A stretch of DNA of 64,000 bases, taken from assembly GCA_030295235.1 (NCBI GenBank), contig AP026139.1, positions 248,001 through 312,000 of the forward strand, read 5' to 3'. Positions 1-64,000 of this stretch are shown piece after piece (position 1 is the first letter of the stretch; every line of letters begins with the position of its first letter). The notes below the pieces were generated by a model. That model was not told the origin of the DNA, searched no databases, and saw only the letters and a list, made by a program, of their open reading frames with translations. The stretch is from Fistulifera solaris. Taxonomy: Eukaryota. The translations under genes and the position numbers were made by a program.

Positions 1-255
1 AGAATAACGCAACCAGATGGCATAATTATTGACGATGCGTGAGTTCTTTTCGAAAATTTCTACACAGTCCAAGATTTCACCGGTGGTTTTCTTCATCTTG
101 TGAAACTGGTGCATGTAGTACCAGAATTTCGACTTGGCGATGACGGGGTTAGTAGCAAACACAATCATACGGTACGCTTCTGGGTTGGGGTGCTCTTCCG
201 AGGGGGCTTTGCGGCCCACCACCTGGAATTGGCGCATCTTTCCGGCGACTGTCAT
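1..255 (-). CDS. RPL18A: 60S ribosomal protein L18a (eL20), 5' part; runs off the window start
   Basis: The minus strand from ATG at 255 reads MTVAGKMRQFQVVGRKAPSEEHPNPEAYRMIVFATNPVIAKSKFWYYMHQFHKMKKTTGEILDCVEIFEKNSRIVNNYAIWLRYS, a typical L18a N-terminus. A likely GT-AG intron lies just upstream at 265-331. Confidence 0.95.
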   Translation of the reverse strand, partial: MTVAGKMRQFQVVGRKAPSEEHPNPEAYRMIVFATNPVIAKSKFWYYMHQFHKMKKTTGEILDCVEIFEKNSRIVNNYAIWLRYS

Positions 256-1130
256 TTTAAATTACTATAGAATAAACGATAAAACGAAGAGTGAGATTAA
301 TTAAAGCAAAGAAAATCGAAACAAGCGTCACCTCATTGTCTTTTAACTCGTCCCCGAAAATCGCACTCCGTATCTTCCTGCAATTGCTCCGGCGCATGTA
401 AATTGTTTGCGTTACTCTATTACCATCAATCGTTTCTCTTTCCTAGCACGTTCATTTTCTTACCTTCGTTTTTATTGTTTGATTTTTGATTGCCAAGGGA
501 TTTCCAGCAACACTGCCAACACCACGATGGAGGTGTGTTAGATGTTTCTTGGCAATCCAATTTCAAGTAACTCGGTAAAGACGGTAAAGTGCGTCTGTCC
601 CGCTGTGTCAGGTATTCAGACACCTATTGGACGTCATCTTACTGGAACGAATTTTAGTCACGACTGACTGTGACAGCCAAAATTACGCCATCAAAAAATT
701 GTCCAAAAAAAAGTCTAGGGAGATTCATTCGTTCGTGGCTTTCCGCAAGAGAAAAAATAGACCAAGCAAAGTCTCTACGAATGAAACTGATTATTCGAAT
801 GAAAAATAATAAGATAAGGCTATTTGGAGGAGTTATTTTAGATCTTACTGAACAAGCGCGAGCCAATAGGCTAGAATGAAGTTTCTGTGAACCTCACCAT
901 TTAGGATTCGATCGGTTCGAAACGACTTCTTTTTCTCGCATCAAAAAGAAGTGACAACATGAAATCACAGATAGAGAGATGTTTGTTCTTCCGTTTTGCA
1001 TCAAGCTGAATCACCTAAATGCCCCATTCGTTGATCGCAAACTGATGGGTAGAATTCTAGCTGAGGTGCGACAGGGCCAATGCGTCAATAAGCGTCTTTT
1101 AATTGTACGCCTCTATCGTCATTCAAATTT

Positions 1131-1801
1131 TTATTGTTTCTCAGCCACACTTTGTTCTTCTTTTCGATGAGAGGACGATTCGGGCTCTTCCTTCAAAGGA
1201 GCCAACACCACCTCTTCTTCCTTCGCCTTGGATGATTCTTTGCTCGATGAATCTACTTTTTCTTCTTTCTCTACAACGTCCGCATCCGATTCCCAGTCCT
1301 TGATAATCACCGACGGATCTTCCTCAATCTCTACAGTGACACCGCTTCGATTTTGTCCAAATATATGATCTTGCACTTGATCATGAATCTCGTGATGTTC
1401 GCGCTGTGCCGCTTGTTGTCTCGTTCCCAAAAACTTGCGCAACGGCATAATGTACTGTGGATCATGATCTGAATCGTCTACATCATCTTCGCGACTATCA
1501 TTTGCTACGGTGAGGGAGCCTTTGTTGGGTGGAGATGATGATTCTTCGTCCTTGCCCTGGACCACTAACCGGAGACTGTCTTGACCCCGCAATCCGGCGG
1601 GTCGAAAGGGCGGTCTGTCGGATTGTGAAGGGGTCAATACGACCGAGTTGTTCGGTAATGAGGAAGAAAACGCCATCATGAGCAAGCCGCAGGCCAGGAG
1701 AGTGTACGCGACTGGCCCGAGCCAGGGGAACGTTGCGCGACGTTGGGCGTTGGTGGCTTGCGAGAACTGAAGGGGTTTTCGGTGAACTTGTAATCCATCA
1801 T
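1131..1801 (-). CDS. Uncharacterised protein (possible single TM segment followed by an acidic low-complexity region)
   Basis: The 184-aa ORF 1131-1685 joins the upstream MMDYKFTENPFSS... frame through a probable 1-nt frameshift near 1700. No recognisable domain. Confidence 0.45.
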
Positions 1802-3781
1802 AGTTGTTACTTTTGAGATATGAGAAGTGATAATAATAATGAATATTGAGAGAGATGAAGCGAGATTCAATAACAAAATAATGATATTCTTATTCAATTG
1901 GGACAAGATCGGTGTGTGTGTGTTGTCGCTCGAGTGGACTTCTGCCCGCAGCGCGCTGACACGACCGCGAAGCTAAAAAGGTCTGTGGAACGACTCGCCT
2001 ACATTTGATTTCACAGTCAATTATAAATCATCTGTTACAGTACGGATAAAAGTAAACTGGAGTGCTCGAGCTACATAAAGCAAACCGAGGAGCATACATC
2101 ATTCGGATCGACACTTCGGTAGAAAGTATAAAAAGTACTGATAGATGATTATGTTCGTTGTTTGGACGGAGTTACCGAAGCGACTCCGTGGTCGGAGACG
2201 AGGCCAGACCTCCAGTCCCGACGAAAATTAGGTGCCCTTGAAATTGGAAAGAACCGTTACTCCATCAAACCTTTCTGCTCCAGCAAATGAGCGGGAATAG
2301 AAGACCTTTTGTGGAAGAAGCAAGACGGACGCACACATCGGATCCCATGAAGCAATTCGTGATCCCCCCAATGGTCGAGGGGTGTCGATGGCTTCGTGCC
2401 AACAATTTAGGAGGTCGAGTCTCTAAACATAGAATGATGAAACGATGGTTTCGTAAGCCGGATTCTTTTCCGTGCCATGAAGTAGAGTGATGCTATCGTT
2501 GTAACCTCCCGCTAGTCTAGTGAATAGTTCACGCTAAAATGTTTTCAGTCAACAGTGCAAAGTACAAAGGTTTTTTTTGAGCGTCGGCTTTAAAGCATGA
2601 AATTCATTCATAGTCCAGCCATGCCGATAAAGCGTCATGAGTCATTCCACGGTATTTGGAAAAGAAGAACCGCCGACTCACCATTCCGTGTCCGGCGAAA
2701 AATTCAATATGTACCTGTATCTCATTATTCATTTCGCGCAGAAAGTGGAATTTTCACGGTTGATTGTCAAAGATCAAATATACGCCGATACAACTTGTAA
2801 GCATCGACAAGTGTACAAGGCAGAGAGAAATCCAAGGTTGATTGTCACGGAGATCGAGGGCAAAGGATTCTTCCTTTTCATCCGCTCATTAGGCAAGCTG
2901 TCAAAGCCGTCATCGCTCCGATTCATGCATCATCAACCTTATTGTCCGTTGCTACCCATTGATTCATGATTAGTTTATCAAAATATTCAATCGTTTGGGT
3001 TGTTGCTGAAAATACCAACACACCAATGAACCTTTTTTCGCGCACAAGCGACGAGGCACGAGCGCGTTCGGGAACCCGGAATCTGGAATGTCTTCCGCGA
3101 TCCGTACAGGCAGTCATCGACCAAAAGGAAAGCAGTGAAGAAGAACATTGATTTTTTTCATGTCATAAATCTGCAGCAGCGAGCGATTGTGTCGTGTCGT
3201 CAAAGAAGAAAAAGAGTGGTGAGTGTTTGGGATGTTTGTGTTGGGCGTTTGTGGAAATTGTTCTGCGTGACGTTGAAATGAGTATGTAACGCCCACACCA
3301 TTTTCTATGCAAGTAAGCCATGTACCAGCGTCAACAGGATGCGTTGCAACGCGTTGATCGAGTACGAATCGTTACGGCTGCACGTAGGAATTGGTAGCAA
3401 ACGACGATGAAGGAAAAGGAAGCTGTCGACGCGGATCGTTTCGGTTCGTGCGTACAAAGTACGAGTATAATTTTGAGTGTGGGGAGGGCAGGCCGGCGTA
3501 ACCCTCTTCGCTGACAGCGGAGCGGGACTCATAATAGGATCCTTATTTTGGACTGTCACGCCAGTCCAGCCGCGCCACATTATTGACGTAGCATCACCGT
3601 AGGCTTTCCAGGTGGTGCTGTGATACTCTACTTCATATAGAAAAATATTTTCAAAAAAATAATGATGTCAACCCTGTCCTTATTGTACTAACACCAATGC
3701 TTTCCCGTTCTGTTTATTTTCCACCAACATGACAGGCCAACGAAAAACTTGAATTATTTCGACCCAATTTTTGTTTCGACC

Positions 3782-4915
3782 ATGGGAAAGAAACCAGCAC
3801 GTGATCCGAATGGTAAAGTGATACTTGAAGCGAAGTGATGACGAGAGGCAGAATGGCTTATTCTCTCGTTCTGCTTGCTCCTTACTGGCGGAATGCTTCG
3901 ATCACTTGTTGCTTATTCCTCATTTTTCTCTCAATTCGTCAATCTTTCTTACTTTCTCTCTCTTTCTCCTACGTTTTGCAGCACCGAAACGCAATATGAG
4001 TGCCTATTTGTTGTACCAGAACGCCATGAGAGATCAGTTCAAAGAATTGAACCCCGGAATGACATTCGGTCAACTCGCCAAGTACACCAGTGCTATGTAC
4101 TCGGAACTTCCTCCCCAAGAAAAAGACACTTGGATCGCACGTGCGGAAACGGACAAGACGCGTTATTTGCACGAATTGGCTTCTTACATTCCTCCCAGTG
4201 GATACGATGCCAAAGGAGATGCGATTGTTCTTCCTGTCAATACGAAGGGCGGAAAGAGGGGGAAGCCGGAACGAGATGCCCATGCTCCCAAACGAAATAT
4301 GAGTGCTTATTTGCTTTATCAGAATGCGATGCGCGATCAATTCAAACGAGAGAATCCGGGCATGACATTTGGTCAACTCGCAAAATATACGTCGCACATG
4401 TACAAGAATCTCACGCCCGACGAAAAAGCCACGTGGGAGTCACGGGCCCATCAAGACAAGGCTCGTTACGACGAAGAGCTGGCTTCTTATGTGCCCCCGC
4501 CTGGACACGACGCGCGTGGGGTGTTGATTGAAGATCATCGTCCCAAACGACGCAACAAACGGGGACCACGAGACCCGACTGCCCCCAAACGAGCCAGTGG
4601 AGCGTACGTCTTTTTACCAATACGATGCGTCCCAAAGTCATGCAGGAATTTCCAGGCATTAAATTTGTGGATTTGGGGAAAGTCATGGGAGAGCGTTGGC
4701 GTGCCTTGACTCCCGATGAGAAGAAGCATTATGAAGATTTGGCGTCGGAAGATAAGATTCGTTTTCAAATGGAAATGCAGCAGTATACGGCGAATCAGGC
4801 CGCTCCATCGTCCGTCGATCCATCCTATTACGCAGATACCAATGCGCAAATGGCATACGAGGCCTATACGCAAGATGGGGCCGATGTCTACGGTCAACAA
4901 CAATATCACGCTTAA
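3782..4915 (+). CDS. Triple HMG-box protein
   Basis: Exon 1 3782-3812 (MGKKPARDPN), GT-AG intron 3813-3981, then APKRNMSAYLLYQNAMRDQFK twice and a third box APKRASGAYVFF..MRPKVMQEFPGIKFVDLGKVMGERWRAL. Frameshift in the T-run at about 4611. Confidence 0.92.
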
Positions 4916-5152
4916 AAGCGGGGGGAATCATCGTTGTTCTTTATTTCACGTCGTCCATTCATTATCTCTTCAATCTGTAAGCCTTTAAAATTGTTTGACC
5001 TATATTTTATTATATCAACGATTCTGAAAGATTGCGCTAGCGATCCATCACTTGTAGCGGGCAGCGTTGGGATGCTCAAAGTGAACAGTTTACATTTTTG
5101 ATAAGACTCTTCACGACAGGTCAACCTCCATGCGAGCTATTTTTCATCTACT

Positions 5153-6115
5153 CTATGACATGCCGTCGTCTCCCATGAACTTTTCCATTTCTTCATCTCT
5201 AAGTATACCCCGCAACTCCTGAATGGAACGGACTAAACCCTTGAACAGCGGAATCAGACTCAACGCAATTAACGCGGACACGACAATGGCCGCCGTCGCA
5301 TCGGCTTGCTCTGGAGTGACACCCGGTGTCACAAAGGCCGTAAGTGCGGCCAAAATGACTGCAAAACTCCGTAACGTATCGGCCATGACGTGTGTGTAAG
5401 CGGAACACATGTTCAAATTGGGACTATCGTCGTGTTGCGTCGTCTTGTGGTAAGGACAATGATGCGAGCCATTCTGGTGATAATCACACCGGTGTTCTTC
5501 TTCGTCATCATCCTCACCGGTTGTGGAGTATCCCGTCAAATGCTTGGCTCGGGCAAAACAGAAAACGTTCAAACAATCCAAGCCCAAATTGAAAAGCGAA
5601 AATCCCATCATGAGACGTAAATTGGGATGCCGCGACGATGATGATACACCTTGCATCAACACTAATACGGCACGATATGTGACGACCGTCGTGACAGACA
5701 ACAGCGTCGAAACACTCACGAGCGGCGGTACTATTTCCATTTGCAAGACCATTTTTCGATAGGCACGTTCCCGGAGTTTTTGCGCCCGCACCGAATCTAC
5801 AGCAGCGTCGCCGGTCGTACCATTCCAGTCAAAATGATTTTTCCGATGTTCCGCGAGCCAATTACACAGATAAGTCATGGAATCGACCATCATCGCCGCC
5901 GAATCACCTTTCATCGCTTCCGAGTCGGCAATGAACGCAAAGACGAGTTGTAGTGAAGCAAAGGAGACGAATGTCACAAAAGCTGTCGCCAGTAAGCGTT
6001 CATTCGACGGTCTTCCGGTTACAATATGATTGCCGTGAAAAATGCCGTCGGTGGGTTCCGTCTCGAACGACAAAGGATGCTCGCCGTCCTCGTCTTCGGC
6101 ACGCGCCGACGGCAT
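5153..6115 (-). CDS. Cation diffusion facilitator (CDF / cation efflux) metal transporter
   Basis: 320-aa ORF with about 6 TM segments, ADSEAMKGDSAAMMVD (TM2), a His-rich loop (HRCDYHQNGSHHCPYH) and NMCSAYTHVMADTLRS (TM5 HxxxD). Confidence 0.85.
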   Translation of the reverse strand: MPSARAEDEDGEHPLSFETEPTDGIFHGNHIVTGRPSNERLLATAFVTFVSFASLQLVFAFIADSEAMKGDSAAMMVDSMTYLCNWLAEHRKNHFDWNGTTGDAAVDSVRAQKLRERAYRKMVLQMEIVPPLVSVSTLLSVTTVVTYRAVLVLMQGVSSSSRHPNLRLMMGFSLFNLGLDCLNVFCFARAKHLTGYSTTGEDDDEEEHRCDYHQNGSHHCPYHKTTQHDDSPNLNMCSAYTHVMADTLRSFAVILAALTAFVTPGVTPEQADATAAIVVSALIALSLIPLFKGLVRSIQELRGILRDEEMEKFMGDDGMS

Positions 6116-6709
6116 GATTGCGAACTCTTTGTATTTCGTGTTGTAGTAATTGTTTTCGAGTGCTATACGCGCATGTGGACTCGAAAGTGCTCTTTATTTC
6201 GTGATCGAGTGAAGGAGGTGAATCAAGAGAAAAATGGGACGACTGGTTACTGGTGATTGATTGTCTTCTTTGTAATCAAACCCCGAAAACATCCTCCAGC
6301 CATTTCAATTTCACCTCCCTTTTAATTTTATTGTCACTCACTCACTTGGTAACGGGATGTTAAAAGCCACGCTTTCAGCACGCTGTTTTGGACACTTTAG
6401 GCCCTTTTGCTCCACATTATTGTCCAGTGACCCAAAAGTACGGTACTCGAACTGTAGAAATAGAGTAGTGTCACTAAGGCTTTAGGCCACAAAAGGATTA
6501 AGGATCACGAAAAAGTCAGACTGGTACCAATACCTTAAATCTTAAATAATGGAGCCTGTACGACATTCCTTCTGCGTTTTCTTTCTCTCGCGTGTTCGTT
6601 CGTTCGTTCATTCATTCATCGTGATGATATTACCTTCGACGTTGGTGCAATCCTGCACGGATTCATTTAAGATCCTTTTCCTCCCAAAGCTTCGAAAAAG
6701 TAACCAACA

Positions 6710-7142
6710 ATGGATAGTTGGGTCGTTGGGCAAATTGCCTTTTGGTATACGGTTTACGAAATTAGCCCCACGACTGTCGTCGATAAGCTCATTGAGTTCT
6801 GGCTGGACCTAACGATCCCTGGACGTGGTACGGGAGGTTCGAATTGGTGCGTTGATGGAGGCACGATTTCCTTCTTTGAGTTCATATTATTTTGCGTTTC
6901 TCACTCGATTTTTCACTCGTCTCAGGCTATTACGACAAGTCCGTACACTGGAACAAACGACCGAACGCAGCAGTCGCGAATTGGATATCCGACGGAATTT
7001 GCGTTCTTGGGATCATCGTTATCCCGAAATTCATCACGAATTGATTGTGCGGTATGTAGCGGGTGCGCTTGTGTCCGTCGCCGCCACGAGTTTGTACAAC
7101 AGTTTCCGTCGTCCCAGTCGACCGCCTCAGGGGTATTACTAA
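6710..7142 (+). CDS. Small uncharacterised membrane protein (2 exons)
   Basis: MDSWVVGQIAFWY...PGR spliced (gtacgg at about 6827 to tctcag at about 6925) to WLLRQVRTLEQ...YVAGALVSVAATSLY...GYY*. Confidence 0.5.
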
Positions 7143-7296
7143 TCGTAGTACAAGATAAAAGGATTAATAAGACTCTAGTAGAAGTCATCAAGTGCGCTAT
7201 CTATTACGAACATGTTGTGTTGAAAAAGAAAAAAAAGGCATCTATGCATTCTCCCACGCACATGATTTGCATTCACTCGATTCTTTTGCACTCGAT

Positions 7297-7647
7297 TCAC
7301 ATAAAACCACCCGCCTGTTCCAACATGCAATCAATCTGATCTTGATCTTCCAATTCGAGCATCTTCGGTGTACTGGTAGGTTCCACTCGTTCTCCATCCA
7401 ACAAGAATCGCAAACTTGCAATTTGCAATCCTTTGCGGGTCGCGTAGGTTTCAAAGACTTTTGCATCTTGGTCGTCTTTTGATCTTGAAAAAGTTTCTTC
7501 TCCTTGCTGTAAAGGCAGAAATAGTAATTTGGCGATTATTCATTCGTTTCCTTTCGAAATCGCTTCACACCAAAGATCGTTTCCTCTTACCTGATCTCGA
7601 ATACGAATCGTCAAGGCGTCCGGATTGGGTTCGTCGTCTCCACTCAT
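7297..7647 (-). CDS. SUMO: SUMO (small ubiquitin-like modifier), copy 1
   Basis: Exon 1 MSGDDEPNPDALTIRIRDQ, intron 7507-7590, exon 2 QGEETF..VFETYATRKGLQIASLRFLLDGERVEPTSTPKMLELEDQDQIDCMLEQAGG-FM*. Three 1-nt homopolymer losses around FKIKKTTKM cancel out. Confidence 0.92.
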
Positions 7648-7969
7648 GATGGTAAGAAGAAAGAATCACTAATGAAAAAAGACTTTGAATAATAAGAAAA
7701 CGAAGTAAGGTAGGAATACGTAACAACCAAATACAAAGGTCAATTACGGGGTGCGCAAGAAGTCAGTGTCGACGGCAACGGATAACACGAGCGCGAAGGA
7801 TTTTCCCGCCATCGTTGCGTCCATGGAGTTTCGTTGAACAATGATTCTTTAATGTCGTAGCGGTTTATTGAGTCAAGTGTGAATCACGAATGTGACGTAC
7901 TATTACGGTAGTCAAAGATTGCCAAAGTATTTTCATATTTATCCAGAAAAAAGTATTGTCTATTGATAT

Positions 7970-8305
7970 TCACAAACAACCACCCGTTTGTGCTAACATA
8001 CAATCGATTTGATCTTGGTCTTCCAATTCGAGCATTTTGGGTGTACTGTCGAGTTCGACGTTTTCTCCATCCAACAAGAATCGCAGACTCGTCATTTGTA
8101 CTCCTCGGCGCGTCGCGTAAGATTCAAACACTTTTCGCATCTTGGTAGTCTTTTTTATCTTGAAAAAAGTTTCTTGGCCGTCCTGTCAAGGAAAAGAAAG
8201 GATGAGCCTGCGTCCCTTTCCACCGCATCGACCTTCTTTCTTTGCCATACTTACCTGATCACGAATACGAATCGTCAATGTCTCCGGTTCATCTTCTCCA
8301 CTCAT
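7970..8305 (-). CDS. SUMO: SUMO, copy 2 (intact)
   Basis: Exon 1 MSGEDEPETLTIRIRDQ, intron 8183-8254, exon 2 DGQETFFKIKKTTKMRKVFESYATRRGVQMTSLRFLLDGENVELDSTPKMLELEDQDQIDCMLAQTGG-CL*. Confidence 0.95.
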
Positions 8306-8568
8306 GATGATAGGGTAGAGAAAATGAAAGAGTTTGATTCAGAAAAGCAAGCAATGAAACGAAGCAATAACAACGCAATACGAGATGCGCCGTGCTGTAT
8401 TGTCCGTCGCCAGCGAAGCTAACGAGCGAAGGATTTCTTGCGAAGTGCCGACACCTGACAAGTGTCGTAGCGTGATCAATCGAATCGTGATTGTGACCCA
8501 AAATGGAAGGAGTTCGCTAAGGAACGAGTACATGCCTTGCTTTATATATTGAATACTATTCAATTTCT

Positions 8569-8868
8569 TCACAAACGACCACCCACTTGTGCGATCACCA
8601 CATTGAATTGATCTTGATCTTCCAATTCGAGCATTTTGGGTGTACTGTTGGCCTTGACCCGTTCTCCATCCAACAAGAATCGCAAACTTGCAATCTGCAA
8701 TCCTTTGCGGGTCGCGTAGGTTTCAAAGACCTTTGTATCTTGGTCGTTTTTTTGATCTTAAAAAAATGTTTCTCTTCATTCTGATGGAACCGTGAGCGAT
8801 GTGATCGATTCTTTGTTGTCGTAACGTCCACATTCGTTCGTCGCTGACCTAACTGGGCCTGCACTCAT
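8569..8868 (-). CDS. SUMO: SUMO, copy 3 (divergent N-terminus, frameshifted; possibly a pseudogene)
   Basis: MSAGPVRSATNECGRYDNKESIT.. / HQNEEKHFFKIKKTTKIQ / VFETYATRKGLQIASLRFLLDGERVKANSTPKMLELEDQDQFNVVIAQVGG-RL*. No obvious intron; at least two frame changes. Confidence 0.8.
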
Positions 8869-9388
8869 GATGATACGAATGAATCAATTGAGAGGAAATC
8901 AAAGCACATAACAAGTAAACAAAAAGAAGCTGGACCTACGACGGTGCAATACTGCTAATTGTCGACCACAACCAAAAAAAAAAGCAGGACGCGATATTTT
9001 CCCGTCCTAACACGAAATGACATGTCGTAGCGTGATGCACTGTTGAGTCACTCCCCCGCTGACTCACGACTGTGACGCAAGTTGAAGACCAAAGCCATCG
9101 TCGTCGCGATCTTTCTTCTTGTTCTTCGCCATTCGACTCTTTCTCACCGCACACTGCGTCAGCAATAAATAAAATAATACCGGAGTAGCAACAACCCAAA
9201 CGCCGGCACGAACAAGTCAGGGTCGGACTCTTGACGAATAAAAGAATCAACAACGAGAAAGAAAAGAGACTCTTTTGCACATAAATAAAAACACCTCCGA
9301 ACAGCACCATCCAACTATTTATCAATTAAACACAAACCACAAGACACAAGACCTACAATTCACACAATCTACAAACACAACAACAAGC

Positions 9389-12216
9389 ATGCGATTTCCC
9401 TCCGCAATACTATTCTACGGGTTAGTCGTTGTACTTTCCTTAGAGAATTGTTACGCGTTTCCCATTATTTCTTCATCACCGCGTTCAAATGCCATGATAC
9501 GACAAATATCGGCCACACTTTCCGAAAGTTACTTTCCCGACGATGACTTGTTTGCTTTAGAGGAAGAGAAAGATGATAGTGATCAAGAAGCCATTGAAAA
9601 ACAATTGCAAGCTCGAAGTACGATTCCGCAAATCCATCGCCTGCAAGTAACTTTGCCGCAAGGGGTACGGTTGGTAGCGATTGATACGGGACGGAAAGTT
9701 TTGAAAGAAGAACTCGATTTGCAGTCGCTGCAAATCACCACTTCCGGCACCTCTTTCCTTGATCCAGCCTGGTTACGGCCTTTGGATGCGACCTTTCGGG
9801 GCATTCTCGTATCACATGTTGATTCCAATTCAATGGCATGGAAACAAGGCATCCGACCGGGTCAAGTAGTACGGTCCGTATCGGCTGGCAATGGACGTTG
9901 GTGGCCCAAAATCTCCTTGGAAGGGGTCCGATCGGCCCTGAAAGCGTCGACGTTGATCGGACTGGAAGTCGAGCAATTGACCGAAACCAATGTCTTTGAA
10001 TTGACTTTAAAAAAACCACTCGGCTTTCAAATTCAAGAAACAAAGGATGGCATGGTGCGCGTCTCCAAAATTGCCGAAAATGCTCCTAATTTAGTGCAAC
10101 ACGCGTTGCGGGTCGGCGACCGCGTGGTGGCGATTGATTCTTCGTTGGGAGACAAATTGTGGCCCGTCTCGACGGTAGAAGGAGTCATTTCGGCCGTCAC
10201 GGGACGTTTGCCGGGTCAGTCGGTGACTTTGCGGTTTGAGCGGCAACCGGGAGCGGTACAACCCGTCGCCGCCGCCGCCCCCACAACCACCACTACTTCC
10301 GCCACCAACACTGTAGTGGACGTTCCCACAGATCACAAAGAACTCATACAACGATGTAGAGAGGTACTGCAACGGTACAGTACGAAAGAACCGTCCGTTC
10401 GTTCCAAATTGGATTTGGTACCCGCATTAGTGGCCGATAAAGTTGTGGAGAAGTTATCGGCTGCGTCGGTGGCTATGGATGCGAAAACACTCGCAATGCT
10501 CATGCATGCGTACTTGTCATGTGAACAACCTTTCAAGGCGATTCAACTGTTTGAATCGTCGACGGGATTTCGTGGAGATGCCTCTTCGGCGCCATTGGCC
10601 GATGCACCGCGTTCGTTCCAAGCCAACGATGCGGCGTTGAATCTCTATACGGGGACTATGCTTCTACAAGCACACGCGCAAAATCGAGACCTCGCTGCGG
10701 TACATCGAGTTCTCGCGGCTTTGGAAGGACGGTCCGGTCAAATCATTGATGGTGAGGAAGTGGCTCCATGGCCTTGGACGGGCGCGTATGGTTCTATTCA
10801 GCCCGATACGTACTGTTACAATGTAGCTCTCGCGGCTTCTGATCAACTTGGAGGGCCCGAGGCGGTACAGTTTGCTACGGATTTGTTTGCGCGCATGAAA
10901 GAACGAGATATTGTCACCTACAATACCTTTTTGAATACACTAGTGAAGGCAGGAAAATCCACCGAGTCTTTTCGTCTTTTTGATCAAATGAAACGATCGA
11001 AAGTAAGACCCGACAAGTACACGTACTATGCGTTGATGAAGTCATGTAAAAACAATATGGATTTGCAAGAGCTTTTCTACGATATGCAAGAATACAACAT
11101 CCCAATCGATGTCGTGTTTTACAATGCCATGATTCAAAATTTGAGTGAAAATCGAGAGTGGTCTCAAGCTACGAAGCTGATTCAAGAAATGGAAACGAAA
11201 GGCGTCTCACCGCAAGCGATGACATACGGAATTTTGATGAACGGTATGTTGCGTGCCGACAAGCCGAACGCCTGCTTGGCGTTGTTCGAATCCGCTTGCG
11301 TCAATTCCAAAACAGTTGGATTGACTCAAAATGTCCACCTCTACACCACCGCAATTGCGGCGGCCGCAGTATTGGGAAATCACGAACGTGCCCTGGAACT
11401 GGTGTCGCGCATGACAGCGGTAGGAATCAAACCAACACAAAGACACTCACGTCCGTGGTGGGCGCTTGTCTGGCTTCGCAAAAGTACGACTTGGCGGTGG
11501 GTGTTTATCGAAAGATCGAGAAGCCAGATGGGTATGCCATGTCACAGGGAATCCAAGCATATTGTGGCAACGGCGAGCCTGAAGTAGCTGCATCAATACT
11601 GCGTGAACAAAGACGAGGAACGCGACTCATGTCCGGAAAACTTATTATGCGATCCTATCGGCATGTTATTGGAGCTGCTTTGGGAAAGCATGACTACGAT
11701 CTGGCCCGACAAGTGCTAACGGATCTCTTACTTAAGGGAAACATTCCCAGCAAAGAAATCACTGACACCATAGTGAATTCATTCGGAATCTTCCGCTCTT
11801 CTGTTGTAGAAGCGACTATGGAAGACAAGACGCGATTTCGCTTTTTGCTGTTTGTTCTGGATTCATTGGAACGGCGAAATCTAGTCGTCGACGGGACACT
11901 GTACGCGGCCGCCTTGACACTCGGGCGACAAATTGGTGGAGTCGAACGACGCGTTGCTAACCTTTTGTTGCAATCAAAATCCGAGGCGGAAGTTCAAAAT
12001 GTTATACTGGGAGAAGCTCAACCAAAACCATCCATGACTACATGGGAAGAAATCTTGGAACAATACCAAGAAAGAATACGAGCGAAACAATCAATGGATG
12101 TCGTATTACCGACGTTGCGGATACGTGTGAGCTCGCACAATACTCGCCAAGTGTTCCGCGCGGAACAAGCGGTTGTCTTTAGCCGCCCTAAATCGTCCAC
12201 ACCGACCAAAGCGTAA
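9389..12216 (+). CDS. Plastid-targeted PDZ-PDZ-PPR protein
   Basis: Signal peptide ending ..NCYA-FP (ASAF-like), two PDZ-like domains (ILVSHVDSNSMAWKQGIRPGQVV; LKKPLGFQIQE..LRVGDRVVAID..VTLRFER), and tandem PPR motifs (DIVTYNTFLNTLVKAG, PDKYTYYALMKSC, DVVFYNAMIQ, NVHLYTTAIAA). A frameshift at about 11435 joins the 770-aa and 352-aa ORFs. Confidence 0.88.
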
Positions 12217-12584
12217 GGAAAGAAACATGAGAACCTATACAACCAAGTCATAGAGAACCGAAATGTAATACACATTTTTACTGCTAAATATGCTTAGTTA
12301 TGCTTAGTCTCATTTTTCAAGTCACAGCTACTCCTTTCGACTGAAACGCACTACTGCTTCCGCTCTTTATGTGAAATGTTGCGTTTCCTCTTCATTATGC
12401 TCTCGTGAGGCAGTGTCACCTTTCAGTTCTTTGAAAAGGATATGCCATCGTGACAAACGGCACGTGTCCTAAAACTCTGATGAGAACCTACCTTCACGAA
12501 ACTCATAATTCCCATTTTTGGATAATCAAAGTTCGCTCATTAAATTGTTTTTGAGGTTCTTTTCGTCCTTGAAAAAGCTACACC

Positions 12585-12836
12585 ATGAACATAACGGCAA
12601 AAACGTTCCTTCTCCTGGCAGTGACCACCTCTTCCGCATCGGCGGGACTCCTGTCGTACGGCATTTGTCAATCGGGTTGCAACGGGATGGCCGTGGCGTG
12701 TTATTCATCGGCGGGCTTTGTCTTTGGCACCGTAACCGCCGGTGCCGGAATTCCGGCCGCCATTGTGGGTTGCAACACGGCACTCGGATGTTGCATGGCC
12801 TCGTGTGTCGTGGCGGGACTTTCTCCGGTTCCTTGA
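12585..12836 (+). CDS. Small secreted cysteine-rich protein (YGICQxGC..ACY..AG family, often annotated 'zygote-specific class V'-like)
   Basis: 83 aa: signal peptide followed by GLLSYGICQSGCNGMAVACYSSAGFVFGTVTAGAGIPAAIVGCNTALGCCMASCVVAGLSPVP. Confidence 0.8.
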   Translation: MNITAKTFLLLAVTTSSASAGLLSYGICQSGCNGMAVACYSSAGFVFGTVTAGAGIPAAIVGCNTALGCCMASCVVAGLSPVP

Positions 12837-13250
12837 AAAGAGTCAGAAGTAGATGTAGTAGACATTGTTAATATTTAGATTGCTTTATAAGCTCAAACGC
12901 CTACCAGCTCAAGGTTACACTACCGTACAAGCATAGGGAAACTACGGTTCTTCATCATATCAGCTTTTGGGCGAGCTAATGTACGAAAGTAGGGATGTTA
13001 TTGAGAAGTTCTTTTATATTTGATACTAAGAAAACGACTTGCTACTACTAGAAAAATGGATCACCCTTGTTTCACAAAACGGGAAGAGTCCACAAAACAT
13101 TTTGTTATACCTGTACGACAAAGGTGACACACCCTAGCCTACTACGTAGTAGTACCGAAGCGGACGAAAAGCAAACACAAAAAGCAGAGTAAAGCAAACA
13201 AAACATCATGATTTTATGATCTTCTTTAACTCAACGAAACATATTATAGA

Positions 13251-14690
13251 ATGATAAAAAAGCTTTCGGTCTTTCTGTTATCGACAGTAGCCTGTTTACT
13301 GAGATGCAACCACGCCTTTCTATGTCAATCACCGCATCGATCACCCCAATTATTGACACTACAATCGACCATCGGTCCAGCCATTCAAGTCGCCCAATCC
13401 ACACACGATCTCTTGTCTGTATCATTATGGCTACCGACCGACGACAATTTGCCGTCCCATGTTCGTTCCCAACACGTTCATCACGAGAAACGACAACGAT
13501 GGGCGGCGCAGTGGTTGACGCGGTTCATGGAGTTGCAGCAGTCAAGTAGCGATGAAACAGATGCGTCACTTTATGCGGAAGAAGCTTTCGTGAGGACGGT
13601 TATGGCGGCCGCTCAGCCGTACGATGACACTATTCCTCCCACGCGTAAAGAAACACAAGCTATTCGACAATCGTTAGTGGCTTTGCATACACTGTTGCGA
13701 ACGAACTCTAAGAATGGCGTAGCCGCGGAAAGTAAAATAATACCGAGCATACGTCTGTTAATACAGCGCGCGGAGCAAATAGCTCCATTAATACCGTTGC
13801 AGGAAGCAATTGAAGTCCGATGGGCGGTACGGGGTCTCTTGGCCTCTATGGGCGATCAACTCGCATTACCGCAACTCGAACAACGCGTTTCGCGATTGCC
13901 CTTTGATATACTCCCCTGCGGAGTTGCCGACCTGCAATCCGTCTCCGCCTGGCAACAGGATATTCCCTTTCATTTTGATACCATTGTTACACGTACCGGT
14001 GCCAATGTCCAAGAACGACGCGGCACGGCATGGGTCGCCGAGGAAGGAATCGGGGCGTTGGCGTACAGTGGCAAACTCATGACACCGCATCCTTTGCCGG
14101 CGTCGGTTTTACATGTTATGCGACAGGTCGAACATGCCATGGGTCGAACCGAGGGTTCGTTTTTGATTGTGCCCTGTGCAACTGGTATCCTGATGGAGAA
14201 TCGGCTTGTAAATTTCATACCGATCCGGAGCATGGTGAGTTGAGTGAATGACATGCACCTAGATTGAGATTGAGTGCCATCGCTTCGTCGTATTTTGCTT
14301 TACGTAGCTTCTCACACTTTGGTATGATTATGTACTGCAACAGGTACAATGTGGGATCGTCTGACGTGTGTTGTGGCAGCGGGCGATGCTCGGCGGTTTG
14401 CCTTTCGTCCGATTCAAACCTCTTGGGAAGTTTGGGATTTTAACCAGCACACACGGAGGCCACAAACGAAGGGAGTCAACAATGAACCCGCGGTCATTCG
14501 ACTGTTTCCGGGAGATATCGTACAAATGTACGATAGCTGCAACGATGACTTTCATCATGCGGTTTATCCAGATGCAGACGGTCGCGGCCGTGTCAGTTTG
14601 GTGTTGAAACGGGCTCTGCCGCGTGGCAGTAAAGGTCACCGGGGTCATGGATTGGTCGGGGAAGGACGACGATCGCGTCGGAAGCGCTAG
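13251..14690 (+). CDS. AlkB-like 2OG-Fe(II) dioxygenase, probably organelle-targeted
   Basis: N-terminal signal plus HAF motif; ERRGTAW..AYSGKLMTP; FDCALCNWYPDGESACKFHTDPEHG (HxD); intron about 14235-14343; NDDFHHAVYP..GRVSLVLK. Frameshift at about 14160. Confidence 0.82.
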
Positions 14691-15018
14691 ACTTGGAGAG
14701 TGGCCATTCGCTTCTTTCCTATGTTCGACACCTGTAGTGATGAGTTTTTTTCATTCAGTATCGTGCCTGACGCAGAAGGGGAAGGGTACGTTTGCATCGT
14801 ATTAACCAAATTCTTCGTTGATGATCATCATAGTCATTCATTAATAAAGAAAGATCGGCGTTCACGTAGAGGCGTTTGTGTTTGTTGAATGCTAGCGAGA
14901 CTCAGAAACGCGTCTAAATCCTGAGGAAAACGCAAATATGTTAAGGGGTGTGTACAAGCCACACGCATTCTCACTACTTTCACGACTCATGAAACGGTAA
15001 ACTCTTTATTTCTTTAGA

Positions 15019-17698
15019 CTACACACTCATCTCGTCATTATCATCCTTTATTACCTCATAGGACTCCCATTGGCTAAAATCCATTTTGCCGAGGTCAAAA
15101 TTCTTTCCGACAACCAAAAAGCTCCAATCTTCACCAGAAAAGTGGACATTCTTGGAAACAGCTTTTTCCACCTTACTCCAAAGTGCATTGAAAACCGGTC
15201 GACGGGTGTTGATTTCCTTCTCCCAGTTCGGTCTTTCATCATTCATCACTTCCTTGAACGTTTCTTCAGAGTAAACGAACTTCTCAACAACTTCCTTAAG
15301 GGACTCAAGAATCTTCAAATACTTTCTCTCTAACTCTGTGTCATCGTAAGAGTGGCATTTGGATTCAGTTATGCTCCTTTTCAATGAAGGCGGGACACTG
15401 ACCGGTTTAGACGGAGCAGCTGGTTCGACAACTATTTTCTTCCCGAGTTTCTTCTTTTTTACCTTCAGGAGCCGATCCTGTTACCTTTTTCTTTTTACTT
15501 GATTTTAGTGTCGCTTCCGCTGATAGTTGATTCGTGTCGGCTACATCGTCCTTACGTTGTGCTGAACCGCCGGCTTTCTTTTTCCAATATCTTTCACAGG
15601 TTTGGCTTGAGACGACAACTTTGGCTTCTTTTTCAATTCGCTCGCAGGTGGCGGTACAGCTGGCCTTTTCCTGGGAACATGATCAAGTCCGGTATCTGTC
15701 GGGGGATCGGACGAGCTAGTCTTTTGCGCTTGGGTACCGCTGGTAAAGAAAGAGAGGTCGTTTTTTGTGATTTACCGTCCAAGAACGATATTTGTGCAAC
15801 CGCGGCCTTTCTAGGAATAGTGCCGAAAGCTTTCTCTGCAGTAAGATCGGCCGGTACAGGTACTTTATTTGGTGCTTCAGCGCGGTTCAGATAACTGCCA
15901 TCTCCGATCGGCTGTTCTAAACCAGTCGGGGCTTTATCCATGGAAGAAGATGGCCCGGTAACGGACTTGTCTGTCGTTTTCCTCGTAATATGAAACAATC
16001 CTGGAGGTCCCTGTGAACTAGATAACCGAATTACCGATCGGTCTTGATCAGAGCTACTCGATTTGGGGAAGACAGAGGATGATCCTTTGTGTACTTCACC
16101 AATTGGCGTATCGTTTGGTGGCTGGAGAATCGGCTTTTGCGATAGAGAGCTGGACCTGGGCAATGTGCCGACCGATGCGGATCTCGTAGTTAGCTTTTCT
16201 GGAGGTACCCGCTGGGACGGAAGGCTAGACGTTGGCTCTGTACCGGCAGATGCGGATCTGCCAGTTATCACCAGTGGCTTATTTGAGGGCACCCTCTGTA
16301 ACAGGGGACTAGATTTTGGCACCGTAGCGATAGATGCGGATCTCCCCGTTATCATCTGTTGCTTTTCTGGAGGCGCCTTATGTGTCGAAGCCCCTGTACC
16401 AAAAGATGACGATCTTCCTGAAATCTGCGTCTTCTCCGGGAAACCTTTATGCAAAGGGGCCACCGTGCCGGCAGAAGCGAATTTACCTGCATTGGCCTGC
16501 GTCTTTTCAAGAGGCACTTTAGATGAAGAGGGCATCGTACCGGCAGATGCCGATCGCCCCGTTATCATCTGTGGTTTTTCCGGAGGTATTCTATGTGAAA
16601 GGGGGACCGTACCGGCAGATACAGATCTCCCCGTTATCACATGTGGCTTTTCCGGGGGCACTCTATGTGAAGGAGGCACTGCACCGACCGATGCCGACCT
16701 TCCTAGGTTTTCGGGCACCGGGTAGCGCAAAGACGACTTCCTCCGACTCCGCACAAATCTTCCGCATGTGTCGTACAAAAGACATTAATGACTGGACCAA
16801 TTTGCACGGTTCCTTCGGACCGGCCCGGATGAAAGTACACGCGACGTCGGGACGGCCAAGCCCCCGTGTCATCCTTCTTCCAAATGGCACATCCGACATG
16901 AATCGCCTCGTAACAATGATCGTCTCGCAAATGCTCGTGACGACCCTTAAATTCACTAAATTCGTTGGTCGAATTGGCGGAACATTGGACGGGAATGCGC
17001 AAAACATGCGCCGGTCGATCATCTTTGCCACACAATCGACATTTGAGCTGCTTATGCTCTCGAAGGGTGCGTGTCCACAGATCCTCCTTTTCATGACGAC
17101 GAATTCCCCAATAAGCAAAATGATGAATGGAATTTTTGCCGAGATGCGGAATGTTAAAAGGAAAATTCGGATTCTTTCGTTCCTTCTCTTCCGGATGCGT
17201 GACGCCCTCGTACGAACCCTTCATGGTGCATCCGTACAAACAACCGGACGTTTGATCGTGACTACAGAGCGCAAAGCAACACAAGGAATGCGCCCACGCC
17301 AATCGCTCCGGTCCTTCTTTCGTGGCGGGCAATATTATGTGATATCCGCCGTGATAATCGTACACGGGATGCATCGCGTGTAGAAACTCGGTGCCGTTGT
17401 CGACGCCGCACAGACAACATTCCGTAGGACGTGCGGTGACATTGAATTTCTTCATTTGACCTGTCTTTAAGTCGCGTCCGTGTATTTCCGTGCCGACCGC
17501 CCGACACGCCCAGCATTCGAAATTGCTTTCCTCGGCCTTCTCCAAACCATAACACAACGGATGGATATGTATGTGACAGGTGCGACAACTCCAAAGAGGC
17601 ATTCCGGCGCATTGATTCTTGCCCAAACAAATATCACACCCTTTTGTTATGACATTGTTGCGTCGTGGAGTAGTAGTAGTAGTAGTAGTATTTGACAT
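15019..17698 (-). CDS. PHD / extended-PHD zinc-finger chromatin protein with an internal repeat region
   Basis: CDIC..CRTCHIHIHPLCYG..FECWAC (PHD); CCLC..AWAHSLC..CRLC..VQC..IHVGCA..FCTTH (ePHD). Continues through frameshifts (about 16725, 15660, 15470) into the 381-aa and 121-aa ORFs. Confidence 0.8.
16150..16710 (-). repeat. About 8 degenerate coding tandem repeats (about 69-84 nt)
   Basis: Peptide unit ITGRSASAGTVPxxxRVPPEKPQ; DNA unit such as gtaccggcagatgc..atctccccgttatca recurs. Confidence 0.85.
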
Positions 17699-18749
17699 GT
17701 TGATTGACAAGAAATGAATGGCGTTGAACAATAGCGTACCGAAGAAAATGATATTGCAAAAATATGCAACAAAAAAAGCATTCAGCATTCTCGTGTGTGA
17801 TGTGGACCCGCGCTCCACGCTTCCGATATTGATACCTGTACGACGACTGACTATACGTAGTAATGTGAAGTGTGTTGGTGACTGGTGACGGTGACTATTA
17901 TTTGTTTACTGACCAACACTAAAAAAGTCCCGTAATATTTCTCGAGCTGTTTTTGTTTTCTTCCAAGTATAGTCAAAACTCCACCATATTTTTGATCACG
18001 ATCTGATTGCCAGACCACTATTTCTCAAATTAACCCTGGTAGATTGAACATGGCGTATGTTGCGCTTCTTACGGAGTATTTAGAAAATGGACTCGCCGGT
18101 CCTTTGGTGGGAGCGGAAGAAGGTGGATAGGTTTTTCTAGCGTTTGAATGGTGACGAAGATCTTAATGCAAGTGAAAAGAAAGACAATGATTGTTCTGAT
18201 AGTAGTGACAATGCTTCAAGATGAACCTCAAGTACAAGAAGCAACAAAGGGAATCAAGGAAGCGGGTGGAGTTGATAATGTTGCTTAACAGAGAAGTGGC
18301 TAGATGGGTCTATGGTGATGGATTCTCTTCGGAGAGTCTGACATCGCCCACACGCCCGAACTTCTCTCACTTCTTTATTCTCTTAACTTCACCTACAATC
18401 TCTTTATCAACTCAATCCAATTTCTGTAAAAATAAGATTAAGATGAATGAATCATCATCGAAGTAATTTTTTCGATGCAGAACATATCTGTTGAATCGTG
18501 TCTTTGCGTGCGAAGCGTGGAAAATATCCTTTGTTTTCAGTGAGTACCTATTGCCTTTGCGACTTTTCTTCGGATAACCGTTCTGCCTTTCGTATTATCT
18601 TCTTTGTGTACCTAGTAGGCGTAAGAAAAGGTCTAATTGAAGAATGAATCGATCGAGGTCTCTTTTGGAACGTCCAAGGTGGTCGCATAATAGGTGACAT
18701 GACGAGCGCGCATAATGTTGAGAAATGTCGCGCCACAACGAGCACTGAC

Positions 18750-20181
18750 CTAGCTTCTGTTCCTTTCAAAAACCATCAAACATTCGATGTGTCGAGTTTG
18801 CGGGAATAGATCAAATGGCTGAATATAGGTTGCACCATAGCCTGCTTTCAGTATCCCGGCTGCATCGCGTGCTTGTGTGGTGGGGTCACACGACATGTAC
18901 ACGATCCGCTGGGGAGAAAACGTGTACAGCTGTTCTAAAAACTCTTCACTGCAACCTTTTCTTGGCGGATCTACCACAACAACACTTGTCTCCCGCGGAA
19001 AGTCTTGAATAACCTTAAAAATCCCTTCTGCAGACGCGGAAAGAAACTCGACATTGCTGATACTATTGGCGACAGCGTTCGACGTGGCTTCCTCAATCGC
19101 CAAGTCATTCACTTCAATGCCCACAACACGGTCGAAATGTTTGGCTGCGGAAAGTGCAAACAAGCCGCTTCCACAGTAACAGTCTGCCAAATGAGTCATC
19201 TGATCGCCCTTGATTGCCTGTGCCACGAGCTGTTGCACCATGAGTGGTAGGACGTAATAGTTGTTCTGAAAGAAGTTTCCCGCTCGATACGTAAACTTCA
19301 ACCCATCCACAACAGTTGTTAAAAAGACTTTATGATCGCTCTCGACATAGTCGTCATCTAAATTAGCCTGCCGAAACAGAAGGGTTGCACCTTTTTTCTT
19401 CGTAGAAGGCTCCGACAATAACTTATCGCGTGCGGCTTGATACGCCGCATTTACGGCCGGTGTGGCAATGAGACATTCCGTGACATCAATAATTTGTCGC
19501 GATGTCTGCTTTTGAAAACCAATGGCTTCAACATGTTTCTCGTTATTGACACCTCGCTTGCTTTTTTGCGGGTTGTTGATAGTGAGGTGTCAGCTTGCTG
19601 CGATAGTGCAGCGTTTCATCCGTCCCCAAACAGGGCTGTATTTCGTCATAAGCCACCCCATATTGCTGCAAAGCTTCTTGAACAAGTCGTGTTTTCCATT
19701 CTCTTTGTAAAGGTATGGACATGTGTTGCCATTGACATCCTCCGCAGGCATCCGCAATAGGGCACGGAGGGACGGTCCGCTCGGGACTAGCTTGCAAAAT
19801 TTCCACCAAGTCCGCCTCACTGTAGTTTGGAAAATTCCTAAATATCTTTACTACCACTTTCTCTCCTGGTATAACACCAGGAACCATAATAACCCAAGGT
19901 TTCGTTTCGGAGGAATCGGACGTGTGAGATGAAACGTCAGTTCGACCGATTCCAATTCCGCGATTTGTGAGAGACTCAATCTCGAGCTCAATTTCCTGAT
20001 GATAATGAAACGGAAATGGAACGAAGCGAGCAGGGGACGCGGTGGTATCAGTCGTCGTCGAAAATAGGCACGTTGTTCGGATAGAGTGACGAGCACAGAA
20101 AAGTCTGTTTCCAGAAAAAGCGACGCAGTATTTTAACATAGAAGTGATGATCATCACTTTGCACGCTCTTGATAAGTACAT
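18750..20181 (-). CDS. TRAM-domain RNA (uracil-5)-methyltransferase, TrmA/RlmD family, organelle-targeted
   Basis: IESLTNRGIGIGR..PGEKV (TRAM); CPIADACGGCQWQH; YRSKLTPH; FFQNN; DCYCGSGLF; VDPPRKGC; YMSCDPTTQARD; DLFPQTRHIE. Frameshift near 19550. Confidence 0.92.
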
Positions 20182-20666
20182 TTTAGCTACAGCGGCTCGT
20201 TATCCCAGAACCACTAGCGCCCAGTCAATACAATGTTGGTATTCTCGGGCATCGTCGGCTTGTCGAAGGTGATGGGCGAAAAATTCAAAGTGATGGATGA
20301 TGAGCTGGTAGAGTGCGGGGTAGATGGACAGGCGTCGGCATGTACAGAACAGCCCATAGTTCAGCGCAAAGTAAGGGTGAATGGTCGAGTCCCGGATGAA
20401 CTCTATGTCAAACTCCGACCTCTCATTTATTTCAAGCTGAAAATGCCGAACCTGCTGCACTTATTCTCTATAAATCGAAAATTCAATTTCGAATAATCTT
20501 TGCAAAAAAAATTTAGTAACATTAATCATTCCTTCATGTAGCCATGGAATAAAAACTTCAAAGATGGAAAGCCACCGGGCTGTTCATGCGAACCTTCTTC
20601 CTTGTTCTATCCGAAGGTCGCGACTGAAAAAACAACATCGGTAACTGGTAAAGTGTGAGAAAGAGA

Positions 20667-21880
20667 TTATGCCATCAAAAAGCAGACTGAAACTGTCCTG
20701 GAAGCCCGTGAACTTCGTGTAACGCTTTGCGAGACGCTTCGTGGCATTGTCTGTCGAATTCCGTCTGCACGCCGGAGCGCCCTGTAGCTCGTTTGAATGG
20801 TTGCGCTCGTTTCTCTTGGTCGTTTTATGTGAGATTGAACGAAGTTCGACCACATCCGAACGATCTGATCAGGTCTACAGAAAGGCGAACAATTTCAATT
20901 TCCCCTCGTAACGATTCTGGGGGTGAAATGGCGCTCCTGGTTTTCAAGTCATCGACCGTTCGCAACAATTTTACAGCAATACCTTGAAAGAATGAGTCAA
21001 GGCCTGGGTCGGCGTTCCCCGACAGCCTTCGATCCAGCTCGAGTTGTATTATCTCTACCGATAACAAGTCCAGCATTATTTCATTTGCGCTTCGATGAGA
21101 TTGAGTGAAGGGCCCTAGGATTCCTTCCAAAGAATTCAAAAATGGATTGCCTCCGACCCCCGCTCCCGTACTTTCTTGATGGTGCGCTACACGAGCATTC
21201 AGGAGCTCCAAGTCTTCAAGAGATAATGTACTTGAGCCTGCTGGGATTCGAGAAGCTGCGTATTCAGGAGGCGTTGCTAGCAGACAAAGCGAGTTTTCCC
21301 CAAGAAGCTGATTTTGCAGGGAGAGTAACGACAACCCTTCTGGCATCCTTCCCTGAGAAAATTCTTGCTGCAAACGCTGAGCAGATAGTCCCTGCACTGC
21401 AGCAGCCTGAACAGGGTCCGTAAACCGAGATGGTAACGACTCGAAAAGTAATCTGCGCGGTGGAGGTGGATTAATTTGTGCACCGTGTCTCATTCGCTCT
21501 AAAGCAAGGATGGCTTGACTTGTTAGGAGATGACTGTACTGAGATTGAGCATGGCCTTCGCGATTTTCAGCAATCGTTTTCGCGACATTAATGTACTGCT
21601 CCAGTTTGGTATTTTGCTCCCGAATTAAGTGATTTCGGCTTTCCAAATCTGCCTTCTGCGCCGATAGTGTTTTCATCAATCGATTGCGTCTCCTGTACTT
21701 GATTCTTGAATATATTGCATTCCTTACACGGCGAAAGTGCACCTTTTCGGCGTGGGTTGCTGTCTCAGGCTTGAATGCAGCGGAGTGGTCCTTGAGCTCT
21801 TGCTGGAGATCCTCTAATTTCGCCGAATCATCATCTGTCCTATCATTTGCGTCGATGTCGACTTGTTGCTGTTCGCTCAT
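20667..21880 (-). CDS. bZIP transcription factor
   Basis: Basic region KVHFRRVRNAIYSRIKYRRR followed by heptad leucines (LSAQKADLESRNHLIREQNTKLEQY). The 351-aa ORF ends at 20825 and probably extends to 20667 after a frameshift. Confidence 0.7.
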
Positions 21881-23783
21881 TGTTGCATTCTTCGCCTCTT
21901 ACAACATTGTGATTAAAAGTAAAAACGGAAGCTTAGCCGCACGTTGTGCAAAGCGGCGATGCCCATGTTATTGCCGGCCACCGCCTGTCCGCGCTTTGAC
22001 CAGAACGATAAGGAGGAGAGTGGAGAGTTGAGACCCTTTTCTCGCCCCGTAGATTGTGTCACCAAATTTTTGTAGTTTAGGTCTTGGTGCTATATGTTGT
22101 ACTTTAGTACAGGAAACTATGAAATGTCATTGTTGTAGTCTATACAAAGTGCCAGGTACCTGGTATAGCTCCAAGATTCACCTTATCCGTTTTTCTCTTT
22201 CCGCATTCTGTGCCAGTGCCAGAGCCTCTGACTCTGACGCCCGGTTGCTTCGTATTATAGCTACTGCTAAACGTGCGCCTGTCCAGCTTTGACCCTATGC
22301 CCACCATTTATTTTCTGTTTCTAGAAAGTATAAAAGCAAAAAAACACGAAGACCTAGTTCGTTTCCGAAGCTTTTTACCAGTCAATAAAGGTTAGACGCT
22401 CGACTATGAGCAAAACAGTGGGTTCCTTGGTAATCCAGATTTTAGAGCCAGGGTGAGAAACTGAGAACTTTTAGAGACAGATGACAGATGACAGATATAT
22501 GCCAGATCGCGAAGAACAAAAGAGGTACTCGACACTCGACCCTTTGTTTCTCCGTGTGTGTACCCGTACTTCATACACCTTAGTTCATTGGCTTTGCTGG
22601 ATCTTGTGGCGGAAAGGGTTGTTGTTTAAACGTAGTACAATTAGTACGGTCGACCGTGTGCACGTTCCTTGAGATCTAGATTTGGCGTGGCGCATGCTTT
22701 GCGACAAATATTGTGTTTTGAGACTTAGGAAGCGGCACACAGCACGTAGCCAATGACATAACAAATCATCTAAAATCTAAAATGATTTTGTCTGCAGGTC
22801 TGCAATGCACATCAACCATGTAACAGCGAACAAGGCCAGCAACACAAACACAAACATCGTTCCGACCTCACATTCAAGCTCTTCGACCTTCGACATCAAC
22901 TATCTAGTACTTGTATCTAGTTTAGACGCATTCTCCTCCAGCCTGACAATGGTTAGTGTAGGACTATTTCAGCGTTTCTAATCAGCGTTTCTAAGTCGGA
23001 AAGCGGAGTATTTATTGGCCACGTCTCATTTGTCACTGTTTTTGTCCTATTGTTACCTTTCTCGCCACCGTCCTTGCTTTTCTCACTCGTTTTGACTTTG
23101 TGACTTGCACCATCATACTGGTACTCCTTGGCTTGCACCGATAGTTTTCCAACTTTTGAGGAAGCATCTGAGATAGTTTCCGATACAGGATACAAACAAT
23201 TTAGTGGAGTAGCTAGCAAGTCCCATAGAACACTCGTGTTTGCGTGAAGTTGTTGTTTATCCGATCGTATTCATCTCAAAATTTGATGTTCTTTATGACT
23301 CCACGGACATTTGTTGAGCTTATTCCGTATGAATCGCCATTAGTGAGATCTGTTTCCGGATTTGAGTAAAAATACTTGCAATGCGTTAGAGCTTGTGAAT
23401 ATTATGAACAGCATTCTACCACTTTCTCGACTCAAATTTCTATTCTTGCTGAGGATATGATAAGTCTGACTATTATCGTAATTGCTTTGTAGCTAGACTA
23501 GGTCTCAAGCGAAGCTGTCTTGATGTTTCTTTTCTAAAATTCTTTCGTCAACGTGGGAAAATCAACCCATTTATGGCATTGTCTTTCCGGTTCTCACCGA
23601 TATTATTATGTTCCGCATAATGACATAATGACGTCCGTGCTCGCTCCGGGTCGCTTCGTTCAAGGCTTCGTTATGTTGTCGATAGAAAGTACTCCGTAAT
23701 TCTTTTTCGCAGCAATTCATTCATTCTATCTTTCTTTCGTTCTCGAACCTCCTTGTTTGTATTATTCTTGAGAAAACATCAAC

Positions 23784-26700
23784 ATGCTCTACACCGCACC
23801 AGCCGTAGAGTCGGAGGAACAAATTCACCGCAAGCGTCTTTCGCAACTCTTGCGATACATTGCCAGTATGCATCAAACGCTCGATCAGACGGAAGAGGGA
23901 TGTAGTTTCGTGCGAGAATCTCGTGTCACTCCGTCCGATTTCTTTCAAAAAGAACAAGAGGGTATTCTTTTTTCGATCAACGATTTTCGACAACTGCTGC
24001 AACATCGGCTGCAGCCGCCGCCGTTTTCGTTCTATGCCGCCGCCAGCCGCAAGCGAACGTTCTCGGGTGCCATCAAGGACAACGCCAAAGCGTGTTGGTT
24101 GCGATTGACACGACCCGCGGCGGCACCGGAAGAAGGGACGTACTATCGTCGATTACCGGCCGTGCAAGAGTATTTGGTAGGTTGGTTGTCGCGAACACCG
24201 TCGGTGCAGTCCGTCGAAGAACTCTTGACGTTGAAGCGTTTCGCGAACGCCCCTAAGCCGTCTCCGGAACTGGATTCCCGGAGTCTCCGGGATGTTCGTA
24301 ATTTTTGCGTTTTTATCCAGAACTATTGGTTCACAAAACGCATCAACAGATTCTGGAGCCTGCCTACAATCGTCTGTTTGAATGGGTACAAGAAAATCAT
24401 TCTTCGGAACTTGTTTGGGGTATCGGGCATGCCAAATGGTTCGATGGTTCGGTTTGGGTGAACGGACCGGTGTTAGAAGTCATGGTGGAAGTCGAGTTGG
24501 CGCAGGATGGCGCATTGCTGGTTAGACCGAGAGAACACACGGGTGTGGCATTTCATCGTCCCATCCTGGTGGCGTTGAACTGTGCCGGTAGCGGGGCAGT
24601 GGCATTGCATCGCACAATTTCCGAGCTGGAACCGACGAGTCTGTCTCCGGGACAGCCGGAAACGTATATTCCGCTGTTGAAGCGCATTGTGGTGGAATTG
24701 TCGTCGGCGGGGCGTTTCTTGCATTCAAGTGTTCGTAACACGCAATTCAGTGACTTGGTGGTGACCGAGGCCTGGTGTCTGTTTTGCCGATCGAAGCCAA
24801 GTTCTGTTTGGGCACGGGACGCCGTATCCTTTGCCGATCAACTCGTTGTCGAGACACCGCAACTTCCTTTGGCTACCTGGTCGTTGACGCATGGTCCCAG
24901 TGTCTTGGCGCGCGTGCAGCAAGAGCGACTGAACCAGTCTACGGGTAGTAAACGGCAATGGTGGCCCTGGGGGAAACCATCCGAGACTGTGAAGTACGAC
25001 AAACCTCTCTTTCCTTTACCAACGTCTGAAGCACAGAACCGTATCGCGCATTTACTTTTGGATCAGGAACTACCGGCGGTCATTTGCGAAGGTCCGCCGG
25101 GCACGGGAAAAAACTCATACTATTGCAAATGTCATTTGTGCGTATTTGTGCAAAGGGAAACGCGTACTGGTGACATCGAAGAATTCTGCGGCACTGACGG
25201 TACTCCGAGAACGGTTGCCCCCGAGTATCCGAGACCTTTCCGTGGACGTGTCCGCGAGCGAGTCGACGGGAATGCGGCAACTACAGCGAACGGTCGAACG
25301 ATTGGCGCAACGTATCAGTAGTGTGAGCAATGTATTGGAGGAAGAAAAGTGCCGATATTTGAAGGTACGTTAATGCACTAGTAAAGCTAGTGAGTGTCGA
25401 GTCGTGCAAGGCCGTGCTAATTTGCTTGCTTTTTTACCAGGCGAATATTAGTGATCTTGATCAAGAATTGAACAAGATTGATAGTCATCTTTCGGAACGA
25501 ATTGAAAGTGCCAGGCTTCTGGTCCAGCAGCAAGAGGGTGCAAAGCTCTTACGAATAGCATTAGAGCTTCAAGAGAAAGCCCCGTGGATGTCCAAGTCCT
25601 TGTCAGAATGGTCGATCCATCAAGTGAATACTTTAAGTGATGGTGTAGCAAAGCTCATCGTCCCGCACGATGATCCTGTCCATCAAGTTAGTGGATTCGC
25701 TATTCCCGTAACATCGTTTTTGATATCTCGCGTTGCTATGATGGCCGGTTCCTCTTGGTCCTCTGTCAAAAATAAAGCCAGTGGTATTGTCGCATCTTTG
25801 CCATTAGTTGGGCAAGGAGTGAAAGATCGACTTGAGGAAGTGGAGGACCTGGTGTCTCGAATTCGTTTACGATCGAAATTCCCGGAGACGCCATCAGATT
25901 GGACGATTGTGCTGAGGGCACTTCGTAGGGCGAATGCCGTTTATGATTTTACTAGTTCCACTTGGAAGGCTTACGAGTCCTCTCGCGGCTGGCCGCATTG
26001 GAAGTTTCAGGGACAGAGCAAAGATCTCCACAATTTGCATGGACTACTGCAACATGCTGTTGAATTCAAGCGCCTTGAACGAAGTTTGAAGTTAGCAGAT
26101 CGCAGAGAGGCTGCTGTCCACGCCAGAAACCAGGATACGAGACGCGGTGCTATGGTCTCCCGTCTGCAGCAGCTCGCAGAGGAACTGGTTGACAGCACCG
26201 TTGTCATGGAACTAAACAATTCATTCTCAGTTGATGCACAGAGCGCCCTCATCAAATTCGCACAACTTGCTGGAAAGTCCAAGTTCAATAAGTCTGCCAA
26301 CCCCTCTAAGATGACGGCCAGGCAGCGACGCCGGCGCAGGGAATATCTAGCAGCTTTTGATCAGTGTTGCCGTTTTATCCCTTGTTGGATTCTCACAACA
26401 TCGCAGATATGTGATTATCTTCCGGCAGAACCTGGATTATTCGATCTTGTCATATGCGACGAAGCTTCACAAGCAGAAGTTGTTACCATCCTCCCTGGGA
26501 TGCTTCGAGGGAAACAATGGCTGATTGTTGGTGATACGAAACAGGTTAGCCCCACTGATTGTTTTGTTTCAGAGGAACAAATGGATCTTTTACGAGTGAG
26601 TCTTCCGGAAACACCATTTTCGGAAGCGTTTCTTCCAGGGCAATCCTTCTTTGACTTATGTGCTACAGCTTTCCCCAACGGACGAGTAGTACTGAGTGAA

Positions 26701-28208
26701 CATTTCCGATGCGCTCAAGAGATTATTTCTTTTTCAAATCAGCATTTTTACGACGGGCATTTACTACCTCTCCGGCTTCCGCTTGCCTCTGAGCGGATAA
26801 AACCAAGTCTTTTGGATATCAAAGTGCGGGGAATAAAAGTTGGTAAAGTGAACGAAAAAGAGGCCGAGGAAATTGTTAATCGAATTCAAGCTGTAGTCAA
26901 CACAACCACAAGTACGCCTCGCACCATCGGTGTCATTTCGTTGATGGGAGACGAACAAAGTCGCCTCATTCGTGGCCGCTTGCTTGATCGGGTAGGGCCC
27001 CATCATATGGCGCTACATAATATTCTTGTCGGCGACCCCCAACTTTCCAAGGAGCTGAACGTGATATTATATTTTTGAGCATGGTCGCATCTCCTGGGAG
27101 TGTGCCAACACAATCTCAATTAATGAACTACCAACGTGTCAATGTTGCGATGTCGAGGGCAAGGGATCAATGCATCCTTGTACGGAGCATCGAATTGACA
27201 GATATCCCCTCACAGGACGATGTAAAGGTTCCCGTTCTGACTTTCTTTCGTACAATATCAGAATCAGATGATACAGACGAGGTGAAGCCTCAATCGCCAG
27301 TGCAGCGCTTGCTTCAACGACATCTTATTGAGCAAGGTTTTTCAATACGTCCAATGGGCCTAGTTTGGCCCGGTGGTCTTTGCGTTGAACACGGGGATGC
27401 TCGTGTTGCTCTTCTTGTTGAGGGAAACGGAGAGTCCCTTCTCGAATGGAGAAAGAGTTTTTTACAACAGAAGGCTATTGAGAGAGTGGGATGGAAATGC
27501 CAACGAGTTGATGCATGGTCTCTTCTTACAGAGCCTGTAGGAACTATGAATTCAGTCTGTGACTTCATGGAGTCGCATGGAATCGAGAAACCTATGGTTA
27601 TTTATGATGAGCTAGAAGATGATGAGTCAGAAGTAACCGACCTGGGCAGGCAGATGGGAGACCAGGATGTTGCAGTGCAGGAACAGGCTCCACGACTTGG
27701 ACGAGCCCCCGCCGACACTGAAATCGTCGTAATCAGTAGCGAGGACGATGAACAAGCAAGTAGTCCGGAGCCAGAGGTAGTTTTAAGTAGCGGCAATTTC
27801 GGTCGTAGATCGGACGTTATGGACGAGAATTTATTTGGTGAAGTTGTCGCAATGGATTTTTTGTTACAAAAGCCCGAAGACGACAAAGAAGCTGATTCAT
27901 CGCTGGGACTACTACCACTTGAAGTACCGGTACCGTCATCGTCATGGCAAGGGAAACCTACTTCTGGACGACATGGTGATGAAGTGAACGACGAGGATAA
28001 TGATTTTGATTCTCAAGCGGCAAGCAGACGAAGACAAAAGAAGAAACCACGTCACGAAAGGCGTTCGGCTCGCCCTCACCGACGGCAAAAGCGGTATTCG
28101 TTCTCCGATACAGAAAGTACGGGAGTGGACAGTAAAACTAATGATAGCGGCGATTCTGACAGAGAATGGCTTGAACACAGCTATGATCGACTTTTGCAAG
28201 CCCCGTAA
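23784..28208 (+). CDS. DNA2/NAM7-type SF1 helicase (AAA_11/AAA_12) with C-terminal Vsr/MTES_1575-like nuclease-fold domain
   Basis: [86 protein letters not shown]; then SPVQRLL..GF..VALLVEG..QKAIERVGWKCQRV. Intron 25365-25440; frameshifts near 24340, 25110 and 27040. Confidence 0.88.
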
Positions 28209-28411
28209 GAAGTGTCTAACTATAGAAATTGGTAACCAGATGCTTACACTCCGCAAACTATAAAATTGGAAAGCCGAATTTGATCCTCGGACCTCGTGGC
28301 AAATGTTCGAACGGGATTGCATATCAAGCGACATGTAGTTGTAGCTGTGCCAAAAATCCGAACAGCCTAGAGTGATGCGCGCTAAGGTCGTCTATTATGC
28401 AGAGTTGTTAA

Positions 28412-29750
28412 TCAAACGAAGGATTCCATCTTTTGCCTATTTTCCACTAGGCGGCCCCGCGTCTGAAAACCAAATTTTTGTTAGAAGTGAAATCAAAATG
28501 AGCCCCTTCTTCTCATCTTGGCTCATACTTACATATTCTTTCAATTCATTTTCTAGCTGAGAATCCGGTACGACAACTTCATCGACCTCTTCCTCATCCT
28601 CGTCTTCGTCCTCTGCTTGATTCTTTCGGTGCTTTCTCTTCTTATTCCGTCTTCTCTGAGGCTTCCAGGAACTCCAAAACGAGTCGGGTACTTTCTTTTC
28701 TATTTCCGGGCCCAAATGTTTTTTCAGTGCCTCGTCTTGCGCTTTGCCTCGCGACAGAATGGAAATCTTGGCCTTGGTTGTATCACGCATCAACGGCGAC
28801 AGCAACTTATAGATGGTCTGAAACCATTTGGGCGTGTTGACCACCAGCGTTTGATGGGCTCGTTGCGGGTAATACGAGTCCATGGTACTCACAAAGGTCT
28901 TGACAAAGTTGATAATATCCATTTGTCGCAAAATGCCCAAATGCAATCCTTGCAAGTCAATGACCGATGTCATCGTGGCGAGTGCATTGTCGGCTTCCAC
29001 AATTTGCCACAAATACTCATTAACGTACACATAATGCATCAAAAGCTCTTCTTCGGTCAATTTATTGTCGCGTGCCCGTTGCAGATTAATCCGCGCCGGA
29101 TGCTGCACAAATACCACATGTCCCTCCGTATTGCGACCGAGAAAGTAATGCGGATAAACTGCTTTGCAGAGATCGAATTTGGGGTGCGGAATATTCAAAA
29201 TATTATCAATTTCGTATTTCCGTCTCCATTGCAATGCAGCCTCCAAGGATTGTTTCGCGGCTGCGCGATTCCCACTGTGCATCTTCAAGAATCGTGTCGG
29301 AATTCCGTCCGGATCTGTTTCACTGCCGTCGTCTTTTTGGAACAACCCATACGACTGTGCACGAGCACCGCCTCGTGGATTACTCGACCACCAAGTCGAA
29401 GCCGTGTCGTTGCGTTTCGGAAGAATGTCATACGGATGACCATCTTGTACCGGCAGGCCCGTCAAAACTTCGAGATCGGCTTCTTCTGTAATCGGCAGTT
29501 CCTCAGGCACAAACCAGCAATCATGATTATTAGTATTAGTATTACTCGCAATAGGAAGACTCAATTCAATGAGTGGTCCCATATTTTGAGTCGCAGCATC
29601 GACATTAAACTCATAATTGGACCAAAACAGCAACCGATCGAGGGCCGAACTTCGACGTAATTGTACCGAATCGACTTTGGCTACCACGAAAGTCCAAAGT
29701 GTCGTAAACGTGACGACCGAAATGCATACTTTTATGGAAATAACAAACAT
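28412..29750 (-). CDS. CRAL-TRIO (Sec14-like) lipid-binding protein with N-terminal TM/signal
   Basis: TRFLKMH..ALQWRRKY; SVIDLQGL; YYPQRAHQTLVVNTPKWFQTIYKLLSPLMRDTTKAKI. A probable terminal intron at about 28463-28532 gives ..ELKEY|TRGRLVENRQKMESFV*. Confidence 0.9.
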
Positions 29751-30306
29751 TGAATTGTAAGAAAGAGAGATGTTATTCACGTACTTTCAAGAATATGAAA
29801 AGATAAAATAATGATGTTGAAAGTAAAAAAAACTCCAAAAGAATCCGTCGTCCAAAAATTAGTCGTATAAAAATACGAACGAGCCACAGGACGACTTTTT
29901 TTCCATCCATCTCTGTCGGACTTTTCGCGCAAAAAATATTGCATCGGTCCGATTCTCATACTGTTGGTTGGATACTTTGTAGACGAGTGGCACTCCGCGA
30001 TGAAGAACAGTCCTGTCACCGTTCCGACATTCATCGGGTCTTGTTTCTTCGGCAGACGACGGAAGGACCATTGGGTCCGTCCTTCCTTCGCGTCACACAG
30101 ATCATAGTCGGCGTGCGCGCGCGGAGGGGACAATGACGAGGATTAAGAAGAGGCGTGTGGAGGAGACTGTACTTTTGCTTTTACCAAAAGAATGGCAATG
30201 ATGATGCGGAGGTGTGTTTGGTTGTAATCATACATCGTATTACTTTCTTGTAGCGGTGGATCCTTTCACACACAAACACACACACACATAACTACTCATT
30301 CGTATC

Positions 30307-33300
30307 ATGGCAAATGACGATGAATCTGCCTCATCATCTGCCGTCGAATTCGACGGTATGGATATGAATGAAGAAGAAGAAGAAGAAGTCGCCGTCGATG
30401 AGGACGACGAAGAGGAAAACCTTCTGCCCGACGATACGAACAATACGGAAGATTTAGCGAATCAAGATGACTTGGAGATGGAAGAAACTCGGAAGGAACG
30501 AATGGAACTCATGGCAGCGGAAACCAAGTCCGTCATTTTGCCCGACGATGCGCAAGGACGTTTTGAATATTTGATGCAACAATCGGAAGTCTTTGCTCAT
30601 TTCTTGGCGGGTACGTGTCGGTCTGTATGCTGTAAAGATGCGCTCATCCTCTACTTACGCTTTGCTTTCATTATCACAGGATCTGTCGCAGCCACGGATG
30701 CGAAAAAGAGTAAAAAGGGATCACGCGGTCGTCTCACGGAGGCGGAAGAAGATGCTTTGTTGCTCAAGAGTGCGTCGAGTAAGCGACGTGTCATTCGCTT
30801 GGATCATCAACCATCGAATTTAGCCGATCATTGTAAAATGCATCCGTATCAGCTAGAAGGTCTCAATTGGTTGATCAAACTCCATGATCACGGAATCAGC
30901 GGTATCTTGGCAGATGAAATGGGATTGGTAGGTACTGAAAACGAATCTTTTGCCCCTCTTTATTTCAACTGGTCTCACTACTCTTTTGATACAGGGAAAA
31001 ACGCTACAAACGATATCCATGTTGGCCTATTTGCGCGAAGGCCGAGGAGTAAAAGGGCCTCATCTGGTTATTGTCCCGAAAAGTGTCGTGGGAAACTGGA
31101 TGAGAGAATTCAAAAGTGGTGCCCCGTCATTCGTACGATGCGAATGGGTGGCACCAAAGAAGAACGTCAGCGCTTCCTGGCGACAGGATTTGCTCCCCGA
31201 CGCGAATGGGAAAAACACCGTGCCGAAATTTGATGCCCTGGTGACGAGTTACGAAGGTCTGTTGAAAGAGAAGGGGCGTCTGAGCAAAGTGGCGTGGCAA
31301 TACGTGATCATTGACGAAGCTCATCGCATCAAAAACGAGCAGTCGTCACTGAGCATTGCCGTCCGCAATATGAAGACACAATTTCGATTGCTGATTACGG
31401 GAACTCCTCTACAAAACAATCTGCGGGAACTGTGGGCTTTACTGAACTTTATCATGCCCGATATCTTTGGAGACGCCGACATGTTTGATCAGTGGTTCAG
31501 TTTGGCGGACGACTCGGGGAAAGAGAATGTGATCAAAAAATTGCACACGGTGTTGCGTCCCTTCATGTTGCGTCGTGTAAAAAAGGATGTCGCCACAGCA
31601 CTCCCTCCGAAGAAAGAAACGCGTTTGTATATTGGATTGACCGAGATGCAACGCGAGTGGTACATCAAATGCCTGCGAAAGGAAGCACACGAACTGAACA
31701 AATTGGGCGGACCCGACAAAAACCGGCTGCTCAATGTGTTAATGCAGTTGCGCAAGTGCTGCAATCATCCTTACTTGTTCGATGGCGCTGAAGAAGGACC
31801 TCCCTATTCCGATGGACCGCATCTTTGGGAAAATAGTGGCAAGATGCAATTGCTTCACAAGCTTCTACCAAAACTTAAGGCCAACGACAGTCGAGTCCTC
31901 ATCTTTAGTCAGATGACGAGAGTGCTGGATATCCTGGAAGACTACTTTCGATTGGTAAATTACGATTATTGTCGTATTGATGGCAACACAGATGGTGAGA
32001 AGCGCGACTCTCAGATGGACGAATTCAATCGTGTTGGCTCGCCCAAGTTTGCCTTCTTATTGAGCACCCGAGCTGGTGGACTAGGTATCAATCTAGCGAC
32101 CGCGGACATTGTGATTTTGTACGATAGGTAAGTGTCAAGTTGTTGGTCGGGCAATTAAAACTTGGTTACTGATGATGGCACCGTCGTATAAAACGCTCTT
32201 CAGTGACTGGAATCCACAAGTCGATTTGCAAGCCATGGATAGAGCGCATCGCATCGGGCAAACAAAGCCGGTTCAAGTCTTTCGTTTCATTACGGAAGGA
32301 ACCGTTGAAGAGAAGATTATTGAACGAGCTGACCGCAAACTCTTTCTAGACGCTGCAGTTATTCAGCAAGGTCGCCTTGCAGAGCAGCATTCATCCCTTG
32401 AGAAAAACGAACTGATGAAGATGGTTCAGTTTGGGGCCGATCAAATTCTCAGCGGGACGGGTGGGCAATATACTGACGAAGATATTGATGCCTTGATTGC
32501 AAAAGGCCAGGAACGAACCGACGCCATGCAAGCAAAACTCCAGAAAGATGCCAAGCATAACCTTGCTAATTTTAGTCTACTCTCGGAGGATGACTCAGGA
32601 AGGGACACCTTTGCGTTCGACGGCAAAAATTACCGTGACGCGGACAAAAATCCTGGAAATTTCATCAATCTTCCGCAACGCCAGCGCAAACGGGTGTACG
32701 ACCTGGCAGCGTCGAGCCAAGGTACTTCGGCCGCAATGAAGGGTCATGCCGCCGATGCTACGGCCAAGAAGAAAAGGAAGGGACCCGCATTGCACGATTT
32801 TCAATTGTTCGATATGGAGCGCATGAATTCTATTTTGACGAAAGAGCGCGAGCTTGCCACAAAGAAGGCTAATCGAATTGCAGCTATCAACGACATGAGA
32901 CAGCGAGGTGTCGAAGCCCCTCCCCGTTCCGCTGGAGTGGCCCAAGGGCACGGTCGTGAAGACTACCTGGAAGAAGCAGACCGACAAGAAGCAACGTTGG
33001 ATGATATTAAACTTACACCCGAGGAAGAGGAAGAAAAGAAGAAGCTGTTCGCAGAAGGTTTTCCTGACTGGAGTCGCAAAGACTTCAAGGCGTTTTGCTC
33101 CGGTCTTGAAAAATATGGTCGCTACGACTTTCCGAACGTCTGTAATGAAGTAATAAGCGAGACAGGGAAGACGAGACAGGAAATTCAGCGATATTTTGTC
33201 GCCTTTTGGACGCACTATCAAAGAATCAAGGAGTGGCCGAAGATTCTTGAGAAAGTTGAACGCGGTGAAAAGAAAATCTTGCGATTGCGACAGATTCGTG

Positions 33301-33749
33301 ACGCCATTCAAGAGAAGGTTGAGCGTCATCTCGAAGACACGTTTGGACCGCATTACGGACAGAATGCCAAGACGTCGGAAGGAAAGCCACTTCCCAGTCT
33401 ATCCGAGATGCTTCACTATTCATGGCCTATGATGAAAATTAACTATGGCTCTAGCAGTCGGGGAAAAGGTTATCGCGAAGAGGAGGATGCGTTTCTGGTT
33501 TGCATGATGTACCGCCACGGTTTTGGAGCGGCAGAACGCATCCGCATGGAGATCAGAAGAGCGTGGCAGTTTCGATTCGACTGGTACTTTAAATCCCGTT
33601 CAGCCGCTGAAATTCAACGACGCTGCGAGGCGATTGTAAAGGTGATCGAGCGCGAGAACGAGGATTTGCGTAAGAAGGAAGAAGGGGAGCTAAAGGACCC
33701 ACTTACCGAATTGCCAGAACAGACTCCTTCGACGCCACCATCAAGGTAA
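30307..33749 (+). CDS. ISWI: ISWI-family SNF2 chromatin-remodelling ATPase (HAND-SANT-SLIDE)
   Basis: [98 protein letters not shown]. Introns near 30611-30679, 30927-30995 and 32129-32203; two compensating frameshifts at about 31115-31190. Confidence 0.96.
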
Positions 33750-34011
33750 ACGTAGTTGCAGGTGCGTCACGTGATACACGAGCCTCTTTGAAGATCTGAG
33801 ATCGAGCCCCTCCTCTAGCCGCTGCATTCACTAGAGTAGACTTTAGCTAGTTGCCTGGATGTCTTTACCTATTATTTGTCTTATTTCAGAGTGTAAACTT
33901 TCATTCTTGCCATGTGAACCATGGATGTTAACGGTATGTGAATGCATCAGCTCGATTGTGACTAACTCTTTCTTATTATTGTCTTACAACTAAACCCGCT
34001 CCGTGAAGCTG

Positions 34012-35091
34012 TTAAAATTTGATAAGGAAAAAGAAAGCTAATCCCAAGGAAGCTCCGTATACGTATTTATGACGAGCAGCCTCAGATGTCGGCGAATCGG
34101 GCGATCCTCCGCTGACCGGCTGACCGGTTTGTGGATCATCCACTAGATCCGCCATCGGAGGTGTATCGGGAGCGGACACAGGAGAAGTCACCGGAGCCGT
34201 GTCTTCGCTGTTTGGGCTAGCGACTGGTGCTACGGGGTCCTCCACCTCGCCGCGAGACTGCAACGTCAATTCGTTCAATCCTCCGTACTGTGCTGCGGGG
34301 TCTGTCACAAGAATGTAGTATTGCACGTTGCCCTCGGCCGTCCACTCATGATCCCTTCCATACGCGGTTCCGATACTAACACAGACGAAATTGTCGCCAT
34401 CTCTCGCTTGAATACCTACCACATTTCCGTGATTTCCTGTTGTAACTCTAAGAACAAGCAATTCCATCGTGGATGTCGTTTGGTAAGTGAACCAGACCCC
34501 ATATTCACCAGACAATCCGCAAGCATCTTGGCCAAAAATCGGACAAGGCACCACCGAGAGTAAAGTCTCCTTTATAAGGTAGATCTTGCTGAGTGATTGG
34601 GATAGAATTTTCCATGCTATCATTCACGGGAGGCTCAATCTCCTCGAGGGAGAAAATAAAGGGGTTGGTAAGACCATTCGACGAATGAAAACGATGTACT
34701 CTACATCAGCTTCCGCTTGAAACAGGTAATCAGATTTCCAGGAGATATCCTCCACACAAGTGAGGGACTCGCAAGACCCCGTGAAGACTGCCATTGCCGG
34801 AGCATAGCCATTGGCGTCGACTGCCTCGACGACGAGACGGGCAATCGTCGTTTCGGAAGGAACGTAGCTGAACCAAAACCCTTCTTCATCGATGGTTGAC
34901 GCAGCAACGCTTGTTACACAATAATCAGGACTGCTTATGGTAAACTCAGTTTCCAAGCTTCCAAGGTTGACCGAAAAAGGGGCCACTATGCTTTGTGCAG
35001 CACTGCAAGACGATTGCGCCTTCACAATGGCTCTGTTGCTGACAGAAAGCAACATCAACCAGTTCATCGCAATAATAAGAAACCGACTCAT
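34012..35091 (-). CDS. Secreted / cell-surface protein with two repeated Cys-containing beta domains, Pro/Ser linker and C-terminal hydrophobic (GPI-like) tail
   Basis: Signal peptide; two similar units (C..GFWFSYVP..AVFTGSCESLTCV..VEYIVFI and C..GVWFTYQ..FVCV..VQYYILV); PVASP linker; LGLAFFFLIKF end. Two ORFs joined by frameshifts. Confidence 0.65.
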
Positions 35092-35960
35092 ATTGATTGA
35101 TGGGTTGGGAATGGTTCACTTTGCGGATGCTCGGAAGAAAGATTATTGTGAACCTTGGATCTTAAATTGCTTTTTGCAAAAAAAGATGGATGATATCTTG
35201 GCGGCAAGATTCAAATGAACAAAAAGTGCTTATAGTTGATACAAAACCACAGGATTAGGATTTGAATGGAGTATCAATGCTACTGTACACATTCTCTGTG
35301 TTGTCGAACAGTTTTTGCCTAAGCCAAACTACCTGGTACCAAACTACCAAGTACTACGTAACTTGAACCTTCCGACTTCCGAATAATCCAGCAATGGAAA
35401 ACGAAACAATGAAACTATACTGAACCCTAAACCTAAACCTAAAAACTGTAAGTTTACCGGTACCGTACCGGTACCGTAGCTGAACCAAACTGAACCTTGA
35501 CTTGCTACAAAGTATCGGACACTTATATTTCAACGGAATATTACAGGTTTCCCCACTGATAGCTTTTTTGAAACAAATTTTATAGATAGCCACTCGCCGA
35601 TGTCTCCCGTAACCGCCACGCAAACCATTGTTTGTTTCACTTTATTGTCTCCAATCGATCGTTTTCTCGTTCTCTTGTTTCACCTCTCTACAAAGTACGT
35701 CTCTCTCTCTCTCTAGAGAAAGTCGTTGTCTTTGTCCCCTTATGATTCATTCCAAATCGAGAGACTATATCAAGGGTTACTTTTCAATTATTGGAACAAG
35801 ATGGATGCCTGTTGCGGAATGTGAGTTTTTCTTGGCGCTGTATTGTATTGTATATTTGTTGTTGTGCATCATCATCATCGTTCATCGTCTTTTTTTTCGC
35901 TCAAAACAGCAATGTTCGTTCTTTTGGCACAGCGACTTTTGTGTCAATACTACCGATGTT

Positions 35961-37518
35961 ATGGACACATCTAAGCGAGAAGATATGCCGTATTCTTTAG
36001 AAGAAAGGCCGAAAGTCAAACGAACGAATGATAATAAAGCTGGTGAACTTGCTTCGGTTGTTTTGCACAACGATCTTCTTTTAACGGAAGACGACGATGT
36101 TGAACTCGCGCAATCCAATAGACAGATAGAACAAGTGGAAGACGAATTAAGTCAAACGGTCAAATCTACCGCAAAAATTGTTGCGCGAACCACCATCGAA
36201 GGCATCAAATATTTCGTTTCCCTGGCCTTGCTCGGCTTTTCCATGGTCCTCATTACCGCGGCCATGTTCACCGAACAAACGACTTCTACAGCAGAAAATG
36301 GTATGCATCCTGCCGTCACATTCTGTGTCTTTTCATTCCTCATTGTCTGGCTCGCCATGATGGAAGGAGGACAAGGTTGCTTGGTCGGCTTGCAAACAAT
36401 TGACAAAACATTATACGCCGAGTCTCATCCCCGAGCATTTCGGACCACACAACTGGCACATAAGGGAGACAACATGGAACGATTCATGGTGGGTCGCCAG
36501 TTTTTGGTGGTTCTCGTCATTTTGTGATGAATATGATGTCGTCGACGGTCGAACAAGCCAGTGTGTTCAGTTTGCCGGAAAGCGTGATCGGTGTCTTTCT
36601 CGATTCCGGAATTGCCGTCATATTGACCACCGTCATGGTGGGTCAATTAACATCGCAAGTGAATGCCGCCCAATGCATGCTGGATTTTATCAACAATTCG
36701 TTCATGACGTTGACCGTGTACGTCTCTTTGGCCATTGAAACGTCCGGGCTGTTACATTCGGTATACTTGATCAGCATTCTCTTTTCCACATTGTCAGGAA
36801 AATCGATTCCATCGAACGAATCATCAGGTCGCACATATCTACAAAAGTTGTTCTTTTGGATTCGGATTTTATTCTCTGTGGCGATTCTCGTCGCCGCCTT
36901 TGTCTTTACTTTGGGTGCTTTGTTCTCGGGAAAGACCATGGCATGGGGTGGTATACCGACTGCTGTATCGGTGGCAATCTTCTTTCTTCTCATGGGTTTT
37001 GCGGGTCTGTTGGACGGTCTCCAAATTGCTTTATTCGCCGTGGTTAACAGGACCGAATCCGAACTGTCCGATCATCCTCTGGCGCATCGAAGTTGTCAGT
37101 TGGTATTCCGTGAGCCGCATACATTGGGTGCCTTTTTGATTGGACGTCAAATCTGCGTGACCGTGTGCATGTTCGTGGTGGCTCGCATTACCGCCATTCA
37201 TGTCGATGACAGTGAGACTCTCTTTGGCGTCAGTGAGGGTGTCCAACAATTCCTCAATACCGGCTTGTTGGGGGCCCTATTAACGACGATTGTTGCCTCC
37301 TTGGTTTGGCGCGTCATCGCCGCGGCATTCCCAATTGCCTTTTGTCGAATCCGCTGGTGTACATGATCATTCGACTTTGTTTACTGCTGGAACAATCGGG
37401 AATCTGCTCGGCCTCTTGGACGTTGGCCAGTCTACAGAAGAAACTGTTCGGTTTTCGTCCCGACGACGAGTATTTGGTTGATTTACGACGCAAAGAAAGT
37501 ACTTGCAGTAATTTATAA
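35961..37518 (+). CDS. SIT: Silicon transporter (SIT)
   Basis: SIT motifs MMEGGQGCLVGL, FMVGRQFLVV, GQLTSQVNAAQCMLDFIN, LLDGLQIALF, FLIGRQICVT, IVASLVWR..AFPIAF, LEQSGICSASW. Frameshifts at about 36522 and 37343 (T-runs). Confidence 0.95.
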
Positions 37519-37781
37519 TCATTGCGATTCCTGAATGTGAACATAAGAAGTTGATTCTAGAACATTGGCAATGCTAACTAAGCCTCATGCAAAGAGAGAC
37601 TATGGCCGTTCTAGCATCGAACCTCTAGAGCACCGATGATGAGACGTCGCACTGGTGTCTGACTCATTCGTCTCTAAAATTTGCCAAACAATAAGTTCGA
37701 CATCATATTTTTTGACCATGATGATAAAACACCCCAAAAGAAGTCGTACAATAATCATCTTCTTCCATAGTTAGCAATACC

Positions 37782-39486
37782 ATGTACCGCATTATAGGAG
37801 CATTAAAGTCGTTTCCCAATCGTGTGGGGAATCTTGATCTCGGCAGCCATAAATCAGACAATTACGGCCAGGAATGGCCGCAAACGATGTTGTTTCGTCT
37901 CGTCTTTTTTGGAGAAATTCACAGTCGACCGGAAATTGTGAAACGACAGGAAGACATATTACAGCAAATGATCGCGACCGGCGATTCGGTTCATGTTATT
38001 ATGGAGCATTTTTCGTTAGATATGCAACAACTGTTAGACGATTATACAAAAGGCCGGTGTTCGTTTGAAGAGTTAATCCAACAATATCAAGAGATGGGAA
38101 CCGAGGGTCATGATTTAGTACCGTACGAGTCGTTCTTGGAGAAAACACGGCAATCTTCTTCGGTCTCCTTACATGCCGGATTCTTGTCAAGAACCTATGC
38201 ACGCCAGTTGATGAAAGAAGGGGAAACGGCCGCGTTACAAAGTGCTCGTCTGTGGTTACCACCGAACACCACGCAATTGCAGGGCAATGAATTCCATTAC
38301 AATCTATTTGAAAGTATGATTACGGGACGAAATTTGGCGGAAGATGCGCCGTCAGATACGTTCCGTGGTATTTTTCAAGCGCAATTGTTGAAAGACGTCG
38401 CCATGGCACATAGAATCAATACCATCATTGAAGGACATCCCGACGATCGGTTTCTGGTACTCGCAGGAAATGGGCACGTGTCGCATTATCAAGGTGTTCC
38501 CGAGCGTGTTTTGGCACAACATCCGGATTTGATTCCGCAATCGTGCCTCATTGTGTCTCGTGTATGGAACGAAACAACGCTCTTGTCGGAAGCCACGGCA
38601 GCTCAAATCGTATCATCATCATCGTACGAAAATGCTGCGGATTACATCTTGGCCTATCAAGAAACACGGACAGAAGAGGCAGTGAAAAAGGACGTGGCAG
38701 AAATGTACAATCAAGTGGGTGACACAGCCCATCTGGAAGGAAATTTGATGCGTGCGCGAGCCATTTTGAAGTACTTGGAGTATACCGACGACGACATTGC
38801 GGTGGCCGGTCGTGACGCCTACAATTATCAAGGAGTCGGGAATCCGCATAAGCATGCCCAAATTCAGCCGGGAGAGCGTGTCTTGGATGTTGGTTGTGGT
38901 TTAGGTGTGGATAGTTTCATTGCCGCTCATCGCACGGGTCCGCACGGTCAGGTGATTGGCATCGATCTCAGTCACAGTGAAGTTGAACACGCCAATCGTC
39001 GAGCTCAATCGCGAGAGATGAAGCATCTGGAATTCATAGTAGCCGATATGGAACATATACCATTGCCCGATGCTTCGGTGGATGTCATTGTATCGAATGG
39101 TGCTTTTTGTCTCGCGCCAAACAAGAAAAAGGCCTTTGCGGAATTGTTTCGTGTTTTGCGCCCCGGTGGGAGGATATCCATTTGTACATCCACCCTTCGA
39201 TCCCACCAACTGCCCGAAGGTGTCCAATGGCCTCTCTGTATGGAAATGTTTATTGTCAAGGACCAGTTGGGACCCCTTTGTGCGGAACTGGGCTTTGAAA
39301 ATATTGTAGTCGATGACAGCAATTCGAAAATGGTCTACGAATTACCCGAAGAAACAGGCACTCTAAATCCGGATCGACATCGGGTTCATGGCAACAATCC
39401 TGCGTTTCGGCACTTAGAAGAAATCAATGAATGAACTTTGTGCTCGAGTTTGCGTCGTTGCAAAGAAACCATTGAAAAGCGATTAA
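37782..39486 (+). CDS. ChaN/Tiki-like haem-uptake domain fused to ArsM-like SAM methyltransferase
   Basis: N-terminal VFFGEIH..MEHF..QQLLDDY..AQLLKDVAMA..VLAGNGHV..GVPER (ChaN/PhuW). C-terminal YQGVGNPH..IQPGERVLDVGCGLGVD..GQVIGID..DVIVSNGAFCLAPNKKKAFAELFRVLRPGGR. The true end is probably MNELCARVCVVAKKPLKSD* after a frameshift at about 39427. Confidence 0.85.
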
Positions 39487-39570
39487 CGTACACTCTGAAA
39501 AGCAAGACGCATTGTAAATACAACAACAATAAGAAAGTTTTTTTTTCAATTAGGTTTTTTTCTATTTCTA

Positions 39571-40203
39571 TCAGTGCGCGTGTGTTGTTAAAACAGACGG
39601 CTCTTGGAGGGGAACCTGATTATCAGGTGCCAGTCCGTTCAGTTCCTGGCAGATCAAATGTTCCAAATCGTGTCCTTCTTCGCTGAGAAAGTCCATTCGA
39701 TTTTCATTCGACCACTCTTTACTTTTATGAACCCTCCAAGCCATCAGGCGACTTTTGAGGTCATTGGATACGGGAAGATGTTGGATCGGGACGATGAATC
39801 CGTAATTCTTATCGCGCACATGCCACCACGCACACGGACTGTTACCGACTTCAATATTCGAATAAAGAGGACGAAAGTCTTCCACTTGAATCTGGCCTTG
39901 TAAGCCATGCTCGTGGAGGACAGTCCGCAGATCTTCTACCAGTTGGATGCCTTTCGTGTTGAATTCGTGAAGCTTCTCAATGGAGGCAAAGAGCGGATGT
40001 CCCTTCTTGGCCACATGTTGTTTCTGCTCCGAGAGCCACTCTTCATATTGCAACATCCAGTCGTGCAGTACACCCGATTCCTCTACTTGTAAGTCATTGA
40101 CAATAGCTGGCTGGCTATGTCCTTCTGCACAATGAATATGCAGTCCTTTATCGAAACGATGAAGATGTTCGTCGAACGAGAGCAGTGAGATGGTGTATTT
40201 CAT
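39571..40203 (-). CDS. Uncharacterised protein
   Basis: Intact 210-aa ATG-initiated ORF with globular-protein-like composition; no recognised domain. Confidence 0.6.
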   Translation of the reverse strand: MKYTISLLSFDEHLHRFDKGLHIHCAEGHSQPAIVNDLQVEESGVLHDWMLQYEEWLSEQKQHVAKKGHPLFASIEKLHEFNTKGIQLVEDLRTVLHEHGLQGQIQVEDFRPLYSNIEVGNSPCAWWHVRDKNYGFIVPIQHLPVSNDLKSRLMAWRVHKSKEWSNENRMDFLSEEGHDLEHLICQELNGLAPDNQVPLQEPSVLTTHAH

Positions 40204-40577
40204 GGAAAATGGTTTTGGTGTAGTTAGCTTTGGTATAATCTATCTATCTGTGTAATGGGGCAGTTTATGGCCACGCGGATGGACCCGATGATGCCATCAT
40301 GGATGGTTTATTAAACTCCGTAGCATGCAATGCGAACCAATCGGAAAGTAAATTATTTGTACCAGGTAGGGAAGGAACTCTTTTACTCTCGAAGGGTATC
40401 TTTTTTTGTGAAGGAAACAATGAAATAATCCTTTCGGGTTATTATTGTAAAACGTTGACACCATCTGTCACGAGTCACGAGCATATATGGGACTGGATTT
40501 GAAATTTTGGTGACGTCAGCATGTTGTCTGGCCAGATGATTTCAATCACCCTTCCATCAAATAATAATCATAATATA

Positions 40578-40657
40578 GGGAAGGACGTTAAAATTCTGCC
40601 TCCCAGTACAAGATTCTACGTAGCGTCTACGACGAGGCAGAATTTTAACGCTGTTCC
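40578..40657 (+). mobile_element. 80-bp palindromic (MITE/TIR-like) element, copy 1
   Basis: GGGAAGGACGTTAAAATTCTGCCTC...GAGGCAGAATTTTAACGCTGTTCC with a perfect 17-bp internal stem; 76/80 identical to the reverse complement of 49608-49687. Confidence 0.7.
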
Positions 40658-40808
40658 AAGCGCGCCCAGGTGTTGCTGCAACGCGCCCAAGTTTTGGTGA
40701 ATTATTCGACGCAAAGGAAGGAACGACAAATAATAATAATAATGAGACCATTATTTTTTGGAAACTTAATCACCAAAGTCTATCACTCTTCCACATACTT
40801 TTTTTGCA

Positions 40809-40967
40809 ATGCCAGCTTACGATTCTGACGATTCTTCCTATGATTCTTTCGATAGCGACGATATCGTTGACGACAGCGATCTCGAAGACATTCTCATCCT
40901 ATTGCTTCTAGCCAAACAAGATCGCAGATACTCTAATTTGTTGCTCATTGCAATGCTGTTGAGCTAA
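40809..40967 (+). CDS. 52-aa acidic/hydrophobic micro-ORF (not in the ORF track)
   Basis: MPAYDSDDSSYDSFDSDDIVDDSDLEDILILLLLAKQDRRYSNLLLIAMLLS*; strongly non-random composition. Confidence 0.35.
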   Translation: MPAYDSDDSSYDSFDSDDIVDDSDLEDILILLLLAKQDRRYSNLLLIAMLLS

Positions 40968-41213
40968 AAGGTCAAAAAGCCGGATCAAAACTACTGATGG
41001 TAGACTATCAGATATACTACCAGTGCCTGTCCAATAAATCAACATATTTATCCAGGTTCCTTTCTACTTGCTCGTCTCTCATAGCACGACAAGTTCGAAA
41101 ATCGTGAACTCTGAATGCATGTCGAGAGACATGCATTTAACGAAGGCTTGCTTACTGTAGCCATTGCAAAAAAAAAAACAACAATACCTACAGTAGATAG
41201 CTTTGAATGTTTT

Positions 41214-42739
41214 CTAAGGAGCGGCACCTTTCAAAGATCCAGATTCCGTTGGCACGGCCTTATTTTGCTTATCACACACTGGTAATTGAACTCCTCGCTG
41301 TGACCAATCAACTGTGTTTTGTAATCGCCAATCAGTGTCGATAATTGTTCCTCCGTTGTAGACCGGCTCCCCATAACGTTCAAACCAGTTCGTGTGAGTA
41401 CCAATCACGTAGTTCTCTGAATCGAGGATGGCCGCTCCCGATAAACCCCCGGCGGTATCACAATAGTAGCATGCGTAGTTGTCGAGTGATAAACAGTCAA
41501 ATGCATCACCGCGGCAATTCCCTGTAGACCACATACTTCCGTACTCCATATCTTCCGGATAGCCATTGATTGTTGCATCATTCAGCCCCTTCTCACCAAT
41601 TTTTGTCTTGCGAAGCCCGGCAAAGCCAACCACGTCCCCGATGAAGGTACACCCGTCTTCTTTCGGTGCCAACAAAACAACGGCATAGTCATGGTTGAAT
41701 CGATATTTGGTACTCGTACCTCGCAAATAAGCTTGATAGGCGGTAGCACTGGTCGGATACCACTCCCCAAAGGGATCTTCGACGCGATCCTTCTCACGAA
41801 ACCGACCGGGCACAAAACGGTGAAGCTGTAACCAATCGTCCGCTTCCAGATTGTAGACACAATGTGCCGCCGTCAGAATAGCGTTTCGTGAAATCACCGT
41901 GCCGCTGCAGAATTTGCCGTCGCCGAACTCCATTTGACCCACGATGGAATAGGGATACACAGTAGTGTTGGCAATGACAGTGCGTCCATCCTCTCCTATA
42001 ACATTCCGAAGCATGGGACGTAGCTGACTCGGGGTGTATACGGTGCGTGGGGAGATAATGAGCTCCGTAGTATTGTATTGCGTCGTGTATTCTAGGCCTT
42101 CCCTATAAGAAATGCGCCTAGCACCTATGAAGCCTGATTCTTCTTCAGAATTGCCTATCACTGTTTCGTTCAACTCATCGCTAATATCGACACCATTCTT
42201 ATCCGAGAAGGAACCTTGCTGTTCTCCGTACGCAATATCAGCGAATCGTCGTTTCGATAAAAGACGGAATCCCTCGTCCTGAAACTGCAACATATTATCC
42301 TCAGTGACTGAACCCGAACTATCCACATGTCTATCCCACTCTACATCTATTTCCCGAAACCTAACTCCCTACACAAATGACATTGAGTATTACAAAGCGA
42401 TTGGCATCATTTGGCAGCGGCATCGTGCGTACCTGACACGTTGCCAGGCAAGCATTCATATAAATCTCTCCATCACCACCTTCGACGGCCGGCCCTATGA
42501 GTGAACATCCGGAGGAGCATCCGTACGGGTCCACCACCACCACCGACGCGAGGACAGCAGGGGATACCCATGACACGGCCAGGATGATGAGGACGACGGC
42601 CGTAGTGACCGTGTCTACCATAACGACCATAATGACGACGACCAGGATATCGTCCAGGATATCTTCCAGGACGTCTACGACCACCACCGTATTGATGAAC
42701 AAGTCGCTTCAATTGTGGGAGGTATTTCATTAATTTCAT
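41214..42739 (-). CDS. Trypsin-like (V8/glutamyl endopeptidase-type) serine protease with upstream Kazal-like exon and Gly/Arg/Tyr/His-rich segment; 5' end uncertain
   Basis: VIGEDGR..YPYSIVG; CSGTVI..LTAAHC; HDYAVV; GYP; CDTAGGLSGA. A GT-AG intron at 42369-42432 joins in frame to CSSGCSLIGPAVEGGDGEIYMNACLATCQ. Confidence 0.85.
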
Positions 42740-44160
42740 GATGGACGATAGGGGGAGAGAACATTATGAACGAAACTCCTTCGTTTGCGAGAAAATTCAA
42801 GGTGACGTCGGATTTCGATGGACGACTCTTTCAATCTTCCATTCTTTTTAACTAAGCCTACTTCTTCTTTGGACTTCCCCTCAGCAGATCACTTATGCGC
42901 CGAAAATCATTCTAGATGGACCCAGAACCGTCTTCTATTGCCGTTTGGAATGTGAACTCTCCTTCTGCTCAACGAAAATGAAAGAAAACCGCAAAAAACG
43001 CAACCGATTGAGATGTCGTATCGCGTATCATGACGTAATGATACAAAAACTCATCTCCGGAATGAAATATTCGAGTCAAGAAATGCAAAAGAAACGGCAG
43101 ATGCCAGACGAACGGCCATTCCTCCAATAAAAAATCACTTCATAAAAAGCGACCAGACGGATGACAAAGACAGCATTGTGGCGCTCGCTGTTGCTCTCTA
43201 TGATAGAGACGTTTGAAACACAAAGATGAAGTATTATTGAGGAAATGGAGGAACGACGCACTCAAGTCGATGTTCTACCGACACATGTATGTGTATGGTG
43301 CGTTTCCCATTCCTGTCGTGTTTCTTTTTTGGCGGAAGGGAAAAGAGTCGATGATTATAACATAATATTTGCTACTCCTCATTGAGTTAAGACTCATGAC
43401 GACAGACATTATCACCAAGATCGATGAGATTCTACCTTTTCGGATTGAACGAAGCCCATAAAGAAGTGAATCATCGACAATGTTTTGTTACGTGTCTTTC
43501 TAACCTGTTTGATTCTTTTTTAATCGCTATATATAGGGTCTTGATGATAAGCAATCTGGCCTTGAAGTAAAGCTCCAATGAATGCTTGGACGAGGTGACG
43601 AGAACAACACCGGCATCAGAAATGAAATCTATCGATACTTTCATTCGGGAGTCACATTCACTCGCCTGGGTCTCTAGCGAAACGGATCGCAACATATTCC
43701 ACCACGCTGTATGAACGAAAGGAACGGAGGCTTTGAAAATAGTTTTGTGTAGTCCGAAACGTTGCCAAAGGAAGAAACAACAATCGTACCAAAGTTCAGA
43801 GCACGTTTGTATCCAAACATTAGACACATTTATTGAAAAACCGTTTCATTACTTCATTTACGGATGAGATGCGAATCAAAGTATGGTTACTGCGGAAAAG
43901 GTATTTGCCACTATTGTCAGCGTCTTAGCTACAGTCTTGCGTCTTTTTTGTGAGGTGCGACGTACGAACGAAATAGTTTTCCAGGAGGGGAAAAAGTGAA
44001 AAGAGGATACCGGTACTCACTCCGTAATAATAAAACAGCGCAAGAAACATCATTAGTTGCACCTAAAGCCATCACCATGGCTACAATAGAAGGTAATACT
44101 TCATCCCTAGGTTTCAATTACGTCGCGATTGCATCAGACTAATAATAAAAAGTAACAGGA

Positions 44161-45375
44161 ATGTTGTCTTTGCTGTGCTGTTTTCTGTTGTCACGTGCAA
44201 ACATGCTAGGGTGCAATTTTCGACCACAAATTCGGCCCTCTTTCTGTCGACGAATGAGCTATCTGCACGCATCCTCATCCATAGATGCTCGCAATCAAAC
44301 TATTAGTGTCATTGGTGGAGGCATGGCGGGATTGGCGGTCACGTATCATTTGCTTTCGCAGGGACCTCCGAGCAGGATTCAAGTATTCGACAAGGCCCCT
44401 GTCGGAAACGGTGGTGCTTCGGCCGTGGCCGGCGGATTGTTGCATCCCTTATCCCCCCGTGGGAAATTAGTCTACAGGGGAATAAAAGGATTATACGAAA
44501 CGAATGCATTGTTGCGAGTCACCGTCCCTGCCATTGTGAAAGATCGACTGTATCGCGTCGCCACCACAGAAGCACAAGCTATTACGTTTCAACTGACGGC
44601 GCAAAAGATTCCTCGTATTTGCGAGTGGATAGCGGCGAACGAGATGCAACGCATCTGTCAGTCAGATACCGTGTACGGTGGATTAGTTTTACAAAATGGA
44701 TGCAAAGTCGTTGATGTCCCGGCTTATTTAAAAGGACTTTGGAGCGCGTGTGAACATCTGGCACAAGAAAAGAATTGTCAGTTGACTTGGACCGTCACCG
44801 AAAATGCCGCAATCAACCAAGATGATATCATTGTTTATACCGCGGGAAGTGGATTGTTCGAGCCTAATTCTTTATTGAGCGCTCCGACATTTCCCATGCA
44901 ATTGGTACACGGACAATCGTTGGTGATTCGTTGCAACAACAACAATAATCTTAAGGACGCGTTGTTGTGCGGCAAGTACATTTCACCGTTGAAAGATCCT
45001 TCTCTAGTCTTGGTGGGATCGACTCACGAATTTCGAGACGATCTTCTGTCGCCGGAAGAAGTGATTCATGAATTAAGAGAACGGACGAGTGCGGTGGCGC
45101 CGCACCTGTGGGAAGACTATATCGTAGAAAAAATTACGAAAGGTACCCGTGTACAGTCCGAACGTGGGAAACATGGTCGTTTGCCCATTGTCGGGAAGCT
45201 TCCAGGAAATAAGCAGCGTTGGGTTTTGACCGGTTTGAGCAGTCGAGGTCTTTTGTATCATGCATTGTACGGAAAGATGCTTGCGAAGGCGATTTTACAG
45301 GGATCGGAGGACTGTTTGACAGAACTGGATGATGGTATCTTGTGGTGGAAAAAGAAGCTAAAGCAGTCGACTTGA
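44161..45375 (+). CDS. FAD-dependent oxidoreductase (DAO / glycine oxidase family)
   Basis: VIGGGMAGLAV (Rossmann fold), GGASAVAGGLLHP, VHGQSL, VGSTHE, LPIVG, LTGLSSRGLLYH; intact 404 aa. Confidence 0.9.
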   Translation: MLSLLCCFLLSRANMLGCNFRPQIRPSFCRRMSYLHASSSIDARNQTISVIGGGMAGLAVTYHLLSQGPPSRIQVFDKAPVGNGGASAVAGGLLHPLSPRGKLVYRGIKGLYETNALLRVTVPAIVKDRLYRVATTEAQAITFQLTAQKIPRICEWIAANEMQRICQSDTVYGGLVLQNGCKVVDVPAYLKGLWSACEHLAQEKNCQLTWTVTENAAINQDDIIVYTAGSGLFEPNSLLSAPTFPMQLVHGQSLVIRCNNNNNLKDALLCGKYISPLKDPSLVLVGSTHEFRDDLLSPEEVIHELRERTSAVAPHLWEDYIVEKITKGTRVQSERGKHGRLPIVGKLPGNKQRWVLTGLSSRGLLYHALYGKMLAKAILQGSEDCLTELDDGILWWKKKLKQST

Positions 45376-45610
45376 TGAATGAAAAGAGAGATTTTCGTCT
45401 TTTTAGAGGTCGCGGGACTGGTGAACGCTGGGTCAAATTTGGTGGTACGTGATATGGGGGATGGATCATTTCAGGGATTATTGTGTCGCGGCAATAGGAA
45501 CGAGATTCAATTCGAAATTTCGCATTCTTTAGTACGGTTCGCTTTGTGAGAACCCCGCCTTCTTCGCGAATTCTTTTCTTTTCACAACTCCCCGGCTCAA
45601 TTTTTCAACC

Positions 45611-45958
45611 ATGAACGACCAAGAAAATGATCCGAAAATGGGTGAAAGCTCATTCCTAGCCTCGCCTTCATCATCATCCTCGTCGTCTTCGTCTTCCTCC
45701 TCTTCATCATCATCGTCCTCGTCATCGGCGCCGAAAGAAGCAACGACCGGCCACCCGACTCTGGCGGATGATCAGCAGTACTATACATACGAACAGAAGG
45801 ACGTAGCACCGCTCGGCCAGCCCACTATTGTTAAGGGTCAGCAGTATTTTACATACGGACAGAATGATGCCAATAACCGTTACGTCTACATTGGAGACGA
45901 TGAAAGTGGTGAACCAGAGTTTGTGGATTACGGTCCTCGGACTGAGACTTCGCTTTGA
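45611..45958 (+). CDS. Ser-rich microprotein with Tyr-rich C-terminal motif (paralog A)
   Basis: Poly-Ser tract, then PTIVKGQQYFTYGQ..RYVYIGDDESGEPEFVDYGP, shared with 46449-46655. Confidence 0.7.
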   Translation: MNDQENDPKMGESSFLASPSSSSSSSSSSSSSSSSSSSSAPKEATTGHPTLADDQQYYTYEQKDVAPLGQPTIVKGQQYFTYGQNDANNRYVYIGDDESGEPEFVDYGPRTETSL

Positions 45959-46448
45959 ACGAAAAAACCGATAACAAGAGGGGTGCTGTGCATGTCCTTC
46001 GTTTTGCTTTAGGAGATTGTGATAAGTCTACTGAAATTATATTGTTCATAGTAACTTGTGCTCCACTTTTGTAGTTTTGCAGTAATTGCTAAACATATTC
46101 TCCAATCGAGAATGATTAGTTAAACTAGACGTTCAAGTACAAGATACATAGACTTTTGACAAAGTTTAGAGAAGTCGTCATCGTTCTCTTGATGTCGCGA
46201 TCTTTTTGCGTATCTTTTACAGTCTGCAGATATGTACATCGTATTTCCTCGTACGATTCTACGTGATGCAGTACTGAAACTGAAAACGAATCCTGCTCTG
46301 CTCTCTGCTCTCGATCGCGTCGCGCACTTCTGCCGAGAAAAATTGCCACCACAACATCAGTTCATAAATTTCTGCTCGGTGAAATTTTTCTCAGTTCTTT
46401 CATTCAGCTCGCGTTCCTATTCTCTTTCATCATTGACTGTTAAGCACC

Positions 46449-46655
46449 ATGAGCGGCAAAGGATCTTCCGGAAACAACTCTTCGTCCAACACGGGCGGCA
46501 ACAGTGGTGGCAACTCTTACCCCCAGGTGGTGAGTGGTCACCAGTATCATCAGTACTCGCAGGGCAACTACGGGTCGGAACGCTATTCCTACATTGGCAA
46601 GGACGACAGTGGAACCCCCGAGTTTTTGGATTACGGTCCCAAGAGCAGTCGTTAG
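46449..46655 (+). CDS. Ser/Gly/Asn-rich microprotein with Tyr-rich C-terminal motif (paralog B)
   Basis: PQVVSGHQYHQYSQ..RYSYIGKDDSGTPEFLDYGP; amino-acid-level conservation with paralog A. Confidence 0.7.
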   Translation: MSGKGSSGNNSSSNTGGNSGGNSYPQVVSGHQYHQYSQGNYGSERYSYIGKDDSGTPEFLDYGPKSSR

Positions 46656-47797
46656 AGGCTGTCTGAGGACACAACGAATATGATCGATTCTGGATAAAGA
46701 CTATTGATGACGGGACTGCGAAGATCAATGGATGTATGATACCATAAGCTTCTAGAATCTCACTTCGAATCCTAACATAATACATGCTTTTATTCATCTG
46801 ATGTTCTTTAAACATTTTACAATGTCTTTCGAAAACCACTCTTGGTGCGCAATCCGTTGAGACGTGGATCATATCAACTCTACTGTACCCGTTTATATTT
46901 ACATCTATCCTCGTTCTACGAATGCTGCTTTAAAGCCTTTCTTGTTAAAGCTTACTTGGTATTGCATGTTCGTTACATCACGCTTCGACGAACAATCAGT
47001 TATCCTGGAAACCGAATGAATCGCTCATCACATTCCGGGTACGTCAACTTCAAATGCGGTTTTCTCAAGAAATCAATCAGAAAATGAATAGGCCGCAACT
47101 ACCAGGTATCACCGTAAATAATGCGAATGCAAATAATGTAAATTGATAATCGCCGCGCATCAATAGAGTGGATCCGCAACGTTCCCTTCGTCTCAACGCG
47201 TCGTGCGAGGGCGTCTTGTCACACAAACTCCCTTCCATAGATGAACCACGTTTATTTGGGAAAGGATAATGATAACCAGCCCGAGTTTGTCGATTACGGT
47301 CCCAAGTGCTGCCGTGATCAGCCTCTCGAAGAATGAGCATGTGATCCTTGATTCGAAAGAATGAGGGAAGGATATCTCTATAGCAAGGCAGCTTTCAATG
47401 ACGGAGCGTCCGATTCAGTTCAGCATAAATCTTTACATAAGCACGCCTTATCTTGAGTAAACATCGTAGTCCTTTATTGCTTGTTTCCAGTACTATGTCA
47501 TTTGCTGTCATCTGTCTTCTTGCTATCGCAAGAGCCCTTATCGTGCAGTCCCACAATCCACTGAAACGTTCGGTATACTACATTCGAAGAGGTGGTGGTG
47601 AATCAAAGGAATCTTATTCTTGTTTCCAGTGCTTCGGCAATCCTAAAAATCGCAGTTCTGCTTCAATCGAAATTCATTCATGTCGTTCCTCGCGTCTGTC
47701 CTTTCTACATTTCAGTACTAGTAAGTTGTTCACTGGTAGAAGAATACATAGTCGGGTCAATAGGCCGACCCGGTCTCGTCTAGTTAAGCTGCTTGCT

Positions 47798-49447
47798 TCA
47801 AGCTGACTCAAACTCAATCCAATTCAAATTCCAGCCATGTTCTGTTGATTTGACTGTCAAGCGTTGACAGCCTTCCTGCAGTTCCACGACATGGGATATG
47901 GTTTGCCATGTCTGCCAAGCGCCCGTACTCGGGAAGGACTCGATAGACCGGTCAATGCGCTCGGTATCTTTGTCGCTGTTGAGTTGTAGTCCTCCATCTC
48001 CTGTGATGCTTGCGATGCGATAACTAATCTTATACTTCCCAGACTTTTTTGACTAGCACGTCGTAAGCAACCCAGTGCCCTGTTTTCAGCCCTGCAACAT
48101 TAAATCCGCCGCCCTCGTCTTTGGTTTTTTCTGTGCCAATGCCCTTAAATCGGCAGTAATCCACCGCAGTTATTCGCACAGGAGCTCCCTCGCCACCTAT
48201 GAGAAACCGTTGCGATTTTGTTTTTTGTAACAAAGCCTGAATGACGCCTTCATTTCGAGTGCAGTTCTCGACTAATGCATTCTCGGCGAGTTGAACCATG
48301 ATTTTCCCCGGTGCAGGGGGCAGTGTCTTCCCATGCGTCCAGTGATCAATTAGTTCTTGGTATCCTTCCGGCTTGGCAATCGTATAGCATCCGGACGTGG
48401 ATTCCAACTTTTGTAAGTCCACCAGCACCATCCGATGTCGTGTGATTCGGAGCAGTTGGACGGCTTGGGAGTACCACTGGTTGTGATTCTCGCCCGATTC
48501 TCCAACCCACAAAGGGACATTGTACTTTGTTCGTAATTGAAGATATAGATTGATCGATTCGGTCGTAGGTTCCACCCAGTAGTAGTGAAAAGAAAGAACC
48601 AAATTTTGATCCATAGCGGCCAGAGTCCTCTGTGATTGTTGGACCATCCGTTGCCTTCGATGACAATCATGTGATTTAAATCTACTCGACGAATCGCTTT
48701 GATGCAATCGACATAAAACTTCTGAAGTGGTTTGTTGTAACGATCGTTCCGCCCATTTTTGTTTCCGGTTTGCTCAAACATCCAATTGGGTTCATTCAGA
48801 AGATCATAGGCCGCCAATGATTTTACGATTTTTAAATCTCTTGGCGATCTCGGTCCAAAGCGCAATCGTTTTGCGGATGTTTTCGGCGCTTTCCCACAGG
48901 GAAGGATTCGCTTTGTTGTAATCGCTGATTTTGGAGTCGTAGCCTTGTCCGCCTGGTGCCGCATGCAGATCTATAATGACATACAAGTTGTATTTCTCGC
49001 ACCACCCTAGCACTGCATCGAGAATTCGAAATCCCTCAGGCTTCCATGTGTCCTTCCCTTTAATAGTTTCCTCTTGTATAGAAAGCGTGAACAAGTTGTA
49101 ATGCAGCGGAACTCGAATGGAATTAAAGCCAGCTTGTGCGATGAGTTCAATATCGCGTTCCGTGCAAAAGTTATTGAGCCAAGCTTGTCGATATTCCTCA
49201 AAAAGATCCGCCCGATCCGACCGTTACTTTTACTTTCTCAAAGATAGCGTATTGCGCAGGACATATTGTTTTGTTGATCAACATGAGATAGGGTTCTTGC
49301 AACATCCACCCTCCAATGTTCATGCCTCGCAATAACAGCGGATGACCCTTTTCATCGACGATGCGTTTCTCATCGGCACGGACGAACCCTGTCGGTGCTC
49401 CTTGTTTCGTGGGGCGTTCCTTTCGATCTTCCGTAAAACCTTTTCAT
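47798..49447 (-). CDS. Glycoside hydrolase family 5 plus C-terminal CBM6, multiply frameshifted
   Basis: LRGMNIGGWMLQEPY; GFNSIRVPLHYNLF; IIDLHAAPGGQG; YDLLNEP (acid/base); EGNGWSNN; SFHYYW; PLWVGESGEN (nucleophile); CBM6 GGGFNVA..WVAYDV..PSTGAWQTWQT..WNLNWIEF*. At least 4 frame changes. Confidence 0.88.
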
Positions 49448-49607
49448 TTGCTGTGCTACAATTGTTATTGCTACTTCGTAATTGTTCAACATTCCGCCGA
49501 TTGGAATAGAGTAGACCCTCACGTAGCTTTTAGTACCAAGCAATACTTACTCGGGTGTGCGGTATAATTCTCCGGAGTACCAGGTAACAGGTACTGTACC
49601 GGTACCG

Positions 49608-49687
49608 GGAACGGCGTTAAAATTCTGTCTCGTCGTAGACGCTAAGTAGAATCTTCTACTGGGAGGCAGAATTTTAACGTCCTTCCC
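49608..49687 (-). mobile_element. 80-bp palindromic (MITE/TIR-like) element, copy 2, inverted relative to copy 1
   Basis: Reverse complement of 40578-40657 with 4 mismatches. Confidence 0.7.
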
Positions 49688-50106
49688 CGGTACTTCAATT
49701 GGCTAGGACCCAACAGCTAAGGGTTTACCCCCAAAATTTGTCGTCAATTTAGCTAACGACGTGCACTACAGTATGAGACTAAAAAACGATGCCAAACACT
49801 ATCACTATTATTATTTAAAAGAATCAATACGATTGCAAAGAAAGACTTGGATGTAACTAATTCTCGTGGGTGAAATGGAGGAACTCCGAGTGAGCGAACA
49901 CGAACGTAACATTCAAATCACAAAACAATCATTGAAGATTACGAAAGCGAAAACGCAAGGTCGATGCTGTGCAGCCAATAAACTGGACATGGACGAAGCG
50001 ACGGGTGACAAGCAACAACGGCGAGCTGCTTCAGTACAAGAGCATGATACGGAAGCAACATCATTCTCACCATCATTCGGTCACGCGAAGCAATCAACCG
50101 AACAAT

Positions 50107-51665
50107 CTATCCGACGAATCTGACCGGGAGACGCGCGGATGGACTGTAGAGATCCTCATCAACACCAGACAGGGATAAGTCAAGCTCATTGATTAACGCA
50201 TTGTCATCGGTAGTCAACGATCCATGCAACAAATTAGATGAGATGCCGTCAATGCACGGGATGTTCACTCGCTCCTGGACGCACTTCGGCGAACTCGAAG
50301 TTCCACGCTCGCATTCATCATCAAAAGTAAATCCAAGTTCGCGAAACTAGCACTTCCAAGGACTCGAGTGATTCCAAACACGACGGCTCCAACACAGCTT
50401 CGCCCTCAGATGACTCAGATTCATTGTGGGCTTCATAGTGGACTTGGGAAGCATCTTGTAGCACCTTGCATGTCTTTGCGACAGAGGGCTCTGACTTTCC
50501 GTCATCAACAGCATCTAACTCATGTGCGTCCACCACATCAAAAAACTCTGCAATGAGCAAATCCCAGGTAGCTTCATCGTCATCTTCTGCAACCATAACA
50601 TCCTCTGTGTTGTCTGGAAGACTGACTCCTGCATACATTACGTAGAACTCATCAATCATTTCGTCCGCGTCGAGTCCAAGTAGAATACTGATATCATCAT
50701 CCTTGTCGTTCTCTTCAGCGAGCTCTGGGACGCTTCGCGTCGTCATCGTCGTCATCAATTGTGATGATTTCAGGCTGTTTCTCCGTTGCAACTTCGACTT
50801 CAACTCCAAGTCCCACTCCAACGGATTCTTCTACAGCAGCACCACCACCACCACTGCGGAGCTTAACAACACTCGCTCCCAGCTCTGCGATCCAAGCGAC
50901 TATCTCGCGATGGCTTCATGCCGATGCAGCTCGACAAGGTCGTCAATTGCAGCCCAGTCGGGAGAAGAATTGTAATCATTCTCCTTCATCCAGGCCATCA
51001 ACATGTCGATCTGCCATTTCTCTAGACCCTTACCACTTGCTGAAACAGGATGCAGCTGAGGCGGTAGGAGTAGGAAAGGGACCGCGATTGCTGGCCGGGA
51101 AAGCGGGATGCGACGGGATGATGAACTACGTTTGTTGCGACGCGTTCTCCCTTCGGTCCTTTCCGGCTTTTCTTGAAACATCATCATTCTCTTTCGACCG
51201 CTAGAATACGGATGTTTGCGAGAAGCAGAAGCACCCGTTTCACCTCCCATCACTGCAGCAACAGCAGCAGCAACAGGATCAAGTGGCAGCTGCTGCGGCC
51301 GTACCCGTAACGACACTCGCCGGCGCGGTATTCTTCGTCTGAAAGGCAGCCATATCACTCAATTCCTTTCTCAAGATCTTGAAACTGTCGTCAAGGATTG
51401 CGTCAAGCGTGGTTAATTCACCGCTGACGAGCGACGCTATGCTCTGTATGCTGCAAAGTCTTGAATTGGTCTCCAAATAGAATCGCAAGTTTCACCGTCT
51501 CGTCGACAGAGAAACCGCTAGCAGGAACCCACTGCTTCGATTTCCACTGAGACCCACTGCTCTTAAGCGGATATCCTCCTTCTTCTCGAGTACTTTGTTA
51601 GCTAACGACACGAAGAGAGGCAACTCTTCGTGCCAAACGACAGGACTGACTGTGTTATTTTTCAT
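50107..51665 (-). CDS. Divergent TALE/KN homeodomain-like protein, copy A (frameshifted)
   Basis: MKNNTVSPVVWHEELPLF..ELTTLDAILDDSFKILRKELSDM..GKGLEKWQIDMLMAWMKENDYNSSPDWAAIDDLVE/CIGMKPSQIVAWIAE, followed by a long acidic tail; several indels. Confidence 0.55.
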
Positions 51666-52486
51666 TTTGTTTTTGCTTTGCGATGCTGCGGACACTTGAC
51701 TTTGTCAATTGTGCTATTTGTAAGCGATTTCAAACCTTCAAGACATCAAAAGCAAGCACAGGGGTGAGTAAAGACTTCATCTCTTATGAGAGCGAGACAA
51801 AAGGGTGCGAAAGTAGGCGTTAATAAAGATCTTCATGGTAACTTACCTTTCAACACGGCGATTCCTTTGAAAAGTGCGAACAAAGCAGCGAAAATGTACA
51901 GCAGCGGTACGGCTTATAGATACTACTAGAATTCGTTGTACTCTCACATTTGTATCGTATATTGTATAATAGTAACGTAGCCTTGGTAGTCCTCGCTACA
52001 TGCGAATACGTGGTACTCAAATCACGTAGAAAAAATACACCGCAGCTCGCTTTCAACCCAAAATCACACCATGATGTCATCTTTGCTCTGAAAACAACGT
52101 ATTGTCCTCTGATATGCCTTTGAATCATCACTCATCGACTCGTTATCGTCCTGGACTGCCGCGCCTCACTCTCCTAAGACGATGAAATTTCCACTGCGTC
52201 GCATGCGCTTGAGCCTTTCAGCGCCTCATCTTACTATCTCTTCGTGAAGACGTGGGTTGTTTCATTCCTTCTCGTGGTACTGAATCTCCGTCTCAAACTC
52301 GTGAATCATTGTCCAGTGACGAGCGTTTTGGCTCTGCCTTGAACGCCGGGTCTTCCGAAACAAGCCTTTAGAAGCAACTGTTAGCACAAAATGCAGCGTT
52401 CGGACGAGTCTTGTTAATGATTATTTGCAATTACGGTCGATCTACCGATATGGTCACGTTTACCGCCATGGAAAATGGTAAATCAT
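50110..52486. repeat. Segmental duplication unit A (direct repeat of about 59064-61480)
   Basis: Long near-identical stretches, e.g. 50390-50720 vs 59340-59680 and 51500-51900 vs 60440-60830; identity decays at both ends. Confidence 0.95.
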
Positions 52487-52601
52487 CGTCCTATCGTTGC
52501 TGCGAAATCTTTCGCCTTGGCAAAACACTTTTCGAATTTATAACAGGCGCTGCAGAAAGTGAATGCATCTTTGACTGCTAGAAGAAATTGCGTGACAGGA
52601 T

Positions 52602-52714
52602 GAGAGCGGGTGTACTGAAAACTGAGGCAGATGAGCTGTGCGTGGAGGAGAGGAGAAACATTAAAGGCTCATTGCATTTCGAGCGTGGTTATCGTAACGA
52701 CTTTCCATGAGAGC
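52602..52714 (+). repeat. Sequence repeated in inverted orientation at 63888-64000
   Basis: gagagcgggtgtactgaaaactgaggcagatgagctgtgcgtggaggagaggagaaacat... matches the reverse complement of the last 113 nt of the window (first about 60 nt identical). Confidence 0.92.
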
Positions 52715-53552
52715 AAGGCACAATAATCTTTTGATGAGCAGCGTTCATGTTGAATCATTCTTTTAACGGAAAAAGCCATCGTGTTGAGATATCCGAAGAT
52801 AGATTAGATTACGGCTTTGTCAAGTTAGAAGGACCGTTTATTGCCCATGAATATCAATCCCAACGGTACGGTATTCATTGGTACGTTGTGCATTTGGGAA
52901 ATCGATGAAGCCATCTGACTGCTTTACTTTCGGCTTCTTTCCGTTTTCCGTTCTCATCTATCTAGAGTGCTTGTTCCAATTTTAGTGTCATTTTATTTGT
53001 TTTAACGTCGTTATTTGCTCAGCGCTTTTTTTGTAGATGCGGCTTTTGGGAATAATGTAGAATTCGATTCGTTTGTAATGTGCTATTTTTTGAAAGTATA
53101 GAGACTTTGTACGAACCAAACAGACTTTCTCATGTTTCTTAGATGATTAATCTTTAGATTAGGCGTAGCAGGCACGATCATCCTCGCAAAGGAGGGGAGT
53201 TTCTCTGTTGAATGCTATCACAACAATGTCGCACTTGACCAACATCACCATCGCCATTTTGGTAGCATGACGGGACTGAATTTTTGTCTGTCCACCGCCG
53301 GAATATTTTGAACGAGATGTTATTTGAGTCCCTGGATTTCGGGACTGACGTGTTTTTGACAACCGCACAAAACACCTCATCATCGCGCCCGACATAGAAT
53401 AATGATGAAACGTAACAACAACGTTGGGTTTCTTAAAAGATATCTTTAACGGAAACAAGTAATCTGTGAACCATCCGAAAGCAGTAGAATTAGAAGGCAT
53501 CGGAGACGCATATCGCATTCGGTGCATACCTACTTGGAAAAGAAGCTAACGC

Positions 53553-55083
53553 ATGCGCTACACATCAGTTGTTGTCATCATGCTCGCGTCGCGATGCATA
53601 CTAGCATTCCGGCCTTTCGTTGTTAATCCTCGACAAATGGTTCGATTAGGGGTTACTAGTGAGCTTGTTCATTCGCGAGTGAGTCGCAAAGACCTGTCGT
53701 TGGAGCTAAAAACAATTACAAGTGAACTCGACACTGTTCTCAGTCATTTGAAGGCGCGTCGCGCATCGGCGGAGACATTACAGGCTGCTCAAGACATTGC
53801 GGCTTTAGCAAGTAAACGTTCCAATCTTATTCAAGAGCGAGATTCGTTTTTAAATCAGCGTAAGGAAGCTTCGGCAACTGTGGGCAGTTTAATGCGCAAG
53901 AAAGAATTGAGCGAGGAAGAACAAAAGCAACTGGAGGAAGCCAAAGAAAACAGTACGAAAGCCTCTGACGGAGCGACCGCAGCAGAAACCCAGCTAGAAG
54001 AATTGCAAGCGAAGATGGACGGACTGCTCTCTGGAATTCCGAACCTCTTGGACGATAAAGTTCCCGACGGCGATAACGACAGCAACAATGAAGTGGTTTC
54101 GACATGGGGAGACATCAATGCTTTACCAAAGGAACTCGGATGGAGAGAAGATTTTGAGCCTCTTTGGCATGATGATGTAGCCAGCGGCTTAAAGGGTTAT
54201 AAGTCGGAAGCTGCTGTGCGAATTTCCGGTGCTCGATTTGTTGCGCTTTCGGGTGCTGTGGCTCAACTGGAACGGGCCCTTGCCATGTTTTTCGTTGATC
54301 TGCATACCACTAAGCACGGCTACACGGAAGTCTCGGTTCCGTACGTTGTTGGTCGTTCGGCACTGGAAGGTACTTCTCAGCTGCCCAAGTTTCAAGAGGA
54401 TCTATTCGCCATCACCCCAGAAAGTCACACTTGTAACGGAGAAGACGCATTTTTGATCCCCACCGCTGAGGTCCCTGTAACAAATATGCATCGCGAAGAG
54501 GTCCTAGAGGAGAGTGATCTTCCACTATCTTATGTCTCATTTACTCCATGTTTTCGCGCTGAAGCAGGAAGTTACGGAAGAGACACCAAAGGTCTCATTC
54601 GGACTCACCAGTTCCTGAAGGTCGAACTCGTGAAAATTACAAGTGCAGACACGTCGGATGAAGAACATGAGCTCTTGACAAGTCATGCGGAAGCTTGCTT
54701 ACAGGCACTCAAATTACCATACCGAAAGGTTCGACTGTGTTCTGGGGACATTGGCTTTGCCGCACGCCACTGCTATGACCTGGAAGTTTGGCTTGCTGGG
54801 GCAAAAGAATACCGTGAAATTTCTTCTTGCAGTAACACAGGTGACTTTCAAGCTCGCCGCATGAGCCTAAGATACCGACCAAAAAGTGAAGCAGGTGTCG
54901 AGGGAAAGAAACCCAAGAAGGAAAAACTCAAGCTTTGTCATACGATTAATGGAAGCGGACTTGCCGTAGGGCGAACATTAGTCGCAATATTAGAGAACTA
55001 TCAGAAGCCTGATGGAAGCGTTGTTGTACCCAGTATTGAGGCCGTACATGGGCGGAAAGGAGATCATCGCAGTTCCGCAATAA
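53553..55083 (+). CDS. serS: Seryl-tRNA synthetase, organellar (bacterial type, N-terminal presequence)
   Basis: IPNLLDDKVPDG, SGARF, GTSQLPKF, LIPTAEVP, CFRAEAGSYGRDTKGLIRTHQF, YDLEVW, YREISSCSN, HTINGSGLAVGRTLVAILENYQ. A frameshift at about 55032 gives the end VLRPYMGGKEIIAVPQ*. Confidence 0.96.
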
Positions 55084-55360
55084 GCACTTCTTGTGTAAGC
55101 AAATAAAAATCATTTAAAGGACAGTACCTAACTCAACCGATTATCAGCCTGTTCAGAATAGCCATTATTCTCTTTCGATTGAATATAACTTGGAAGCAGC
55201 CACAGCCAAACAACAACTACTTCTAGCGTTTTTACCTTAGCAATAGTAACTAGCTAGTACTAGTCTATTCAAAGCAACCTTCGTTTTACTTTTCTTTTTT
55301 AATCTTTATTCCTTTACTATTTGTTTTTGATAATGCGTGCAATTTTGTGCGACAGCGGTG

Positions 55361-57400
55361 CTACACGAGATCATCAGCATTGGTCGGCAACGTTGTCTCG
55401 TTCACTTCAATTTCGGCTTGAATTTCCACCTCAGCCTTTTGCGTTTCGTCTTGACTTCCATGGTTATCAGGCTGGACACGGGCACCACGAGCGAGGCAGT
55501 TAGGGCAGCAGTCTCGGACAAGATGATACAGGCAGTAGCAGACCGCAAAGAAAATAGCCCAGAAAGCAATGTCTGCCGAGCCGAAGTTCTTGAAGTCCAG
55601 ATTTATGTAGGACAATAACTTTGATCCCCCAGATTTGCTTTCCCGGAGATAGTTATTGATGGTATTTTAATGGTGGATTGAACATGGTAGCATCCTCGAA
55701 ACAACGTAGAAGCTTGAGATGAACTGTCTGTTTGCCAGTTGTTTTTCCAAGCTTCATGTTCGCTCATCTAGGCACTGACCTCCAACTCCATCGTACACAT
55801 CCATGACTAGCGTATCTTCGTTGCCAGCAATAAATCCTCCGTAAGAGACCGGCCAAAATGTCAGAGACATCGCCAGGAACAGCAACAAATGAAATTAAGC
55901 TTCTTGTTCACCCCGTCTTTTGTGCATTGCCAGGGCGGAATAACTTCGCATGCTGCAGAAGTTAAAGTCAGCCAAATGCAAAGTTTCACTGCTTAGGCTA
56001 ATGCGACCGTGTTGGACGGACAAGTCAACTTCGTCGCGATTCAAGTTCAGGTCAGAATCATCCATCAATGACGGAAAGCTAAAGTTGTAGCTCGGCGAAT
56101 GGTTGGTAACCGTCACAGTTGCTTTGTTGGCGTTGTTCCGTGTCGGTGCATGGTTCACATGCTGGATATTCACCGTTTGCGTGACAAGTTCGGACACAGC
56201 AAGTGTCGCTGCTCCCACAATGCAACAACACGATACTGAAACGATTAGTTGGGCATTTCCAGGGACTCTCCGTGGCGTTTGTCGATGGCATGGTAAAGTA
56301 GTTGTCCGATGGACGTCGGTATTCAATCCACAGACCCGTCAAATTCACAGGAATGGGAAGCCTATTTGCGCCTGACAACAGCTTGACTCCTTCAATGTAA
56401 AGCTCTCCCACTGTAGGAATGCTCGGAATGTCAACAAACAGTGGCAAGGTTGTAGTTGATGTGTTGGTACCGCCAACCCAAATCAAGGTCGGTTCACTGA
56501 TCGGGCATCTTGCTCGATCAAAACCGCCCGCCGAGGCTTGCACTTCCAAATAAAGAGGCACAACAGGAGCTTCTCCAATTCCTTCTTCAAAGACAGTTCG
56601 CACTTGCGTTAAAGTCAAAGTCTGATCAAAGATTGAAATTTGCTGAATGGATCCTTGAAACGGCACAGTCGTCAAGTCACTCGCATCAATCGCGAGGGAA
56701 ACAGTTGCATCGTTTGATGCATGGGAAGACTTCGTCAAATCCGCCAGCGTGCACGGAATATTCTCCATGATCAGCTTTCCCTGCATATACAAGTTCAAGT
56801 CGTAGATCCCGTTGTTGTGATGGTCAAGGACACGGGGACATTGTGCTGCAACTCGTATTGCCCGATCCGAATCATGCGACAGGACTGTGTCGCATCTTCA
56901 AAGGCAACGACCAGATTCGCTCCAAACTGCGCCACCATCAGCGAGTATCCACCGCAGCCAGCATCGGTTGGAAGCAGGCGAGAGACTTGGCCGGATCCGA
57001 ACGTCCAAATGGGCTGCAATGAGGGAATTTCATCCGCCTGAGGAACGGGCGCCGCGATCCAAGTCGACAAGGACCATTCATTGCTGTTGAGACAATCGCG
57101 GAGAGCATCCAGAGTCTGGGTGCTGCGTAGACTTGTCACTTGATGATCACCAAGCTTGATTCCGGTGCTTTCGTGGCACTCCAGGGCGTTGAGGATCGGT
57201 AGGCTGCAAGAGTCCGAGCAACGATTAAGCTGTTGGAGGAGGCAGCCAAGCGCAGAGGATGGCAAGGCGTGAAGGTAAACTGTTCGAGAGGTTTGAAGGA
57301 TGACATGTTTTTTACGTTTGTCGAAATTTGTGAGATCAAAATGCGTATAGGTGCACGTGAATCTTGGCGTTTCCAACATTTTCAGGATGGAAACGTTCAT
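55361..57400 (-). CDS. Concanavalin A-like (LamG) domain surface protein with C-terminal TM, heavily frameshifted
   Basis: EWSLSTWI..LYMQGK..FQGSIQQISIFDQTLTLTQVRTVF (LamG-like); terminal IAFWAIFFAVCYCLY TM. Fragments lie in several frames. Confidence 0.55.
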
Positions 57401-59035
57401 CTGACCGTTTCCACCGAAGTCGTGGGCGTTTCCGAACGTTTTCGATACCGCTTTATTTGCATGCTCGTTATTTGCTTCGCTTTCCCTTGACTTGAAGGAT
57501 GTAAACGTTTAGCATTGAATATCAAACACCTTTAAAGCTATGATTTATGATTGATAAGAAAAGGTTGTTGAATGAAAATATTCTCTGTAGCAAATACAAA
57601 GTACAAAGTATTAATGCGTCGTGAGCGCGTGAGCGCTTCTTTTCTTCATTATTGTTGTTTCGACTGTACATAACCAACTATACAACAAAAATAGATAGAC
57701 GAGTTATAGCTACAGGAGTTTAGTGTCGCACAAGTACTTAGATCATGATTCATCTCCAGCTCCGGGTTTCTTTTAAACGTTGATACGGTGTACGGTGTCG
57801 TATTCGCTACCAAAGCAATGTTACATCCTCTGATACGCCTTTTATCAACAAGGAACTACGCATTATCCTCCTGGGTATCAAGTACCGGCGCAGTCTGTCG
57901 CGGCTCGCACGCGTAAGAGGATGAAAACTCGATTGTGTCGCATGCGCTCGAGTGCGTGTTGTCTTGGTTTATCGACGTCTCAAAAAGCTCCTTCCGACTA
58001 TTTCGATCGTTTTATTTGCCTTTTCGTTGTCGCATGAACATCGAGTTGTGTTGATGAACGCTGCAACCTGCGCTTAAGCCGTGTCTTTTGGATGCTTTCA
58101 TGCTGCGGAGCGGTGAAGGAGCAGGCGGCGGTTGCAGCTGTCAAGAGCCTGGATTGCGAATCAAGCTCGCCAGTGACGAGGGAACTGTTGCCGATCGCTG
58201 CATCAAGGTGAAGCATAGACAGTTTTTAGACAGCAACTGGGACGAGGAGGAAGATGAAGCCGAAATTGTTTAGCCGAAAGTGCTAGATATATCTCACATG
58301 AATTTGTGCGTTCGAAAATAAGTTTGTTTACCTGCACAATTCAGAAAAGAAAGTATCTTCGAGTTATTGTTACATGCTTTCACTCCTTTATAGACGGTGC
58401 GTGGCATTGAAGAGCTGTTAGTTTGCTCAATATGCCATCGCATTCGTTTAATGACGTAGTGTTGTGATGGAACCGATTTTTATTCTGTTGGCACTCGGAT
58501 GGATACTGGCGTGGATTGATCACCTTGCCGCTAATTGGTTTAAGTCGTGGATGGTGGGCTTTAGGCTTCATTTTGATAGTGATTCGTAATCCAGGAGGCG
58601 TTCGGTCGAACTGTTACAAAGGAGGGCGTATAGCGGCGACAACGCTTGACAACTATACAGATGCAGTGGATTTAGGACCGTCAGATGTCTGGTCAGATAT
58701 GAATCAACGAAACAGTCGGGGATCGACTGAGTCTCATTGTTCTTAAAATTACTAACTGGGATTGTCTCAGTGATCGTCTACTGCAACTAAAAGGTGACGT
58801 AGATTTAATTTATAACGATGCAAACTCAACCACTTAATTATTATTTTAATAATGAAAGATTCAAACAGAACGCAATGGAAGAGTTTCTCAGCACTGGAAT
58901 GGGGTAACTTGGAGAAAGTAGAGACGAGAAACATGTAAACGAGTACAAAGTGGAAGTGGAAGGTCATCACAATAAGGACATGCAGCCAAACTGGAAGAAA
59001 GTTGCACGCCGATTCATCAAGGTATATCCCGCGCA

Positions 59036-60609
59036 TCAAGGGAGCAAAGGCCGAAAATACTGTCCGTCGAATCTGACCGGTCGGCCGGATGGACTGTGAA
59101 GATCCTCATCAACATCAGGCAAAAACACGGCAAGCTCTTCAATCAACGCCTCTTCATCGGCATTTAGCGATCCAAGCAGCAAATTTGATGACTTTCCGTC
59201 AATGCACCGGTCGTTCGTTCCTTCCTGGGGCGCCGCAGAGATGAAATCGAATTTACCCATTCACCGTCACCTTCAAAATTGAAGCCTAGCTCCAAAACGA
59301 GCAGCTCCAAAGACTCGAGTGATTCTAAACAGGACAACTCCAACACAGCTTCGCCCTCAGATGACTCAGATTCATTGTGGGCTTCATAGTGGACTTCGGA
59401 AGCATCTTGTAGCACCTTGCATGTCTTTGCGACAGAGGGCTCTGACTTTCCGTCATCAACAATATCTAACTCATGTGCGTCCATGACATCGAAAAACTCT
59501 GCAATGAGCAAATCCCAGGTAGCTTCATCGTCATCTTCTGCAACATCACCATCCTCTGTGTTGTCTGGACGACTGACTCCTGCATACATTGCGTAGAACT
59601 CATCAATCATTTCGTCCGCGGCGAGTCCAAGTAGGCTACTGATATCATCATCCTTGTCGTTCTCTTCAGCAAGCTCTGGGACGCTATCGTCTTCGTCGTC
59701 GCCGTCATCGATTGTGATGATTTCAGGCTGTTGCTCCATTGCAACTTCAACTTCAACTCCAAGTCCCACTCCAACGGATTCTTCAACAGCAGCACCACCA
59801 CCACTGCGGAGCTTAACAACACTTGCTCCCAGCTCTGCGATCCAAGCGACTATCTGCGATGGCTTCATGCCGATGCACGCTCGACAAGGTCGTCAATTGC
59901 AGTCCAGTCGGGAGAAGAATTGTAATCATTCTCCTTCATCCAGGCCATCAACATGTCGATCTGCCATTTCTCTAGACCCTTACCACTTGCTGGAAACAGG
60001 ACGCAGCTGGTCGGTAGGAGTAGGAAAGGGACCGCGATTGCTGGCCGGGAAACGGGATGCGACGGGATGATGAACTACGTTTGTTGCGACGCGTTCTCCC
60101 TTCGGTCCTTTCCGGCTTTTCTTTGAAACATTATCATTCTTTTTCGACCGCAAATACGGATGTTTGCGAGAAGCAGAAGCACCCGTTTCACCTCCCATCA
60201 CTGCAGCAACAGCAGCAGCAACAGGATCAAGTGACGCTGCTGCGGCCGTGCCATAACGACATTCGCCGACGCAGTACTCTGCGTCTGAAAGGCAGCCATA
60301 TCACTCAATTCCTTTCTCAAGATCTTGAAACTGTCGTCAAGGATCGCGTCAAGCGTGGTTAATTCACCGCGACGAACGGCGCTATGCTCTGTATGCCGCA
60401 AAGCCTTGAACTTGTCACCAAATCGAATTCCAATATCCACCGTCTCTTCGACAGAGAAACCGCTAGCAGGAACCCACTGCTTCGATTTCCACTGAGACCC
60501 ACTGCTCTTGCGGATATCCTCCTTCTTCTCGAGTACTTTGTTAGCTAACGACCGCGAAGAGAGGCAACTCTTCGTGCCAAACGACAGGACTGACTGTGTT
60601 ATTTTTCAT
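59036..60609 (-). CDS. Divergent TALE/KN homeodomain-like protein, copy B (frameshifted)
   Basis: Same protein as copy A: KWQIDMLMAWMKENDYNSSPDWTAIDDLVE/MKPSQIVAWIAE plus acidic tail. Indels fall at partly different positions from copy A. Confidence 0.55.
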
Positions 60610-61480
60610 TTTGTTTTTGCTTTGCGATGCTGCGGACACTTGACTTTGTCAATTGTGCTATTTGTAAGCGATTTCAAACCTTCAAGACATCAAAAGCAAG
60701 CACAGGGGTGAGTAAAGACTTCATCTCTTATGAGAACGAGACAAAAGGGTGCGAAAGTAGACGTTAATAAAGATCTTCATGGTAACTTACCTTTCAACAC
60801 GGCGATTCCTCTGAAAAGTGCGAACAAACAGCGACAATATAACGCATGGCGGTCGGCTTGGATACAATACTGTCGTATTTGTATTGTGTAGTGTATAATA
60901 GTAACATAGCCTTGGTAGTCCTCGCTACATGCGAATACGTGGTACTCAAATCACGTGAGAAAAAATACACCGCAGCTCGCTTTCAACCCAAAATCACACC
61001 ATGATGTCATCTTTGCTCTGAAAACAACGTATTATCCTCTGATATGCCTTTGCATCTTCACTCATTGACACCTGATCGTACTGGGTATCGAGTATCGGCG
61101 TAGACTGCCGCCTCACTCTCCTAAGACGATGAAATTTCCACTCGCGTCGCATGCACTCTAGTGGTGGTCATCACCGTTCAACGCCTCATCGAGCTTGTGC
61201 TGCCTTTCGTGAAGACCTGGATCATTTATCTCCTTCGTGGTCACATTGATATGATTCATTTTGTTTGAAGTTGAATTCTGCATCTTAAACTCTTGAATCA
61301 TCGTCCAGTGTCAGCGGTTTCGCCCTGCTGTCATAGCTCCTTTTTCGAATCTCGCCTACGAGAAGCAACTGTTGAGCACATACATAGCGTTCGGACGAGT
61401 TCTAATGATGAAGCTTCGCAATTGAAGTTGATCCTTTTAATAAGGTAACATTCCGCCGCCCGTCGATAATGGTAAAGGCA
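59064..61480. repeat. Segmental duplication unit B
   Basis: Direct repeat of about 50110-52486. Confidence 0.95.
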
Positions 61481-61641
61481 CACCTGAAACAAAGAAGACG
61501 AAGTTCTTCCCTACTGATGAGGCTCCGGTAAGAAATATGCACCGCGAAGAGGTCTAGAAGAGACTGAACTACCACTTCCTTCTGTCCCATGTAGTCCATG
61601 TGCTGATACGTCGGGTTGACGAACACAATTTTTTGATGAAT

Positions 61642-61843
61642 CATGCGGAAGTTTGCTTACTGGAACTTAAATAACATTTACCGGGAAGACCGACTATGTT
61701 CTGTGGACATAAGTTTTGCCGCAGATACCGACCAAAAAGTGAAGCAAATGTCGATGGATAACTTGTAATGCGTTTTAAGGAAGCGGTCTCGCCGTAGGTC
61801 GAAGGTTGGTCACAGTATTGGAGAAGTACTGGAAGCCTAATGG
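61642..61843 (+). pseudogene. Degenerate fragment of the seryl-tRNA synthetase gene
   Basis: catgcggaagtttgcttac.., cgactatgttctgtggacat.., agataccgaccaaaaagtgaagca and ggaagcggtctcgccgtagg..gaagcctaatgg match serS 54684-55014 with internal deletions. Confidence 0.85.
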
Positions 61844-61856
61844 TATGCTTCGTTTG

Positions 61857-62096
61857 CCCTTGACTGGAAGAATGTAAACGTTTAGACTTTTAGCATTGAA
61901 TATTAAACAACTTTTATAGTTATGATTTATGATTGATAAGAAAAGGTTGTTGAATGAAAATATACTCTGTAGCAAATACAAAGTAATAATGCGTGAGAGC
62001 GCTCCTTTTCTTCATTATTGTTGTTTCGACAGTACATAACCAACTATACAACAAAAATAGATAGACGAGATATAGCTACCTGGTTTAGCGTCGCAC
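61857..62096. repeat. Direct copy of intergenic 57484-57731
   Basis: Shared tatgatttatgattgataagaaaaggttgttgaatgaaaata and gtacataaccaactatacaacaaaaatagatagacgag. Confidence 0.9.
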
Positions 62097-62256
62097 AGGG
62101 ACTGGTTTATTCTTTCATCCGGGTTCTAAAGGTTGTGAAAGTTGCGCGCAACACAACAACAACAACAACAACAAACAACATCTAAATACATTCGACATTA
62201 TTTCGATAAACGCATCGACGGAGTATTACTTATTGATAATAAACATACTCAAAACC

Positions 62257-63265
62257 ATGGATTTGCTCAAAAGGAAATGGAACGCAAAAGAAAGTCTTGG
62301 AGAGTGCCAAGGCCAAATCGGGCCGTTTCATTCGAGTCAAAGACCTCCGGAAGGAAGAAGAAGAAACGCAAGGTACGAAACGACCCGCCGAGCCAAATAA
62401 TACCGAGACTTCCAAGCGTTCGAAAACGGATGATGTTGCACACAACGAATTACCCACCCAGAGTCAGCCGCCCATCCCCAAACAGCAATCGACGCGACAT
62501 GGTGTTACGGACGACATGAGCTCCATCGACGTTACCACGGAACTGCGTTCGTACGGCCTACCCATTCGACTTTTTTGGTGAAAGCGATATCGAACGAAGA
62601 GAACGATTGCAGGAAGCACGAAAGGCACAGAAAGAAACGCTGGCGACCTTGTCGGAAAAGGAAGAGTTTCGACTGGGCAAGGGACACAGTATTCGGAATC
62701 CCTTCCTGGAGAAGAACAACAATGAGGATGCGATTGCCGCACCAGCGAAACCGCCGGAAGAAAACAAGTGGACCATAGATGACGAAACGGATCCCCCTAA
62801 AAAAATTTATCGCTATTTGAAAGGTCTGCTTCGCGAATGGGAAGACGATTTGATGCAGCGTCCCGAAGAAGTCAAACGATCCGTCGCCGGACGAAACGAA
62901 ACCAAAACGCTAAAACAATGCAAAGATTACATTCGACCGCTCTTTAAATTGTGTAAGAATCGTACTTTAGCCGAAGACATGATGGGGCATATTCTCAAGA
63001 TTGTCGAGTACTGTCAGCAAGGAGAATTTGTCAAGGCCAACGACACCTATATTGATGTAGCCATTGGACGGGCCGCGTGGCCAATCGGTGTGACCATGGT
63101 GGGTATTCATGAGCGTACCGGACGATCGAAAATTAACAGTCAGAATGTGGCTCATGTGATGAATAGTGAATTGCAACGCAAATATTTGACGAGCGTGAAG
63201 CGTCTCATTACCTTGCACAACGCAAGCGACCCGATGTGGATCCGTCGAAAAAAGTAATTAATTGA
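62257..63265 (+). CDS. PRP18: Pre-mRNA splicing factor Prp18
   Basis: MDLLK..; ELRSYGLPIRLFGESDIERRERL (PRP4-like motif); YIDVAIGRAAWPIGVTMVGIHERTGRSKI..AHVMNSELQRKYLTSVKRL; DPSK. Frameshifts near 62272-62295, 62575 and 63215. Confidence 0.94.
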
Positions 63266-63887
63266 TTTTCGTCCGGAGATTAGTCTACACTGCTTTTTAT
63301 TTTGATGCATTTTCACTAGACCCTATGATGAATGCGACTTTTCGGTTGTTGGATGAAACAATAGATCAAAGCCAGTACCTGGTGCGACAACGGGAGAAGA
63401 CAGTGACAAGCTGCGAGAAGCGATCATGTTTTTTTTTTTCTTTTTCGATGTTCCCAGATCGCAGGAACATGAAAGCCATAACCACTTGTATGATTTTCAT
63501 AAAAAGCGATCACCGTTTCGTTCATACGATAACGCAATTTATACAATTAATTATCGCCGGCTAACATTTAGTCTAAATGGTCCCCCAAGCACTTATTGCA
63601 ACGCTAATTTTACAATATAGCGCAAAATTTATTCTCTTTTCCCGAGCAGGAGTTTTTTTGAAAGTGCAGGTTCGCTTTATCGGATGATAACAAAGCATCG
63701 CTGACTTGTCATTCATCATCTTGCGTCCCCAAAACAATTCCGACTGTGGCAAAGATTATGCCTGAATCGACAGCACTTTTACCGTAAATCAAACAGCTCT
63801 GCGAATCGCTGTACAATCGCTACTGCCCGTCTATTAGCGAATAACATTGTCTTTGCCTTCTTCATAAGCAAGCTAAGAAAAAACGTA

Positions 63888-64000
63888 GCTCTCATGGAAC
63901 GTCGTTATGATAACCACGTTCGAAATGCAATGAGCGTTAGATGTTTCTCCTCTCCTCCACGCACAGCTCATCTGCCTCAGTTTTCAGTACACCCGCTCTC
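63888..64000 (-). repeat. Inverted copy of 52602-52714, running off the window end
   Basis: Reverse-complement match, identical up to the last base of the window. Confidence 0.92.

Follow-up and report, generated by a model that had tools for sequence, protein, structure and literature searches.

The gene FisN_27Lh017, located at positions 23784 to 28208 on the forward (+) strand of the analysed stretch of Fistulifera solaris DNA (the window, 64,000 nucleotides), is an intact, expressed nuclear diatom gene, carried by both subgenomes and shared with many other diatoms. Its product is already known as a deposited hypothetical protein. With a probability of roughly 0.55, the gene arose by ancient horizontal transfer of a bacterial gene encoding a DUF4011-like domain, an SF1B helicase and a Vsr nuclease, and was domesticated as a nuclear SF1B translocase or helicase in which the Vsr-fold domain is probably non-catalytic. 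Gene transfer from bacteria is a common event in diatoms. Here, an entire bacterial multi-domain helicase-nuclease of the Hhe/Prometheus superfamily would have been taken up early in diatom history; it would later have acquired an intron and a tail of eukaryotic type, while selection maintained it and its nuclease motif was rebuilt.

The gene comprises two exons and extends from the ATG at 23784 to the TAA stop codon at 28206-28208. The coding sequence in the window DNA is not a single open frame but is distributed over five frame pieces (23784-24299, 24302-25108, 25110-25364, 25441-27033 and 27036-28205), and three of the four piece boundaries fall at homopolymers. The T5 run at 24302-24306 lacks one T, which is added behind 24301 in run X1; each of the two contigs spanning 24212-24562 (records 1 and 2) carries one gap, and the corrected protein reads RDVRNFLRFYPE. 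The A6 run at 25108-25113, situated within the Walker A codons, contains one A too many, the base at 25108 being dropped in five contigs of four runs (X1-X4). The C5 run at 27036-27040 in helicase motif V lacks one C, which is added behind 27035 in the contig data of run X1, so that the protein reads VGDPPTFQGAERD. With these three single-base corrections the gene encodes a protein of 1449 amino acids (P0001) that shows 100% identity to deposited FisN_27Lh017 (1449 aa), and the five pieces correspond letter for letter to residues 1-172, 174-442, 443-527, 528-1058 and 1060-1449 of the latter. Since contigs of the same organism repair all three homopolymers and the pieces match the deposited protein, the frame breaks represent assembly errors, and the corrected reading proposed in the first-pass annotation agrees with both sources.

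The two exons are separated by a spliceosomal intron of 76 bases with GT..AG borders at 25365-25440, which moves the frame by +1. Its existence had been claimed from the DNA alone and was confirmed by one contig of run X3 that skips it exactly (side of 39 letters), the support for splicing thus coming from one contig of one run, with all four runs taken by guess to hold RNA; the deposited protein joins RYLK directly to ANISD at this point. The homeologue FisN_27Hh017 shows 95% identity to the window gene product, and both deposited proteins are full length. Among the 40 differences listed between the window and contigs of the other copy, 31 are located at third codon positions (37 positions computed, three assigned by hand; 181 further differences), and this third-position bias between the copies points to purifying selection. 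The window DNA as given, with its three frame breaks, would also suit a decaying relic of horizontal transfer, but such a pseudogene is extremely improbable: every break lies at a homopolymer and is repaired in contigs of the same organism, both homeologues are deposited at full length, a spliced contig exists, the differences between the copies are concentrated at third codon positions, and other genes in the window are likewise split over overlapping frames.

The neighbours of FisN_27Lh017 include a silicon transporter, an ISWI-type remodeller and a CRAL/TRIO gene, and one neighbouring gene is poly(A)-bearing. No repeats or transposase were seen around the gene, and a transposon-borne helicase was rejected in view of the single copy per subgenome and of orthologues that track diatom relationships. 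Plastid or mitochondrial targeting was likewise rejected, the N-terminus MLYTAPAVESEEQ being acidic and apparently unlike a signal peptide, as judged by eye rather than computed.

The deduced protein consists, in this order, of an N-domain, an SF1B helicase split by an insertion of about 290 residues, a Vsr-fold domain and an acidic/basic tail. The motifs quoted in the first-pass annotation were all recovered on the + strand within 23784-28208. In P0001, YNRLF is found at residue 195, ELVWGIG at 209, the Walker A-region peptide at 437, PCWIL at 841, VICDEASQ at 864, ALLVEG at 1184 and ERVGW at 1208; the Walker A-region peptide straddles the frame break at the A run. The first part of helicase domain 1A (25010-25518) contains Walker A at 25091-25115 as well as the intron. 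It is followed by the insertion (residues 554-844, 25519-26391), the distal part of which aligns to the longer bacterial insertion, and by the second part of 1A together with 2A (26392-27182), including Walker B (VICDEASQ, 26449-26472) and motif VI (27141-27164). The postulated insertion within the helicase is evident from Pfam AAA_11, which matches P0001 in two parts, at residues 417-553 and 845-899. Both AAA_12 (69.8 bits) and AAA_11 (57.3 bits) exceed the gathering cut-off of 27, whereas neither the N-terminal pieces nor the insertion matched any Pfam family at E<=10. The hallmarks of an SF1B UPF1-like core, namely Walker A, DEASQ (Walker B) and NVAMSRAR (motif VI), are present, and the ATPase and helicase motifs are shown to be intact at the level of the deduced protein.

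The N-domain (residues ~174-415, 24302-25027, with ELVWGIG at 24407-24427) is common to the diatom protein and a bacterial family, with identities of 27-32% to bacterial relatives (BLASTP E-values of 8e-38 and 2e-36). This domain family is small; a search of 1.84 billion proteins gave 262 representatives at E<=1e-3. The predicted model (pLDDT 83.3) had no structural match in the PDB, with Foldseek TM values of at most 0.16 and a best VIA-align Z of 3.5 among 48,161 PDB chains, which is no proof of a new fold. DUF4011 (PF13195) gave no Pfam match in P0001 even at E<=10, and the DUF4011-like signal is remote: hhalign comparison with DUF4011 N-regions yielded a probability of 97.5% when the helicase Q-motif and Walker A were included, and of 31% (E 5e-4, 78 columns) without the helicase motifs.

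The first-pass annotation had regarded the architecture as prokaryotic in type, and this view is borne out by a collinear alignment, over the whole length, with a rare family of bacterial proteins of about 1500 amino acids that are annotated as 'AAA domain-containing protein' or 'very-short-patch-repair endonuclease'. Examples of this family are P0095 from a Thiohalomonadales MAG and homologues at loci of Azohydromonas australica, Blastomonas, Halomonas, Desulfobacteraceae and Clostridium (L001-L006, L015 and L023). The order of parts is that of the diatom protein: the N-domain with its signature (ELVWG.G..W / PLLE..VE.E) is followed by Walker A, a long insertion and the remainder of the SF1B core, and then by a Vsr-fold domain of the MTES_1575 type. 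In BLASTP comparisons of P0001 with P0087 and P0095, the helicase and Vsr-fold domain scored 284 and 287 bits, respectively, at 35-36% identity, and the N-domain 142 and 138 bits. The two groups differ in several respects. The insertion is longer in the bacterial proteins; 22-25 of 25 of these retain the residues of the E / D / E.DG / H motif, most of which the diatom proteins lack, and their MTES_1575 scores reach 82-107 bits compared with at most 29.8 bits in diatoms; and a GreA/B-like domain forms the C-terminus in part of the bacterial family, whereas the diatom proteins end in an acidic/basic tail with a conserved VVISSDDE-type motif.

The phylogenetic position of the diatom proteins was analysed in a tree of 69 rows, based on a MAFFT alignment (fast setting) with Hhe-type proteins as outgroup, in which most of the rows counted as bacterial are metagenome proteins. 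The diatom clade had a support of 100 in outgroup-rooted trees, and the eukaryote-like clade was placed four nodes deep within the bacterial rows (SH-aLRT 96-100). The expectation that the protein would be nested among bacterial sequences therefore agrees with the rooted trees but is not secure, since the AU test did not reject a single clade of all 44 bacterial family rows (delta lnL 19.2, p 0.267). In consequence, the claim of proven nesting was dropped and no donor can be named, and the eukaryote clade may be the sister of the family. The diatom gene tree broadly follows the split between centrics and pennates.

Besides bacteria and diatoms, the searches revealed a third, eukaryote-like lineage (P0084, P0085, P0176 and P0258), in which one member of the P0258 cluster is a fragment filed under Picomonas. 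Related clusters were found by a Protein Atlas search with P0085; a metagenome scan with P0176 for introns in this lineage gave 337 pattern matches, none of which was confirmed. Named eukaryotic matches are confined to diatoms except for the Picomonas-labelled fragment, and neither Phaeodactylum nor Thalassiosira pseudonana occurs among them, so that the distribution looks patchy. The third lineage and the AU test, which leaves room for a position outside the sampled bacterial family, would both accord with vertical descent of an ancient eukaryotic helicase. This explanation, like that of a bacterial contaminant in the assembly, is very improbable. Contamination is excluded by the intron, the poly(A)-bearing neighbour, the silicon-transporter neighbour and the occurrence in both subgenomes, and vertical inheritance is opposed by the near-restriction of named eukaryotic matches to diatoms, by the equally prokaryotic nature of the next outgroups (DUF4011/Hhe-type) and by the far greater distance of UPF1, SEN1 and IGHMBP2.

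The latter three proteins share the AAA_11/AAA_12 core with the diatom protein, but their PDB chains aligned with 30-35 bits over short stretches only and left the N-domain and the Vsr-fold domain unmatched. In line with this, the TIGR00376 model (IGHMBP2/UPF1/SEN1) scored 101.3 bits against a cut-off of 348.9, and the difference from eukaryotic UPF1-type helicases that had been noted initially thus holds for the solved structures.

A relationship to the anti-phage Hhe type had been suggested as well. Hhe, a DUF4011 helicase with a Vsr endonuclease, has the logic of a helicase plus Vsr-fold domain in common with the diatom protein, and the bacterial helicase-Vsr family is a sister of the anti-phage systems Prometheus (ProA) and Hhe; in the tree, the Hhe-type rows are located outside this family. 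Membership of the Hhe type was not supported by the curated models, including the PADLOC HMMs, as the scores reach only about one tenth of what these models require. The NCBIfam Hhe model NF042953 scored 119.5 bits (cut-off 2000), and PADLOC Hhe PDLC02194 scored 86.3 bits over profile positions 1359-1654 of 1911 only. The best-scoring curated family was ProA (NF058533), which scored 169.8 bits (cut-off 1500) and aligned only with the C-terminal half of the helicase (residues 838-1116 of P0001). The nearest PADLOC models were PDC-S37, which matched best, MkoC and Hhe, all of them covering only the C-terminal half of the helicase and the nuclease fold. Prometheus was reportedly described by van den Berg et al. 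in 2024. Judged by these curated models, the diatom protein is a member neither of Hhe nor of Prometheus/ProA. ProA is reported to combine, in one large polypeptide, an N-terminal domain, an SF1B (DNA2/UPF1-like) helicase with a characteristic insertion, an MTES_1575-type domain and a C-terminal DUF3320 (PMC13700489). It thus resembles the diatom protein in being a large single protein with an N-terminal domain, an insertion-bearing SF1B helicase and an MTES_1575-type domain, and differs in that DUF4011 and DUF3320 have no Pfam match in P0001. No literature was found on the diatom helicase-Vsr family, nor on PDC-S37. The study of diatom gene transfer by Vancaester et al. in 2020 may already list the family.

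The domain that the first-pass annotation had taken for a Vsr-type nuclease (residues ~1145-1243, 27291-27587) includes GLCVEH (27375-27392), ALLVEG (27408-27425) and ERVGW (27480-27494). Its AF2 model (pLDDT 89.8) shows a Vsr-type alpha-beta-beta-beta-alpha-beta fold. VIA-align yielded Z values of 11.6 for I-Bth0305I (3r3p), 11.0 for Vsr (1cw0), 10.8 for the DUF559 protein NGO0050 (3hrl) and 8.9 for the RAP domain of FASTKD4 (9gek), with an rmsd of 2.0-3.1 over 89-98 residues at identities of 10-17%; Foldseek alone gave only E>=0.011. These proteins share the fold of the C-domain but are small stand-alone proteins or differently fused. The gathering cut-off of Pfam PF18741 (MTES_1575; 38.2 bits) was reached by none of the 11 scanned diatom proteins, among which P0001 and P0003 gave no match at E<=0.01 and the other nine scored 16.9-29.8 bits, while the three scanned bacterial relatives all scored 82.5-106.7 bits.

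The fold thus agrees with the initial claim, but nuclease activity is doubtful because all the eukaryote-clade sequences analysed (18 diatom and six sister sequences, compared with 25 bacterial ones) have a remodelled motif. The central E of IELDG, found in 24/25 bacterial sequences, is missing from all 18 diatom and all six sister sequences. The helix E (24/25 in bacteria) is retained in 3/18 diatoms and lost in 21 of the 24 eukaryote-clade sequences, and the motif H (22/25 in bacteria) is absent from all 18 diatoms and lost in 24/24. The D...E.DG..H set of 3hrl and the bacterial relatives is accordingly lacking in the diatom domain. Other acidic positions are conserved: the D of E.DG is retained as D or E (LVD/LVE) and the E of CVE is present in 18/18 diatoms, and a Glu replaces the motif His in 15/18. 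Depending on the alignment, the D of IDL is either lost in diatoms or replaced by E, and the bacterial counterpart of the CVE glutamate is alignment-dependent as well. Without the canonical bacterial catalytic set, the domain more probably serves for binding or as a structural element than as a classical Mg-dependent nuclease, although the conserved acidic residues may form a variant metal site with nuclease activity.

Such a variant site would carry out the cleavage if the protein were an active sensor and effector against viruses or mobile elements that recognises foreign nucleic acid by its helicase, as in Hhe or Prometheus. This reading is unlikely. In its favour, the curated families that score highest are the anti-phage ProA and Hhe, joined by PDC-S37, MkoC and Hhe among the PADLOC models, and there are the two or three conserved acidic residues and the patchy-looking distribution; yet the scores lie far below the curated cut-offs and the central catalytic Glu is lost in 24/24 eukaryote-clade sequences. 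Around the bacterial homologues, strong defence neighbours (near-full-length matches within 5 kb) were present at 4/17 loci as a raw count without background control, comprising a type IIG RM system, HmaC, PDC-S02 with a GmrSD-like protein, and BrxABC; candidate neighbours (PDC-S31, PDC-M03B and JAB) at three more loci bring the equally uncontrolled total to 7/17. Six of the 17 loci had no PADLOC match, and a housekeeping context, IleRS-LacI, is conserved among the three Clostridium loci. The presumed defence association of the bacterial homologues is moderate, with strong matches at the four loci named. Moreover, rapid turnover is typical of immune genes, whereas the centric/pennate-like gene tree and purifying selection give no indication of it. 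It is more doubtful still that a domesticated Prometheus/Hhe-like defence helicase-nuclease persists in diatoms, and in one or more further marine eukaryote lineages, and would there exert immunity against viruses or mobile DNA through a rebuilt acidic site in the Vsr-fold domain and a eukaryote-specific tail with a SUMO-motif-like element that lets it work in the nucleus; if true, eukaryotic immunity of prokaryotic descent would have a new branch in one of the major groups of phytoplankton.

According to the preferred reading of a domesticated bacterial gene, the protein would still be an SF1B enzyme of the nucleus that uses ATP to translocate along, or to unwind, DNA or RNA-DNA hybrids, with the N-domain and the Vsr-fold domain holding or recognising nucleic acid. 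Its cellular role may lie in genome or R-loop maintenance, or in defence. Diatoms are major primary producers. Little is known of how they resist viruses and maintain their genomes, and the gene is a candidate for asking whether algal nuclei have taken prokaryotic defence helicases into new use and which role is played by the structurally unmatched N-domain common to bacteria and diatoms.

After the transfer, the bacterial C-terminal extensions would have been replaced by the low-complexity acidic/basic tail (27594-28205). Of the 35 bacterial rows P0086-P0120, nine are annotated with a GreA_GreB C-domain, which a Pfam scan confirmed for P0103. The diatom tail contains the conserved motif IVVISSEDDE (27723-27752) and the basic run RRRQKKKPRHERRSARPHRRQKR (28026-28094). 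By comparison with general consensus patterns, the former, with its hydrophobic-Ser-acidic composition, may represent a SUMO-interaction-like motif and the latter a putative nuclear localisation signal. The VVISSDDE-type motif is present in 37/72 tails of diatom-like proteins, as compared with 0/21 bacterial tails and 31/3600 shuffles.

The gene FisN_27Lh017 extends on the forward strand from the ATG codon at 23784 to the TAA codon at 28206-28208 and is distributed over five open coding pieces in three frames (23784-24299, 24302-25108, 25110-25364, 25441-27033 and 27036-28205). A protein search with the longest piece yielded 100% identity to the deposited 1449-aa 'hypothetical protein FisN_27Lh017 [Fistulifera solaris]' and 95% identity to the second copy FisN_27Hh017, and the five translated pieces correspond letter for letter to residues 1-172, 174-442, 443-527, 528-1058 and 1060-1449 of the deposited protein. 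One frame change is accounted for by a GT..AG intron of 76 bases at 25365-25440. The others coincide with homopolymers, namely T5 at 24302-24306, A6 at 25108-25113 within the Walker A codons and C5 at 27036-27040. Contigs from four public F. solaris sequencing runs (X1 to X4) were compared over positions 23700-28300. The X1 contigs contained an extra T behind 24301, as a single gap in both contigs covering the site, and an extra C behind 27035, and one base was missing at 25108 in five contigs from the four runs. Since these changes are exactly those that restore a single frame, the frame breaks in the window are assembly artefacts and the gene is intact. The intron is skipped by one contig of X3 and read through by one contig of X1; the skip indicates splicing in at least one run, with none of the four runs recorded as RNA and all type labels being guesses. 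The interval 23784-28208, the intron and the motif layout reported in the first-pass annotation thus stand.

A second gene copy, differing by about 8%, is also present among the run contigs. Third codon positions hold 31 of the 40 listed differences between the window and this copy (37 positions computed and three assigned by hand, with 181 further differences beyond those listed), as is typical of purifying selection acting on the two copies. The neighbouring genes encode a silicon transporter, an ISWI remodeller and, with a poly(A)-type loose end, a CRAL/TRIO protein. Bacterial contamination is excluded by these neighbours, the intron and the presence of two homeologous copies. The loose end is a run of 24 T that ends one X4 contig before 28225; on the reverse strand, which carries the CRAL/TRIO gene (28437-29786), it reads as the poly(A) tail of a transcript in its other-copy form and suggests the presence of RNA in X4. 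Further genes of the window are likewise split over overlapping frames. The silicon transporter gene (Pfam Silic_transp, 35613-37366, forward strand) consists of two frames overlapping at 36464-36527, which looks like another single-base assembly error. The gene of the ISWI-type chromatin remodeller (SNF2-rel_dom, Helicase_C and SLIDE domains, 30292-33749, forward strand) is divided into three overlapping frames, for which introns or assembly indels may be the cause, and that of a tRNA (uracil-5)-methyltransferase with TRAM domain (18750-20199, reverse strand) into two.

Pfam analysis of the full protein detected nothing beyond an SF1B helicase core, in which AAA_11 is matched in two parts (residues 417-553 and 845-899) and AAA_12 at residues 928-1108; the division of AAA_11 denotes an insertion of about 290 residues within the helicase. 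Walker A, Walker B (DEASQ) and motif VI are all intact. The preceding N-domain (residues ~174-415, ELVWGIG..W) had no Pfam match even at E<=10. From an alignment of 54 relatives, AlphaFold2 modelled it with confidence (mean pLDDT 83.3, at least 90 in 137 of 269 residues), and the model had no match in the PDB (Foldseek TM at most 0.16; best VIA-align Z 3.5 among 48,161 chains). The model of the C-domain (residues 1110-1255, pLDDT 89.8) shows the order alpha-beta-beta-beta-alpha-beta. In VIA-align it matched the I-Bth0305I catalytic domain, which is Vsr-like (Z 11.6; 92 residues at rmsd 2.3), Vsr (Z 11.0; 96 residues at rmsd 2.0) and 3hrl, a DUF559 protein (Z 10.8), followed at Z 7-9 by RAP, Bax1, VRR_NUC and Hjc domains. 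Foldseek alone returned weak rows (E>=0.011), nearly all of them nucleases with the same fold. The final ~200 residues form a low-complexity tail with acidic and basic stretches.

A protein search scored 8000 candidates, 336 of which were found at E<=1e-3. Among the best 120 of these 336, the top 83 rows displayed 41-100% identity, mostly over the whole query, and all named proteins among these 83 were from diatoms, comprising Fistulifera, Amphora, Pseudo-nitzschia, Nitzschia, Cylindrotheca, Seminavis, Attheya, Thalassiosira exigua and Mayamaea, along with a Bacillariaceae MAG and an MMETSP entry whose name ends at 'Extubo'. Further searches added homologues from Entomoneis and Epithemia. Neither Phaeodactylum nor Thalassiosira pseudonana was named among the matches listed in two protein searches, which hints at gene loss in those species. 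Below the diatom rows, bacterial proteins of about 1500 aa with strong MTES_1575 and DUF559 matches were found. Pairwise BLASTP against two of them gave 35-36% identity and 284-287 bits for the helicase and Vsr-fold domain, 27-32% identity for the N-domain (142 and 138 bits, E 8e-38 and 2e-36) and a whole layout common to both groups. In contrast, the solved structures of UPF1, SEN1 and IGHMBP2 reached just 35-30 bits to the diatom protein. The combination of helicase and Vsr-fold domain and the bacterial affinity noticed at first reading are therefore confirmed. When the N-domain by itself was searched exhaustively with HMMER, 262 representatives were detected at E<=1e-3 among 1.84 billion proteins, so the family is rare. 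Diatom-like sequences with 44-62% identity make up the 56 matches at E<=1e-30; after a gap, matches of 26-36% identity follow, the full-length ones of about 1500 aa with the domain at the same position. When prokaryotes were scanned with a single genome for each species, members of full length were identified in Pseudomonadota, Thermodesulfobacteriota, Bacillota, Actinomycetota, Acidobacteriota, Planctomycetota and Chloroflexota. No literature on this diatom helicase family was found; the 2020 survey of diatom gene transfer by Vancaester and colleagues may include it.

Prokaryotic proteins of this architecture include the anti-phage Hhe type, but an assignment of the gene product to Hhe was not borne out by the curated models. 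The full diatom protein scored 119.5 bits against a cut-off of 2000 with the NCBIfam model 'Hhe' and 169.8 bits against a cut-off of 1500 with 'anti-phage protein ProA', and the bacterial relatives are also far under these cut-offs (128-179 and 206-244 bits, respectively). Accordingly, the diatom protein and the bacterial family are relatives of ProA and Hhe, not members. The PADLOC matches (PDC-S37 151.6 bits, MkoC 118, MkoA 115, Hhe 86) were all restricted to the C-terminal half of the helicase, with or without the nuclease fold. In the literature, ProA is described as the Prometheus system with four domains, including an N-terminal DUF4011 and a C-terminal DUF3320, and with a characteristic insertion in its 'DNA2' domain (PMC13700489, citing van den Berg et al. 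2024), MTES_1575 is defined as a novel REase domain of the Vsr family (PMC3710099), and Hhe is tabulated as a DUF4011 protein (PMC11232893). A profile of the N-region from 51 family sequences matched that of 26 DUF4011 proteins with 97.5% probability when the helicase Q-motif and Walker A were included, and with 31% (E 5e-4, 78 columns, core ELVWG.G..W / PLL..VE) without them. A distant kinship of the N-domain with DUF4011 is plausible from these profiles.

The Vsr-fold domain differs between the two groups at its nuclease motif. Among 25 bacterial relatives, the first-helix Glu is present in 24, the Asp of I-D-L in all, the His in 22, and the Glu and Asp of I-E-x-D-G in 24 and 25, a residue set that also occurs in the DUF559 structure 3hrl. 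Among 18 diatom sequences, the helix Glu is present in three and the Glu of I-E-x-D-G in none (L, M, C, A, I or T stands there instead); the His is absent throughout, with Glu in its place in 15, and the Asp position of E-x-D-G is occupied by D or E in all 18. The central Glu is Cys in six of six sister sequences. The Glu of the diatom L-C-V-E stands opposite the catalytic Asp in one alignment and opposite the downstream Glu of V-V-E-G in another, and the strand register R-x-A-I-x-x-D-G seems to favour the latter. Whichever alignment is used, no member of the eukaryote clade retains the full canonical catalytic set, which dates the change near the time of transfer. The Vsr-type nuclease fold noticed at first stands, but classical nuclease activity has probably been lost; as two or three conserved acidic residues remain, a putative variant metal site could still be present.

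Two trees were calculated. The first (FastTree, 104 rows) included 18 of the 83 diatom-like proteins, five intermediates, 17 named bacterial loci, 12 distant loci as outgroup and 48 metagenome proteins, i.e. every one of the 35 bacterial relatives P0086-P0120 with 1300 aa or more, plus 21 full-length matches of the N-domain search. In the second (IQ-TREE LG+G4 'quick', 69 rows, 1179 columns), the outgroup was enlarged by four DUF4011/Hhe-type proteins. Both agree in placing the diatom orthologues in one clade with support 100, within which centric and pennate taxa are separated. Its sister group comprises one unnamed protein and two Seminavis robusta proteins (P0177 and P0192), far more divergent paralogues that exist beside the orthologue P0052 of this species. 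The next branch is a third eukaryote-like lineage of unnamed proteins (P0084, P0085, P0176, P0257 and P0258), Ala/Arg-rich with KR-rich acidic tails and a likewise remodelled nuclease motif; one cluster member is a 121-aa fragment under the name Picomonas judraskeda, and a scan of metagenomes for DNA of this lineage gave nothing. Rooted on the outgroup, the trees place the eukaryote-like clade (support 100) within the bacterial family at a depth of four supported nodes (SH-aLRT 96-100), where its neighbours include Thiohalomonadales, Desulfobacteraceae and Halomonas proteins. The alternative that the bacteria form one clade is permitted by the AU test, which did not reject the best tree with all 44 bacterial family rows monophyletic (delta lnL 19.2, p 0.267). 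The nesting expected from the earlier proposal of horizontal acquisition is therefore the best estimate, yet unproven, and a donor cannot be named. A bacteria-to-eukaryote transfer fits best, since the family, like its outgroups, is prokaryotic with representatives across many phyla, and its eukaryotic members are limited to diatoms and a few unidentified sequences. Most likely, the gene encodes an anciently acquired, domesticated nuclear SF1B helicase, in which the two bacterial accessory domains would have been retained as nucleic-acid-handling modules.

To assess the context of the bacterial homologues, ORFs with a length of 100 aa or more were collected up to 5 kb from the gene in 18 loci, and PADLOC was applied to 124 of these 134. 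The ten ORFs left out belong to L053 (six, its entire set), L035 (one) and L034 (three), which reduced the loci to 17, and a 2599-aa opposite-strand ORF of L034 was not among the 134. Near-full-length defence proteins adjoin four of the 17 loci: a type IIG RM protein in Blastomonas (918 bits), HmaC in Halomonas (1575 bits), PDC-S02 with GmrSD-like and Mrr proteins in Bacillus, and BrxA, BrxB and BrxC in Halanaerobium. Candidate defence matches (PDC-S31, PDC-M03B and JAB) lie beside three more loci and generic helicase, methylase or regulator matches beside four; six of the 17 have no defence-model match within 5 kb. Five loci (L002, L004, L005, L006 and L035) contain integrases or transposases. 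In three Clostridium loci (L015 552-4844, L023 4488-8834 and L076 4992-9357), the homologue is located downstream of genes for isoleucyl-tRNA synthetase and a LacI-type regulator, which is a conserved housekeeping context and not a defence island. An association of the bacterial family with defence islands, as anticipated by the first-pass annotation, is suggestive on these raw neighbour counts. The antiviral role envisaged for the diatom protein is a possibility of low probability. In the Chloroflexia MAG locus L048 (9482-14277), MTES_1575 forms an ORF of its own (13342-14277) overlapping the end of the helicase ORF, either by a split gene or by a frameshift.

The C-terminal additions are different in the two groups. 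A GreA/GreB C-terminal domain was detected at the end of nine of the 35 bacterial relatives listed, the carriers lying within P0093-P0116 (for P0103, 29.8 bits against a cut-off of 26.9 in our own scan), which hints that the bacterial family may work beside RNA polymerase. The diatom proteins, unlike many bacterial relatives, are without this domain. Their acidic tail after the Vsr-fold domain contains a conserved hydrophobic-Ser-acidic motif, found in 37 of the 72 diatom-like tails that are 60 residues or longer, in none of 21 bacterial tails and in 31 of 3600 shuffled tails. The F. solaris instance, IVVISSEDDE at 27723-27752 on the forward strand, presumably resembles a phospho-regulated SUMO-interaction motif, and the same tail bears the basic run RRRQKKKPRHERRSARPHRRQKR, which we take to resemble a nuclear localisation signal.
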